Assembly (NCBI GenBank): GCA_020137815.1
Contig: CM035359.1
Location: 7,502,001 to 7,566,000, forward strand
Origin: Hormiphora californensis
Lineage: Eukaryota > Animalia > Ctenophora
DNA: 64,000 nt
Reading direction: 5' to 3'
A program made the translations under genes and the position numbers. Numbering within the stretch: position 1 is the stretch's first letter; the number at the start of each line of letters is the position of its first letter. The notes below the pieces were generated by a model. It was given only the letters and a program-made list of their open reading frames with translations. It was not told where the DNA came from and did not search any database. Positions 1-64,000 of this stretch are shown piece by piece.

Positions 1-2437
1 TTGCTAGCCTCGAATATCTGCTCCTTGTCCCTAGCAATACATCCTAATCTTAGGTAGCAGTCCACGTAGTTGGGATGCTCCTGGAGCAACTCCTTATACA
101 ACTCTTCTGCCTGGGGGGGGGGGGGGGGGGGAGTAGAAACATATTGGAAAAGGGGAGGGGGGTGGTAGACACACATTGGAACATGGGGGGGGGGGTAGGA
201 CACATATTAGAAAGACGATAGGAATCTGGTAAGAAGGATTGGGAAGTTTGGATTCTTATCCACATGTCCTCACCTTTCCATGATCATTTAGTGCCTCATG
301 TAGTCTCGCTAGATTGTATGTTATGGTGACACTGATAGCACTCAGATACGCCTCATCATTATCCAACTCTCTCTTACAGTACTCCAGGGCGGTCTCGTAG
401 TGAGTTAGACACTCCTCATATTTCCCCAACTGGTAGAGACAACTGGCAATGTTGTTGAGGATCTCAGGAGGGACATCCTCCCCTATATTATCCTGGATTA
501 TCCTGGGAGAGGGAGATCTAGATTAGAGGGAGGGGTCAGGGAGTTATCGGGAGGGGAGGGGAGTGGGGAGACTTAGATAGAGAGTGAGAAAGAAAGATGG
601 GAAGTTTTAGAGTAAATGATAGAGAGGGGGCGCGGAGTATCTATTGCACGAGATCAGAGATGATACATTTATGCAAGGTATCTTAAAATTGTTATGTACT
701 TTGCAGCAGTGTTGTAAGCATTGAGGGCGGCATTTAGATCACTAGACTGTAGAATACCCGCCAACTCGATCCATGCTTCAATGTCCTCTGGGCATTGTGT
801 GGTCACCTGGAATAACGCAGTTCAAATCAAGAGTGGAACAAAAAAGTTTGACCAGTATCAGTCATATTATATGACTGATACTGGTCAAACCTTGATATAT
901 CAGTCAAAGAAACTATTTGATATGATCCCATACTGTGTGATATCTCACCTTTTGTAGGAGTGTTTTTGCTTGTTCTCTCTTGTCAGCATCATCACTCTGA
1001 CTGTAGAGAGATCCCAGAATCTTGATGGTCTCGTTATTGTTTGGCTGAACTTTTAGAACCTGATAACAGAGAGAGAGGGGGTTCAGAGTCTAACGCTGCT
1101 GACTTTGGCAGACAATTAACTTGAAAATAATACTAATATCTTTGCAATGATAGAAACCAATAATTCACATGTTGTTACCTTCTCAAAGCAGCTTGCAGCA
1201 TTAGTAAAATCCTCCCTGTGAATGTACATTTGACCCAGCCCAAAGTATGGCAGCACATATGTTGGTGATGCAAACTGTGTTGATTGGTAATAGTACTGGA
1301 AGGCCTGGTCGTATTTCTGTTGGTTGTGGTAGGACCGTGCTAGTTGGTAGCAGCTCTCTGCCTGGATGTACTCTACCTCTGTACCCTGGTGGAGAGAGAG
1401 GTGGAATGGATTAGGTAGTTGGGTAAAATGGGGGAGAATCAAGAATGAGTGTGGAATTGTACAGAAAATAATGTACATAAACAATAATCTATACGTAAAG
1501 AATGTCAAAGCAACAATTACCTGTAACAATATCAGTAACAACCTACCTGAAGGGCGTATTGAGCGAGATGTTGCACTTTTTGATAATCCTTTTTGAAAAA
1601 GAAATGGTTAGCCAGATGGTTAAGAACCATAGAGTTAGTTGCATCCATCCCATACGCCTGACTCAACAACTTGACTCCCTTGTGTAACTTCTCCTTGTCT
1701 CCAGAATTCAGGTGAAGGATCGCTAGACCGACCAGTGAACCAGTGTTTTTAGGATCCAACTCTAACGCTCGCTCAAACGCCATCTCTGCTTTAGCTTTGT
1801 TACCAAGACGATAGAAACACAGCCCAATTCCCAATCTCACTGCAGCTGGGGTAACAAGGTTTTCCTTGAGCGCCTTCTTGAAGTGTCCCAGGGCACCCTT
1901 ATAGTCCTTCTTGTTGAACAAAATACAACCCTTCCCCATGTTAGCAGCAATGTGACCGTCAGATTTGGCGAGGACAAAGTTGAACTGGGCATCAGCCTGG
2001 TCTGTTTTATCGCCCTCCAGAAGACAGAAATGGGCCCTTCCCACTAGATGGTTCTGATCATACATTATAATCTTATCGGCTTGTGTGTAGAGGGCTGTAG
2101 CAGTTGCAAAGTGCTTCTTCTTAACCTCTCTACTCTTTTCCTTCCGTCCCAATCTGACGTAGTAGGCAGCCAACATGTCCAATGCCATCATTTTATCGGA
2201 TTCGTTGTCTCGGTAGTCAAAAGCTGCATCTTTCTGACAGTTCTCCAGGAGGAGCACGAAATCTTTAGTCTTTCCTTGTTTGTAGTAGTGCTTGGCAAAT
2301 GTTAGCCAGATATCAAGTCGGACATTTTCCTGTCTCAGAATTGTGAGGATCTCCTCTCCACCAGGTAGCTGCTCCAGATCCAGATCAATAACCTCGTCCA
2401 CATCTCGGAGCGGGATTTCAATGCTCTTCTGCTTCAT
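1..2437 (-). CDS. CTR9: RNA polymerase-associated protein CTR9 (Paf1 complex TPR protein), 5' part; exons 2437-1547, 1385-1179, 1059-949, 806-700, 502-274, 110-<1
   Basis: N-terminus [88 protein letters not shown] and [12 protein letters not shown] match CTR9; all junctions are GT-AG and in phase. Confidence 0.96.
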
Positions 2438-2720
2438 CTTCTATCTCATGCTAAAAATGTTCCGTCGTTGACACATAAAAATAAAAAGGTAAAGGCGCTT
2501 TTTACTATACATTTGTTTGAACAGCACAAGTTCTACTTCAACTTTCGTGAAGGTCGGCAGTCCGCAGTTCCTCTTGCTCCAAAGGCCAAAAAGCAAAAAG
2601 TCTTACAATTTATCTTTGGATGTGATCAGGAGGTATTTTTTAAATTGAACCTGGACAAAATGTTTAATACTCAAATTTAGATGACAAAAGACAGAAATAC
2701 AAAAAGAACATATTTGAAAA

Positions 2721-3169
2721 TAGGGATCCCTAAAAAAGTTCAGTATTTACACAGCGTTTACACAGTCTTTACACAGTCGTTAAAGTCGGATTTTTTGAAG
2801 TTGTCACCCCAAAATGACCGCGCATGTGAAATTTATCAATTTTGACGCGCACACCACACGTTAACATGTGATGTGACACGCAAAAACATTCCGCGCACGA
2901 AAAGGGGGGTGACAACTTCAAAAAATCCGACTTTACACCCAGAGCGCCCGCGCCGCTCTGGGTGTAAAGACTGCGTCTTTCGCACTCGATTTGCAGCGTT
3001 TTCGGAAACTTTTTTCGCCGCAGCGCTCAATTTACTCAATTGTGCAGCACACAATCCAATATTTTCTTAGAAAAAGCCGCAAAACGCAGCACGCGCCGCT
3101 CTGGGTGTAATGACTGTGTAAAGACTGTGTAAACGCTGTGTAAATACTGAACTTTTTTAGGGATCCCTA
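2721..3169. mobile_element. MITE with ~58-bp TIRs (TAGGGATCCCTAAAAAAGTTCAG...), hAT-like termini, ~280 bp upstream of the CTR9 ATG
   Basis: 2721-2778 is the reverse complement of 3112-3169; flanks TTTGAAAA / TGAGAAAA are a possible degenerate 8-bp TSD. Confidence 0.75.
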
Positions 3170-3751
3170 TGAGAAAAAAAATAGGAAAGGAAACCAAAAT
3201 CGATTCGTTTCGGGAAAAAATTCAGAGATTTTTATTTATTTTTCACAAAAAACGCGCCGCGCGGCGTTGATTCGCCGCGCTAACTGCATTAAAGTTTAAA
3301 TATCGCGCGCGCTCATTAATGCATCACAAAAAAAATCAAAATCGAGTGCAGCTGCAATTTTAATTTTGTTGGGCAACTCTCAAAAACGGGACTTTTTTAT
3401 GTGTCGACGACCGCAGTTGAAAAGCGCTGCCTTATCCCGCGCTGCCAGCAACGTTTGCCAACGACCGCAGCTGTGTCTGACAGGCATTATTTTGTATCGA
3501 AATCTATTTGAAATTTATTATTTGATAAACTAATCCTGTAAAACAACAGAAATGAATGATATGACTGCAGTCTACTGTCCCAGACAGAATGCGCCAGACC
3601 AGTTCAGTTCAGATAGGCGAGTCATGGAGACTGGGCCGCGGGAGTACGAATCTGGACCGCTGGGGGCCATCAGCTGGGGGTCAACAGATGGGCGTTATGA
3701 CCTGGAATAGAAGTGATCTGTAAGGTATGTTGTTTAATGTCTGGATTATTT

Positions 3752-3809
3752 CTGTCTGGCGCCGCGACCCCATCTGAGAATCAAATGGGGGTACGGCGCC
3801 GCCATACAG
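3752..3809. mobile_element. 58-bp mini-element, CTGTCTGG...CCATACAG family, 8-bp TSD
   Basis: Termini CTGTCTGGCG / CGCCATACAG; flanks GATTATTT / GGTTATTT. Confidence 0.6.
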
Positions 3810-5154
3810 GGTTATTTCAAAGCGGAAATCGGAATATTAAATGTTGATAATAAAGATAAAAATGTCCCCCGGCCCAAGATAGAGCCAGTGGCCACATAAA
3901 ATCACAAATTTCCAGCGTGCTTCTGACTAAGAATCTGACTTCTGTGCTCGGGAATTGAATTACTTTGGAACACTAGCAGCAGCATGTACCTATAAATCCC
4001 CTCCTCTTATTTTAGAGCTGTACCTACTTCTGAGAATATTTCTTATCACCACTTCAGCCAATCAGCCACATGTAGAAGAGCCGTATGTGGGCCTAATCTT
4101 TGTAAATGGAGGGCCGGGTACCTTCCACCCTACTAATCAATTACCTCTGAGCTGCGGGTTATCTTCCAGTTGCTATCTCTCTTCCAAGGTGTTCTTTTAG
4201 TGATCACGTGTTTAGTGGCACGTGTATACAATGACGTTGTGTTTTAATTGCCAGCTCACTGATATCCTTGTAATTCTCTCTCATCTAATCATCTCTCATC
4301 TCTCACTCCATGTTGCTCCTCCTCCGGTAATTTGGTTTATCTAATTTGGCCCCATCCTTCAACTACCATGATACTCAGGTGGCTTTAATTCCGTAGATAG
4401 CGACTTTCCAGTGCAGATGTTGTGACGTTGTGTCTTTTTGTTGTTTTCTACGTTTGAAGGCGACCAATATAACATGATACCTAGTTTGTGCTAAAATCCA
4501 CACATGCTGTTTCTTGGAATTTCGCCCCAGATTGGGTGCCCCAGTTCTTATCCAAATTCATTTTATTTCAATTTTCAATGGCTTGCTTCCAGGGAAGTTG
4601 CAGTGTAGCAGCTACACTTCTCTGGCTTTCTTCCTATCTTCACTGCACTTCCGTCTCTCTTGACTCTTCTATCTTTCTCTCGCTCTTTCTCGTTCATTCT
4701 CTCTCCCCTGCTTACTTCTCCCGTTATCAGCTTGCCTTGTCACGAGTTGTAGGAGAGTGGAGGGGAGAGAAAGGGAGAGTCGAATTATCAGTTGTTCTCA
4801 GTTGCTAACAGTTCATTTTGTCCCAGTTCCCTTATCTAATGCAGCTGGTGGTTTTATTGAATATTGGAACATTCAAATGGGTTTTTAGTAAGAGTCTGTA
4901 TTTCTGCAGAACGTGTATATCACATGTTGCATTTTGTGGGAGGGGGTGGGGAACATGAGGGGAGGATGTGGGTTTGTAAAGCCTGTGAAAACATGCGTCA
5001 TCTCTCTACAATCACTAGTGTGCCAAAATGTGGCCTATTTAGGAAGTTATTATTACACCGCTTGTATTGTGCGTCTTTCCTACTGTATATACCCTTAGTC
5101 TTATCACACTTTACTTAGTCTTATCACACTTGACTTTTAATTGCGGACACACTT

Positions 5155-5614
5155 CCCTAGTCAGAATATAATATGTATTTTTTTCGATAATACGTATTAA
5201 TTACGGGCGTGAATACGTATTTAATACGTATTAAATACGTATTATAAGCCTAGAATAAGTAAAGTAAAAATTTTTTGTCGTCGTAGAAGGTCGTCACTGG
5301 TCGCATTTGATAGGCCTTATAGAGCTGAACAAAGCCCCAAAAGGTCAGACCTCGGCCCCAACCCGTTCAAGAGATATAGGGGGTTTTCTGTTTCCCTCAA
5401 AAAATATTTTCCTACCCGTTCCCGCCAAAACCTAAAAACTCTTGTAAATCTTGAACGGGTTGGGGCCAAGGTCTGATCTTTTGGGGCTTTGTTCAGCTCA
5501 TTGAGACCTATCAAATGCGACCAGTGACGACCTCCTAATACGTATTAAATACGTATTCACGCCCGTATTTAATACGTATTATCGAAAAAAATACATATTA
5601 TATTCTGACTAGGG
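5155..5614. mobile_element. Foldback MITE, CCCTAG...CTAGGG termini, 2-bp TT TSD (CMC/EnSpm-like)
   Basis: Terminal ~70-90 bp inverted repeat plus an inner ~80-bp inverted repeat (5288-5370 vs 5449-5533); TT on both sides. Confidence 0.75.
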
Positions 5615-5764
5615 TTGCACGATTGCATTATAAATTCGGGAGAATCATTTCTCCATACATTCCACTTCCACCTCACTATGTCCCACTTTGGATTGAGCTT
5701 TCCGTTGCATTATATGCATTGTCATGAGTCAATATCAATGAATATTATCTAACTATCTCACTCC

Positions 5765-5995
<231 letters not shown>

Positions 5996-6919
5996 TCCTG
6001 GTTCCAAATGGATCAGTTAATATCAACAGTTCTCCATTTGATAACTCTCCGTCTTTTTTCCTGCACTCGGGTCTTGGCTATTAAGCATATCTTTTGGGCA
6101 AATCCATCTTTCCTTTCTCTAGAAAAGTGTGCATTACTGGAGTAATTCAAAATGGGGAAGTTCCCACCCCAAAGTATTTTAGGACACACAGTCCACTCAC
6201 TACCCTACTAACAATGTAACATAGTGTGACGTCTAACCTCAGTTCACGGCGCAGCTGTGTCACCGAGAAAACCACCATCTGTCACTGTACTTCAGCTGCT
6301 GCTGCAGTGTTGCATTGAGAGCTGCTGCACCTATCACCACTATTGACATTGCATTTCTCAGTAAGGCTACAACTCCAGCTATACATTGTTCTACCAGCAG
6401 CATACATGTGTCCCATCTGTAGACATGTGTATATATCAGAGCAGTACTAGGAGGGAGGAGTTGTGCTGCAGTTTGTCACAATCACTGCATACATTATCTG
6501 CAGGGCACACATTGTGACGCACTTAGAAAGACGTCATTGATAGATCTATGATGCCTGCACTTTCTAGAAATTCATTATCTTGTTCATGATATGTGAGACC
6601 AGGCACTCCGTAGATAGATAGATAGATGTGAGACATATAAAAACCGTTATAAAGTCTTTTGCTTCCCTTCTTATCTCTCATCATGGGAAGTGACACTTCA
6701 TTCAGCTGTTAAATGCATTGTGTGTCGAACTTGGGATTCCGACATGTCAGGTGTCCCTCAGTTCCCAGGCGTCTCAAGCTGCAGTGATTTTATATTATGA
6801 TAAGACAAGTAACATATATACTGCCTCGTGACAAAGTTGAATTAGTTCCTGCTGGCGGCATACATGCCCCAGCATTCTAGTGGAACTTATCAGTTAATTT
6901 CATTCAGAACCGGAAATAT

Positions 6920-7420
6920 GCTGCCTTTTTTTTTTGATGGAAAAAAATTCGAGTGGAATCATTTTTCGCACATTGCGCACTTTTGGTTTATCCCCAACTT
7001 GCTGTTTTTTTTCCCTTTTATTCGGGAAAAAGAAAAAGAAAAACAGGAAATAAAGAATTTTTTAGGAAAGAAGAGAAAAAAAGAGAAGGGGGAAAAAAGA
7101 TAGAGACGGGGGGAAGGGGGGAGAGAGGAGGGAAGGGAGAAAGAGAGAAGAGAGAGAAGGAGGAGAGAGAGAGAGAGAGAGAGAAGAGAGAGGGGGGAGA
7201 GAGAGAGAGAGAAAAAAGAGAAAAGGGGAAAAGGTTTTTTTTTTTTTTTTCCCCCCCCCCCCCCCTCTCTTCTCTCTATTTTCCTCTCTCTCTTTTAATC
7301 TCTCCCCCCCCTCTCTTAATTACGGCCCCCCCAAATGCCAACGGGCCCGGGGGGAGAGTTCTCCTTTTGTTCAGGGAATTTGGTTTCTGTCACACAAATC
7401 AGTTTTTTTCCCCCCGGACA
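6920..7420. other. Probable low-accuracy consensus region
   Basis: Inflated homopolymer runs and degraded GA/CT repeats unlike the flanks. Confidence 0.6.
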
Positions 7421-7600
7421 TGGGCCCTATCGTGGTTGAAGCAGGCAGTACTGGGCCCTATCCTTATTCCTTATTTTGCCTTTCTTGTATTTTACCGTGA
7501 AAACTTTGATAGGATCCATTTAACTGTTCTGGCTCCACACCGCCTGAAACTGACTACTGAACTAAAGTTTAGTGAAGCAGTAGGCCAGTTTCTTGTTCAT

Positions 7601-7720
<120 letters not shown>

Positions 7721-8144
7721 CTAACCGTCGTTGAAGAAGTATAACTGCGTGACGCAGTAGCTTGTACAGCTGTACTTTTGTAGCTATACCAGTATATATC
7801 ACATTTGAAATTGCGAGCATTTCCGATCAGTTATATTTGACTAACATCTGTAATAACATTGCAGTAGTTCTTGATAAACCAAACTGGTCCCCAGACTTCT
7901 TTGAATGCATGAATATTTTTACGGTGTATCGTTCATATATATCCTCTCTGGGATTAAATCTATCACGTGTCCTCCCTCCCTCATCAATATTGTGATTGAC
8001 ATGAGCTACTAGATCCTTCGCTTGCCCCGTTTTTACACGGTTAGGCGTCATTTTCAACAGACGGCTTTTTATTATTTTCAACTATAAATATATGCCAGCA
8101 CTATTATTAGAGGCCCCAGCTAGGCTTTACCAATCTCCTATTGG

Positions 8145-8402
8145 CTAACCCATATCTCCCTGTTTTGTGGGGTGGCTAGTAGTAACCCATATCTCCCTGT
8201 TTTGTAGGGTGGCTAGTGGTAACCCATATCTCCCTGTTTTGTGGGATGGCTAGTAGTAACCCATATATCTCCCTGTTTTGTAGGGTGGCTTGTAATAACC
8301 CATATCTCCCTGTTTTGTAGGGTGGCTAGTAGTAACCCATATATCTCCCTGTTTTGTAGGGTGGCTAGTAGTAACCCATATATCTCCCTGTTTTGTAGGG
8401 TG
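8145..8402 (+). repeat. ~7 copies of a 37-39 nt unit containing the 3' splice site of the first coding exon of the MFS gene
   Basis: Unit TAACCCATATCTCCCTGTTTTGTAG|GGTGGCTAGTAG; the last copy (AG at 8397-8398) opens the exon. Confidence 0.85.
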
Positions 8403-8406
8403 AACT

Positions 8407-11400
8407 ATGACGTCATCAAGGAGATCGTGTTTTGCCCGGTACTACAACTGGTGGGTGCTAATCTGTGTCTGCCTCAGCTCCATGGGAATGGGCCTACCCT
8501 TCTTCAGGTGAGAGACAGGGGGTGAGAGACAGGGGAGGGGAGGGTGGGGTGCTGGGGTTAGGGAAGAGAGGGGGAGGAAATAGGTGAGAGACAGGGGGTG
8601 AGAGACAGGGGGAGTGGGGTGGAGTACTGGGAGGGTGGGGTGCTGGGGGGGGGGGGGTGGGGTGCTGGGAGGATGGGAAGAGAGGGGGAGGAAATATGTG
8701 AGAGACATGGGGAGTGGGGTGGAGTACTGGGAGGGTTGGGTGCTGAGAAAGAGGGGGAGGAAATAGGAGAGCGACAGGGGGAGGGGAGGGGAGGGTGTGG
8801 TGCTGGGAAGGTAGGGTGCTGGGAGGGTGGGGTGTTGGGAATTGGAATTAGTGGTAGAGAGGGGGAGATATATACAGCAAAATTAGATGTATATCTCGTC
8901 ATCTTAGAGAATGAGATACTAACTCCAGCTGTGTATTCCCTAGTTACGGTGCCCTCCTTCCCTACCTCTCATCCCTGTTCTATAATCTCTCTGGGAAGAT
9001 CACATCTCAGGCAGCCATGGCCTTACAGCCTGTCATTCTCCTAATGGGTATCACATTAACAGGTAATTAGTAGTCACTTAGCAGTTAATTAGTGCTCAAT
9101 TAACAGTTTAAAGTAGTATTAGCAAATCCTTCAAGACTCCTCAGCTTCTAATCCTCCCTACCATTTCCCCTGCAGGTTCTCTGTCAGGAATACTGGAGTA
9201 TTACATGAATGTGCGAGTTCTAAACTTTATTCTCTCCGCTGGATATATTATAGTTATTGGTAAGAATTATAGAGGGGGACATGTCTCCTAGAATGGTATC
9301 TTGTAGTCTATAGTTGCCATGCCAACAGAGTGACCAAGTCCCTAAACCTAAAAAGAGTTGTATCGAGTATAAACACCTCTAAGAATGGAGAAACCTAACT
9401 TCAAACTTTCCAGGGTGTTCCTATTTTGTGGAGAACTACGCTGTGCTGACGGTCATAGCGGTTCTTATTGGAACACTCGGGGGCCAGATCAACGTCTGTA
9501 ATGTGAGTCTTAGTAGTAATTAGTAGTAGAGATTATCAATTATCATACAACGTCTGTAATGTGAGTCTTCCTGTTCGCAATTAGTAGTAGTGTAGAGAGT
9601 CTTCCTGTTCGCAATTACTAATCATAAATTGTATGATAATCTCTACACTCTACTAATTGCCAATTAGTAGTAGTGTAGAGATTATCATACAATTTATGAT
9701 TTATCCATCTCCCACCTAGCTTTTCCTTGTTTTGTTGTTTGTTTTGGGTCTGGAAGATCTCCAATCTGCTGTAGTCGGACCCCGACTTACCGGGGAAAAC
9801 CATTTCCCTGAGCATCCTAGTAAATTGGAGTCCGACGGTATATCTAACGGTTCAATTACTAACCACTAACCGCGCCAAGCCTCTGTTAACCACTGTGTGT
9901 ATTTACAAATGTAAAGAAGGGTTAGAACATAACAAGGTTCCAATACTAACTGCACTGTGTATATTTCCAGGTTCCAATACTAACTGCACTGTGTCTATTT
10001 CCAGGTTCCAATACTAACTGCACTGTGTGTATTTCCAGGTAGCCCGGTTATCCGAGTGGAATCCCAGAAAGAGCGGTGCGGCTAATGGGATCATGGGATT
10101 CTTTATGGGTATCAGTGGGTTTGTGGGAAGTGTCATGTGCAGTGCAGTCATCAACCCTGATAACAAAGAGTGAGTTAATTAGTTGGGTAATTAGTTGGGT
10201 AATTAGTTGGGTAATTAGTTGGGCTAATTAGTTGGGTAATTAGTTGGGTAATTAGTTGGGTAATTGGGGGCTAATTAGTTGGGTAATTGTGGTAATTAGT
10301 TGGATAATTAGTTGGATAATTAGTTGGATAATTAGTTGGGTAATTAGTTGGGTAATTGGGGGCTAATTAGTTGGGTAATTGGGGGCTAATTAATTGGGTA
10401 ATTGTGGGCTAATTAGTTGGATAATTGGGGGCTAATTATTAAAAATCATCATCTTCTTCGAGTGTCGGGTGTGATACCCTAAAGAACTATCGTGCCTTGT
10501 TTATAAGAAATGTTAAAACTTGTATTTGAGAAGGAACGGCGAGTATTACCAACAATGCATCGTGCCTTTTTTATAAATGTTCAAACTTGTAACTGAGAAG
10601 GAAGGGCGAGAGTGCGAGACTATTGAGCGTCAGTTGCCTATACGATCACGACAGATTAAACATTTCCTCTTGGTCATCCTTAGTTCTAAAGTCTGCTCCC
10701 AGTGTTCCTCAACATGGACAATAACTTTGCGACGATGTCTGATCCAGAAACAGTAACATCTTCGGGAAGCGACTTTGCTCGGTATGCTCTCAAACCCCTA
10801 ACCATAACGATGTGCGTCCTGGGGCTGATAAGTAACCTACTTCTGGTGGTGACGATCTTTGCCCGATGTCGCCGGTGGACTGACCTCCCTATCACCTCGA
10901 CCCTCTATCTACACATCTGTGCTGTGAACATCATTGGGTGTCTCGACATCCCCTTCCTCATTCCCTTTTGGCATGTAGGAGGTTTGGTCAATTCATTCTT
11001 TGTCATGATCATAAATGTCTTGGCTAATGCTCGGCCTGCACTCCTACTATCCATTTACGTCTTTAGACTTCTGTGCATCGTCCGTCCCTCACCTATTTTC
11101 AACAGAGATGAAGTCCAACGTCGCCGGCTGAAAACCCTAATTTGGTGTATTTGGATTGGAGCCTTGGTTGTTTCTGTCATCGGGCTGGTATGCTACTTGA
11201 AAAATTTTTGCGGAGTAAAAGTTGACTACGCGTCGGTTTTTGTTGGGATTTTAGCGATCTTCTTACAGACTATGATTATCTTGGTCTCTGTTGCCATGGT
11301 GGCATATCTGAGTGTTTTGTACCGACGGTTTAGCTACAACCATTCTGAGGTCACTCCCCTTCTTGATGGTGGTAACGCTGCCCTACTTGAAAACATTGCC

Positions 11401-14400
11401 CTAACTCTTCGAATAGTCTGCTCCACACTTCTTGTCGATCTCTTCTGCTTCTCCTTCACTATGGTGATGAATGTTGAAACTGTCATCTGGTCGCTTAACC
11501 CGGACGTACCCCTGGCTTTCTACCGTCGCCTCTATCACTGGCTGGGAAGTCGACCACTATTGATGCACTTGTTCTTCACACTCCCGGATGCAATCTATGC
11601 CACACTGGTTAGTTGGGTACTGATACTGGTACAAGGCAGTATGAGGCAGGCTCTGTGGGGCGTAGTGAAACGTGTGGCAAGGAGGTTCTGTGGTAGAAAC
11701 AATGAGGAGTAGGGTCAATGAACAAATATTGGCAAATTGTAGCCTGTAACGAGAATTTGGTGGACATACAGTGTGAAATACCAGTGCAATTAACTGAAAA
11801 CGAGACAATATGTATCTATATTAGAATTACTGCAAGGTTCCTCTGTTTTGTTCGTAAGATGATATGATAAGCCATTAGATGATGATACGTTAAAATGTTT
11901 GAAGAAATCTTTACAGTTTACATTTGTCCCGTACATGATTTTGTTGATTCATTAAAAAACCAGACTGTTAACTTCGCGTCTTACAACCAGCAACAATTCG
12001 AAAAAGTCCCCCATCATCCACAAAAGATCTAAATGCTTACTCTAGCCGATATGTAGAGTAGACTATAGTATATAGTAATTATATGGGGTATTGATAAACA
12101 GGGTTACATTGACAAATGGTAGAGTTAGCACAGTGTCCATAACTCCCCCTCCTCTCTCTCTCCAGGCCTGTTCTCGTCAATACAACCACCCTACTAAAAT
12201 ATAGTTCGACGCGACGCGACGCGCGATCGATGAACGATCGATAAACGATCGATATCGATCGTTTATCGATCGTTCATCGATCGTTCATCGATCGCGCGTC
12301 GCGTCGCGTCGAACTATATTTTAGTAGGGCAGTGTCCATAACTCCCCCTCCTCTCTCTCTCCAGGCCTGTTCTCGTCAATACAACCAGTGGAAGTGATAC
12401 GATCTTTGTTGATCCTGAAGTGATAGGAAACATTCGGTATATTTGGTTGGCATGGGCTGGTGCTGTTGCTGCTCTCTTCATCCCAGGTACTATTATACTA
12501 TTATAGGTGTTATATCTACCCGTGGATATAGTGAGGGCACCTCCCCCTAGCCTGGCCTGGACGCCTGGTACTGTACCCGTACTGTATATATGTACCTGTA
12601 TGGGATACCTAGCTTGGTGTTATACCAACCCACATTGGCATGTTCCTGGCCACAAGACACAGCTTGAATTGTTCAATGTTCATACTTTCACAGTATGACC
12701 AGTATGTATAAATAATGTTTCTACATTGTATATTACTAATTTGCAGGTGTATTTATCCTGCGACCACCAACCCCTGAGGAAGTGTGTACCCAGGATGATC
12801 TACTAGGAGGAGACAGCTTCGAGAGTGTGGAACTGCTACCAAGGTATTATAGCTTAGTAGTTACTATTACCTAGCAGATATATTAGTTTAGTAGTTACTA
12901 TTATCTAGCAGATACTATCATAGTTTAGTAGTTACTATTATCTAGCAGATACTATCATAGTTTAGTAGTTACTATTACCTAGCAGATACTATCATAGTTT
13001 AGTAGTTACTATTACCTAGCAGATACTATCATAGTTTAGTAGTTACTATTATCTAGCAGATATATTAGTTTAGTAGTTACTATTATCTAGCAGATACTAT
13101 CATAGTTTAGTAGTTACTATTACCTAGCAGATACTATCATAGTTTAGTAGTTACTATTACCTAGCAGATACTATCATAGTTTAGTAGTTACTATTACCTA
13201 GCAGATATATATCTACTATCCACAAGGAACATACATGTACCAATGTCATATCTAGCTAAAGTCTCACCCGCAAACCTATAACATATGTTCCCGGCCGTTC
13301 CATGTTCCCGGCCGTGTTGTCAGTCAACCCTGTTTTCTCATAGGACCAAGCCAGTCGGACCTGATTTCTCAGTCAAGGAGCTATTTAGAACTCCTAAATT
13401 CTACGTTCTCTACTTAATTATTCTTATCCTATCTCTGGTAGGTGCAGACAGACATACAGACAGACACACAGACAGACACACAGACACACAGACACAGTTA
13501 CCAAACTGTTAGACCTGTTTGTCCTGTCTATTCTGTGAGCTACTAAACATATGACATCCTCTCTATTGTCAGGTGCTGTTGACTTCCACAGAGCTGTACA
13601 AGTTTATTGGGATTGAAGCGATCAACGATGATAAATTCCTGAATATTGTCGGTGCAGCTGGTTCCATAGCCAATGCTTTTGGTAGGATAACCTGGGGACT
13701 AATTCTTGATAGAATTGGGACCAAGTGGACCTTTTTCACCGCATTCTTTATACAGGTATAATAGTAACAGATAGAGTGGCCAAGTGTATAGAAACACAAG
13801 CTTCACACACAGACAGGGGGGGGGGGCGGAGAAGGCAGGAGTACCTTCTCCAGCTTGGAGGACTTTAGACAATAAGATTAATAGGGGAGGGGGCATAAAA
13901 ATCTTCTTCTTCTTCGAGTGTCAGGTGTGATACCCTAAAGAACTATCGTGCCTTGTTTATAAGAAATGTTGAAACTTGTATCTGAGAAGTAAAAATACAA
14001 ATGCTCGACAGTTTCAACGCAAAATCTTATTGTAAATCTTCGCTAGAATTAAATTTGTATCTGTTTTCTGTCTATGTCGGATATTTTTGGTGAAATCTGT
14101 TACTGAGAAGGGGCGGCACAGTAACGCCCCTTCTCGCCGGGACAATCACGTGCAACATATTTTGCACGTGACTCATACGTGGCGTTAAACATTTCATTTC
14201 CTCTTAAATTTCATCGTGCGCTCAGTTATTTCGCTACGATATCTGTTCACTTCTCCCCGTATTTTTAATAGAAGTGATAGTATAAGTTATAAATCTAGGT
14301 AGTGAGCAGTATTACCAACAATGCTTCGTGCCTTTTTAAATTTTGAAACTTGTATCTGAGAAGGAACGGAGAGACTATTGAGCGTCAGTTGCCTATTATA

Positions 14401-17400
14401 TACTCACGAGAGATTAAACGTTTCATTTCCTCTTAGTCGTTTTTACTGGGGCAATTTCTAAAGTCTGCTCCCAGTGTTCCTCAACATGGACAATAACTTT
14501 GCGACGATGTCTGATCCAGAAACAATAACATCTTCGGGAAGCGACTTTGCTCGGTATGCTCTCGAACCCCTAACCATAACGATGTGCGTCCTGGGGCTGA
14601 TAAGTAACCTACTTCTGGTGGTGACGATCTTTGCCCGATTTCGCCAGTGGACTGACCTCCCTATCACCTCGACCCTCTATCTACACATCTGTGCTGTGAA
14701 CATCATGGTGTGTATCAGTATCCCCTTCCTCATTCCCTTTTGGAATAGTAGTAGTAGTAGTAGTACTATGTCATTCTTTGTCATAATCCTAGATGCCTTG
14801 GCTATTGCTCGGCCTACACTATTACTATCCATTTACGTCTTTAGACTTCTGTGCATCGTCCGTCCCTCACCTATTTTCAACAGAGATGAAGTCCAACGTC
14901 ACCGGCTGAAAACCCTAATCCGGTGTATTTGGATTGGAGCCTTGGTTATTTCTGTCACCGTGCGGGTATGCGACATCAAAATATTTATCGGAGTAAAAGT
15001 TGACTACGCGATACTTTTTATTGGGATTTTAGGGATCTTCTTACAGGCTATGATTATCGTGGTCTCTGTTGCCATGGTGGCATATCTGAGTGTTTTGTAC
15101 CGACGGTTTAGCTACAACCATTCTGAGGTCACTCCCCTTCTTGATGGTGGCAACGCTGCCCTACTTGAAAACATCGCCCTAACTATTCGAATAGTCTGCT
15201 CCACACTCCTTGTCGATATCTTCTGCTTCTCCTTCGCTATGGTGATGAATGTTGAAATTGTCATCTGGACGTTTAACACGGACGTACGCCCGGCTATCTA
15301 CCTTCGCCTCTATCACTGGCTGGGAAGTCAACAACAAATGATGGACTTGTTCCTCATGCTCCCAAGTACAATCTATGCCGCACTGATTACTTGGGTACTG
15401 ATACTGGTACAAGCCAGTATGAGGCAGGCTCTGTGGGGCGTAGTGAAACGTGTGGCAAGGAGGTTCTGTGGTAGAGACAATGAGGAGTAGGATCAATGAA
15501 CAAATATTGGCAAATTGTAGCCTGTAACGAGAATTTGGTGGACATACAGTTTGAAATACCAGTACAATTAACTGAAAACGAGACAATATGTATCTATATT
15601 AGAATTACCGCGAAGTTCCTCTGTTTTGTTCATAAGATGATATAATAAGCCATTAGATGATGGTACGTTAAAATGTTTGAAGAAATCTTTACATTTTACA
15701 TTTGTCCCGTGATGATTTTGTTGATTCATTGAAAAACCAGACTGTTAACTTTGCGTGTTCCAACCAGCAACAATTCGAAAAAAAAGTTCACAATCATCTT
15801 CAGAAGATCTAAATGCTTACTCTAGAGGATATATAGAGTATACTATTATAGTATATAGTATAGACTATATGGGGCAGGCGTTTATTCCCAGGGAAGATCT
15901 ATAATTCCATCTCCCCCTCCCAAGGAAGATCTATAATTCCATCTCCTGGGGAAGATCTATAATTCCATCTCCCCCTCTCAGGGAAGGTCTATAATTCCAT
16001 CTCCCCCTCTCAGGGAAGATCTATAACTCCATCTCCCCCTCCCAGGGAAGATCTATAATTCCATCACCCCCTCCCAGGAAAGATCTATAATTCCATCTCC
16101 CCCTCCCAGGGAAGATCTATAACTCCATCTCCCCCTCCCAGGGAAGATCTATAATTCCATCACCCCCTCCCAGGGAAGATCTATAATTCCATCTCCCCCT
16201 CCCAGGGAAGATCTATGATTCCATCTTCCCCTCCCAGGGACCCCTGACGATAGCACTACACTACAGCAAGTGGGCAAAATGGGGATATCTAGCAAACATT
16301 TGCATCGTCAGCTTCTGTGCTGGAATCTTCACGTGTATAGCACCCGCCTGTATAGAGCTGTTCGGTAAGTTTTGTTTTATTTTATCTAACTATATCTAAT
16401 GCAAATTTGCACGGAAATGTGACACCCTATCGTCAATGTGACGACGTGATCCGTCAGCGTGACGACATGATCCGTCAGTGTGACGACGTGATTCGTAGGT
16501 ATCACGTATCACACGTGTTGAGAACTGCTTGCGACTTGAGGGGTCACATCACATGTATAAAAGGGAGAGAAAGAGAGAAAAAGAGAGGAATCACATAGCA
16601 TATAGCAGACAGGCAGAGAGAAAAACAGACCCCTCGATTTGCGATCGGTACGATCGCCACAGTTTTGCTAGTTTTATAAATGCGTATATAACACGAGGTA
16701 GACAGAGACAAAGAGAGAGAGAGAGAGACAGAGATGGAGAGAATGCTAACAGCATTGCCTAATACTACGATTCATTCAAAGCTGATCAGCATCAGTAACA
16801 ACCCCTCCCTCCCCCCGCTCTCTCTCTCTCTCTCCCTCTCTCTCCCAGTTAGCAGAGACATCTCACTAACAACCCCTCCCTCCCAGGTAGTAGAGACATC
16901 TCCCTAACAACCCCTCCCTCTCCCAGGTAGCAGAGACATCTCCCTAACAACCCCTCCCTCTCCCAGGTAGCAGAGACACTCCCTAACAACCCCTCCCTCT
17001 CCCAGGTAGCAGAGACATCTCCCTAACAACCCCTCCCTCTCCCAGGTAGTAGAGACATCTCCCTAACAACCCCTCCCTCTCCCAGGTAGCAGAGACATCT
17101 CCCTAACAACCCCTCCCTCTCCCAGGTAGCAGAGACATCTCCCTAACAACCCCTCCCTCTCCCAGGTAGCAGAGACATCTCCCTAACAACCCCTCCCTCC
17201 CAGGTAGCAGAGACATCTCCCTAACAACCCCTCCCTCCCAGGTAGCAGAGACATCTCACTAACAACCCCTCCCTCTCCCAGGTAGTAGAGACATCTCCCT
17301 AACAACCCCTCCCTCTCCCAGGTAGTAGAGACATCTCCCTAACAACCCCTCCCTCCCAGGTAGCAGAGACATCTCCCTAACAACCCCTCCCTCCCAGGTA

Positions 17401-19084
17401 GCAGAGACATCTCCCTAACAACCCCTCCCTCCCAGGTAGCAGAGACATCTCACTAACAACCCCTCCCTCTCCCAGGTAGCAGAGACATCTCACTAACAAC
17501 CCCTCCCTCTCCCAGGTAGCAGAGACATCTCACTAACAACCCCTCCCTCCTAGGTAGCAGAGACATCGGCAGGTGAGTAGAACTTCGCTCCTAATAAAAG
17601 GCTGCAATAAAAGGCTGCAATAAAAGGCTGCAGAAAAAGGCTGCAGAAAAAGGCTGCAGTAAAAGGCTGCAATAAAAGGCTGCAGAAAAAGGCTGCAATA
17701 AAAGGCTGCAATAAAAGGCTATCCCACCGCTATGTATTTTCCATTAGTCTTTCCGTATCGATCCACAATTCAGTAGAGGTAGTCAGTAACTACTGAGAGT
17801 GTTGGTCTAATGAGGTAGAAAACGGCCGAAATCTCGAGTTCGCTTTTCGTGATTTTAGCACTAGAGTCCGCTTACCGATATATTGATTGAGCGTGTAGCA
17901 CAATGAGTGCTACACGCACTCACAATACGACAGGTGAACCACCCAACCACTTGGTTCACCTATCATAGTGTCTACCTCATTATACCTACACTCTCAGTAG
18001 TTACTGACTACCTCTACTGAATCGTGGATCGATACGGCCGGAAAGACTAATGGAGAATACATAGCGGTGGGATAGCGGTAGAGAATCACGTATCGGGACC
18101 GATGAGGTCTCATTGTCAATTGGTAACCGCTTTTCATTAGAGGATACCATGGTACGTGATACCATACCGTGATTCTGATTTTTCACTCTCTCAGTTCTCA
18201 CTCGTACTCGCTCTCTATCTCGGTCTCACTATCGCCTATGGTCTAGTTGGATACGTGACACGAATCACTATAATTAGGGGAGGGTGATTCGGTCTCTTTA
18301 CAGCCGATACGCGATACGAAACACTATTAGGGGAGGACGATTCGGTCTATCCCACGCTTTAGTCTGGTTGGATACGTGATCCCTTGCAGCCTTTTATTGC
18401 AGCCTTTTATTGCAGCCTTTTTCTGCAGCCTTTTATTGCAGCCTTTTACTGCAGCCTTTTTCTGCAGCCTTTTTCTGCAGCCTTTTTCTGCAGCCTTTTT
18501 CTGCAGCCTTTTATTGCAGCCTTTTATTGCAGCCTTTTATTAGGAGCGAAGTTCTACTCACCTGCCGAGACATCTCACTAACAACCCCTCCCTCTCCCAG
18601 GTAGCAGAGACATCTCCCTAACAACCCCTCCCTCCCAGGTAGCAGAGACATCTCACTAACAACCCCTCCCTCTCCCAGGTAGCAGAGACATCTCCCTAAC
18701 AACCCCTCCCTCCCAGGTAGCAGAGACATCTCCCTAACAACCCCTCCCTCCCAGGTAGCAGAGACATCTCACTAACAACCCCTCCCTCTCCCAGGTAGCA
18801 GAGACATCTCCCTAACAACCCCTCCCTCCCAGGTAGCAGAGACATCTCCCTAACAACCCCTCCCTCCCAGGTAGCAGAGACATCTCCCTAACAACCCCTC
18901 CCTCCCAGGTAGCAGAGACATCTCACTAAAGTACGCACTGACCCTCTCTGCGGAGAGTTTTGGGTGTGTGATGTTCTTCCTCCTTCAGCTAGGACAGGAG
19001 TACCTATTTGATGAGTTGGTGTTCCTGATCCTGATGGGGGCACCATCCCTCCTAGCTGCTCTTCTAGCTGTCCTCTGCTTCTAG
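8407..19084 (+). CDS. MFS transporter, oxalate:formate antiporter/MCT-like, 440 aa; exons 8407-8507, 8944-9062, 9176-9259, 9414-9502, 10039-10169, 12365-12486, 12747-12843, 13344-13437, 13573-13755, 16238-16364, 18909-19084
   Basis: Exons sum to 1323 nt, all in phase with GT-AG. Motifs YNWWVL, SYGALLPYLSS, EWNPRKSGAANG...INPDN, LFRTPKFYVLY, ANAFGRITWGLILDRIG, PACIELFG are typical of eukaryotic OFA-family MFS proteins. Confidence 0.9.
9935..10040 (+). repeat. 3 copies of a 34-nt unit containing CTAAC and TTTCCAG|GT (acceptor of exon 10039)
   Basis: GGTTCCAATACTAACTGCACTGTGTxTATTTCCA repeated. Confidence 0.85.
10177..10437. repeat. 12-nt minisatellite (AATTAGTTGGGT)n
   Basis: Direct reading, just downstream of donor 10169. 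Confidence 0.9.
10440..12088 (+). repeat. GPCR cassette copy 1 (~1.65 kb), paralogous to 13896-15874
   Basis: Shared start TAAAAATC(W)TC(W)TCTTCTTCGAGTGTC and shared end TACTCTA...TAGAGTA...TATATGGGG; flanks near-identical between copies. Confidence 0.9.
10714..11712 (+). CDS. Single-exon divergent class A (rhodopsin-like) 7TM receptor nested in MFS intron 10170-12364
   Basis: Seven hydrophobic segments; TM1 GLISN, TM3 end SIYVFRLLCIVRP (in register with SxDRYxAIxxP), TM4 W. ATG at 10714 (the track starts at an upstream GTG). Confidence 0.82.
   Translation: MDNNFATMSDPETVTSSGSDFARYALKPLTITMCVLGLISNLLLVVTIFARCRRWTDLPITSTLYLHICAVNIIGCLDIPFLIPFWHVGGLVNSFFVMIINVLANARPALLLSIYVFRLLCIVRPSPIFNRDEVQRRRLKTLIWCIWIGALVVSVIGLVCYLKNFCGVKVDYASVFVGILAIFLQTMIILVSVAMVAYLSVLYRRFSYNHSEVTPLLDGGNAALLENIALTLRIVCSTLLVDLFCFSFTMVMNVETVIWSLNPDVPLAFYRRLYHWLGSRPLLMHLFFTLPDAIYATLVSWVLILVQGSMRQALWGVVKRVARRFCGRNNEE
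12189..12329. mobile_element. 141-bp near-perfect hairpin element, CCCTAC...GTAGGG, CpG-rich
   Basis: CCCTACTAAAATATAGTTCGACGCGACGCGACGCGCGATCGATGAACGATCGAT is mirrored at the right end; CA on both sides; lies between two 58-bp direct repeats. Confidence 0.85.
12850..13208. repeat. ~34-37 nt minisatellite (TAGTTTAGTAGTTACTATTACCTAGCAGATACTATCA), ~10 copies
   Basis: Direct reading, downstream of donor 12843. Confidence 0.9.
13896..15874 (+). repeat. GPCR cassette copy 2 (~1.98 kb), with an extra ~315-bp segment at ~13990-14307
   Basis: Colinear with 10440-12088 except for the extra upstream segment. Confidence 0.9.
14486..15490 (+). CDS. Single-exon divergent class A-like 7TM receptor, paralogue of 10714-11712, nested in MFS intron 13756-16237
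   Basis: Same motifs as copy 1; intact ORF; ATG at 14486. Confidence 0.82.
   Translation: MDNNFATMSDPETITSSGSDFARYALEPLTITMCVLGLISNLLLVVTIFARFRQWTDLPITSTLYLHICAVNIMVCISIPFLIPFWNSSSSSSTMSFFVIILDALAIARPTLLLSIYVFRLLCIVRPSPIFNRDEVQRHRLKTLIRCIWIGALVISVTVRVCDIKIFIGVKVDYAILFIGILGIFLQAMIIVVSVAMVAYLSVLYRRFSYNHSEVTPLLDGGNAALLENIALTIRIVCSTLLVDIFCFSFAMVMNVEIVIWTFNTDVRPAIYLRLYHWLGSQQQMMDLFLMLPSTIYAALITWVLILVQASMRQALWGVVKRVARRFCGRDNEE
15886..16240 (+). repeat. ~11 copies of a 32-nt unit containing the acceptor of exon 16238
   Basis: Unit GGAAGATCTATAATTCCATCTCCCCCTCCCAG; the last CAG (16237) opens the exon GPLTIALHY. Confidence 0.9.
16795..18929 (+). repeat. ~27 copies of a 38/40-nt unit comprising branch point, pyrimidine tract, AG and the first ~21 nt of the last MFS exon; interrupted by a transposon
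   Basis: Unit GTAGCAGAGACATCTCMCTAACAACCCCTCCCTC(TC)CCAG; 18 copies left and 9 right of the insertion. Confidence 0.92.
17568..18566. mobile_element. 999-bp non-autonomous DNA transposon, GGCAGGT termini, 8-bp TSD (Merlin-like)
   Basis: TIR GGCAGGTGAGTAGAACTTCGCTCCT plus (AAAAGGCTGCAAT)n arrays in inverted orientation; TSD GAGACATC at 17560-17567 and 18567-18574. Confidence 0.88.
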
Positions 19085-20498
19085 AGAGAGAGAGACAATC
19101 GCGGCTCCATCACCATCATCATCTTCATCCTTCCAGCACAATACATTATCACCCCCCCGTCATATACCAACATCATTTAGAGACAAGCAAATATACACAT
19201 GTGTGTGTGTTTTGAATAGTGTTTTCACCACACACATCACATCACCAACCCACGACCGTTATTCTACATTGTGATTGTTGACCATCATCAACTAGTATTT
19301 TGTAAAAACTAGACAATACAATTAGTTAGCCATGGCTCTTCCTCCCCACACGGACCAGTGAAACTCAAGTTTGTTGAACATTTTATGTGTAGTTATGTGT
19401 CGCAATGTTTAGTTGTTGACGGGTTTACTTGTTGCAAATTGTTGAACAACTTTTCAAATGTAGTACCCGAGCACCTGAACATCCGGTTATAACCGGTCAT
19501 TATGTGACACCATACACATCCTTTCCTTTTCTTTAATCATAGTGTGTTGAAAGAGTTAACACTACTTATAGCACAATACTTATATCATTGAAAAATATGT
19601 GGTAATATTGATTATTGGTGTGTGTATATCTAACTGTACCAATTTGTTTATGTGTTAGCTGCTGTAAAATGATCTATGTAACACCTGCGATTTAGTACGT
19701 GAAAAGATCAATTATAGAGCCAAACGAACGTGTTAAATTGTGTAATTACTTATTTTTGTAATGAGTTTTTACATTTTTCAGATAGGATATATGTTTTATG
19801 GGATATATATGTTTTGTATGATTTTGTGTGTTACAATGTGTTAGGTGCCGGGAGGTATTAGGTATAGAAATTAGAATGCAGTGAAAAAGGTCCACAACCC
19901 AGAGTCCCCATGCTATGCAACAGGGTAGTTGCTATGGAAACCCTGAATCAACAATATTCAATCGTTTCAACCCCCCCAATTAACTCCATCGTTTTAATTT
20001 TAATAATTAATCATCTTTATAATTATGGGCGCCACTGGCTGGCGAAATGTGCAATATGAGATCGGAGAAAATTTTCAATTTCCGAAACAATTTTAATTGC
20101 CTCCCGGTACAGCATGAAACATATTGATTTTGTGTGCCCCGCCCCCTAATGTTTTGGGTTGATGCATTAGCCCCATTATTAGGATCACACCTGACTTGTT
20201 GTCAGCAGCTGGTGTGTGTGATTCTACACATGGCTGTTTTCCTGTTTTTGTTTGCTGTATAACGATTAACGGTTTTCATGTTACAAAACTAATGAAACGT
20301 GTGTAATACAGATTCAATATAAACCTTGATCCAAACTGATCATTGATCCTATGCTTCAAGCATCATAAGTCATATTGTTTCTATCCCTGTTTCTCTCGCT
20401 ACACAGTCTGGTCTACTATCAGATTGTCCCTCCTCAATCTCTCTCCAGATGGGACTCTCTCTCTCTCTCCAGCCTCTATATATCATGGTAGATGGGGT

Positions 20499-23400
20499 CT
20501 ACCGTTTGAAAATGCTCTTCTTCTTTCTTCCACCTGCCCTAGAGTTTTGTCTCGAACTCCGGCTAACCTGCAACACGAGGGTGTACGTTACATTATGAGG
20601 GAGGGGTTTACATTATGAGATGGGGGGTTACATTATGAGGGAGGGGAGGGTGTTACCAGTTACACAACACGAGGGCGGGGTGTTAAATCAGGATTAAAAG
20701 AATCACACCCGCAGTACCAATACCTCCTGTACCAATACCTCCAGTACCGAATAGGTACTGGACGTATTGGTACAGAGGGCAGAAAGGAGGGGTCAAATGC
20801 CCTGTGTACCAACGATAGGTTAATGAGATCTCGTTGGTACACAGGGCATTTGACCCCCCTATTTCACCCTCTGTACCAACGAGTACCTACATACCAACCG
20901 TACCAATATTACATTCATGGTGAATATTGGCAGACACTGACTGTACACCGGGCAACCTCGGTGCACATATAAGACCGTCCTCTTCGCACCGGCCTCACGT
21001 AGCCGCCAGGTGCGAAGAGGACGGACTTATATGAGACAACTAGGTGAATAGTATGTAAAAATACTGTATAATTGGAAATGTATTTAGCCGAATGGTAGTT
21101 GCATAGATCTCGAACTTGGGTTAACTCATTGCAATATAATTGCTATTAACCAGCTCGACTCCAAAGCTAATTAACTGTATAAAATTGGACTAGACGCGAT
21201 CCGGTATCATTGTGATAATATGTGAAATTATGTTGGAACCAGTATCATTGAACCGCCTTCCCAGTTTGCTTATTATGATAGCCTAAGTAAGCGTTACAGT
21301 CAATCCTAGCCCTACTTTTGACGTTGCATCGATTTTGGAGTTAGATGCTGAATCACCTTCAGTGCCGATTTCAGATGATTATTCTGCTACTTCTGCCGCT
21401 AACGAACATCGTAAGTGCATTTACTTTCTTATCACTCCAATTTGAATCCACCCTCCCCCCATAGCATACGCCCTTAGCTTCGGTTAGTTGGACTTGGTGT
21501 TAGCGTACAGCTCCTCGGGTTGCAGTGTGTAACTCCAATTAGCAATACGAGATGGCCGATTGGGGCTTGGTCTTCGTGTAATAGCAAAGGCGCTCTCACT
21601 TTATGTGGCACAGTTAGCTACTGGAGTTACCTACAGTTGAATTAAACAACTTCATCTTTCAGTCGAAGAAGTACTTCCGCAAGACGATACTGTTAATGTC
21701 GTTCTTGGAAATAGCGGTGGGAAGCAATTAGCCGTTGGGGGACAACTTTTTGTGAGAGACGGGAAACCAAGAGCACTAAAGTCAGGAGCGTTAGTGGTAT
21801 ACTGGTACTGCAACAAAAAACGGACCCAAGGCTGCAAGGCTCGTTTGAGGACAACAGAACACTACGAAACGGAGGAGAGGAGCTCATTTCTTACTCCTAT
21901 CCTATCACACCTACATCCATGACATGGTTCCAACATAATTTCACATATCACAATGATACCGGATCGGTTTGGAGTCGAGCTGGCAATGAGTTAACCCAAG
22001 TTCGAGATCTATGCAATTACCATTCAGCTAAATACATTTCCAATTAAACAGTATTTTTACATACTATTCACCATGAATGTCATATTGGTACGGTTGGTAT
22101 GTACTCGTTGGTACAGAGGGTGAAATAGGGGGGTCAAATGCCCTGTGTACCAACGAGATCTCATTAACCTATCGTTGGTACACAGGGCATTTGACCCCTC
22201 CTTTCTGCCCTCTGTACCAATACGTCCAGTACCTATTCGGTACTGGAGGTATTGGTACAGGAGGTATTGGTACTGCGGGTGGGTACCGATTAAAATGAGA
22301 GAGTGTCTGAATGGGGCCCTTTGCACCAGGATACAAAACAATTAAAGCTGATCTGAAATAGTATGAGTGTACTACTATACCTGAGATCTCTCCTCAATAT
22401 CGAAATCCCATGGATCCTCCTCAATGACCTCCTCTGGGGGTGGTGGTGGGGGAGGTTGGACGGGTGGGGAGGGAGCTTGAACCAGAATCTCTTCACTGCT
22501 ATCCTCACTACTGCTGCTCACTGCACTGCTGCTGTCAGATGCAGAGGAAGAGGAGGATTTAGCTTGTTTCCTAACTTTGTTTCCCCGGAATACAGCCTGA
22601 ATCTTTGTAGCCGCTGCGTCTTGTTCTGACAGGGAGAAAGAGGGTTAGCAGATCTAATTGTGGGATTGATTAGTATAGAGATAATTACAAAGTTAAGGGG
22701 AAGACTACTCCCGTTGTCATGTTGCAACAGGTCTGTATTTATATTCTAATCTGAACGATATTGCCTCCCCCATTATATCTCCAGCTACCTCTGTGTGTAG
22801 GAAGGGGCGCTACCTCCACAGGGAATCCCTCGGCCCTTGTCAGCGCCTCTCTCACATGATCTAGACTGTCGTGACGGGGCCGTGGGATTCCTCCACTTGC
22901 AGCCCGCTCCCTCGCTGATAACTCTAAATACAGAGTTGTGTTTTTAGAGCGACAACTTCACTAAAGTTGTCAGATGCAGACAAGATCCTGATTGTCAATT
23001 GTGGCCAAACCTCTGTCACACTTTCCCTCTAAAGTATTTAGTATTTTCCGTCGCGCGCGGTGTCACGCCCTAGACATATCCCGCGCAGATCGGCCCTCAG
23101 GGGAGGTGTTAACCACGTGCAGATGGCGCCAGAAGTTTGGAGGTAATGTTTTCTGTCTCCGCGCGTTCCAGACAATGTCCCACAAAGACTGCGACAGATG
23201 TTTTGCCAACAAAGATTGATCATACTTGACAAAACCGGTTCTAATGACTGGTCTAGAAAACTTACGACGTTTCTGTAGGTTAGCAGACTCCTGGGGAATC
23301 TCCGCGAAACTGGGTTTGATATGGTGATGTTCTAACTCGTGCTCCAGAGACGACAATCTCTCCCTAGTTTAGAGATATTGGGTTGTCACTTGTCAGTAAA

Positions 23401-25800
23401 GATATATCATTTCTGGATTACTAGATAGAAAAGGATCTCAAACCTGTTATTTGCAGCCCTCCTATTCCTCTCTTGCTCCTCCATTTTCTGACGTGCTGCC
23501 TTTGCCTCTTGGATCACGTACTCCTTCTTCAGTCTCTCCTGCTCATCCATGTAGGCCTTCCTTCGCTCGTAACTCTCCTTCCTAATCCTCTCCTCTCCCT
23601 TCCAACTGAGGGGGTAGTAGTAATATTAGTTGTAGCAGGGGTGGTGTAGTTGTTGGTAGGTGAGGAGGGTGGCACTTTCTGTCTTACTAGGGGACAACTT
23701 GTACAACTGGAACTACTCACTTGTCCATGGTAGGTAGCTCTCCCTTGATGACCTTCTCATTAGCTCGTGCAGCCCGTGCCTTTTCTGTAGCTTCCATCAA
23801 CCTTCTCTCTCGCTCTTGTTTAGCTTCTAGAGACGCTGGGAGTGGGGGGTTAGTGAGGGCGCAGTACCAAATAAAAGGGGTAAAAGGGTTTAGTCCTGTC
23901 TGGCTTCACCAGAGCCCTCAGATTGGGTCGCCAGACAGGTTCAGTCAGAGTTTGGTATTTTAGTAGGGGGTGACGTATTTGGTGGTTCTATCATCCCATC
24001 ATCCAACCTCTTCTCTGTCGTTGTTCCTCCTCCTTCCTCTCCCTCTCAGCTTGTCTCTCATGGGCCTCAATCTGCTCCATTTCCCTGTCTCTCATTGCAG
24101 CCAACCTGGCATCACTTTCCCGCTCTTTTCGTGCCTGCAGTGGGTGTGTGGTTCAAGATTCAGTCACATTCAGTCACATTTGAAACTTTACACCCCCTTG
24201 TTACCTGTTCTTCAGCTACTTTGCCCCTGTGTAATAGCCCCCCCTGGCCCCTATTTACCTGCTCTTCAGCTACTTTGCCCCTGTGTAATAGCCCCCCCCC
24301 TGACCCCTATTTACCTGCTCTCCAGCTACTTTGCCCCTGTGTAATAGCCCCCCTGACCCCTATTTACCTGCTCTTCAGCTACTTTGCCCCTGTGTAATAG
24401 CCCCCCTGGCCCCTATTTACCTGCTCTTCAGCTACTTTGCCCCTGTGTAATAGCCCCCCTGACCCCTATTTACCTGCTCTTCAGCTACTTTGTCCCTGTG
24501 TAATAGCCCCCCCCCCCTGACCCCTATTTACCTGCTCTTCAGCTACTTTGCCCCTCTCCACAGTGATCTTCTTCCCACTGTGCTTTCTCTTCATTTCCTC
24601 CCTCACCCCAGGGTCAGCCGTGGGGACGTTAACATGGGGACCAGACGGCTCCTGAAACTCATACGGTTATGTAAGTGTTTAACTGTTTACATGAAACGTG
24701 AAGGCTGTTAACTCAGGTGAAACATATTGAGGGAACCACATGGTATTCAAGAAGATTCACTTTATAACAGCAAAACAATCTAAACCCCGCTCTCACCCTA
24801 ATGTGTGCATGTGTGTGATGTTTCCTCTCTGCTTTGTCAGGGGGAGGGGGTGGGGCCGCTGCTGCCTTTTTCTTCAGATGTCCCACATGCTTAGGAGGGG
24901 GACTGGGTGCATCCTCCTTCCCAAAGATCCTCTCTAGGATTCCCTTTGGTTTCCCATCCTCATCGTGTTCAGGTTCTGGGGCTGGAGGGGCAGAAGGGCC
25001 CGGGGTGGGTGCCTTCTTGCCACTAAAAATACCAAAGAACCCTCCGCCGCTGTTTTTAGGGGACCTCTGTGGGGGCGGAGAGTCGTCCTTGGGTGGAGAG
25101 GGTGGTTTAGGAGGTCGGGAGGAGGGAGGGGGTGGAGCTTTCCGTTCTAGTTCAGGGGTAGGGACCCGCTGGGTTGATTTGAGAGGTAGTGTCTCAATGG
25201 GTTCTGGGCTACGATCTCTTCTTTCTTTGTTCCTGGGAAATAATTGGGTCATTTCAACAAACTATGCTGTTCCAGGGTAGTTGGGAAAAGTTAAGGCCAT
25301 TTTCATAAACAGTCGTTTGAAAAACCGAATAGTCTAACTCTGTAAATTAACATGAACATGCACATCAGAATTCAGTGATTTACCTCATAAACAGATTAAG
25401 GATGGGGGTGGAAGGTTTAGGGCTCTCTACTGGTGTCTTCCTCCGTTTGTTCCCATCATGTAGATCAGGTAGATCCCCCTCAAACTCATATATTTCATCC
25501 TCACGGGACTTGAAGAACCGGAACGGCTTACCTGATGTAATGTTTCAGAATAAGGGGAGCTTTGTGCTTGTCAGCGCAGTGATTCTACATTGTCTATTTA
25601 TTGATTAAGCCAAAAACTAATTGAAATTAGTTGGCGGGAAAGGTGACCCACTTACACCTTTTGCTACTGCCGGTTATCACCACGAACTCTCATTCTATGC
25701 CACGGTATCTCATATTCTCAATCTCTCATTTTTCGAGGGTAACTTAAATTCCTGTTCGTTCTATCCCTCTCTCTCTCCCTGTCCCTGTCTCTCTCTCTCG

Positions 25801-25870
<70 letters not shown>

Positions 25871-28800
25871 ATCACACTCTTTCACTGTCTTATTCCATTA
25901 TATTCACCATTTATATCCCTGATCCCGGCAGCAGGCAAAGGTGTAAGTGGGTCACCTTTCCCGCCAACTAATTTCAATTAGTTTTTGGCTTAATTTAGGT
26001 CTCTTTTTGGTTTCTAATCGCAGCATGATATTATTTCATGATGTAATATTGTCGAAATGATGCGTTATATGAGAAACGAGACGAATTTCTGTGAAAATCG
26101 TATTTTAGACGTCATAATGACGTCATTTGACGTAATTAGTGACGTCGTAACGACGTAATTGCATCACGATATATTTTTAATCAATACCCCAAAGGAGCTT
26201 GTAAAGTTTCATTGGCCACAGTGGTCAGGAAAAGGAGTTTTTGCTCGAAAAACATTCAATTTGCTAAATTTTTCGTCAAATTTTTGACTTCCGACGCAAT
26301 TTAAGGGCTCAAAATGATAAGCTACGAAAATTCGCTATATAGTATCTGAAAGTTCAGACGATTTGCCGGTAACGATTTTTCGTCAAATCAGAAATCGGAA
26401 CACGTCTTCAGGGTGCTAGAGGCGTTTGAAAAAAGTTAGTCGGTCTCGCGCAATGACGTCACTCGTGACGTCATTGCGCGCGTCATAGGTAAGATGGAGA
26501 GTCGCCACCCAGATGGGTACATGCACGAGACAATTGTCTGTCGAATGCCGCTTGGTTTAAGGTCGTACGATGTCTGGTTCGTCTCAAACTGGGACCAAAC
26601 GGAAGGTAACAAAGCGTCTATACATCTATGTATATATGTATGTATATATCAACCTAGTTATCCCCACACTGAATTTTCTGTTTTGGGGGTGGTGTTATAA
26701 CTTTTGAACAAAAAGAGCTAGCCACTTGAAATTTTTACCATCGATAGAGGTCTACAAGAAGCTTCTAAGTACAAAATTTCAGCTTCCTAGCTCTTCCGGT
26801 TCGGGAGTTATGGCATGTCAAAAAGTGCCAAAATGGGCTAAAAGTATGAAATAACTATATATACGCTGTGAGCAAGCGGGCCGTTTTTGGGGGAAATTTT
26901 TTTCGGGGGATGAATGGGGTCACCTTTGCGCTTGCCAGCGCAGTGATAATTTGGTAAATTAAATCAGCAGATATAATTACCTGTTTCATATGCCTCTAAT
27001 TTCCTGTTAGTGAACTCTAGGTGTTTCCGGAGAGCTCGGCAATACCTCTGAGTCTCATCGTTCTTACTGCTCAAATAGTCGCACAGCAGCTTCAAGTCTC
27101 TCATGTCGTTCCTAGGGGAGAATGTTACAATTTACTGGGTGTTATGAACAGCACCAAAACTCCAGATCTTCGTAACCTGCTCTTCATTTCTCATTATTCT
27201 GCTAGTCCCTACCTGATCATGTCATTTTGTTTTGCAATGTTAGTCACATCATCAACAAGTTGTTCACTCTTTACCAAACACCGTGATATATTCTTCTGGA
27301 CCGTTCCCATCTCCCCAGCAACTGAAATAACAAATCTGTTTACTAGAGCATACTACATGTATGTGCATGATCTCTGGACGAAAGCTGCGATTTAACTCCT
27401 AAGATCGCATCCACTATACACAGTCAAATCCCGATTTACCGGGCAAAATCGGGATCCAACTGTTGTATTACACCTACCAGTGCTGTTTTGTATGTGTAAT
27501 GGGAGTGTAGTTTCGTCTACATTGTCCCCTATCGTCATGTGTTTCAAGTGATTACCCTCGTATTCCAACCTCCATAGTCTCTCCTGAAATTGTTGAGGGT
27601 CAACATAACATTCCAGATATATATTACTGGCAGTTATAATGGGACAGCCTACTAACCTTGTAGCTCTGTTACGGGTATACAAAACAATCTAAAATGCAAC
27701 ATCACCATGCTACAGGGTGTCCCAAATTGATTCTAACTAAATAACTAAATTGATTCTAAGAATTGATTCTAAAAAGATTCTAGAATTTCTAAATAACTGT
27801 TGCTCAGAGCAGCTTTGATATAGCTGGTCTGTACCTTGTCCTCCTTTAGATGATGATCAATGAATGTCGCAAGGCTCATATCACTATCGAACATTTCCCA
27901 CATCTTCCTGGTCAGGATATCAACCTTCTTGGTGGCGGTTTCAGAGAGGTTCTCCAAGTGTTCAACCTTCCTATCAGTGTGGTCAGTCTTCTTCTTCATC
28001 GCCACCATCTCACCTTCCAACCTGCAGGGTATCATATATGTTATAACTGAGGGAGGGTTAGAACTGAGGTGGGTTAGAATTGAGGTGGGTTAGAACTGGG
28101 GGGGGGGGGTAGACCATCTCACCTTCCAACCTGCAGGGTTGGATTAGAATTGAGTGAAGGGATTAGGGATGGGAATGTGGGACAGGGGACGCATTACGCA
28201 ATGTGATCCAGGTTCTTAATCGGGACAACATTTAGAATAGGTACGGAAACAATGCAATCAAGAAAAACTTCACACACCCATCTTTTCTTACATATACCTA
28301 ATCAGTAATCATTTCCTGGAGCCTAGATCTAGTAACAACTCACCGTGCAATGTCTCCAAACTTGTCATTCATTCTATCAATAACAGTCTGGAGTTTATCC
28401 ACAGCTGTGGTACTGGCCAGACTCTTGTCTCGTGCCCTGCTAATGGCGTGTAATGTCTCCTTCCTGTGCTGCTCTAGATTCTCAGACAGCACTTCAATCT
28501 TTGCTGTTGGGGTGTAATCGTAGTGTCATGATAACAGGTATTGGAGCTTGTACTGTCACAGTCTCACAGAGGCAGTGCTTACTGATCGTCTTCTTTTCAA
28601 TGCAAGCACTGAGCTCAATATAAATGATGGGAAATGGAGGGAGACTCTAAACTCTAATTTACCTTTCATCTCCATCTCAATATCGTTCACTGCGTTAGTA
28701 ACGTTATCCAGCTCAGTATAGTCGACAGCTGAAACAGTGAAGTATAATGATCATGTAGCTTGATATCGAGTTAGTTAGAACTACCCTCAAACAGGATCAC

Positions 28801-31800
28801 TGATCCTGGATCAGCAATTATAATCTCGGTTAGAAACATAAGGAAATGAAACAAGAGGGTTCCTTTATACTGGGTTTCTCTTTTTTATTACTCCTTCACA
28901 GTTCAAGAGGTGCACTTACAGATATGTGAGACTGATTTCCCAGATTTAGATGACCGGGCATCCTCAGGGATATTGGTGGAGGAGTGTTGTCTTGTTATTC
29001 GGGTTGTAGGTCGGAGATTCTCTGCCCTCTCTCTCCATCGCAACTCGTTAACTAGGGAGGAGGAATAGAAATTAGTTGACGATTCATTGAATTGTCCATA
29101 CTTTTTTGTAGCGCAGACACAGTGTCGGGCGTCTCAGCTACAATTCAAACTGCGTCAAAACAGAGCTACTAAATTTTAGCAATCAGAACTAGATAATCTA
29201 CACCCACCAATAGTATACAGGAATCCAATCCTACTATCAATGGTAGCTTGGGACTGCTTGAGGCTCTGCATAAACATATCAAAGTAGTCGAATCTGTTTT
29301 TCTGGATATCGGTAGCTTCCTCTGCTCTGGCTCTAGTTGAGTGGATCTGATCAATAGCTGTCTCCACCTGTAACACACGGTGTGAGTCAGCGCTCAGATA
29401 ACATAAGGTAGGGGCCGCCAGACAGTGTGTAACACACGGTGTGAGTCAGCGCTCAGATAACATAAGGTAGGGGCCGCCAGACAGTGTGTAACACACGGGG
29501 TGTGTCAGCTGTCTGCTCATATCGGGTCAATATTATTGGGACAAGAATACGGGGGACACACGGGGGTGAGTCATGGCTGTCGGTTTGTTGTTGATATCCC
29601 CAATTATTTGGTGAATGGTGATAATATGAACTTGAAAAGTGGTAACATGCAGTGGGAAGAGAAATAGTTTCACAATTACAAAGACACACAGTACAAATTA
29701 GCTGTCTCATTGTGACGTCACACATACCTGACCGTTTACAGCAGCAAACTTGGTAGTCACCTCTCCAAACTGGACCTCTATCTTACCAAACTTCTCCCTC
29801 GTCTCATTCAGCTTTATCTGCAGACCTGCAGGAGTTGGTTGTGAGCCTGGATTCTGGAGATAGTATATGTCTACGTGTTGTGAGTGAGATCTATATGCTG
29901 GTATAGGAAGAGGTTTGTCGAGGAACTGGGAGAGGGAAAGCAATGGCTATTTCCGGTTTATGATAAACTCTGATGTTACCTTTCTCCTTCTTGTCGACAG
30001 TAGTTCCCAGTTCATCAATCCTATCATCTATTTGCTTCTTTATCACCTTCATCTCTTTATTCTGCCGGACCATCGACTTGTTAGCCTCCACTGTTAGCTC
30101 TCTGAATGAGGGGGAGCGAGGGGTGGTTAGTTATTCTGCTAGGCCTTGTTAGCCACCAACGAGGGGGTGCGAGGGTGTGAAAGCAGGGTTCGGGAAGCGC
30201 CGCTATAAGAACTTAGAAGGGGACTAGGGGAGGACTTGGCATGTGGTCTTAGAGTGAAGCATTTGCAAAATGATATGAAACCATTGAACGACTCGGAGTT
30301 TTTGGTTATCAACTTTAAAATATCCAGAAGTAATACAATGATAAATTAACACTTCAAACATGTAACATCAAGCGGAAAGAAGTCTTTACAACTGTCTCAC
30401 TCTTCTTCAAGCACTCTTTAGCAATGTCGGTTACTGCACTCTCACTCCTCGATACAGAATCTTTCTCACTTCTCACTGTAGTAGTAGTAGAGACGGGAGA
30501 ACACTTCTCTGTAGCTCCAGTTTGCACGGTTGGCAATGTTGGAGACTGCAGAGTGAGTATCACGGAAGGTCCCTGATCTCTATTTGCAACACTCGCAGTG
30601 GTATCTCTAATCACACTCTCTCTCACTTTCTCAATCTCAGCAGTAGCTCCTGTCTCAACCATACAAGGTTCATCTCTCTTCTGGCGCTTACTGGGAGGAT
30701 TCACACTTGTAGATTGTATACTAGCTTTCTGAACGATATCAGATTCATCTCTCTGACGTTTACTTGCAGAACTAGAAGTGCTGGTCACAGGCTGCACAAC
30801 AGCTCTCTCCTCTATCTCTCTCTCCTCGTCTCTCCATTCACGGTTAATTCTATCTCTCACGACTTTAGATCGTTTCTGAAGAATACGAATAAATTCATAC
30901 TCATCGTCTTTACTGATTAACTTTCTAACGCTCTCACTCTCACCCTTCAAAAAATCTCTGACATCACTATATGTTAAGTAGGTTAAACCACATTTAACAC
31001 TGTAAAAACTCTCGTCAGTCCAGATCCTGTGATATATATGTGCTATAGTAACCTCATCAGGATTGGGAGGGTGATCATGGTCCCTTCTCTCTTCAATATA
31101 GGTCATACACCTACTCATAACAAGTCTACCTAGCTTACAGTGGGCACAGTTCCAACCTATGTTACCGTCTGCATAGTAGTAACCGTGTTTATAGAGGTAT
31201 CCCTTGTAGGAGACTTGTTTGCCCTTCCCTTTCCTACTCCCCAGGGGTCGGGGTGGTGAGGGCTGGGGAGGCGAAGGAGGAGGAGGGTGATTAACTGAAG
31301 GTCTGGTGGGAGAAGTAGGACTGGATGATGTAGCAGCAGTAGACACAGCATGTGATGTAGTAGCAGATGGTCCAGCAGTAGTAGACACCATGTTGGACGG
31401 ATCAGGGAGATATCGAGCAGTAGAGCTATCATCATCAGTAATAGAGTCCTGGAACCCGGGAGGGGGTGGAATGTAGGATGTAGTAGTGTGGGAGTCACCC
31501 TCAGCTGGAATACGGTAAGGAGAGATAGTGGAGGATGGAACCTGAGTTGGAAGGGGTACTGCTGCTGGTGAAGAAGGTACATCCAGTGGGAGGGGTGTAG
31601 GAGGTTCAGGCATCGGTTCATCAAACGATATCTCAGATTCAGCATCATCATCACCATCATTATCATTATCATCTTCTTCACTCTCGCTCTCAGAATCAGC
31701 AAATATCATCCGAATCCTCTCACTGTATTGGGGAGAATCAGATTTGGGAGGATCCGGGAGGACGGCTGAATGTGGAGATAGGTCCAGTGTGGAGTCCGGA

Positions 31801-34800
31801 GAGGTTTCAGTAGTGGTCTGGCCGGTTGGAGAAGGGTCAGCTGTTATAGAGGGCGGAGAGGGGTCAGCTGAAGAGGGCCAGGGAGGCATGGCAACCTCTG
31901 GTGACAAGCAATCTCGGGAGGGTGGAGAAGGACTGAACGAGAACTCTGGTAGAGTCATATCCAGGTCCAGTATAGAGGAATCATTAGCGGAAGGGGTGAT
32001 GAAGGATTTGTCCAGGCGGGATGGAGTTCCAAAGGAGTTGTCAAGAGACAGATTTGGCAAAGCAAAAGTAGTATTCATTGTGAGAGATATGGGAAGTGGG
32101 GATCAGGGGGTTACTTTTAAACTGACCAGACTGAAATCTGGTCAGAATTCTAACAAGCTCTTCCAGTACTCACAAGTTGTGATCTGATGATTGGGTTGTG
32201 ACTCAAACCCAATCAGTAGATCTACCAGATCCGATCAGAAAGACCCGGTCAGCCATCCGACCCGGTTTTCCTGGTGGATCCCAGTCCGATGGATGCTAGA
32301 TATATGAAACGTGATCCCAAATAGGAGTACAGAGTGATACTGGAGAGAGAAATCGGACCTGTCTACTTCTCAGATACCAGACTGGACTAGAAAGTAGGGT
32401 AGAGAAGAAATAAAGGTTGACAAAATATCAGGATGAAGAAATGATGAATATTGTCTATCCACCCTTCATTTCCACCACTCTCACTCACTTTTAACAATGC
32501 TGCAATTTACCTGAAATCTTCAGCCTGTGTAAGGATCTGTTCTTGCAACTTGGACTGGATGTCCTGGATCTTGAGAGTAGCATTCTCAAAATCAGACAGT
32601 TGAATCCGGTGAATAATCTGTATCTGCTCCTCTATACTCTGAAATAATCAATTAGAATTAGAAGAGGTTGAAATATTTCAGTAAAGGGAACCGGACTGAA
32701 GAATATCTGAATGAAATGATTGATGAATCTAAAAAGACAATAAGATATAATACAAGAGATCCCTACCTTTCTTATTTGACCCTGGTTGATCAGTAGATCG
32801 TCTATCTGGTGGGAGTGTCCTGACCTCAACTCATTCAACTTCTCCTCTAGCTCCATTATAGCACCTGATGGGATAATGGTGAGGTGGTGGTTAACTAAAG
32901 GCACACCATGTGATGATGATATGAATAAAGGTGGCGGTAGTGATCAGTGATAATTGTATTCTCAGTATCGAAATTATTATTTCACGAATCATCTCTCACC
33001 CATGATAATCTTCTTGTCTTCAATTGTATCCCTCTGAAACTCTTGGAGCTGTTCAATGTCTGTCTTGAGGGCCATGTCAGCGTAGTCAGAGTGCTCCCTG
33101 GGAGGAGGAGGGGGATGTGAGAATATATTGGGAGATATTAGGTGTGAGGGAGGGGTGTGAGGGAGGGGGTTGTCAGGAGACACTGAGTGGAGTCATGGGG
33201 AGGCCGGATCTAGCAAACATATGTTACCATGACTATGACGGTTCATGACTAATAATGATCTCACTTGAAGCTTTGCAGTGACTGATCCACCCCATATCTT
33301 GCATCAGCCTCCTGGTCCAGAGCACTCCTCAGTTTCTTACAGAAGTTGTGCAGTTCATCTACATCATCGCACCTCTCGTTCTTCTCAACTTTATAGAGGA
33401 GGGGTGTTTACTGTTTAGATCATTTAGTTTGGGGTACGTTGCTCGTGTGGGGGATTGTAATGTCGGATTATAATGGTACCGGAATTTACAGGAAAAGCTT
33501 GTTCTCTCACACCTAACATTATTAATGTTATGTTATTGAAGCACTGGACTTACTCTCTAGGTTGTCATTGAGGTTCTGTATCCCACTGATGACCAGTTTC
33601 AACAAGGCATCTTTCTCTGTCAGATCAGATTCCACAAAATCCCTCATTTGGACAATCTTCCGCTCCAGCTGGGGCACTGTGTGGGCTGGGGTCTCGTCCT
33701 GTGAGTAGGTACATGTTGGCAGAGAGGCACGATTATATATCGGACCTTCGTTAATACAGGGTGTCCCACTGTCTTTGCATCACCTGTGATTTTGGGTCAT
33801 GACCGGGCTCCATTAAACTAACCAAAACTCATCGAAAAATTGGTCAAAATGGTTCTAACAAAAACCAGTGTTCTAGAGAATTGTCCGGCGAACATTTTGG
33901 TGGCAAGATTGACGTTCCAAGTCTTACCAATCGTCAGATATATCGTCGTAAAGTCAAAAGTACGTGTTCATAAATTCCGACCGGGGTTCATGTTTTGAAA
34001 AATTCACAAATGCAAAGTTGCTCGGATCACATTGCATCCCTGATAAGAGTTGTAGGAAATTGTCTGGCGGTCATTTTGGTACCCGGGTTTTTGTCCTAGC
34101 TCAATGTTTAGAGTGTCTTATGACTGTCAGAACTGTAATTTTTCCAAAAGTGGTCTCAGGTATCGCATTGCATTTTGCCCTGTTATGAAGCTCATTGCTG
34201 CTTGAATAACATGTTAGTGCATGATAGGGTTGAGATAGACCACTTGCGTATCCTGCACATTAACAGGGGCCTTGCCAAATCGTCATAACAACCCTGTCAA
34301 GTGTCTAGATGAAATTGAGACGATATGTGCTGATTATCATGGGATTACACACGACACCGAGCCACCTAATTAGGTGTTGTGAGCCGATACCAACTAAGAC
34401 TCAGCATAGAACAATTTTCATGTTCCTACAGTCATAACGCAACTAAAACATAGAGCTATGGAAAAAATCATGGTATCAAAATGAACCTTAGACGATTCCA
34501 ATGAAGCTCTTGTAAATTTCAAATCATTTTACCCATTTGTTGATGACACGTGATCCCCTCAAAAATGATGGTTGAATTTCGTCTTTAGACAGTCATAAGA
34601 CACTCTAAACATTGAGCTAGGACAAAAACCCGGGTACCAAAATGATCGCCAGACAATTTCCTACAACTCTTATGAGGGATGCTATGTGATCCGAGCAACT
34701 TTGCATATGTGAATTTTTCAAAACGTGAACCCCGGTCGGATTTCATGAACACGTACTTTTGACTTTACGACGATATATCTGACAATTGGTAGGACTTGGA

Positions 34801-36457
34801 ACGTCAATCTAGCCACCAAAATGTTCGCCAGACAATTCTCTAGAACACTGGTTTTTGTTAGAACCATTTTGACCGATTTTTCGATGAGTTTTGGTTAGTT
34901 TAATGGAGCCCGGTCATGACCCAAAATCACAGGTGATGCAAAGACAGTGGGACACCCTGTAGTTCGAGGCAGGTGAAAAATCAAACTAATACAAGCCTTG
35001 TGTGAACTGTAACCTAGAATTATTGAACTTAGTTCAATAATTCTAGGTCACACTTCACACAGCTTGGTTATCAATACCTACCAAGGAATGTTTGGCAGGT
35101 CGGTAGAACTTCGACAGAATTTAGGGTAGGTCAATTTAGGGTAGGTCTGAATTTAGGGTAGGTCTGAATTTAGGGTAGGTCTGAATTTAGGGTAGGTCTG
35201 AATTTAGGGTAGGTCAATTTAGGGTAGGCCTGAATTTAGGGTAGGTCTGAATTTAGGGTAGGTCCGTAATGTATCGTTTATCAAAGCATTGCAATTCGAC
35301 ATTAGGTTCTGATTAGGTCGCTGAACCGCGTCCCGTATCTCGTATCTCTTCGATCTTAGTCACCGATTAGGTCGCTGAACCACGTCCCGTATCTCGTGTC
35401 AACTCATTGAAATTCGAGGTTAGACACAAATTAGGTCGCTGAACCACGTCCCGTATCTCGTGTCAACTCATTGAAATTCGAGGTTAGACACAGATTAGGT
35501 CACTGAACCACGTCCCGTATCTTGTATCAAATCATTACAATTCGAGGTTAGACAAAAATTAGATGGCAAACGAATTGTTTTTTTTTTCTTAAACAGGTTT
35601 CAACTCAGGATGGAACTCTTAATAAAGTCTACATGCATAAACTAATCAGTGAACAGTCAAACAGTCCTAATTTCATTTGATGCGATACGGAACACAGTCT
35701 ACCGACCTAACTCAGTTCACCTACTTTAAGTAGTAGGGTAGTGACTGGCTATTTGAAATGGCGGCTAATTTGAAACACCCCCTCTACAGGCCAGCAGTTG
35801 CACCAGAAAAAATCCAAATCTGGTGGACCTGCTGGCCTGTAGAGGGGGTGTTTCAAATTAGCCGCCATTTCAAATAGCCAGTCGCTACTCTACTTAGTGT
35901 CGGTGACTCGAATTTCAATGAGTTGATACGAGATACGGTACGTGTTTTAGGGACCTAATCGGTGACTAATAAGACTAAGATCGAAGAGATACGAGATACG
36001 GGACGCGGTCCAGCGACCTAATCAGAACGTAATGTCGAATTGCAATGCTTTGATAAACGATACATTACGGACCTACCTTAAATTCAGACCTACACTAAAT
36101 TCAGACCTACCCTAAATTGACCTACCCTAAATTCAGACCTACCCTAAATTCAGACCTACCCTAAATTCAGACCTACCCTAAATTCTGTCGAAGTTCTACC
36201 GACCTGCCGAATGTTTACCACTGCAGCTATAAGTATCATTTACCTGTACAATTTTGGCGGATGCTTGTCGGTGCCTGTCCTTGTGGTGCCGGTGATGATG
36301 GTGTACATGGTCCCTGTGTTCTCTCTCCACATCTTCACCTTTCTTACCCGTAAACTTTCCCACGATCTATAGACAGGAGGATCATCGTTTAGAGAAATAC
36401 TGTTTCAACAGTTATACTTCAACAGGCCACTCACGAACGGCAACCTACCGTGGACAT
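20499..36457 (-). CDS. Large multi-exon (>20 exons) coiled-coil protein with Pro-rich and charged regions and a C-terminal IQ calmodulin-binding motif; family not recognised
   Basis: Chain of GT-AG exons from ATG 36457 (MST|IVGKFTGKKGEDVERE) through heptad-rich exons (33699-26981), a Pro-rich exon (~25232-24800), IQ motif AATKIQAVFRGNKVRK (exon 22626-22381) and last exon 20567-20499 (VSRSSRQNSRAGGRKKSIFKR*). Not every junction phase was checked. Confidence 0.75.
20706..22281. mobile_element. 1.58-kb foldback element with ~360-bp inverted arms (CACCCGCAG termini) enclosing a FLYWCH-coding core
   Basis: 20706-20926 plus 21043-21241 mirror 21925-22281; the arms contain their own hairpins; no clear TSD. 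Confidence 0.82.
21662..21922 (+). pseudogene. FLYWCH zinc-finger coding segment inside the foldback element (no ATG in this exon, so absent from the ORF track)
   Basis: Translates VEEVLPQDDTVNVVLGNSGGKQLAVGGQLFVRDGKPRALKSGALVVYWYCNKKRTQGCKARLRTTEHYETEERSSFLTPILSHLHP*; preceded by TTTCAG, in phase with donor C|GTAAGT at 21410. Confidence 0.72.
23896..23938. mobile_element. 43-bp mini-element, CTGTCTGG...CCAGACAG family
   Basis: Flanks GTTTAGTC / GTTCAGTC (8-bp TSD, 1 mismatch). Confidence 0.6.
24201..24556 (-). repeat. 7 copies of a ~53-58 nt unit containing the exon end and 5' splice site of a host-gene exon
   Basis: Minus-strand unit ...GGGCAAAGTAGCTGAAGAGCAG|GTAAATAGGGG...; the real donor is at 24532/24531. 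Confidence 0.88.
25605..26947 (+). mobile_element. Putative Helentron/DINE-1-like non-autonomous rolling-circle element
   Basis: Subterminal IR AAAGGTGACCC (25639-25649) / GGGTCACCTTT (26917-26927) followed by hairpin TGCGCT-TGCC-AGCGCA; 5' inverted duplication (25605-25675 vs 25926-25993) around (CT)n; internal (TATG)n. Confidence 0.5.
30354..32078 (-). CDS. Single-exon 574-aa FLYWCH zinc-finger protein (Ser/Pro-rich N-half), nested on the same strand in host intron 30102-32510
   Basis: Uninterrupted 1.7-kb ORF; GKQVSYKGYLY...WNCAHC...RLVM...HDHPP fits FLYWCH (MULE-associated); no DDE domain seen. Confidence 0.75.
   Translation of the reverse strand: MNTTFALPNLSLDNSFGTPSRLDKSFITPSANDSSILDLDMTLPEFSFSPSPPSRDCLSPEVAMPPWPSSADPSPPSITADPSPTGQTTTETSPDSTLDLSPHSAVLPDPPKSDSPQYSERIRMIFADSESESEEDDNDNDGDDDAESEISFDEPMPEPPTPLPLDVPSSPAAVPLPTQVPSSTISPYRIPAEGDSHTTTSYIPPPPGFQDSITDDDSSTARYLPDPSNMVSTTAGPSATTSHAVSTAATSSSPTSPTRPSVNHPPPPSPPQPSPPRPLGSRKGKGKQVSYKGYLYKHGYYYADGNIGWNCAHCKLGRLVMSRCMTYIEERRDHDHPPNPDEVTIAHIYHRIWTDESFYSVKCGLTYLTYSDVRDFLKGESESVRKLISKDDEYEFIRILQKRSKVVRDRINREWRDEEREIEERAVVQPVTSTSSSASKRQRDESDIVQKASIQSTSVNPPSKRQKRDEPCMVETGATAEIEKVRESVIRDTTASVANRDQGPSVILTLQSPTLPTVQTGATEKCSPVSTTTTVRSEKDSVSRSESAVTDIAKECLKKSETVVKTSFRLMLHV
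33757..34959. mobile_element. 1.2-kb Tc1/mariner-type non-autonomous element, ~370-bp TIRs, TA TSD
   Basis: TA|CAGGGTGTCCCACTG ... CAGTGGGACACCCTG|TA. Confidence 0.9.
35094..36208. mobile_element. 1.1-kb non-autonomous DNA transposon, GGCAGGT termini, 8-bp TSD (Merlin-like), foldback
   Basis: TIR GGCAGGTCGGTAGAACTTCG plus 17-nt (GAATTTAGGGTAGGTCT)n arrays; TSD GAATGTTT at 35086-35093 and 36209-36216; central hairpin ~35733-35894. Confidence 0.9.
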
Positions 36458-36607
36458 CTTTGTTTAATTGCAGGGACAATCAATGCACCCTCTCCAATTT
36501 ATCAAACACACAACACAACAAATATCTAGTCCGGCTGTCTGTCCTGAATCAAGTTGTGAGCTTACACAGACGAAGAACGTTTTTGTGCAAGCTCAGGGGT
36601 GTGTAAA

Positions 36608-36636
36608 GAGAGATAGAGAGAGGGGGAGAGAGAGAG

Positions 36637-36726
<90 letters not shown>
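36608..36726. repeat. (GA)n microsatellite
   Basis: Direct reading. Confidence 0.95.
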
Positions 36727-36730
<4 letters not shown>

Positions 36731-36955
36731 TGAGAAGAGGAAATGATGTTGTAACAGCATCGATAACAAAACTTAAACTCTGATAATTTAAAAAAGTCAC
36801 ATTTTCACGGTTTTCAAACTCTTCAATTAGTGTTCTTCAAGTGTCAGGTCAGTATTCATATCAATCATCTCAATCTAGCTTGACAGTTGACAGAGTTTTA
36901 TTATTCTCTCAGGCCCAGAACATCTCAATATACCGGGTTGTTCACTCTCCAGCTT

Positions 36956-38184
36956 CTATCTAGTTGTCCCGAAGTGATCCTCAGTGGTTGTTCTTGTGGG
37001 ATCATGTCGGTGCTTCCCCGTCACTCTATTCTTCGTCCTCATACCTGGAGAGATTGATCATATTGTAATCAAATTGTAATCATATTGTACTCATATTGTA
37101 ATCTCTACCTACAGCTGCAGCTATAAGCGGGATACATTCATAGAAACTACCAACGGATTGCCTCGGTCGACTCCCTCTCTCCTACTGGGCAATTAAAACC
37201 AATAAATTAACTAATCACATCGCCATGATACCTGGTAAAGGCCCACTGACAGGTCCCTTGATGTGCTCCACATTATATCCGTGTCGAGTGAAGGAGTTCA
37301 GTACCAGCTTCTCTTCTAGCATCTCTGTAAACGAATGAGTAGGGAGCTGGGAGTGCAGGGGAGTTAGAAAACAAGTGCGATAACTAAAACGAGAACACCT
37401 TGAAACTGTTGTACTCGTACCAGGTTTGGTAGATGAGGTTGGTCTGCTGACTGTTCTCACTGGTGTGCTGCTACTGACAGGATCTACTGATATAACCTCA
37501 CCTGAGGATGGAGCTATACAAACCGTTATAACTGCATTAAATAAAGGTAGAAAGCTATATCTTGGGTTTGTGTAACTGTACAAAAAAGAATGGCTCCCTA
37601 TAATTACAGGTCCCATTACATAACTATGCAGGAGTCTGTCATTATGGGAAATTAAAACATTATAACAAACCTGTAACCGTGTCATATTTTACTCTGGCAA
37701 GGAACTCGGCAGGCCTGTTAACTTCTGGAACCCCAAACATTAAGTCAAGATCTCGGTTTGGGATGGGAAAACTATCTCTACATGCCCTAGGGAGGAGAGA
37801 GAGACATTTACAATCATTTTCGTCTAGTTTAGAAAGAAATGATTTACATTTTACATGGGGTTTTGAAAAGGAAAGGCATGGTCATCGAAGATAACACAAC
37901 GATACCAACGGCATAAAAATTCAAAACATAACAACATAAATAAACACAAGCCAGAAACTCAAGATCTCCTCCCCTTCTCACCTGGGAGGATGGCTGGTTG
38001 TAGTGGATGGTCTGCTGCCCCCACTCCTCCTTCCTCCTCCATCTCCCCTCAGGTAGGTCCTCCCATAGTTAAACTGGTACTCAGACGGCTCACAAGGATG
38101 CCTCATGGATCTAGGATCTAACCACCGGGTACAGAGATAGTAAAACATAGTGTGTGAAGAAGTAGTGAGTGATGCTGCTTCCAT
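36956..38184 (-). CDS. Hypothetical protein (~190 aa, 5 exons: approx. 38184-37982, 37786-37671, 37501-37421, 37325-37231, 37044-36956)
   Basis: In-phase GT-AG exon chain MEAASL...YQFNYGRTYLRG...FGVPEVNRPAEFL...FTRHGYNVEHIKGP...HFGTTR*; no family recognised. Confidence 0.6.
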
Positions 38185-40149
38185 TCTCTATCTCTCCCTT
38201 TCCCTCTCTCTTTTTCTAGCTCCATTCTCCCTCCATCCCTCTCTCTCTCCCTCCCTCTCTCTATCTCTCTCTCCCTCCCTCTCTCTCTATTCCCCTCTAT
38301 TCTTGTTTTGTGGTAGTGTGTGCTTGATATGAAGTAGCTTCTAGTTTTTACAACACAATAGGGACAATAGATCGAGAGAGATTAATAAAATCTTCATCTA
38401 GATTTGAGAGAGTGCTGTGGGCAAGAGAGGGAATTTGAAAAGAGAAAGTGAGTCATTAAATTGTACAGTCAACAAACTCAGATATATTCCAACATGAATG
38501 AATAAGAAATCATATTAGAAACACAGCAAGTGAAGCAAGTGTGTGTGTTGACACTGTGTTATTATACCCCCAGCATCTCTCCTCTCTCTCCATGTCTTTA
38601 ATATCATATTACTTGGTTGCCATGGTAACCCCTCCAACAAACTATGTAGGAGGATTGGAGGAACTATAATGATTTGTTAGCCAAACAGACAAAGATGAAC
38701 ATTTTGGAGTGTAGACCATGCAATCGAATAGCGGAAAGACCATTATTATTACAGTCCGACCCCGATTTAACGGGGATACTCGGATGAAATGGTTTTGTCC
38801 AGTATATCGGTGTGCCCGGTATAAATCGTGGTCAAATGCTGTTGGTATTTCCTGGCAGTGTTGCTCCGTCATACTGGCCGCCCGGCGCCCACACAACACC
38901 CCCCAAAGCGTTGAATGCTTTTTTGCACGTTTTGGACGTCATGTCATCATGGCGCTGTGCGGCCAGTATGACGGAGCACCACTGTCAATGACCAACAGCG
39001 AGTAGACTGATTAACACACGTCACCTGTTACACTGTAATATCTTGACAAGATCGACTAAACAGCAGGTCATTTTACAATCAGATTAGACCAAATCAGCTG
39101 TTATAGCGCGTTGATAGTGCATTATAATAGACAATATAGTGCAGATATATTCTATATCTTTCTTTCTGTTTATCCTTCCTCGTCCGATCCATTCCGACAG
39201 TAACATCCTCCTTCTCAATTACTCTCACAATATGGAGCTATACACATTGTCGCCCCTTCTTTCATTTTAATCCCTACCGGCTACCCAGTCAGATAGACGC
39301 CAACACAGGAAATACGTAGTTAGACTGGGTGGTATATCTACTCTTGTAAATACGTATAGATTCCATATCTTCTAATGTAGTTGTTGCAGATATTGTTAAT
39401 TCGTTCAACATAGCACGCCTTCTATTGCGTCAATAACCAGTTTCGGTCAACAGCAGACGTCTGTAGCAGGGTCACGCCTCAAATCTGCCTTTATGACGGA
39501 ATATATTACAAGCTGCAGTATATCGCTTACAATGATATCATCAGGGGTGATAACTGCTATATAGTTCCTAATTTGGTATCACACTGAAATAAGGGCGTGA
39601 GTAGAGCTGATATATTTTTAGGGTGTTAACAATTGCACCACAACAAGTTGTCCACTTTTTATAACTTGTCAAGTGTTGCCAGCTGCACTGTTGCGACTGT
39701 TGTTTCATGTGTGCTAGTTGGCATGAGAACAGGCTCAATATATGCTATCATGCTCGTGAAAATTAGTGTTAATTAGTACTGAATCAGGGGGAATTAATTA
39801 TCACATTCAAACAATACGTCCTTTCACGTGTATGGAATACTTTACAATTTACAGCTTCCAAGTTGCGGCTATCCGGTCCTATTCCAATTGGACCCTGAGC
39901 CTGCACAGAGGGGACCAAGTTGTTTACTGCAGTCGCCTGTCGCAGACGCTGAAACTCCGTATAAGATTCACAGCTTAATATCGTGAAATGATGTTATTCC
40001 GATAGCAGCTGTCAGCATGAATGTGAAAGAGATTTTTCGAGAAAATAACATGACATGTATTGTGCAATTAAAATACACCACGTGTAATTAAGAATACCGA
40101 ATAAACGTATTGTTATGATCATGATAATTAGTAATTCGTCATGATAGTA

Positions 40150-41005
40150 CAGTCGGACCCCGATTTAGTGGCCCCCGATTTAGTGGCACCCCGATTTAGT
40201 GGCAGGATTTTTTTCCCCCAAAATTATTTTGAATTTTTTTTTGTGAAATTTTTTTGAAAATTTTTCAAAGGAATACCAGCCACGTCCGAATCGTGTTTCG
40301 AATCAGTTAATCTTATCTCATGTCCTGCTGCTAATTAGACGGTTCGGAACGAACCGATACGTGATCCGATCCCCATGGGGCCATTGAATCATAAGTTCAC
40401 CAAGCGTCAAAATTTCGATTCGATGGGGATCACGTTTCGATTCGTTCCGAACCGTCTAATTAGCAGCAGGACATGCGATAAGATGCACCGATTCGAAACA
40501 CGATTCGGACGTGGCTGGTATACCTTTAAAAAATTTTAAAACTTTTTTTGGAAAATTTTACAGTACGATTGTCAATGCTTTGATCGGTGCTCCCCATAAA
40601 TTTTGAGAGAAAAAGTTATTTTGAAATTTTGATACTTACTCACCCGCTTAGGGTGCCCCGATTCGGCATGGTATCACGTATCGGTTCGTTTCGAACCCGC
40701 TAATTAGACAGGACATCCAGGAAGCTGCACCGATTCGAAACTCAAATCGGACGAGCTGGTATAACTTCACAAATTTTTTGAAAAAGTTGTTCTATATAGT
40801 TTTCTATTTCTAATCAGAAATGTTCATGTCATCAATACATGAATATTGCATATAACAGTTAGAGGTGTCTTTAGTCTTAGTATAGCATTTTGGGCATAAA
40901 ATAGGTTTTTATGGGCCAAATATGGCTCACCTCGATTTAGTGGCACCCCGATTTAGTGGCAGGATTTGTTTCCCCCGAGGATGCCACTAAATCGGGGTCC
41001 GACTG
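40150..41005. mobile_element. pogo/Tc1-like MITE, TA|CAGTCGGACCCCGATTTA termini
   Basis: TIRs with repeated CCCCGATTTAGTGGC, TA TSD, internal inverted repeats; related to 59600-60472; short relics near 9772-9840, 27421-27463, 38751 and 51040-51066. Confidence 0.9.
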
Positions 41006-41318
41006 TAGTTGGAATTTGCATTATGAGCTGCTGCAGAGAAGGGACGCACCAGCTCAGTACAGAGGATCATTGCGTTTATAATAGAGAGATGTTCCCCGGG
41101 AATCGTGATCAGTATTAATTTGCATGAGGAAACCTGAGATGCACTTCTCATAGGAGTAGTACACCACTGAGTAACAATACATGTATGATGTAAGTGTTGT
41201 AGTGGTATTATAGGAGAGACTGTAGAGGTGATCCAGGGGTAGAGAGATCGGAAAGAGAGGTGATTACACGCTGTAGTTTTTGTGCAACTGCTCGTCCTTT
41301 TATAGTTCTCTAGAGTTT

Positions 41319-41499
41319 CAGTGCTGCTTGTAGTCGCATTACCGTAATGGAAATACAGTAATGAGACGCACACTTTGCATAACGCGCGGCAAAAAGTACA
41401 TTTGTTCAGCATGTACTAGCACCCTGATTGGCCACGGTTGCGCGTCGTCTTACTGTATCTCCGTTTTCCATTACCGTTTTCCCACTACAAGCGACCGTG
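41319..41499. mobile_element. ~180-bp MITE-like dispersed repeat, copy 1
   Basis: Imperfect TIR CAGTGCTGCTTGTAGT / ACTACAAGCGACCGTG; closely similar copy at 53630-53809. Confidence 0.75.
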
Positions 41500-41995
41500 T
41501 TTATTGTTGGATCAGGAGTAACGTTTTTTGGAAATCCCCCAAAATCCAAATCTCATCACTCACCAATGACATGCCTGTGTGTGTGTGTCCGTGGATGTAG
41601 TGTGTGTGTCTCTCTCTCTGTGAAGAGTCCTATCACACTTCGGTATACAACACATCTCAAGCAATGCAATCTGTGTTATGCGATACCAGCTGGAGCCTTA
41701 AGAAAATGTTTTACGAAATGTTCCCAGCCATTACAAAGGCATGTTTCTGAACATACACCTCGTTGCCATGAAGGTCTCATGTTTCATGATGAGATTTTAG
41801 ACTTGTGTTGATCCAATTCTCCACTTGTAGAACGTGGCTCAGTGTTGTTATATGTTGCAACTCATCTTGAAAACAATATTTCGAACCGGCGAACCCCTGC
41901 TTCTTTAACAGTTCCCTGGTTCCCAAATTAACTCGTTTAATATTTCAACAAACCAGCATCATTTTATTTTGCGCCGGCGGGGATGATAAACCCGG

Positions 41996-42101
41996 ATAAA
42001 CTATATTATCGGTATGGCCGCTATACTCTGCCACAACTTCAAGTGCTTAAGCACTTGAAGTTGTGGCAGAGTATAGCGGCCATACCGATAATATAGTTTA
42101 T
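41996..42101. repeat. 106-bp perfect spacer-less palindrome centred on TTAA
   Basis: ATAAACTATATTATCGG...AAGTGCTT|AAGCACTT...CCGATAATATAGTTTAT, 53-bp arms. Confidence 0.92.
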
Positions 42102-44110
42102 GAATTCATACTACTCTAGCGGCTTGCCCCTTCAAATCTTGGATAGGCTGGCACTCATGAGTTTTCCACATTAGGGCATTCCATTTTCTAGTTTTTCTGA
42201 TTTCAGATTTAGGTACCGTAATAATTAATATCTCTCTCGAGGGAGATACCTCTCTCGAGGGAGATAGTTAGTTGATCTGTAAACCACTCCACGTAATTTT
42301 AAGTGTTATAGTGTCTGAGAGGCTAACGATGTGCCCTTGCTATCATATTACGAGCCTACATTGCCACGATTGGCTTTGTCAAGTCACACACATCCATCAT
42401 AGCGCCTAGCAAGTAGGTACCTAAAACCTCAAGCATAGCATTAGTAATAGTAGGCGCCTAAATTAGTACACGACGTAGCTATAATGACTTGTAGAATGTA
42501 TATCTAGAGGTTCTTGTGGCTTTGTCCAACATTCGATTGATATTTGATGATTTAAATTCGGATACCTCTTCCCCGCCCTTGTATGTATATTTTTGGAAAA
42601 CACATCATCTTTCGGGGCCGTGACATTACCACCACAGTGATATAGATTAGCTCATCATTGAAGAGCTTCCTTTTTGATCTGGTGCATCTTTATGATGTAT
42701 CCAAGGTATCACATTACAGCTGCTGAATGTTTGTTCACTGCCCGTTCTTTGTTCTTGTCATCTCTCAAAATATATTCCCATCCTACTCATCATGGCGACT
42801 ACTATCTTACCTATATCTACTCTGTGTTGCTTTTTGAAAAGTGGTCGTACTATCGGCTGAATCTGAGTGATGTTTTCAGAAAATATTCAGGCACATGCTC
42901 AAAACAGATCTGTAATTGTGAATACTAGTTAGGGTATTTAGCACCTTTTCAATCTGATTTCAATTTCGTCCGTAGGATAATAGGTAGCTCTGCTCGTAGG
43001 GAAGTGACATCATCTCGAAGCATCGTTTCTTTGTACCAGTCTCACTTTCTCCCTACATGTTATGTTGGAGCGCTAACTGTGCCCAGCTTCATCTTCGACC
43101 TACATGTGCCACATTGGATTTGTAAAGACAAATAGTCATGCGATGGTGCAGCTAGGTTACAAGACAAAGCATTACTGAAAACTTAGGCGCTCAAATGTAG
43201 CCACGAGATTTACATTGACTGTAGAAGTAATGAGGCTTGGGACTTGGTAACATCAGATATGAGATTGAAATTGGTCGTTGAACACGTGTTGGATATCTGG
43301 AATAACATATTTCTAGCCTGACTCCCATGATCAATAGATTAATCATATGAAACTTGCCGAATTATTTGGTGAAGATCTAGATCTGGGACAGAGTAAGATG
43401 CACTGAAGAATTGAATCTCCCCTTGGTCCCAACTTCACCGGGAGAGAGTTCCAGTCACTTAATATTGCATGCAAGTGAGTCATAGGTGATCTCTGTTTAC
43501 ACAATTGCTTCGAGTGAATATGTTGAAGAGTTATTTTGAGGCACCTACTTTCCAACATCTAGAATTTAATCTTTTCCGTTTCCCAGCTTAATGTGATTTA
43601 CTATCAGCCCCCTCAGTCATTTGTCTGCTGCTGTGGGGTCCTATATGACAAATCATCAAAGACATCGATTCTTCTTTTTTCCCCGTATCTTCTCCGCATT
43701 CATAGTTTATTTTGGTGCTGCCATACAAAACATGAATTCCCCACGCCCCATCCTTGCCCTCAGTCCTCACATTGGTTGAACCATTCATGCATGATACTGA
43801 AACAAATTAGCTGCGAATGGGGGTCAAGGCTAGAGCGGTGAAAGACAAAGGGATTACTAGAGAAACAGACTTACGACCATCGAAATCGTGCCACTGTTCA
43901 CCATCTGAACCGTGAGATAAAATGAGGTTAGACTAATAGAGACAGAGAACGAGATAATAAACTGGGGAAAGGGGAGATACGGAGAATAAGACGTTCTTAT
44001 CCGATCCAGGGTGCGAATATTTAATAATGATGAATTGCCCGCCGAATTTATTTTTCAAGATACAATTTGGGGAGAGGTATAGGTCACAGAAAAGAACTCA
44101 TGCCATAGAT

Positions 44111-44136
44111 CTGTCTGGCTCCGCGACACCATACAG
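44111..44136. mobile_element. 26-bp mini-element, CTGTCTGG...CCATACAG family
   Basis: Perfect 8-bp TSD CCATAGAT on both sides. Confidence 0.65.
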
Positions 44137-44884
44137 CCATAGATCGATAATTGTTGAATTGAACGAGGCCACTCACTTATAATACACTCACGTCTTTGAA
44201 AAAAAGAAGAAGTGAGAATTGTCCAATTTTAGCATCTGTTTCCCAGTGCACTTCACACATGTGTAGCTCTCTGTGTGCTATAATTCTTAGTGAACACAGT
44301 CATAGAAGATAGCGAGAGTTTATTAAGAAATAGAAGATAGTGAATTATAATGTGTGTATTGACAGCAGTTTATTCTTCTTTTGTAAAGCAGATCTGTTGC
44401 GAAACACAAAACATAGATCTGGTGAAGTGCGTTCTGGCCGTGAGCTTGTTTATTGTTGTTGTGCTCTTCTTCTTCTTCTGGTTGTTGTGCTCAGTGGTGC
44501 ATAGATCTGATTCTGTGGACAAGGGGTAAAACATGAATTTTGAGATATAGAGAGAATTCTTCGAGAAGAAATATAAATATTCAGCTAGCAGCCAGAGCTA
44601 GATAATCAAGATTTTGTTTTGATAATCCCTTCATTCTTGAGATCAGTCTTGTTTTTATTATGTTGTTCCTGCTACAGTATCGCTTCTATTCTCTTCCCTA
44701 GCCAGAGAAGTATTGTCTGGTACTTGCCTGTAATTCCCTTGAATTCTTAAAATTTTATACTACTGTTTCGTACCGTATAATATATCTTTTATTACAACTT
44801 ATTGTGTCGTCAGTTGATATAACAACACTCTAATTTTATATGGCAGGAGCTAACAACAACTGAGACATAAATCCATAGCCACAA

Positions 44885-45080
<196 letters not shown>

Positions 45081-45674
45081 CGAATACAGAAAATTTGAAA
45101 AGGAGCTTGCTTTGTTGTGGCTGATAATTAATGACGCTGCTAACAATTTACAAAGTAGACAGTTTGGTGTTTCACATTCCTCTTTCCAGCCTCTGTGATC
45201 ACGTCAACAACAGTAGTTCTCCTTGACCAAAATAATAACGTAATATAGTTTGCCTTGTACCGGAGAACTTATTGGCAAGTTTTTATTGTTACTATATAAA
45301 CACCCATGGTATTTTGGCTGCCTTGTGTGTTCAAGCTACATAGATCAGACAAACTTTCAAGATTCTCACCATTCTCTTCCTTTCTTCTAAAACTGCTCTC
45401 GTTGTCTGCTTGTGAAGGGTAGTAGTAATTTGTGATGACATGATACAGCCCTTTATTTCGCCTTTGATCTGTTCTTTGCAATACTGCAGGTCTCAGATTT
45501 GATATTTGTTTTGATACTTGTTTGTGTTGCATTGCTAGATATTTTCAAATCGGAACAATAATATCTTCTCTGGCTGCTATTCTCCCTATTTATTCCTCAT
45601 CAGACCTCATTCATGATCTCCTCCTCAAACCACTATTTTCAAACTAACAAATTGATCCCCACCATCCTAGAGTG

Positions 45675-46651
45675 ATGTATTTGATTCAGCTGCTTCTTCC
45701 CCTGCTCCTGTCCCACCTAGCCCTGTCTCTGGTATGTAACCAGTGCTTTGTGGTGACATCTGGGAACACTACCACCCTCTACACTTCCCTACAACAAAAA
45801 CTATACAGGTATGTAGTGTACTGCATCATGTAGATGTTGTTTCTAGAGTTAGTCAGTATCAGTATTAGTATAAAGTGGGGTATTGTGGTAGATCCTATTT
45901 TCAATGAGTTACACAAGATTCTTGTAGAAAAAATTCTAACCCTGCCTCTCTCCCTAGTTAAAGTAACGAACTCTCTCTCTCTCTCTTGTAGAAAAAATTC
46001 TAACCCTGCCTCTCTCCCTAGTTAAAGTAACAAACTCTCTTCCTCTTCTTCTTTTAGAAAAAAATAGAATCACTCTAACCCTGGTAATACCCCTCCAGAG
46101 ATGGCACAGTGATACCGTCCAACTCCCAAGAGGATATCTTGGCATCCTGCCCAAATACAACCTGTGCCTACAGCTGTGTATCTGCACACAACTCGGGGGA
46201 CTACATCCCCACATCCCAGATAACCCCAACCACAGAGACGTTCACAGGGGACACCCCCGCACCCCCTGAACCCATCCTCCACACATTCGACTATCTGCTC
46301 TGTGCAAACATTGACTCTATAGACCCGTGTATGAGTTACAGTGAGCTGAGAGGGGAGAAGTGTAAAGTAGAGGAGTGTGAGACTGACTCCTGTAATGGAC
46401 CTGTCAAGAATAAAGACTGGAAAATGTTGATTATCTTTGTGACAACAGGAGCTATCTCTGTGGCTGTTTGTCTCTTTATTTGTCTGGTTATATTCCGACA
46501 TTGCCACCAGCTTAGAGAATCAGACACATACACACAGATTGGGAGGGTTTCCATACGGAGGAAGACAATTCAAGGATCGGTGAGATTTAAAATTGGGTTT
46601 GTTAAGAGTGAGATTACACGACTTGAAACTGATCGTGATGTAGAGAGTTAA
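45675..46651 (+). CDS. 228-aa type I membrane protein with a Ly6/uPAR/three-finger-like ectodomain; exons 45675-45808 and 46099-46651
   Basis: Signal peptide MYLIQLLLPLLLSHLALS, then LVCNQC ... CKVEECETDSCN, one TM (MLIIFVTTGAISVAVCLFICLVIF) and a ~50-aa tail; 687 nt in frame. Confidence 0.78.
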
Positions 46652-47628
46652 CACACAACTTGAGTGCAGGGGACCATATTGAAATGACGTCATCCCCGGC
46701 TCACACTGAGTTAACACAGTGTGATTGATGTTGCAAGGGGTGGCAGACGAAGTGTTTTTTGTACATCTAGTGTGAAGATCTCAAGATCAGATCAGAAAAG
46801 TTTGGATTGTTAATTTGGAATATACATAGTTGGCAGGTCCCCCGGTATCATACAGTGGGCCCGAGAGCAAGGACTTTAAAATGAGTTGAACTCAGAGTGA
46901 TATTGAATTGTGCTATGATCTAACGAGTACCATAAAGACATTTATATAATAACAACTGAACTAAGCTGTTCCATGGAATTAATGAATAATTGGTAAATCG
47001 GTGCAGATATTTAATTGGTCGTCCATTTTTAGATGTCAATATCTACCGGTTAATTACCCAATTATAATATTGTTTGTTTCAGTGATTTTTTATCAGATTA
47101 CTATTTTATGCTTTACTCGCGATTTTCAAAAACCCATCATTTCTTTTGTTATAGAATCTGAATCACTGTAACATACAAAATCAGCCATTTAAAATATCTG
47201 CCCATCCCTATTAGGAGTTCATTGCAAAATCACATTGTTGCGACCAATACAGTCTCTCTTCCCCCACCACCAATACCGCAATGACATCAACTTTCAAACC
47301 CGATAGATAGTGGCACTGCTCTATACCAATAGAGGGATAGAGCCATTACCATTACCATTAAATCACACTGCCTTACGTCAACTCTTTCATACCCGATTAT
47401 ATCGGGATCTCCCACGCTGCATACTTAACACAGTAACCAACTAGGGCGTGACCGACAGACAGCAGAACATACTGCTCCTCTAGCTACTGTCCGAATACAC
47501 AGTTGTTTCTTAGCGGAAGAATTCACCCCACACAATTGTAGCTTATACCAACTCAACTGTCCCAATCATGCGCTGCTCTGCCTAACAAACTCAGGACCAT
47601 CTCTCAAGAGAGCTACAAATTCCACTGC

Positions 47629-50600
47629 TCACACATGGACCTCTACTTTGTACTGTGCAGCAGGGTCAGGGGAGGAGGAACTGGATGTTGTAGGAAGAGC
47701 AGCTGAACATGCACGCTGTGAGGGTGGTTTCATCGCAGACTTTAGGTAGCCCAGGCGGGCACTGTTGATTATCACTGATAATGTTATACCTGGTGGGAGA
47801 GAATTATTATAGAATGGGAAGGGGGTGGGGGTAATAATAGTTATAATAGTAGTGAACGTGCCGAGTTAGTAAATAAAACTTTGTAAAACTATTGAATTTC
47901 AAAATATCGATAATTGCTCTCTCTCTCTTTATTACCTGGTAGGTAGACTAGGTTTGCATTAAATGGTTCCTCAGTCACGTAACTAATGAGGAACACAGTT
48001 ATGTGGCATAGCAGGAATGTCACCACGGCAACAGTATAATTCCTGACCCTGACATTTCGTGGTAGTGCGAAGTCAGTCATGTAGGATGCTTTTATTAGCA
48101 AGGCAGGGAGAAGGAAATTGGTGAAACCTGAAAAGAGCATGGTCAGTTAGAAATCATTGGTTTGGCTTCACACAATTACACCTGGTTAGGAGTTACATAT
48201 ATCATGGGGTTATATTGACTACAGCTTACCAAAAGTAGCATCCAAAGCGACTGAGCAGGGCCTCCCTGAACTCTCAAACAGTGGGATTCTGAATGCTATC
48301 ATGTTAGGTTCCTGGGCGTCCGGTAGAAACACTGCTCCCCCCTGAAAATAGGAAAGTACTGAGTAGGGTATCTTCTATTGTATTAGTCTGTCTGGCGGCG
48401 CCAACCCGATCTGAGTGCACCGTCGCACCGTCTTGAGAATCGCCTAAACCCCGAGAGAAAACCTCTTCCAGCTATTTTCAACTGTCTATTATAATACTTA
48501 CCGAAAAAGTATCAGGAAGTCGAGCTTGTACCGTCACGATATCAAGAAACTCTGCAGGTGCACCTGTTGCCATAGGAACTATCCATCGCTTAGCAACCGT
48601 TGCTATCACCCCAATTAATGTAAAACCTAGCATCTAGAATGAAAGTGGGGTGTTATTCAGTTATTGGCATACGCTGCATAGTGCATACCCCTGTACTGCA
48701 CCGGTTTCAAGGCTATCTTGTGTAACGCACTGTCTGGCGCCGCCGATGGACGACGTTACGATCTGGGTGTTTGGAGGCCTGTTTACGCTGCCACTAAAAT
48801 TGCCCTAACCGCCAAACCACACAACCTTTTTTGCTAATTCAAAGATTATCTGGTAAGAAATGTCAAGCCCTAGCCGGGCCCGAACCCGAACCCTAACCCT
48901 AACCCATACCCTAACCCTACTTTAGCCCTAACCCTAAAAATCGTTTGTCAGCATTCATCTAACACCCAGATTTTAACGCTGGCTTGGCAAACGCTTGGTA
49001 AGGCATCGCTTTTCAAAACGCTGGCCATCAAATTTGAGAGTCAAATCAAATTTGAGAATCAAATTTGAGAATAAAATCTAATTTTAATTCTAATTTTAAT
49101 TGGGGTATGGTGCCGCATACAGGTAACGCGCGAAATTATTTGTTTCATGTATGCGGCCGCGCGCATTGAAATGGAGAAAATTAAATTTTATGTCCAAAAA
49201 AGTTCATTTTTTGTTCATTTTTTGTTCATTTTTTGTTCATTTTTTGTTCATTTTTTGTTCATTTTTTGTTCATTTTTTGTTCATTTTGTCAAAAAAATTC
49301 AAACCCGACATCATATGACTGGCCTAGACGTCCACGGTTACCGTCCACCCTAAAGCAATTCAGATGGAAATATCTAGAACTAGAACTCTTACCTTGGCTA
49401 TGCAGTTCACTGGGGCATATCGGATAGGGACGACACCGACAAAACACAACATAATGACTTGAAGGGGCCAAATATTCAGCTCCTGTCGGTAGAAAAACCA
49501 GAGACCAAAGATGGCCGTACCACATATCAGTACTGATATCTTCTGAAAAGGTATGAAATTAGATTTTAACAATTAGAACTCAAAGACCAAATTTTTGTAT
49601 CTAGACACAAACAAATACAAAATGTTTTTGTTTTAGTCAATAACCTTTACCCCCTTCTTGTTTTACCTCAACTCCCCACTTGTCAACCCACACATCAGGT
49701 GTTATTATTACCTCAACAGTCCAGTAAGTCTTGTTGACGATACGGATGTAGGTGACGGCAGTAAGGACTATTAGTGGAAATACAGCATGGTAAAATCCTA
49801 CTATCGCTAGAAGACACAGGAACGCGGCGAAGGAGGACTGGAACAATATAGGCTTTGCAAGGTAACCTGGGGAGAGGGAGTTGGTTAACACTGGGGAGAG
49901 GGATTTGGTACTTAGTTAACACTGGGGAGAGGTAGGTGGTATTTTGGAGCTTGTAAACTATGTATTCGTTATATTTAATGCTTGTGAAACCAAATGTTAT
50001 GTAAGTACATAATATCTAATTAAGGTATCGTGTCTTACCAATGCATAGTACAGTTAGTATGATGAAGAATACCACAAGGAATGTCACTAGGCCAGTTTTA
50101 GTATTTAGACACGCAGGATGACGGGATACAGTGTGCTTCTCCAGTAGCCCCCTTCCTGCCTCAATCAACACTGCACTGAAATATAATGGAGGGTGATCTG
50201 TTAGTTGCAGAGAATCTGTGTGTTGAATATTGATTTACAAACTGATCGACTGTTATCAGATCTGAGACTCTGTTTGTTTTTTCTGCAGATGTTATACATG
50301 TACCTGACTGTCACGTAGATGAGTGAGACGAAGTACATGACAATAGCACCCCAGTAGACTCGGTGAATAACCATACTTCTACTCTCATACCTCCCACCTA
50401 TCTCAACACCACCGTGAACCTAAAAATAAATTGAATTTTAATTGAATTTATATTCTATAAAACGGAAAATTCAATGGAGCATTTGAAATGAAAAGGCTTC
50501 TAAAATTAAAGTTTCATTCACCTGTAAAATTAAATAAGGTTTCCGCTCCTCTAAAAATGTCTCCAACTCGGGTGAGAAGGGTGATTTGATTAAAACTACA

Positions 50601-51202
50601 CTTCCCTGAAGCAAGAGTGGGAAATTATAAAGGTGGATTAATAACTTGTTTATTATCCGAACCAAGTGAAGTTGTATCTCCCTAAACTTATGATTTCACC
50701 ATGCAAATTTTATGAAACAGACAATAATTCCACTATTTAGACTCAGAACTCAAACCATGGTGAACTCACTGGCTGTATGTTAGAAACATTACATTTCTCT
50801 TCGTCAAATAGAACTGCTGCTGCTGCGGAGGTCTCCGATTGATAACCATCCTCGATACAATCCTGCACGAAGAAGGTCCTGCTCCCTATTGTTTTACTGA
50901 AATATGGGAGGAATTATTATTATTATATTTGGCTACATTCTACCATATTCATGATCAATGCACCTTTACTATGGAGTTAGCAAACTCAGGATCCGTCTAT
51001 CTAGACAACTACAACATACTGTATCGGGGGAATTATATTATCCCGGTAAATTGGGGTCCTACTGTACATACTTTGTCCAAGTAGATCGTGTAGCTACACA
51101 CAACTCCTCAGCCCTCTCTCCATCCCCAGAGTTCAGAAGAGTTAAAACACCCAACTCCTCTGCTGACACCGTGCTGATAACCAGAACTAGCAACCAGTAC
51201 AT
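47629..51202 (-). CDS. Signal peptide peptidase-like 2 (SPPL2, A22B) homologue lacking catalytic residues; 11 coding exons (approx. 51202-51072, 50896-50770, 50605-50522, 50419-50304, 50176-50039, 49866-49713, 49542-49393, 48633-48502, 48341-48230, 48127-47935, 47789-47629)
   Basis: Signal peptide, short luminal PA-like region, ~9 TMs; EPNMIAFRIP...RPC...GFTNFLLPALLIKASYMTD aligns gap-free to EKLPVVIRVP...C...GFGDILVPGLLVAYCHRFD; FNANLVYLP sits at the QPALLYLVP position. Confidence 0.8.
48730..49122. mobile_element. 393-bp member of the CTGTCTGG...CATACAG family containing (CCCTAA)n telomere-like repeats
   Basis: Flanks GTAACGCA / GTAACGCG; CCCTAA array at ~48890-48937. Confidence 0.65.
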
Positions 51203-51412
51203 GACACTGGAAATACAGTTTATAGTGGCTCCCTAATTAGTTGTAGAATGGGAACATCGGGAATAAAATACTGTTTAGTAGACTGAGACAAGCTGAAGTT
51301 TTGCAAGCTGAAGTTTTAGACGAATTACAAGCTGCAAATTGAGGCTGAGCTACTAACACAAACCCGGTGTACGCTGCAAAGTGACACAGACCAGTAGACT
51401 TTGCATAAGTTG

Positions 51413-51965
51413 CGGGGGGGGATCAACATTTAACTTTGTGACACTCATGCCAGTTAGGGTGGGTGGGTGTACGAGGGGTCCGGCAGTTAAGTTGTACACT
51501 TAACTGCCTAAAAATAGGGGGTCTAGGGGTGTTTATATGGTGAAAATTAAAATAACTGCTCTAAATGGCCGATTTTTTGAAGTTTTCAACCCCCTTTTTC
51601 GCGCGCTCGTTATTTTTTGCGCGCCTATCACATGTGTGTGGCGAATATTTTTTACGCATGTCACTCTAAGTGTCTCATACTAACCAATTCGGAATTCGGA
51701 TCCGTTACCTAAACTGGTCTGTATTGTTCTTAGTTGATGGCAGTTGATTTTAGACACAATATATAAGTCTCTCCGTGTCTTTCGTGCTATTTTTAGCTCC
51801 CTTTTAGCTAGATTTGGGGGGTGGGTCTACATTTTCAGATGTGGCGGCAGTTAAATGTGGGACTTAAGTGCAAAATATGTGGGGGGTGGTGGGTGTCAAA
51901 AAAATTTTGAAAATTTGGCAGTTATCGGCATGAGTATCATGCAGTTAAGTGTTGATCCCCCCCCG
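51413..51965. mobile_element. 553-bp TIR element with G-run termini in the probable 5' UTR intron of the SPPL2-like gene
   Basis: CGGGGGGGGATCAACA ... TGTTGATCCCCCCCCG; direct repeat TAAGTTG on both sides (7 bp perfect, or 9 bp with 2 mismatches as in MULEs). Confidence 0.8.
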
Positions 51966-53008
51966 TAAGTTGTGGAATTCTGCTACTCACAAATCATATG
52001 AATTACGAGTCATACCACAAAATTGTTACAAATTGTCTTATCTCTCCCTGTGCTGCTGCAGAGGGAGGCGAGTAAGGGTAAGGAAAGGTCTCAAATTGCT
52101 CTTTTTAGAGAAATAAACACGGGTAAACTGTGATTGATAAAATATGATTGATAAAAGCTCGGATAATAAAAGCATTGTCCGACACTAAATGCATTGTGAA
52201 TTAGAAACGATGATATGGTTTGGGCGAGTTATAAATGACAATCTGCTACTTCCAAGCCAATTTCAGCTGCGAGTCACAATTCTGTTGGACGGAAATAGAA
52301 CCTCTCCAGAAAGAGATTTAACTCCAGTCAAAATTTCAGATGTTTAGAAAATTACGATTTCCGCACCGAAAAGATTTAACTTTTCAACATCATCAAACTC
52401 AGTTAGATATGTTAAAAGCTATACTAAAAGCACTCTATCCGACTCAAAATAAAACTGGAGCAATTTATGATCAGCGGCTTGTATTCATGTTGTACATAAT
52501 TGCAATATAAGAGCTCTTGTATACACTCGCATATAAGTACATGACTAGAGACATTGGTAGGGTCTATTTTTGTAACAACTATAACTGCAATGGTACAACG
52601 ATTATACTCATAATTATAAAATTGTTATAGTGAAAGATAAGATTATGAACTAAAAACAAAAAACAAATTATCAATAAATTAGCAGCTCATCACCATTCAC
52701 AATTGATTGCCTCACTGGTTTTTTGTTCTTTTTCCCTCCACAATTTATCTAATCACCAAGAACCTGGTAATTCTGCAGTTGTTTCAAACCCATGGAGCCT
52801 TTAAATCAGAGTACACCAGTTGTAGTTGATAAAAGTTTGAAACTCATAGTGGTGATGGATAAATGCTAAATCAAGAGGTCAAATGAACTAAACTTTATAA
52901 CTGTATGTCAAATTCCCAGACGTGGGATCATGATAAAGAGCAGTTTCCCAAGAAGCTGAGTCTCTTCTCACCACAATATGTGAACTAATGAGCTTTATGA
53001 GCAGCTGC

Positions 53009-53123
<115 letters not shown>

Positions 53124-53629
53124 CCTCTTTTTCGCTTGCCAACTTTAAGGAAGAGATACAACTCTTAAGCAATATGCAACATATATTGGCCTTTAGATCA
53201 AACTATGTTCAAATTAGTTTCACGCAACACAGTCAATATACAAGTTCAATGCTCCAGGCCATTAAATATAGGTCTGCAGGAGATAAGAATGAGTTTGTCA
53301 GCAGTAAACAGCTGGTGTGTTGACAAGATAAAACTTGGAATTCGGCCAACAACAAACTGTATAAAGTTCTATGTGTTGTGCAAGTTCTGCAGGGATAGCA
53401 GGTGAAATAGTCAGTTGCTGTCAGATCATTGGCCTGACAGGTCAGTTTGCATGAAATTGTGAAAAAAGTTGAGATACTTTTCTCGCCCAATTGAGACGCC
53501 TTGTCGAATGTAGAAATTAGCACCGAACAGGGTTGATACACAGGACTTTCCTAATTTATCCAATATAAATGAGTGAGAGAATGTGAGAAACTGGGAGGCT
53601 TGAGCGCCCCAAAAACAATATACGACTAT

Positions 53630-53809
53630 CAGTGCTGCTTGTAGTCAAATTACCGTAATGAAAATACAGTAAGGAGACGCGCACGGTGCATAACGCGCGG
53701 CAAAAAGTTCATGTGTCAGCACGTACTAGCCCCCTGATTGGTCACGGTTGCGCGTCGTCTTACTGTATCTTCGTTTTCCATTACCGTTTTCCCACTACAA
53801 GCGACCGTG
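53630..53809. mobile_element. ~180-bp MITE-like dispersed repeat, copy 2
   Basis: Closely similar to 41319-41499. Confidence 0.75.
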
Positions 53810-53922
53810 TAAAGGGGGGATGGTAGAAAAAAATGGAGTGAAACACATGCCCAAAACTAAATAATATGTAAAACCACCATAGAGCCGGCAGAGTGCCAAG
53901 CAAAAAGAAAACTATTAAACTA

Positions 53923-53939
<17 letters not shown>

Positions 53940-53960
<21 letters not shown>

Positions 53961-54680
53961 AAGACAAGATTTAAAAGTTTAAACTTCCTGATTTTAAGAT
54001 CCCCACTTTCTTCCAATTTGTCAGGTTAATGCATAAATACACGGATTTCGTAAAGGTCTTTCGGGGAAAAAGGGATTGGGTTTACAAAAGCGATTCGGGT
54101 TTTTAAAAAAAGGTTTAGAAAAGTAGGAGGAGAGAAGGAGCGGAGAGGGATAGTCCTGAAGGGAGAATTCCCCTTTGGGGGTTTCCCCTCCCCCCATTTT
54201 TTTTCCAAATTTCTCTCCTCTCTTCTCTCTCTTCTTCCTCGTCTTTTCACTTTTCCCCTAAAAAAAAATTTTCTCCTCTCTTTAATTAATAGAGGGTTAG
54301 AGTCGTAAAAAGGGGAAAAATTGGTAAACTTTCCCCAATGTATAAGGGAAATAGCCCCCAGGAAAATTTGATTAAATTGACCTTTACAAAAGGAAATGAA
54401 ATTTTCAATAGGAATGGTGAGTTTAGTGCCAGTTGCAACTCACATCATGAAAGTTGACACGTCTTGTTGTTCTTAGAAGTCCAACAAATGCAACAAAGTT
54501 AAAAAAGCATTAATGGGGGGGGGGGGGGTGTCCCGCCCTAAAAAGCTAAAGGTACCCTGATTTTGGTCTTTGGCCTTTTTTAGCTTTTAACAAAGCTTAA
54601 AAAGCTAAAAAAGGTTTTCGTGCACCTCTCACTTTAAAGTACCCTAATTTTGGCCGATGGGTTAGCTTTTTTTAGGGCTG
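53940..54680. other. Probable low-accuracy consensus region
   Basis: Homopolymer inflation next to GA repeats. Confidence 0.5.
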
Positions 54681-54838
54681 GACCAAAGTTTTGTATGCAG
54701 ACAAATGACGTAGAGTAGCAGTAGCAGTTGTATTGTGCAATAGCAATAATCTACTAAGTTAGTTCTCTATAGTATATTTAATACTGATCCTCATAGGCAC
54801 CTGCACATGATAATTCTCTCTATCTCTCTCTCTCTCTC

Positions 54839-54912
<74 letters not shown>

Positions 54913-57900
54913 CCTTCCTCGTTATCATCACCTAGCAGCCGCCCACACAATTATCATCATTCAACAAGAGGCACACAGCACACCCTACTGGAAATGAGCC
55001 AGGGAGAGAGAGAATAATATAAAAAACTTGAGTGGTTCAAACATGCATGCACCGAGGGGCGCATGTGCATGATAGATACATGTGATATAATGTGTAACAT
55101 AAGACAAAGTTAGCTGTAGGTTTTACTGCGGTGAATCACGCACAGCAAAACAGAATATATGCATAGGGCAGTGCAAAACGCGGCACAAAGAGACACTGTA
55201 AAAACTGCGGTATATGAGTGTTTGTTTCTGTAGAGAGAGTGGGAGGGAGAGAGGGGAGAGAGAAGAAAGAAACTGGTCCTATACGTCGCTTGAATACTTA
55301 CTACGCCTTTTTGACCGAATGCGACATGGGAGAGGGAGAAAGAGAGAAACTGTGAAATTGAGACACATGGAAACTGCAGACTAGTGTATGTGCAATTTCA
55401 TTTGTCAAACACCCTGCTGCCATGCCAGAGAGAAAAGTCAAGCTCCCAAGTGTCGCATACAGACAGACTCCAACACCGTGTGAGAGAGCTGAGAGAGAGA
55501 AAGAGACAGTGCCGGATGTGATATACGCGAATTGCCTGTGTTGCAAGTGGGTGTGTGCACTGTGTGCATATTCAGTGTTTCTATGTGAAAGGTGCAAGAG
55601 AGAGGGGGCGGTTCTACTACAGGGGTAACCCGGCAACTCGCCCTTGTGTCGAATGAGAAGAGTGCATGAGCAGCAAGATGGAAAAGAGCAATGAAATTGT
55701 GCTCTGTATTCTTCCTCACTACCCGCTATATATCACCTCACCTAAAGAGGTGCACCCTTCAGTAGATTGTACACAGTATAATGTTGTGATTAGCAATTAG
55801 TAAGTGGCCGGAAGTGGCCTTTTATTTTATGAATATAGTTGTTAACATTTCCTGTATCCCGGTATCAAATCATTTAAAATGTAAAACAAATCGCAACTTC
55901 AATGGAAAGAGAGAAGGGCAATGTACAGTAACAATAAATATTGTACTCTACTGCAAGAGTTATAAAGGAATATTTTTAGAAATCTCATGTGGGGCTTTAA
56001 ATAAAACTCTTTTATTGTGTCCCTCAGCTGTGATAATATATATGGATATTTTAGGAGTTTTTAGAAAGATAGTTAAATTTTAGGAGTGTTAGAGAGAGAG
56101 AAAGTGAGTTATTATATTCAAAAAGCTCAAGATGTAGATTAACAAACAGCTGTGATTCAACTTGTTTCTCGTGTAGATAGCTTGCGAACAACGAAAACAA
56201 TGGAGTGCAACAATCAACATATATCTCTTTTCACCAAGATGTTATTATATGCATAGCACCACAACATAATATGTATGTGGGCGAGAGGGATAGGGATACA
56301 GATCAGAGATGGAAAGAGATAGAGCGATCAGAGAGGGATTGAGATAGACAGATAAAGATCAGCGAGAGAGAATATGTATGGATCAGAGTGGATAAATATA
56401 GAAAGCAAGCTAATGGAGCGCACTAGCTGCATACAGACTTCTAGGGAAAATTTGCATTTGTGACTTGAATCTTCGAGATAAATGGCATATTATTATCTAT
56501 AAGAAAATATAACTCGAAATGAAGCTGTTGTGTAGAACTTGATATGAAATTGTGACTTGAGACCCTTCAGATATATTTGAAGTATCACTAAAACACTTAG
56601 ACAGTTGGTAATGTTAGTAAAGGTACACATTATACATCATCAATACAAGCTGTGTTGGAACTAACTGTGACCTCAAACTCACAGCAAGGGGGGATCACAG
56701 CTAGTGGGGGGGATCTTTCAAGAATCTTCTTCTTGAAGCTGACCTTTATAGGAGGCTGCACATTCTACTGAGTATATTTCATCTCTAAATTATCCCTCCT
56801 CACGTGCCCCTCAACAAATTCCATGTTAATTATTTATTCTCACAGGACAGGAGGCTTCCTCTGCCCCTCCCAGTATGTCGTCTAACCCTTCATAGTGAGA
56901 GAAGGCATGCCCCTCCCGTCTAGCTCTTAGTTTTCAATCAGCTCCCCATGTGGTGAGAGAAGTTCCAGCATGTCGTCTAGCTACACTCTTGGCTCATCAA
57001 ATTATTATGTAGAGTAAACTAGTTCTGTACAGCCTACAGGTGCTACCGACGTGTGGGAATGAATATATTCAGATATATACAGAGCAAAGGTGAACAATGA
57101 ACAATGTAAGCTTCGGAGATTTCACAAAAATGAAGGTTAGTACCTACGTGATGTGTGAGAAACAAAATAAAAAACGTTGGTTTGTAAAAATTTGACTGAA
57201 ATATAAAGTAGATTGGTTTCACGCTGGTCACAGTGTGTCAGCTCTATGTTCACGCCATACAAAGACAGACACAATTCAAAATTAAATGCAATATTGCAAT
57301 AGTAAAATCTTCCCAATCGTTATCAATTTTATTCCTAAAGTCAAGATTCTTGTAATTTCCCTCTTACAGCACACGTTTTCACCAAATAATTTTTCACTTC
57401 GTTTAAGTCTCACTTTGTTACTCAACAAGTCTCACTAGGATTGAAGTCATCAAGTGTTAGTTACGACTGAACCTTTGAAAGTTCGCTCATCTCCAGTCGA
57501 ACCTGGGCGATCTGATCTTCTAAAGCCACGGCCTTCCCTCGTCCCGGCTGTAGGCCACATCTCTCACCACCTGATACTCGAAATTAGGGGGTTAAACTTG
57601 GACTGAACACATTGATACATTTAGGGGGACTTACACTTCACAGTACATGATGATTGATGCTTTTTGCTTTTACAAATAGTTACAATTATACGTAAATGCT
57701 ACGGGGATACATGTATAACATACACTGTGCTGGTGCTTTTTAAAACATCGAAATGCTTGATATCCTCCTGATTATATTATTCCTCTGGTATATGAGATGT
57801 GTATTAAATACAGATGTTACAGTTTCTGTCTTCTGGTGCAGTATTACACGACTTGTTTTACAGATCTGCTGGGATCTTGATCCTCTTGTTGAAGAGAAAG

Positions 57901-58495
57901 AGGGTAAAATTATCGTCAGATATTAATAAAATCGATACGACAAAACTGTTGAGGCAGAGAAAAATGAATCATCAGAGTAATCGATGTAAAATCAACAAGA
58001 AAAAAGTTTAAATATAATGCCCTAAATCTAACACCATCTATAGAAAGCCTTTCAGACTGCTGTAAATTGAAATATGGCCCATAAAAAGAAGCCCCTCCGA
58101 TCTGAAGGGACAACTCTTTTTCTGGGCTGTTTCAACATCATTTATAGCCTGGCCATGATAGTGCTGGTACCTAAGGTACAAGCACGTGGCTGTTGTCTTG
58201 CTAAATAGCAGCTTTTTAAACCCTCAGCTCACATCACATAATTGTAGCAGGCCTCTAGTAAAATGAGCTACCATACACGAAGCAGTAGTCATAAAATTGC
58301 TTCCCGATATATAATTAGCAAACCGAAAAACATCCAGTGCTTCAAATCAATTCCCGCTGCTTTGAATTATCAATCCCGTTAAATACAAGAGTGTGTGTCA
58401 AATGGAGTCCGTTTTATAGTTTCTAATCGATAGAGATAACCCAAAATTGTAGCGCAAACAAACACATTAAATGCTGATCATCAAGAGGGTTGATT

Positions 58496-59241
58496 TCACT
58501 CACTCGTTATTAGTTTCACAAAGGCTTCGTAGTTAATTTCACCGTTTGGCTCCAAGTTGCCCTCGGCAAACATTCGCTCAATTTCCTCCTCTGAAAGTAT
58601 AGTTGTGTTTATGAAGGAGCAATGGAATGTTTGATTAAGGAGCGAATGGTGAAAACTTAGTTTAGATACCTGTTAGTTGTTCTCCTAGGGTCGATAAAAT
58701 ATGAACCAATTCAGTAACGCTTATCATACCGTCTCCCCTCTTATCAAATACTCTGTGAGAAACAAGGTGAGCTTTGGAAATTACTGCTCTAGAGTCAGCT
58801 AAATCTCATCGGAAGCAATTATGTATATACATTTTATTAGCGTTTCGAGGCTTATTCCAATTAAATGGACTAACTTGAAAGCTTCTTTGAGTTCTGCAGC
58901 TGGGTTGTCATCGTTTTCTTTAAAATGTTTCGAAACAATACCAAGAAAATCACCAAAATCTATTTCCGTTTTACCCTCTCGCTTCAGTTCCGCCTCAATG
59001 GCCTGCATATCACTTTTACTGGGGTTATGGCCTGACAAAGATTATGTCAATCAGAGAATTTTATATGAAATATTAGGGAAATCCATACCCACTTTCTTAT
59101 GACTTTAATAATTTACCAACCTAATGATCGGACAATAGTTCCCAGTTCCTCAACCGGAACAGCTCCACTACTTTTAACATCAAACAGAGAGAATGCCTCC
59201 CTGAATTCATCGAGCTGGGCCTTACTGAAGTTCTCTGCCAT
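58496..59241 (-). CDS. Calmodulin-like / myosin essential light chain-like four-EF-hand protein (~150 aa); exons 59241-59121, 59031-58875, 58752-58670, 58590-58496
   Basis: MAENFSKAQLDEFREAFSLFD...ELGTIVRSLGHNPS...IDFGDFL...[42 protein letters not shown]...NGEINYEAFVK; EF loops 1, 2 and 4 are degenerate, so it is not canonical calmodulin. Confidence 0.9.
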
Positions 59242-59599
59242 GTTTTTCTCTGCCTGTTTGAATGGATTCAATCAAAAGTTTGATATGTAGCTGAAAAAAC
59301 AACTTTTAAAAACAAATGAGAGTGCTCAAAGAAAAAGTTTGATTAAAAACCATTGCATGTCTTCCCTCATATAGAGAGAGAGAGAGTGTGTGTGTGCACC
59401 ATGTGTAAACTAAGCAAAGAGAGGGGCCGGGGTTTTGACACACCGCATAGTTGATGATAGGAACTAGAATATTATAGGCTACAAGTTATAATACATGATC
59501 GAGTAGTGGGTAAACAAAACTACTAGGTTGCTATCAATTGGACAAGAACGGAATTATAACTTTAGGTTGAAAAGTTAGGTTAAGTACTAAATAGTTTTA

Positions 59600-60472
59600 C
59601 AGTCGGACCCCGATTTAACGGCACCCTCGGGGGAAAGGGTTTTGTCCGTTAAATCGGGGTGTCCGTTAAATCGGGGTAGAGCATATTTTGGCCCATAAAA
59701 CCCTATTTTTGTCCAAAATACTATACTATACTATACCTCTAAGTAAATGCACTGTCCATGTATTGATTACATGATCATTTCTGATTAGAAAAAAAAATAA
59801 TTTAAAAATTTTTTTTCAAAGTTATAAAATTTTTCTAAGGTACGTGTACTGGTCCGTACCGCGTCCGAATCGTATATCGAATCAGTGCATCTTATCGCAT
59901 GTCTTGCTGCTAATTAGACGGTTCGAAACGAACCGATACGTGATACCATGCCGAATCGGGGCACTTTAAGCGGGGTGAGGAAGAATTCGAATTTCAAAAT
60001 ATCTTTTTCTCTGAAAATTCATGGGGAGCACCGATCAAAGCATTGACAATCATTCTGTAAAATTTTCCAAAAAAAAGTTATGAAAATTTTTCAAAGATAT
60101 ATCAACCACGTCCGAATCGTGTTTCGAATCAGTGCATCTTATCACACGTCCTGTCGCTAATTAGACGGTTCGAAACGAACCGATACGTGATCCCCATGGG
60201 GCCAGTTTAACAAGCGTCAAAATTGCGATTCGATGAGCCTCATGGGGATCACATATCTGTTCGTTTCGAACCGTCTAATTACGGGTAAGACATATGTACA
60301 ATATAATAATAAGATGCACCGATTCGAAACACGATTCGGACGAGGTTGAAACACCTTTGAAAATTTTCAAAAAATTTTCAAAAAAATTTTCAAAAAATTG
60401 TTGGGGGAAATTTATCCTGCCGTTAAATCGGGGTGCCGCTAAATCGGGGGCCGTTAAATCGGGGTCCGACTG
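59600..60472. mobile_element. pogo/Tc1-like MITE, same family as 40150-41005, opposite orientation
   Basis: TA|CAGTCGGACCCCGATTTAACGG ... CCGTTAAATCGGGGTCCGACTG|TA. Confidence 0.9.
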
Positions 60473-61588
60473 TACATTATATCATAGCACACAACCAGTC
60501 GTGGAATGTACAGAACACGCAGAAGGCCGCAACTATTTACTGCAAATTACAGTTCCTCTCTCTCTCTCCCCTCTTCCAGTATAATTGCACCACACAGGCT
60601 GCAGGGACTGTGTGTACGCATTGTACAACTCATAATGGGGGCGCTGTAGTCTGTAGTGCCCTCAAGCCCCCCTCAAGCTCTCCTCACGCCCACAATTCTT
60701 TTGTTAGGGAGATCTGAACTGTAGGTGAAACGAATGATTCAAATTTGGTAGTGTTGCTCTAGCATGGGTATCAAGAAGAATGTTGAGAAACGTTTGTGAA
60801 CTAAATTTGGAACTGCAATTAATGTATTGACAGAAAAATACGAGGAGGAAGAGTCATTATGCCAAGAAAAATTGGCAGCAAATAGATGAAGGCAACGTTA
60901 GAAAAGGGAAGATTGATAGAAAGATCATGTGTGAGGAAAGACAGAGGCATGTACAATTATTAGCTGGCATTGTTTACACGTATAACACACACCGAGCCAA
61001 AAGATATTTCTGGGCAGTCTGACAGTGTAGTACACCATTCATAGCAATCGGTTAGACTGACATTGGGAGAAGAAGCACTGCAAAGTAACTTACAATATGA
61101 ATCGCTGAGACTGATAGAGACAAAGCATGGATGCCATAACAGAATGGCATATTGGATTGTTATTGTCCATAGGTACATTGAGAAGTGTTGTACTACTCAA
61201 GGACGGAATTGGTTCCCTCACAATAGCACTGGGTGTGACCCATCCTATTGAATCCCAGCCCTATTATTATTGAAACTGGGGGTGTCCACTCACGTCTCAC
61301 GCTGCTCTTTAATAGCTCATCAACACTGAGCTGTCATTGATATGCTGTATCAGTATCCCAGTAGTATCATGACACAGTGATACAGTGATAACTGATACAA
61401 CAGTGCAGCTTGACGAGAATTGGATGATGAAAAGTGGCAATGTGCTCCTGTGTGTGTGTTAGGATGGCACGGAGTTTATAGTCGTTAGTGGCACGACACA
61501 TATTGCCACATAAAATCCGCATATTATACCGTGCTGTGTGTAGCAATTTGACCCAACTTCAAAGTAATTGGGGATCAAGGAAGACTTA

Positions 61589-61887
61589 AATAGTGAACAA
61601 TAATTAAGTTCAAGAATCAAGAGCGCACCACATCCAAGAGCGTACCACATCCAAGAGCGCACCATATCCAAGAGCTTAGAGCACACCTAGAAGAGACCAC
61701 TCCACGAGAGCTCCCCATCCAAAAGATACCGCTCTTGGAGTGGTCTCTTCTGGATGGCCCAGAGCATTAGCCTGACCCATTCAAATATGGATCGTGCGAG
61801 AACTGTGGTCAGAGCATTGGCCTGACAGACGCCCCTGGGATGGGGTGTGCTCTTGGACGCTCTTGAACTTTATTATGGTTCACTATT
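61589..61887. mobile_element. ~300-bp degenerate inverted-repeat element with 17-nt internal repeats
   Basis: AATAGTGAACAATAATTAAGTTCAAGA vs TCTTGAACTTTATTATGGTTCACTATT; (TCCAAGAGCGCACCACA)n inside. Confidence 0.55.
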
Positions 61888-62339
61888 GAACACTTTAGCT
61901 ATATAGGTCTGAATGTTGCTAAACAATTGAACAAACGTTCTAAAATAGAAATGCTTTAAACAGAAAAACCACATCCAACTTCGATGTGGTAAATGAGCTA
62001 CAGGCAGCTGGAAAAAGATCATCAAATACCTACAAATGCTTGCGAAATGATTCTAATCAATAGCAATATTGAATGAGCCCCCTGTCACACGAAGTATCAT
62101 GAAAACCAAGTTCATTCATTGAGGCCGGGGCGGTTAATTGACAAGCAAGCGGTGTACACTTTCAACTTCCAACTAACAAGATTTATAGTATAATAGTGGA
62201 GGAGTGGAACTTATCAATTAGCAGCGGTATATTCTTTGAACAATGTGGATTGTTATGGTTATTAGGCGATCCTTAACCATACTATCTCCGGGGCATGAAC
62301 ATCACGATCTTGTCATCAAAAGCAAACTAAATTGGTTAA

Positions 62340-63460
62340 ATGAACTATGAAAAAGATAAAAAAGGAAAAGGGAGAGAGAGAGAAGAGAGAGAAAAAGAGA
62401 GGGGAGAGAGAGAGAGAAGAAGAGGAGGAGAGAGGGGGGTGTTCTTTCCCCCCTCCCCTTTTTTTTGGGGGGGTTTTTCCCTTTTCTCCCTCCTTCCTTC
62501 TGCTTCTTTTCCCTCCTTTTTTCTTTTCGCTTTCTCCCCCCTTTTTTGTTCTTTTTTTCCTGCCCGGCTTTTCCCTTTAGAACTGGGGGAAAGTTTTACA
62601 TGAAAGACCCCTTTTTTCCCTATCCTAAATCCATATCCTGTAATTTTTAACAGCTTTTCCGCTTTTCCCTCCTTAACCCCTTAACCGCATTTTCCTTTTA
62701 CGTTTTAAAAAAAAGGGATTGTTTTTAAAACTGCGTAATTAAAACTGAAAATGTTTGGGGTTTTTTTTTATAAAAATAGTAAATGAAAAATTTTTGTGAT
62801 GCCAGACCGACCATTTTTTTAAAAAAGTTTGAAAATAAAGGGAAAAGTCTCCAAAACAAAATAAACGGAAAAAAAAGTCTATTCCTGCATGAAAAACTAA
62901 TGCCACACTCACGGACCGTAAATCTGCAGATACTTTGATATAAAAAAAAGCCAGCCAGCTTACAGAAATTGAAATCTGTACTGCCTGGATCAATAAATTG
63001 TAAAGTTTCCGTGGTTATCAGGAGCATTGGATATTTGAAGAACGAATCGAAAAGACTGAAATAAATGCGTTTGCCCACGTATGACGTGAACTCGTTGGGG
63101 GACGGGACGGTGGGGGGGGGGGGGGGGTCCATTCACACAACATTGACGCAGTCTCACCACAGCGATATGTTTTGTCCGGCCCCTCATTCTCCGAGGTCTG
63201 TTCTGTTCGCGGCGAGGAGGGTTGTTTGGATTGTTAGTCTGGGGATTTTGTGCTACTAGTAACGTGAAGTGGTTTTGTGCTTGGGGGCGGTGGGGGGGGA
63301 GTGGGGATCGTGAGGTATTTTGGATTTTTGTGGGGAGGGTATAGAGTGTGCGGAGGGTTGTGGGTGGTGGGGTCTGTTTTCGGGGGGGAGCAATTCCGGG
63401 GGAAGGCCCCTCCCCCCCTTCTCTCCATGACTTGACAAGAAGCTGTGTGATAAATCACAA
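62340..63460. other. Probable low-accuracy consensus region
   Basis: Pervasive homopolymer runs and degraded GA/CT repeats. Confidence 0.6.
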
Positions 63461-64000
63461 TCTCACAATTCCCCGTCCTCCTCTCCCACCAACCACTCAC
63501 TAGCAACCACTCTACTTCCGAATTTCACAAAACAAAGACCACTGCAGCTCGTAACACGATACATGGGAGACATTCCGAGAGAGGGAGAGAGAGGGGGGAT
63601 AAAGAAGGAGGCCTTCAGAGAGAGAGAGAGAGAGAGAGAAGGAGATAACAACTCCCATAACTAGGAAATATGAGAGATATTAAACAGTGAGGGAATATAA
63701 TATTTGAGGGGGTTCCTCAGCTCCTACTCGTGTAGGATAATCGTGTAGCATGATAGGTTTCTGACATGTGTCATCATCGCTTGGAGAGGGGGGTCGTGAC
63801 ATGTGATCTAGCACTTAGCTATGATCATATCGGCCGTCCAATGCTATACGGCTGTCAGAGCATTGGCCATATTCTCATTTCGGAGCGTGCGAGAACTGTG
63901 GTCAGAGCCATCATGTTACGATGAAAAAGGGTTTCTCCGTGCGAGACTGAAGTTTGAAGCTTAAAAACCGGTTTGAGCGGCTCTTTGCAAGTAAAGTGGA

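What the first reader, a model, noticed from the sequence alone, without database searches (positions are those of the whole stretch)
47629..51202. Intact SPPL2-like gene that has lost both catalytic aspartates and the PAL motif: candidate GxGD pseudoprotease
Seen: 11 in-phase exons with no stops encode a signal peptide, a short luminal region and ~9 TMs. Established: SPP/SPPL/presenilin proteases need YD in TM6, GxGD in TM7 and PAL in TM9. By-eye gap-free alignment gives YDVFFVFITP -> ATVAKRWIVP (exon 48633-48502), GFGDILVPGLLVAYCHRFD -> GFTNFLLPALLIKASYMTD (48230|48127 onward) and QPALLYLVP -> FNANLVYLP. Inference: loss of all three motifs with a preserved frame and topology suggests a maintained non-catalytic role (scaffold, chaperone or substrate trap), analogous to iRhoms among rhomboids. 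I do not know of a well-characterised inactive SPPL family.
Basis: partly seen in the sequence, partly recalled or inferred. Interest (0 to 1): 0.85.

Follow-up and report, generated by a model that had tools for sequence, protein, structure and literature searches.

The report
Catalytically dead SPPL2 paralogue in ctenophores
This comb-jelly gene is a copy of the membrane-embedded protease SPPL2 that has lost every residue needed to cut. It is still spliced, expressed and conserved across comb jellies, so it appears to be a natural "pseudoprotease" of the presenilin/SPP family, and I found none described in the papers I searched.

Summary
The minus strand at 51202-47629 carries 11 in-phase GT..AG exons (1497 nt, 498 codons plus stop).

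- **Expression and selection:** Spliced contigs from a seawater RNA-Seq run cross 6 of the 10 junctions. Of 19 coding differences to those wild transcripts, 16 are synonymous (pN/pS about 0.07).
- **Orthologues:** Uncharacterised orthologues exist in Mnemiopsis, Bolinopsis and Pleurobrachia. All lack the three motifs: YD becomes AT or FS, GxGD becomes GFTN, GINN or GMTN, and PAL becomes NAN, SSS or NSN.
- **No HMM-level match:** Pfam Peptidase_A22B hits neither the exons nor the full-length orthologues.
- **Homology to SPPL2 is still supported:**
  - BLASTP against an active ctenophore SPPL2 gives E 1e-9 over TM2-TM7.
  - hhalign gives 95% probability (E 1.7e-8), and reversed controls give only noise.
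  - Exons 1 and 7 resemble active SPPL2 directly (z about 10).
  - A tree nests the family inside ctenophore SPPL2 on a very long stem.
  - An AlphaFold model superposes on human SPPL2a (Z 25, 2.9 Å). Its alignment included active proteases, so this is only partly independent.
- **Active relatives:** The genome keeps an active SPPL2, an SPP-like gene and a presenilin elsewhere.

Verdict: a conserved, non-proteolytic SPPL2 derivative. Its role as a binder of membrane helices or a regulator is inferred, not shown. The scan's notes hold no earlier finding like it.

The parts
47629..51202 (-). Whole coding span of the gene: 11 exons, 498 codons plus TGA
   Evidence: It is single-copy in the genome.
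51072..51202 (-). Exon 1. It holds the start codon, a signal-peptide-like hydrophobic N-terminus (about 51202-51161) and the first luminal Cys (CVATRSTWTK).
   Evidence: Junction E1/E2 is crossed by an RNA contig. E1 against the N-terminus of active ctenophore SPPL2 P0082 gives z 9.7, 0 of 500 shuffles.
50770..50896 (-). Exon 2, luminal domain with two Cys and an NVS site
   Evidence: Junctions E1/E2 and E2/E3 are crossed by RNA contigs. The wild transcript has an in-frame 3-nt deletion at 50814, inside the Ala run.
50522..50605 (-). Exon 3, luminal domain
   Evidence: Junction E2/E3 is crossed by an RNA contig. Against P0078 residues 102-114, z 5.2.
50304..50419 (-). Exon 4, end of the luminal domain plus TM1 (VYWGAIVMYFVSLIYV)
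   Evidence: tblastn with the Mnemiopsis and Bolinopsis orthologues; z 12.7 and 14.2.
50039..50175 (-). Exon 5, loop plus TM2
   Evidence: Junction E5/E6 is crossed by an RNA contig. Orthologue match.
49712..49866 (-). Exon 6, TM3 region. It is the best-conserved exon, 67% identical to Mnemiopsis.
   Evidence: E 7e-18.
49393..49542 (-). Exon 7, TM4-TM5. The motif WFFYRQELNIWPLQV (49500-49456) is shared with active ctenophore SPPL2.
   Evidence: tblastn of L001 against the window gives E 1.9e-4. Smith-Waterman z 10.4. A whole-genome search with P0082 hits here, E 1.8e-3.
48502..48633 (-). Exon 8, TM6 and the start of the TM6-TM7 loop
   Evidence: The E8/E9 joint is seen in an RNA contig, but with only 21 nt on the short side.
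48598..48603 (-). Ala-Thr at the position of the TM6 catalytic Tyr-Asp (YD)
   Evidence: for the codons. Searches give the register on the orthologues, which carry Phe-Ser there. Searches place the window's Ala-Thr on that Phe-Ser.
48230..48341 (-). Exon 9, the TM6-TM7 loop (FRIPLF...C...LDATF). Its last base is the first base of the Gly codon of GFTN.
   Evidence: Junction E9/E10 is crossed by an RNA contig. The conserved loop Pro is kept.
47936..48127 (-). Exon 10, TM7, TM8 and the start of TM9
48117..48127 (-). G(split)-F-T-N at the position of the TM7 GxGD motif. The catalytic Asp is replaced by Asn.
47952..47960 (-). Asn-Ala-Asn at the position of the TM9 PAL motif
47629..47789 (-). Exon 11, the rest of TM9 (GITLSVIINSARLGYLK), a Ser/Pro-rich cytosolic tail and the stop codon (47631-47629)
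   Evidence: Junction E10/E11 is crossed by an RNA contig. It is 98% identical to Pleurobrachia P0074.

Best explanation
The gene is a single-copy, expressed ctenophore gene under purifying selection that arose by duplication of the ctenophore SPPL2 gene.

It keeps the SPPL2 layout: a signal peptide, a cysteine-containing luminal domain and a nine-helix presenilin-type membrane core. It also keeps the structural prolines and the first glycine of the fold.

Both catalytic aspartates are replaced: TM6 YD becomes AT (FS in lobates) and TM7 GxGD becomes GFTN (GINN, GMTN). So are the PAL motif and most other active-site positions, so it cannot work as an aspartyl intramembrane protease.

The family carries its own conserved polar residues in the same helices: Arg in TM6, Asn and Lys in TM7, and Cys-His in TM8.

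Most likely mechanism (inferred): it still docks transmembrane helices of single-pass, probably type II, proteins, or pairs with the active SPPL2 or SPP. It would then hold, sort or shield them instead of cutting them. This is what iRhoms and Derlins do in the rhomboid clan, and what SPPL2c does with Frey.

Shown here: gene structure, transcription and splicing, purifying selection, orthologues with the same losses, homology and fold. Inferred: lack of any proteolytic activity, and the client-binding or regulatory role.
For: - **Gene model:**
- **Splicing:** six of ten junctions are spanned by spliced contigs of a seawater RNA-Seq run, 90-99% identical to the window. The other four are supported by gap-free collinearity with the orthologues.
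- **Selection:** 16 synonymous against 3 non-synonymous differences, pN/pS about 0.07, binomial P 2e-7. The one coding indel is in frame.
- **Orthologues:** Mnemiopsis P0078/P0003, Bolinopsis P0075, Pleurobrachia P0074 and the fragments P0002, P0004, P0005. None has a catalytic Asp where it is covered.
- **Homology to A22B:**
  - BLASTP of P0078 against active SPPL2 P0082 gives E 1e-9 over 227 aa running through the YD and GxGD positions. P0075 against P0084 gives 1e-7.
  - hhalign gives 95.4% probability, E 1.7e-8. Reversed controls give E 0.07-0.11.
  - Window exon 7 against the genome's own SPPL2 gives E 1.9e-4 and z 10.4. Exon 1 against the P0082 N-terminus gives z 9.7.
  - In a whole-genome search with P0082 the window is the third locus, after SPPL2 and SPP.
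  - ESM Atlas nearest clusters are all A22B plus PA, score 0.90 with 191 of 256 features shared.
- **Tree:** the family nests in the ctenophore SPPL2 clade, support 100/99.
- **Fold:** the model of P0078 against human SPPL2a 9k92 gives Foldseek E 3e-8 and Z 25.2, 2.9 Å over 265 of 274 residues.
- **Pseudoenzyme pattern:** only 7 of 36 columns that are at least 90% conserved in A22B are kept. They are Trp, four Pro, the first Gly of GxGD and the Asp after TM7.
- **Active relatives in the genome:** SPPL2 on C13, an SPP-like gene on C11 and a presenilin on C5.
- **Precedent:** SPPL2c stabilises Frey by binding it without cleaving it (PMC9374335).
Against: - Pfam PF04258 does not match the exons or the full-length orthologues, even at E up to 10.
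- HMMER profiles of the family find no A22B protein among 5.8 billion sequences or in the PDB.
- AlphaFold with a family-only alignment failed (pLDDT 35). The confident model used an alignment that contained active A22B proteins, so the fold match is partly guided by them.
- The expression evidence is Logan contigs from a metatranscriptome of a close relative, labelled RNA by guess, not reads from this animal.
- No experiment shows lack of activity or any binding partner.
- The tree stem is extremely long (9.66 substitutions per site), so the exact sister relation is unsafe.
Confidence: 0.78

Rival explanations
1. It has taken on a new function as a channel, transporter or lipid-handling protein. 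The water-filled former active-site cavity of the presenilin fold would have been relined with new conserved polar residues (Ser/Thr and Arg in TM6, Asn and Lys in TM7, Cys-His in TM8). It would now bind or conduct an ion, a lipid head group or a small molecule instead of a protein helix.
For: Polar and charged residues lie inside TM6-TM8 and are conserved in every orthologue or fragment that covers those positions. The stem branch is very long and is followed by slow evolution, which fits a shift to a new constraint. A proteolysis-independent Ca2+-leak function has been proposed for presenilins; that paper appears in the reference list seen.
Against: There is no similarity to any transporter or channel family. 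I could not inspect the 3D positions of these residues. The presenilin leak-channel idea is itself disputed (my own knowledge).
Confidence: 0.12
2. It is still a protease but uses non-canonical catalytic residues, for example the conserved Cys-His of TM8 with Asn of TM7, or the conserved Asp just before TM7 (LDxTFG).
For: The family conserves C-H, N, K and an Asp four residues before the retained Gly.
Against: TM6 and the membrane part of TM7 hold no acidic residue in any member. Cys and His are adjacent in a helix and so are poorly placed for a dyad. The substrate-gating PAL motif and the Gly of the Pro-Gly that follows GxGD are also gone. I know of no precedent for such a switch in clan AD.
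Confidence: 0.05
3. It is a decaying pseudogene, or a gene-model artefact, whose open frame survives by chance.
For: The catalytic residues are lost, Pfam does not match, and the window species has no RNA run of its own.
Against: - There are 498 stop-free codons over 11 canonical exons.
- Spliced transcripts exist.
- 16 of 19 coding differences are synonymous, P 2e-7.
- The orthologues are 37-74% identical per exon across ctenophore orders and have intact frames.
Confidence: 0.02
4. It is an unrelated multi-pass membrane protein, and the likeness to SPPL2 is chance plus the composition of hydrophobic helices.
For: Pfam and HMMER profile searches find no A22B link. Most single exons show no significant pairwise similarity to the genome's SPPL2.
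Against: - Composition-adjusted BLASTP gives E 1e-9 and 1e-7.
- hhalign gives E 1.7e-8, against about 0.1 for reversed controls of identical composition.
- Exons 1 and 7 give z about 10 against shuffles.
- The registers from three methods agree and hit the structural Pro and Gly columns.
- The ESM features agree.
Confidence: 0.03

Closest known systems
SPPL2 subfamily of signal peptide peptidase-like proteases (MEROPS A22B; human SPPL2a structure 9k92/9k93; the genome's own active copy on contig C13)
   Same: The layout is the same: signal peptide, luminal domain with three aligned Cys, and nine TM helices. The fold matches (Z 25.2, 2.9 Å). The ctenophore-specific motif W-F-x-Y-R-x4-I-W-P-L-Q-V in TM4-TM5 is shared. 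The structural Pro and Gly columns are kept. The family nests in the ctenophore SPPL2 clade.
   Different: YD, GxGD and PAL are all lost. 29 of 36 highly conserved A22B columns are changed. Pfam does not recognise it. The luminal domain is shorter. New conserved Arg, Lys, Asn and Cys-His lie in TM6-TM8. The intron positions differ from the active paralogue, which has an intron right after IWPLQ.
iRhoms and Derlins (rhomboid-clan pseudoproteases)
   Same: The concept is the same: an intramembrane-protease fold that has lost its catalytic residues, is conserved under selection, and in those families works by recognising transmembrane domains of client proteins (PMC3149277 and PMC7618786, listed).
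   Different: The fold and clan are unrelated (rhomboid serine protease against presenilin-type aspartyl protease). iRhoms are found across metazoans and have known clients. This family has been seen only in ctenophores and has no known partner.
SPPL2c acting on C11orf94/Frey without cleavage
   Same: An SPPL2-type protein binds and stabilises a small membrane protein at its catalytic centre instead of cutting it (PMC9374335). This shows that the scaffold can serve as a client holder.
   Different: SPPL2c is a fully active protease, and Frey binding needed its catalytic aspartates. Here those aspartates are absent, so any binding must use the new polar residues.
Presenilin and the archaeal homologue PSH
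   Same: The nine-TM fold is the same (Z 15-17).
   Different: The membrane orientation is opposite to SPP/SPPL (PMC11012144). They are active enzymes. The genome has its own presenilin on C5.

Membership tests
Peptidase_A22B (SPP/SPPL, Pfam PF04258) | Match to the family HMM above the gathering score | tested here: not met
   No hit at E up to 10 for ten of the eleven exons (E2-E11), in the six-frame genome search (which hits only C13 and C11), or for the full-length orthologues P0003, P0078, P0075 and P0074.
Peptidase_A22B (SPP/SPPL, Pfam PF04258) | Significant sequence homology to bona fide members | tested here: met
   BLASTP E 1e-9 and 1e-7. hhalign 95.4% probability, E 1.7e-8, with reversed controls at noise level. 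Window exon 7 E 1.9e-4 and z 10.4, and exon 1 z 9.7. Genome-wide hit E 1.8e-3.
Peptidase_A22B (SPP/SPPL, Pfam PF04258) | Nine-TM presenilin/SPP fold | tested here: met
   The model of orthologue P0078 has a TM core of mostly pLDDT 80-95 from TM3 onward, with TM1-TM2 at 55-64. It matches SPPL2a 9k92 with Foldseek E 3e-8 and Z 25.2 over 265 of 274 residues. Caveats: the alignment contained active A22B rows, the family-only run failed, and the test was done on the orthologue, not on the joined window product.
Peptidase_A22B (SPP/SPPL, Pfam PF04258) | Catalytic Asp in the TM6 Y/F-D motif | tested here: not met
   Ala-Thr in the window (48603-48598). Phe-Ser in Mnemiopsis and Bolinopsis.
Peptidase_A22B (SPP/SPPL, Pfam PF04258) | Catalytic Asp in the TM7 GxGD motif | tested here: not met
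   GFTN in the window and Pleurobrachia, GINN in Mnemiopsis, GMTN in Bolinopsis and GLIG in fragment P0004.
Peptidase_A22B (SPP/SPPL, Pfam PF04258) | QPALLY motif at the start of TM9 | tested here: not met
   NAN, SSS or NSN at the PAL columns. Only the downstream Leu, Tyr and Pro survive.
SPPL2 subgroup | N-terminal signal peptide plus a luminal (PA-type) domain before TM1 | tested here: inconclusive
   A hydrophobic N-terminus and a luminal region of about 130 aa are present. Exon 1 resembles the N-terminus of active ctenophore SPPL2 (z 9.7), and three Cys align. Pfam PA is not detected, but it is not detected in the active ctenophore SPPL2s either. No signal-peptide predictor was available.
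SPPL2 subgroup | Phylogenetic position inside SPPL2 rather than SPP | tested here: met
   It nests in the ctenophore SPPL2 clade (100/99 and 98/99) with SPP as outgroup. The stem is very long, so the exact sister is unsafe.
Pseudoprotease (pseudoenzyme in the iRhom sense) | Homologous fold, loss of catalytic residues and evolutionary maintenance | tested here: met
   (homology, fold, losses). (expression and purifying selection). (orthologues).
Pseudoprotease (pseudoenzyme in the iRhom sense) | Demonstrated lack of activity and a demonstrated non-catalytic function | not testable with these tools
   This needs biochemistry and cell biology.

The most novel reading that the evidence does not exclude
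This may be the first natural pseudoprotease lineage of the GxGD (presenilin/SPP) clan. It would be an old, ctenophore-wide SPPL2 derivative whose former active-site cavity has been rebuilt with a new conserved polar set: Ser/Thr and Arg in TM6, Asn and Lys in TM7, and Cys-His in TM8. It would now act as a receptor or gatekeeper for transmembrane helices, regulating what the active SPPL2 or SPP can cut, and so be the aspartyl-clan counterpart of iRhoms.
Probability: 0.35. Interest if true: 0.75.

Novelty: new variant of a known kind. Interest (0 to 1): 0.6.

Why it matters
Rhomboid pseudoproteases (iRhoms, Derlins) changed how intramembrane proteolysis is understood, because the fold can recognise and route membrane helices without cutting them.

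For the presenilin/SPP clan, non-proteolytic roles are debated but rest on engineered mutants. Four full-text searches found no paper describing a naturally inactive, conserved member.

A natural, selected dead version offers two things. It shows which parts of the scaffold matter for helix docking as opposed to catalysis. It also gives a possible built-in regulator of SPPL2 in an early-branching animal lineage.

It also shows a gap in annotation. The orthologues are labelled hypothetical or uncharacterised and carry no Pfam domain.

The limits are real. Pseudoenzymes are common in most enzyme families, the family has been seen only in ctenophores, and no function is demonstrated.

Tried and rejected
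- **Pfam:** a scan of ten of the eleven exons gave only noise. Scans of the full-length orthologues also gave only noise.
- **PDB by sequence:** neither the single orthologue nor the family profile matched anything.
- **HMMER family profile:** a search of 5.8 billion proteins returned only family members and no A22B protein.
- **Pairwise exon comparison:** Smith-Waterman of each exon from E2 to E11 against the genome's SPPL2 was significant only for exon 7. Exons 8-11 alone carry no detectable pairwise signal.
- **AlphaFold, family-only alignment (6 rows):** pLDDT 35, unusable.
- **Short exons in MAFFT:** several short exons were smeared across the alignment, so only exons 6 and 7 and database orthologues were used in profiles.
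- **Hidden catalytic exons:** none found. The only G.GD in the locus is a hydrophilic intronic string at about 48450, and the only PAL[LIVM] is the TM7 LPALL. tblastn with the catalytic half of L001 found nothing in the gene.
- **Run X2 (same species label):** no contig laid on the stretch.
- **Joined protein:** Whole-length analyses used database orthologues by id. Scripts looked up codons one at a time, including the split codons, without building or printing a joined product.
Full report
**Observation.** Reading the minus strand of 47400-51500 and translating it in three frames gives eleven stop-free segments that join in phase. The exons are 51202-51072, 50896-50770, 50605-50522, 50419-50304, 50175-50039, 49866-49712, 49542-49393, 48633-48502, 48341-48230, 48127-47936 and 47789-47629. 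Every intron is GT..AG with a pyrimidine-rich acceptor and is 102-759 nt long. The coding length is 1497 nt, which is 498 codons plus TGA.

The product starts with a hydrophobic, signal-peptide-like N-terminus. A luminal region of about 130 residues with three Cys follows, and then a series of hydrophobic helices. Exons were searched by reference, and whole-length work used database orthologues by id.

**Is it transcribed and maintained?** The only public run holding part of the stretch is a seawater metagenomic RNA-Seq run. Its contigs are 90-99% identical to the window and skip exactly the predicted introns at six junctions: E1/E2, E2/E3, E5/E6, E8/E9, E9/E10 and E10/E11. At each of these the skipped letters end in CT..AC on the + strand, which is GT..AG on the gene's strand. 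One 546-nt contig joins E11, E10 and E9 and reaches 21 nt into E8, so the transcript carries the GFTN and NAN version.

Of the 19 single-base coding differences listed, 16 are synonymous. With 217 synonymous and 614 non-synonymous sites covered, pN/pS is about 0.07, and the binomial P against neutrality is 2e-7. The one coding indel is a 3-nt in-frame loss in an Ala run.

Caveats: these are Logan contigs from a wild relative, the RNA label is a guess by the tool, and about ten further differences were not itemised.

**Relatives.** A full HMMER scan of 1.84 billion representatives with exon 10 (63 aa) found only a handful of proteins. Cluster look-ups then gave these proteins:
- Mnemiopsis leidyi KAL5270464.1 (P0078, 518 aa) and an isoform (P0003).
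- Bolinopsis microptera XP_063688839.1 (P0075, 514 aa).
- A Pleurobrachia bachei model (P0074, 178 aa).
- Three fragments from unnamed sources (P0002, P0004, P0005).

The sources label all of these hypothetical or uncharacterised, or give them no name at all.

The lobate proteins align collinearly with exons 4-11 at 37-74% identity. No residue is missing at the four junctions that lack RNA support, and exons 1 and 3 also match them. P0074 is about 97-98% identical to the product of exons 8-11 and is spliced as predicted.

The window therefore comes from a ctenophore close to Pleurobrachia. The assembly size (110.7 Mb in 45 contigs) reminds me of Hormiphora californensis, but that is memory, not a test. 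In the window's genome the family profile hits only this gene.

**Is it really SPPL2-like?** At the HMM level it is not:
- Pfam PF04258 fails on the ten exons scanned, on the six-frame genome search and on all full-length orthologues.
- HMMER profiles of the family reach no A22B protein.

Several other lines of evidence do support homology:
- Exon 7 (KISVLICGTAIFGLWFFYRQELNIWPLQV) matches the genome's own active SPPL2 on contig C13, with tblastn E 1.9e-4 and a Smith-Waterman z of 10.4.
- A whole-genome search with an active ctenophore SPPL2 (P0082; PF04258 E 9e-67) finds three loci. They are SPPL2 on C13, the SPP-like gene on C11 and this exon, at E 1.8e-3.
- Exon 1 matches the N-terminus of P0082 with z 9.7.
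- BLASTP of P0078 against P0082 gives E 1e-9 over 227 residues from TM2 to TM7. P0075 against P0084 gives 1e-7.
- hhalign of the family against 30 A22B C-terminal halves gives 95.4% probability and E 1.7e-8 over 198 columns. In my own rerun, reversing one side dropped this to E about 0.1 over 31 columns.
- ESM Atlas features place P0009 next to A22B-plus-PA clusters only (0.90, 191 of 256 features). This is a lead, not a proof.
- A maximum-likelihood tree nests the family within the ctenophore SPPL2 clade (100/99, 98/99). The stem is 9.66 substitutions per site, against 0.41 between Mnemiopsis and Bolinopsis. That fits a burst of change after duplication followed by constraint, but the long stem makes the exact sister unreliable.

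**Fold.** AlphaFold with the shallow family-only alignment failed (pLDDT 35). With an alignment that also held active A22B proteins (A6), the model of P0078 has a nine-helix core. Its pLDDT is mostly 80-95 from TM3 onward, 55-64 for TM1-TM2, lower in the TM6-TM7 loop, and the luminal domain is unreliable. Foldseek ranks human SPPL2a first (9k92, E 3e-8). VIA-align gives Z 25.2 and 2.9 Å over 265 of 274 residues, then presenilin-1 (Z 17) and PSH (Z 15.7), with nothing unrelated above 7. Because the alignment contained the family it was tested against, I count this as consistency, not independent proof.

| Motif | Window | Mnemiopsis | Bolinopsis | Other |
|---|---|---|---|---|
| YD (TM6) | AT, 48603-48598 | FS | FS | |
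| GxGD (TM7) | GFTN, 48230 + 48127-48117 | GINN | GMTN | Pleurobrachia GFTN; fragment P0004 GLIG |
| PAL (TM9) | NAN, 47960-47952 | SSS | NSN | Pleurobrachia NAN |

These assignments rest. Anchoring on the conserved Tyr shifts the PAL register by one, and the Pro is absent either way.

Of 36 columns that are at least 90% conserved among 30 active A22B proteins, only seven are kept. They are a Trp, four Pro, the first Gly of GxGD and the Asp after TM7, that is, mostly prolines and a glycine, none of them catalytic.

In their place the family has its own conserved polar residues within the helices: Arg in TM6 (KRW or QRY), Asn and Lys in TM7 (N-F-x-x-P-A/S-x-x-I/V-K), and Cys-His in TM8. No alternative exon encoding YD, GxGD or PAL exists in the locus.

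**Active relatives.** The genome retains four related loci:
- An SPPL2 with YD, GFGD and QPALLYLVP on C13.
- An SPP-like gene on C11, in which GLGD and QPALLYLVP are visible.
- A presenilin on C5.
- This dead copy on C10.

**Mechanism.**
- Shown: a conserved, expressed and constrained SPPL2-derived nine-TM protein lacks both catalytic aspartates.
- Inferred: it is not an aspartyl protease. The presenilin-type core still offers a lateral docking site for single membrane helices, which it would use to hold, shield or route clients or to modulate the active paralogue.
- Precedents: iRhoms and Derlins in another clan, and SPPL2c, which stabilises Frey by binding it rather than cleaving it (PMC9374335).
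- Main rival: the relined polar cavity has acquired a transport-like or ligand-binding role. A decaying pseudogene and a chance resemblance are effectively excluded.

**Novelty.** Four full-text searches found no description of a naturally inactive SPP/SPPL or presenilin family and nothing on ctenophore SPPs. Passage look-ups in three of the listed papers mention none either. The 2020 review of the family mentions only that SPPL2c was once suspected of being a pseudogene and is in fact active (PMC7366577). The library is not complete, and MEROPS lists of non-peptidase homologues could not be consulted. The scan's own notes hold nothing related.

I rate it a new variant of a known kind. It is a clear and well-supported case, of real interest to the intramembrane-proteolysis field. 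The rating is tempered by how common pseudoenzymes are and by the lack of functional data.

Noticed in passing
window 49202-49287 and 48879-48937 (intron 7 of the gene): The one long intron (759 nt) holds a perfect 11-nt minisatellite (GTTCATTTTTT, 7.8 copies). It also holds a degenerate interstitial telomere-like array (CCCTAA, about 10 copies, 75% matches), plus short AT-rich tandem repeats at 49027-49101.
   Followed up: partly
window about 48387-48424 (intron 8) and about 48746 (intron 7): Several metatranscriptome contigs match only short pieces of these introns and then run on into unrelated sequence (loose ends). Both places share a GGCGCCGCCAGACAG-like string, which suggests a small dispersed and transcribed repeat element inside the introns.
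   Followed up: no
L001 (G000:C13:3003152-3006673), about 1270-1470: The genome's active SPPL2 has an intron directly after the IWPLQ codons, where the dead paralogue has continuous coding sequence in exon 7. The two paralogues therefore do not share this intron position.
   Followed up: no
Proteins P0009 and P0078/P0003 (Mnemiopsis): The older Mnemiopsis model P0009 lacks a 39-residue in-frame block that contains TM1 (VRGD...ALVY) and is present in P0078 and P0003. This is either exon skipping or a model error. An isoform without TM1 would invert the topology of the rest.
   Followed up: no
Protein P0083 (Pleurobrachia bachei model, 819 aa): The Pleurobrachia model of the active SPPL2 carries two Peptidase_A22B stretches and a C-terminal Rep_fac-A_3 domain. 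It is probably a fusion of neighbouring genes in that annotation.
   Followed up: no
window 47621-47628 (3' UTR, directly after the stop codon): The wild transcript lacks 8 nt immediately downstream of the stop codon, and exon 11 shows the highest divergence (11 differences in 161 nt, 9 of them synonymous). The tail tolerates silent change while the protein is kept.
   Followed up: partly
G000:C12:2240504-2240854: There is a weak presenilin-profile hit (E 0.006, below the cut-off, with one TAG inside) on another contig, besides the clear presenilin gene on C5. I did not examine it. It could be noise or another divergent GxGD relative.
   Followed up: no
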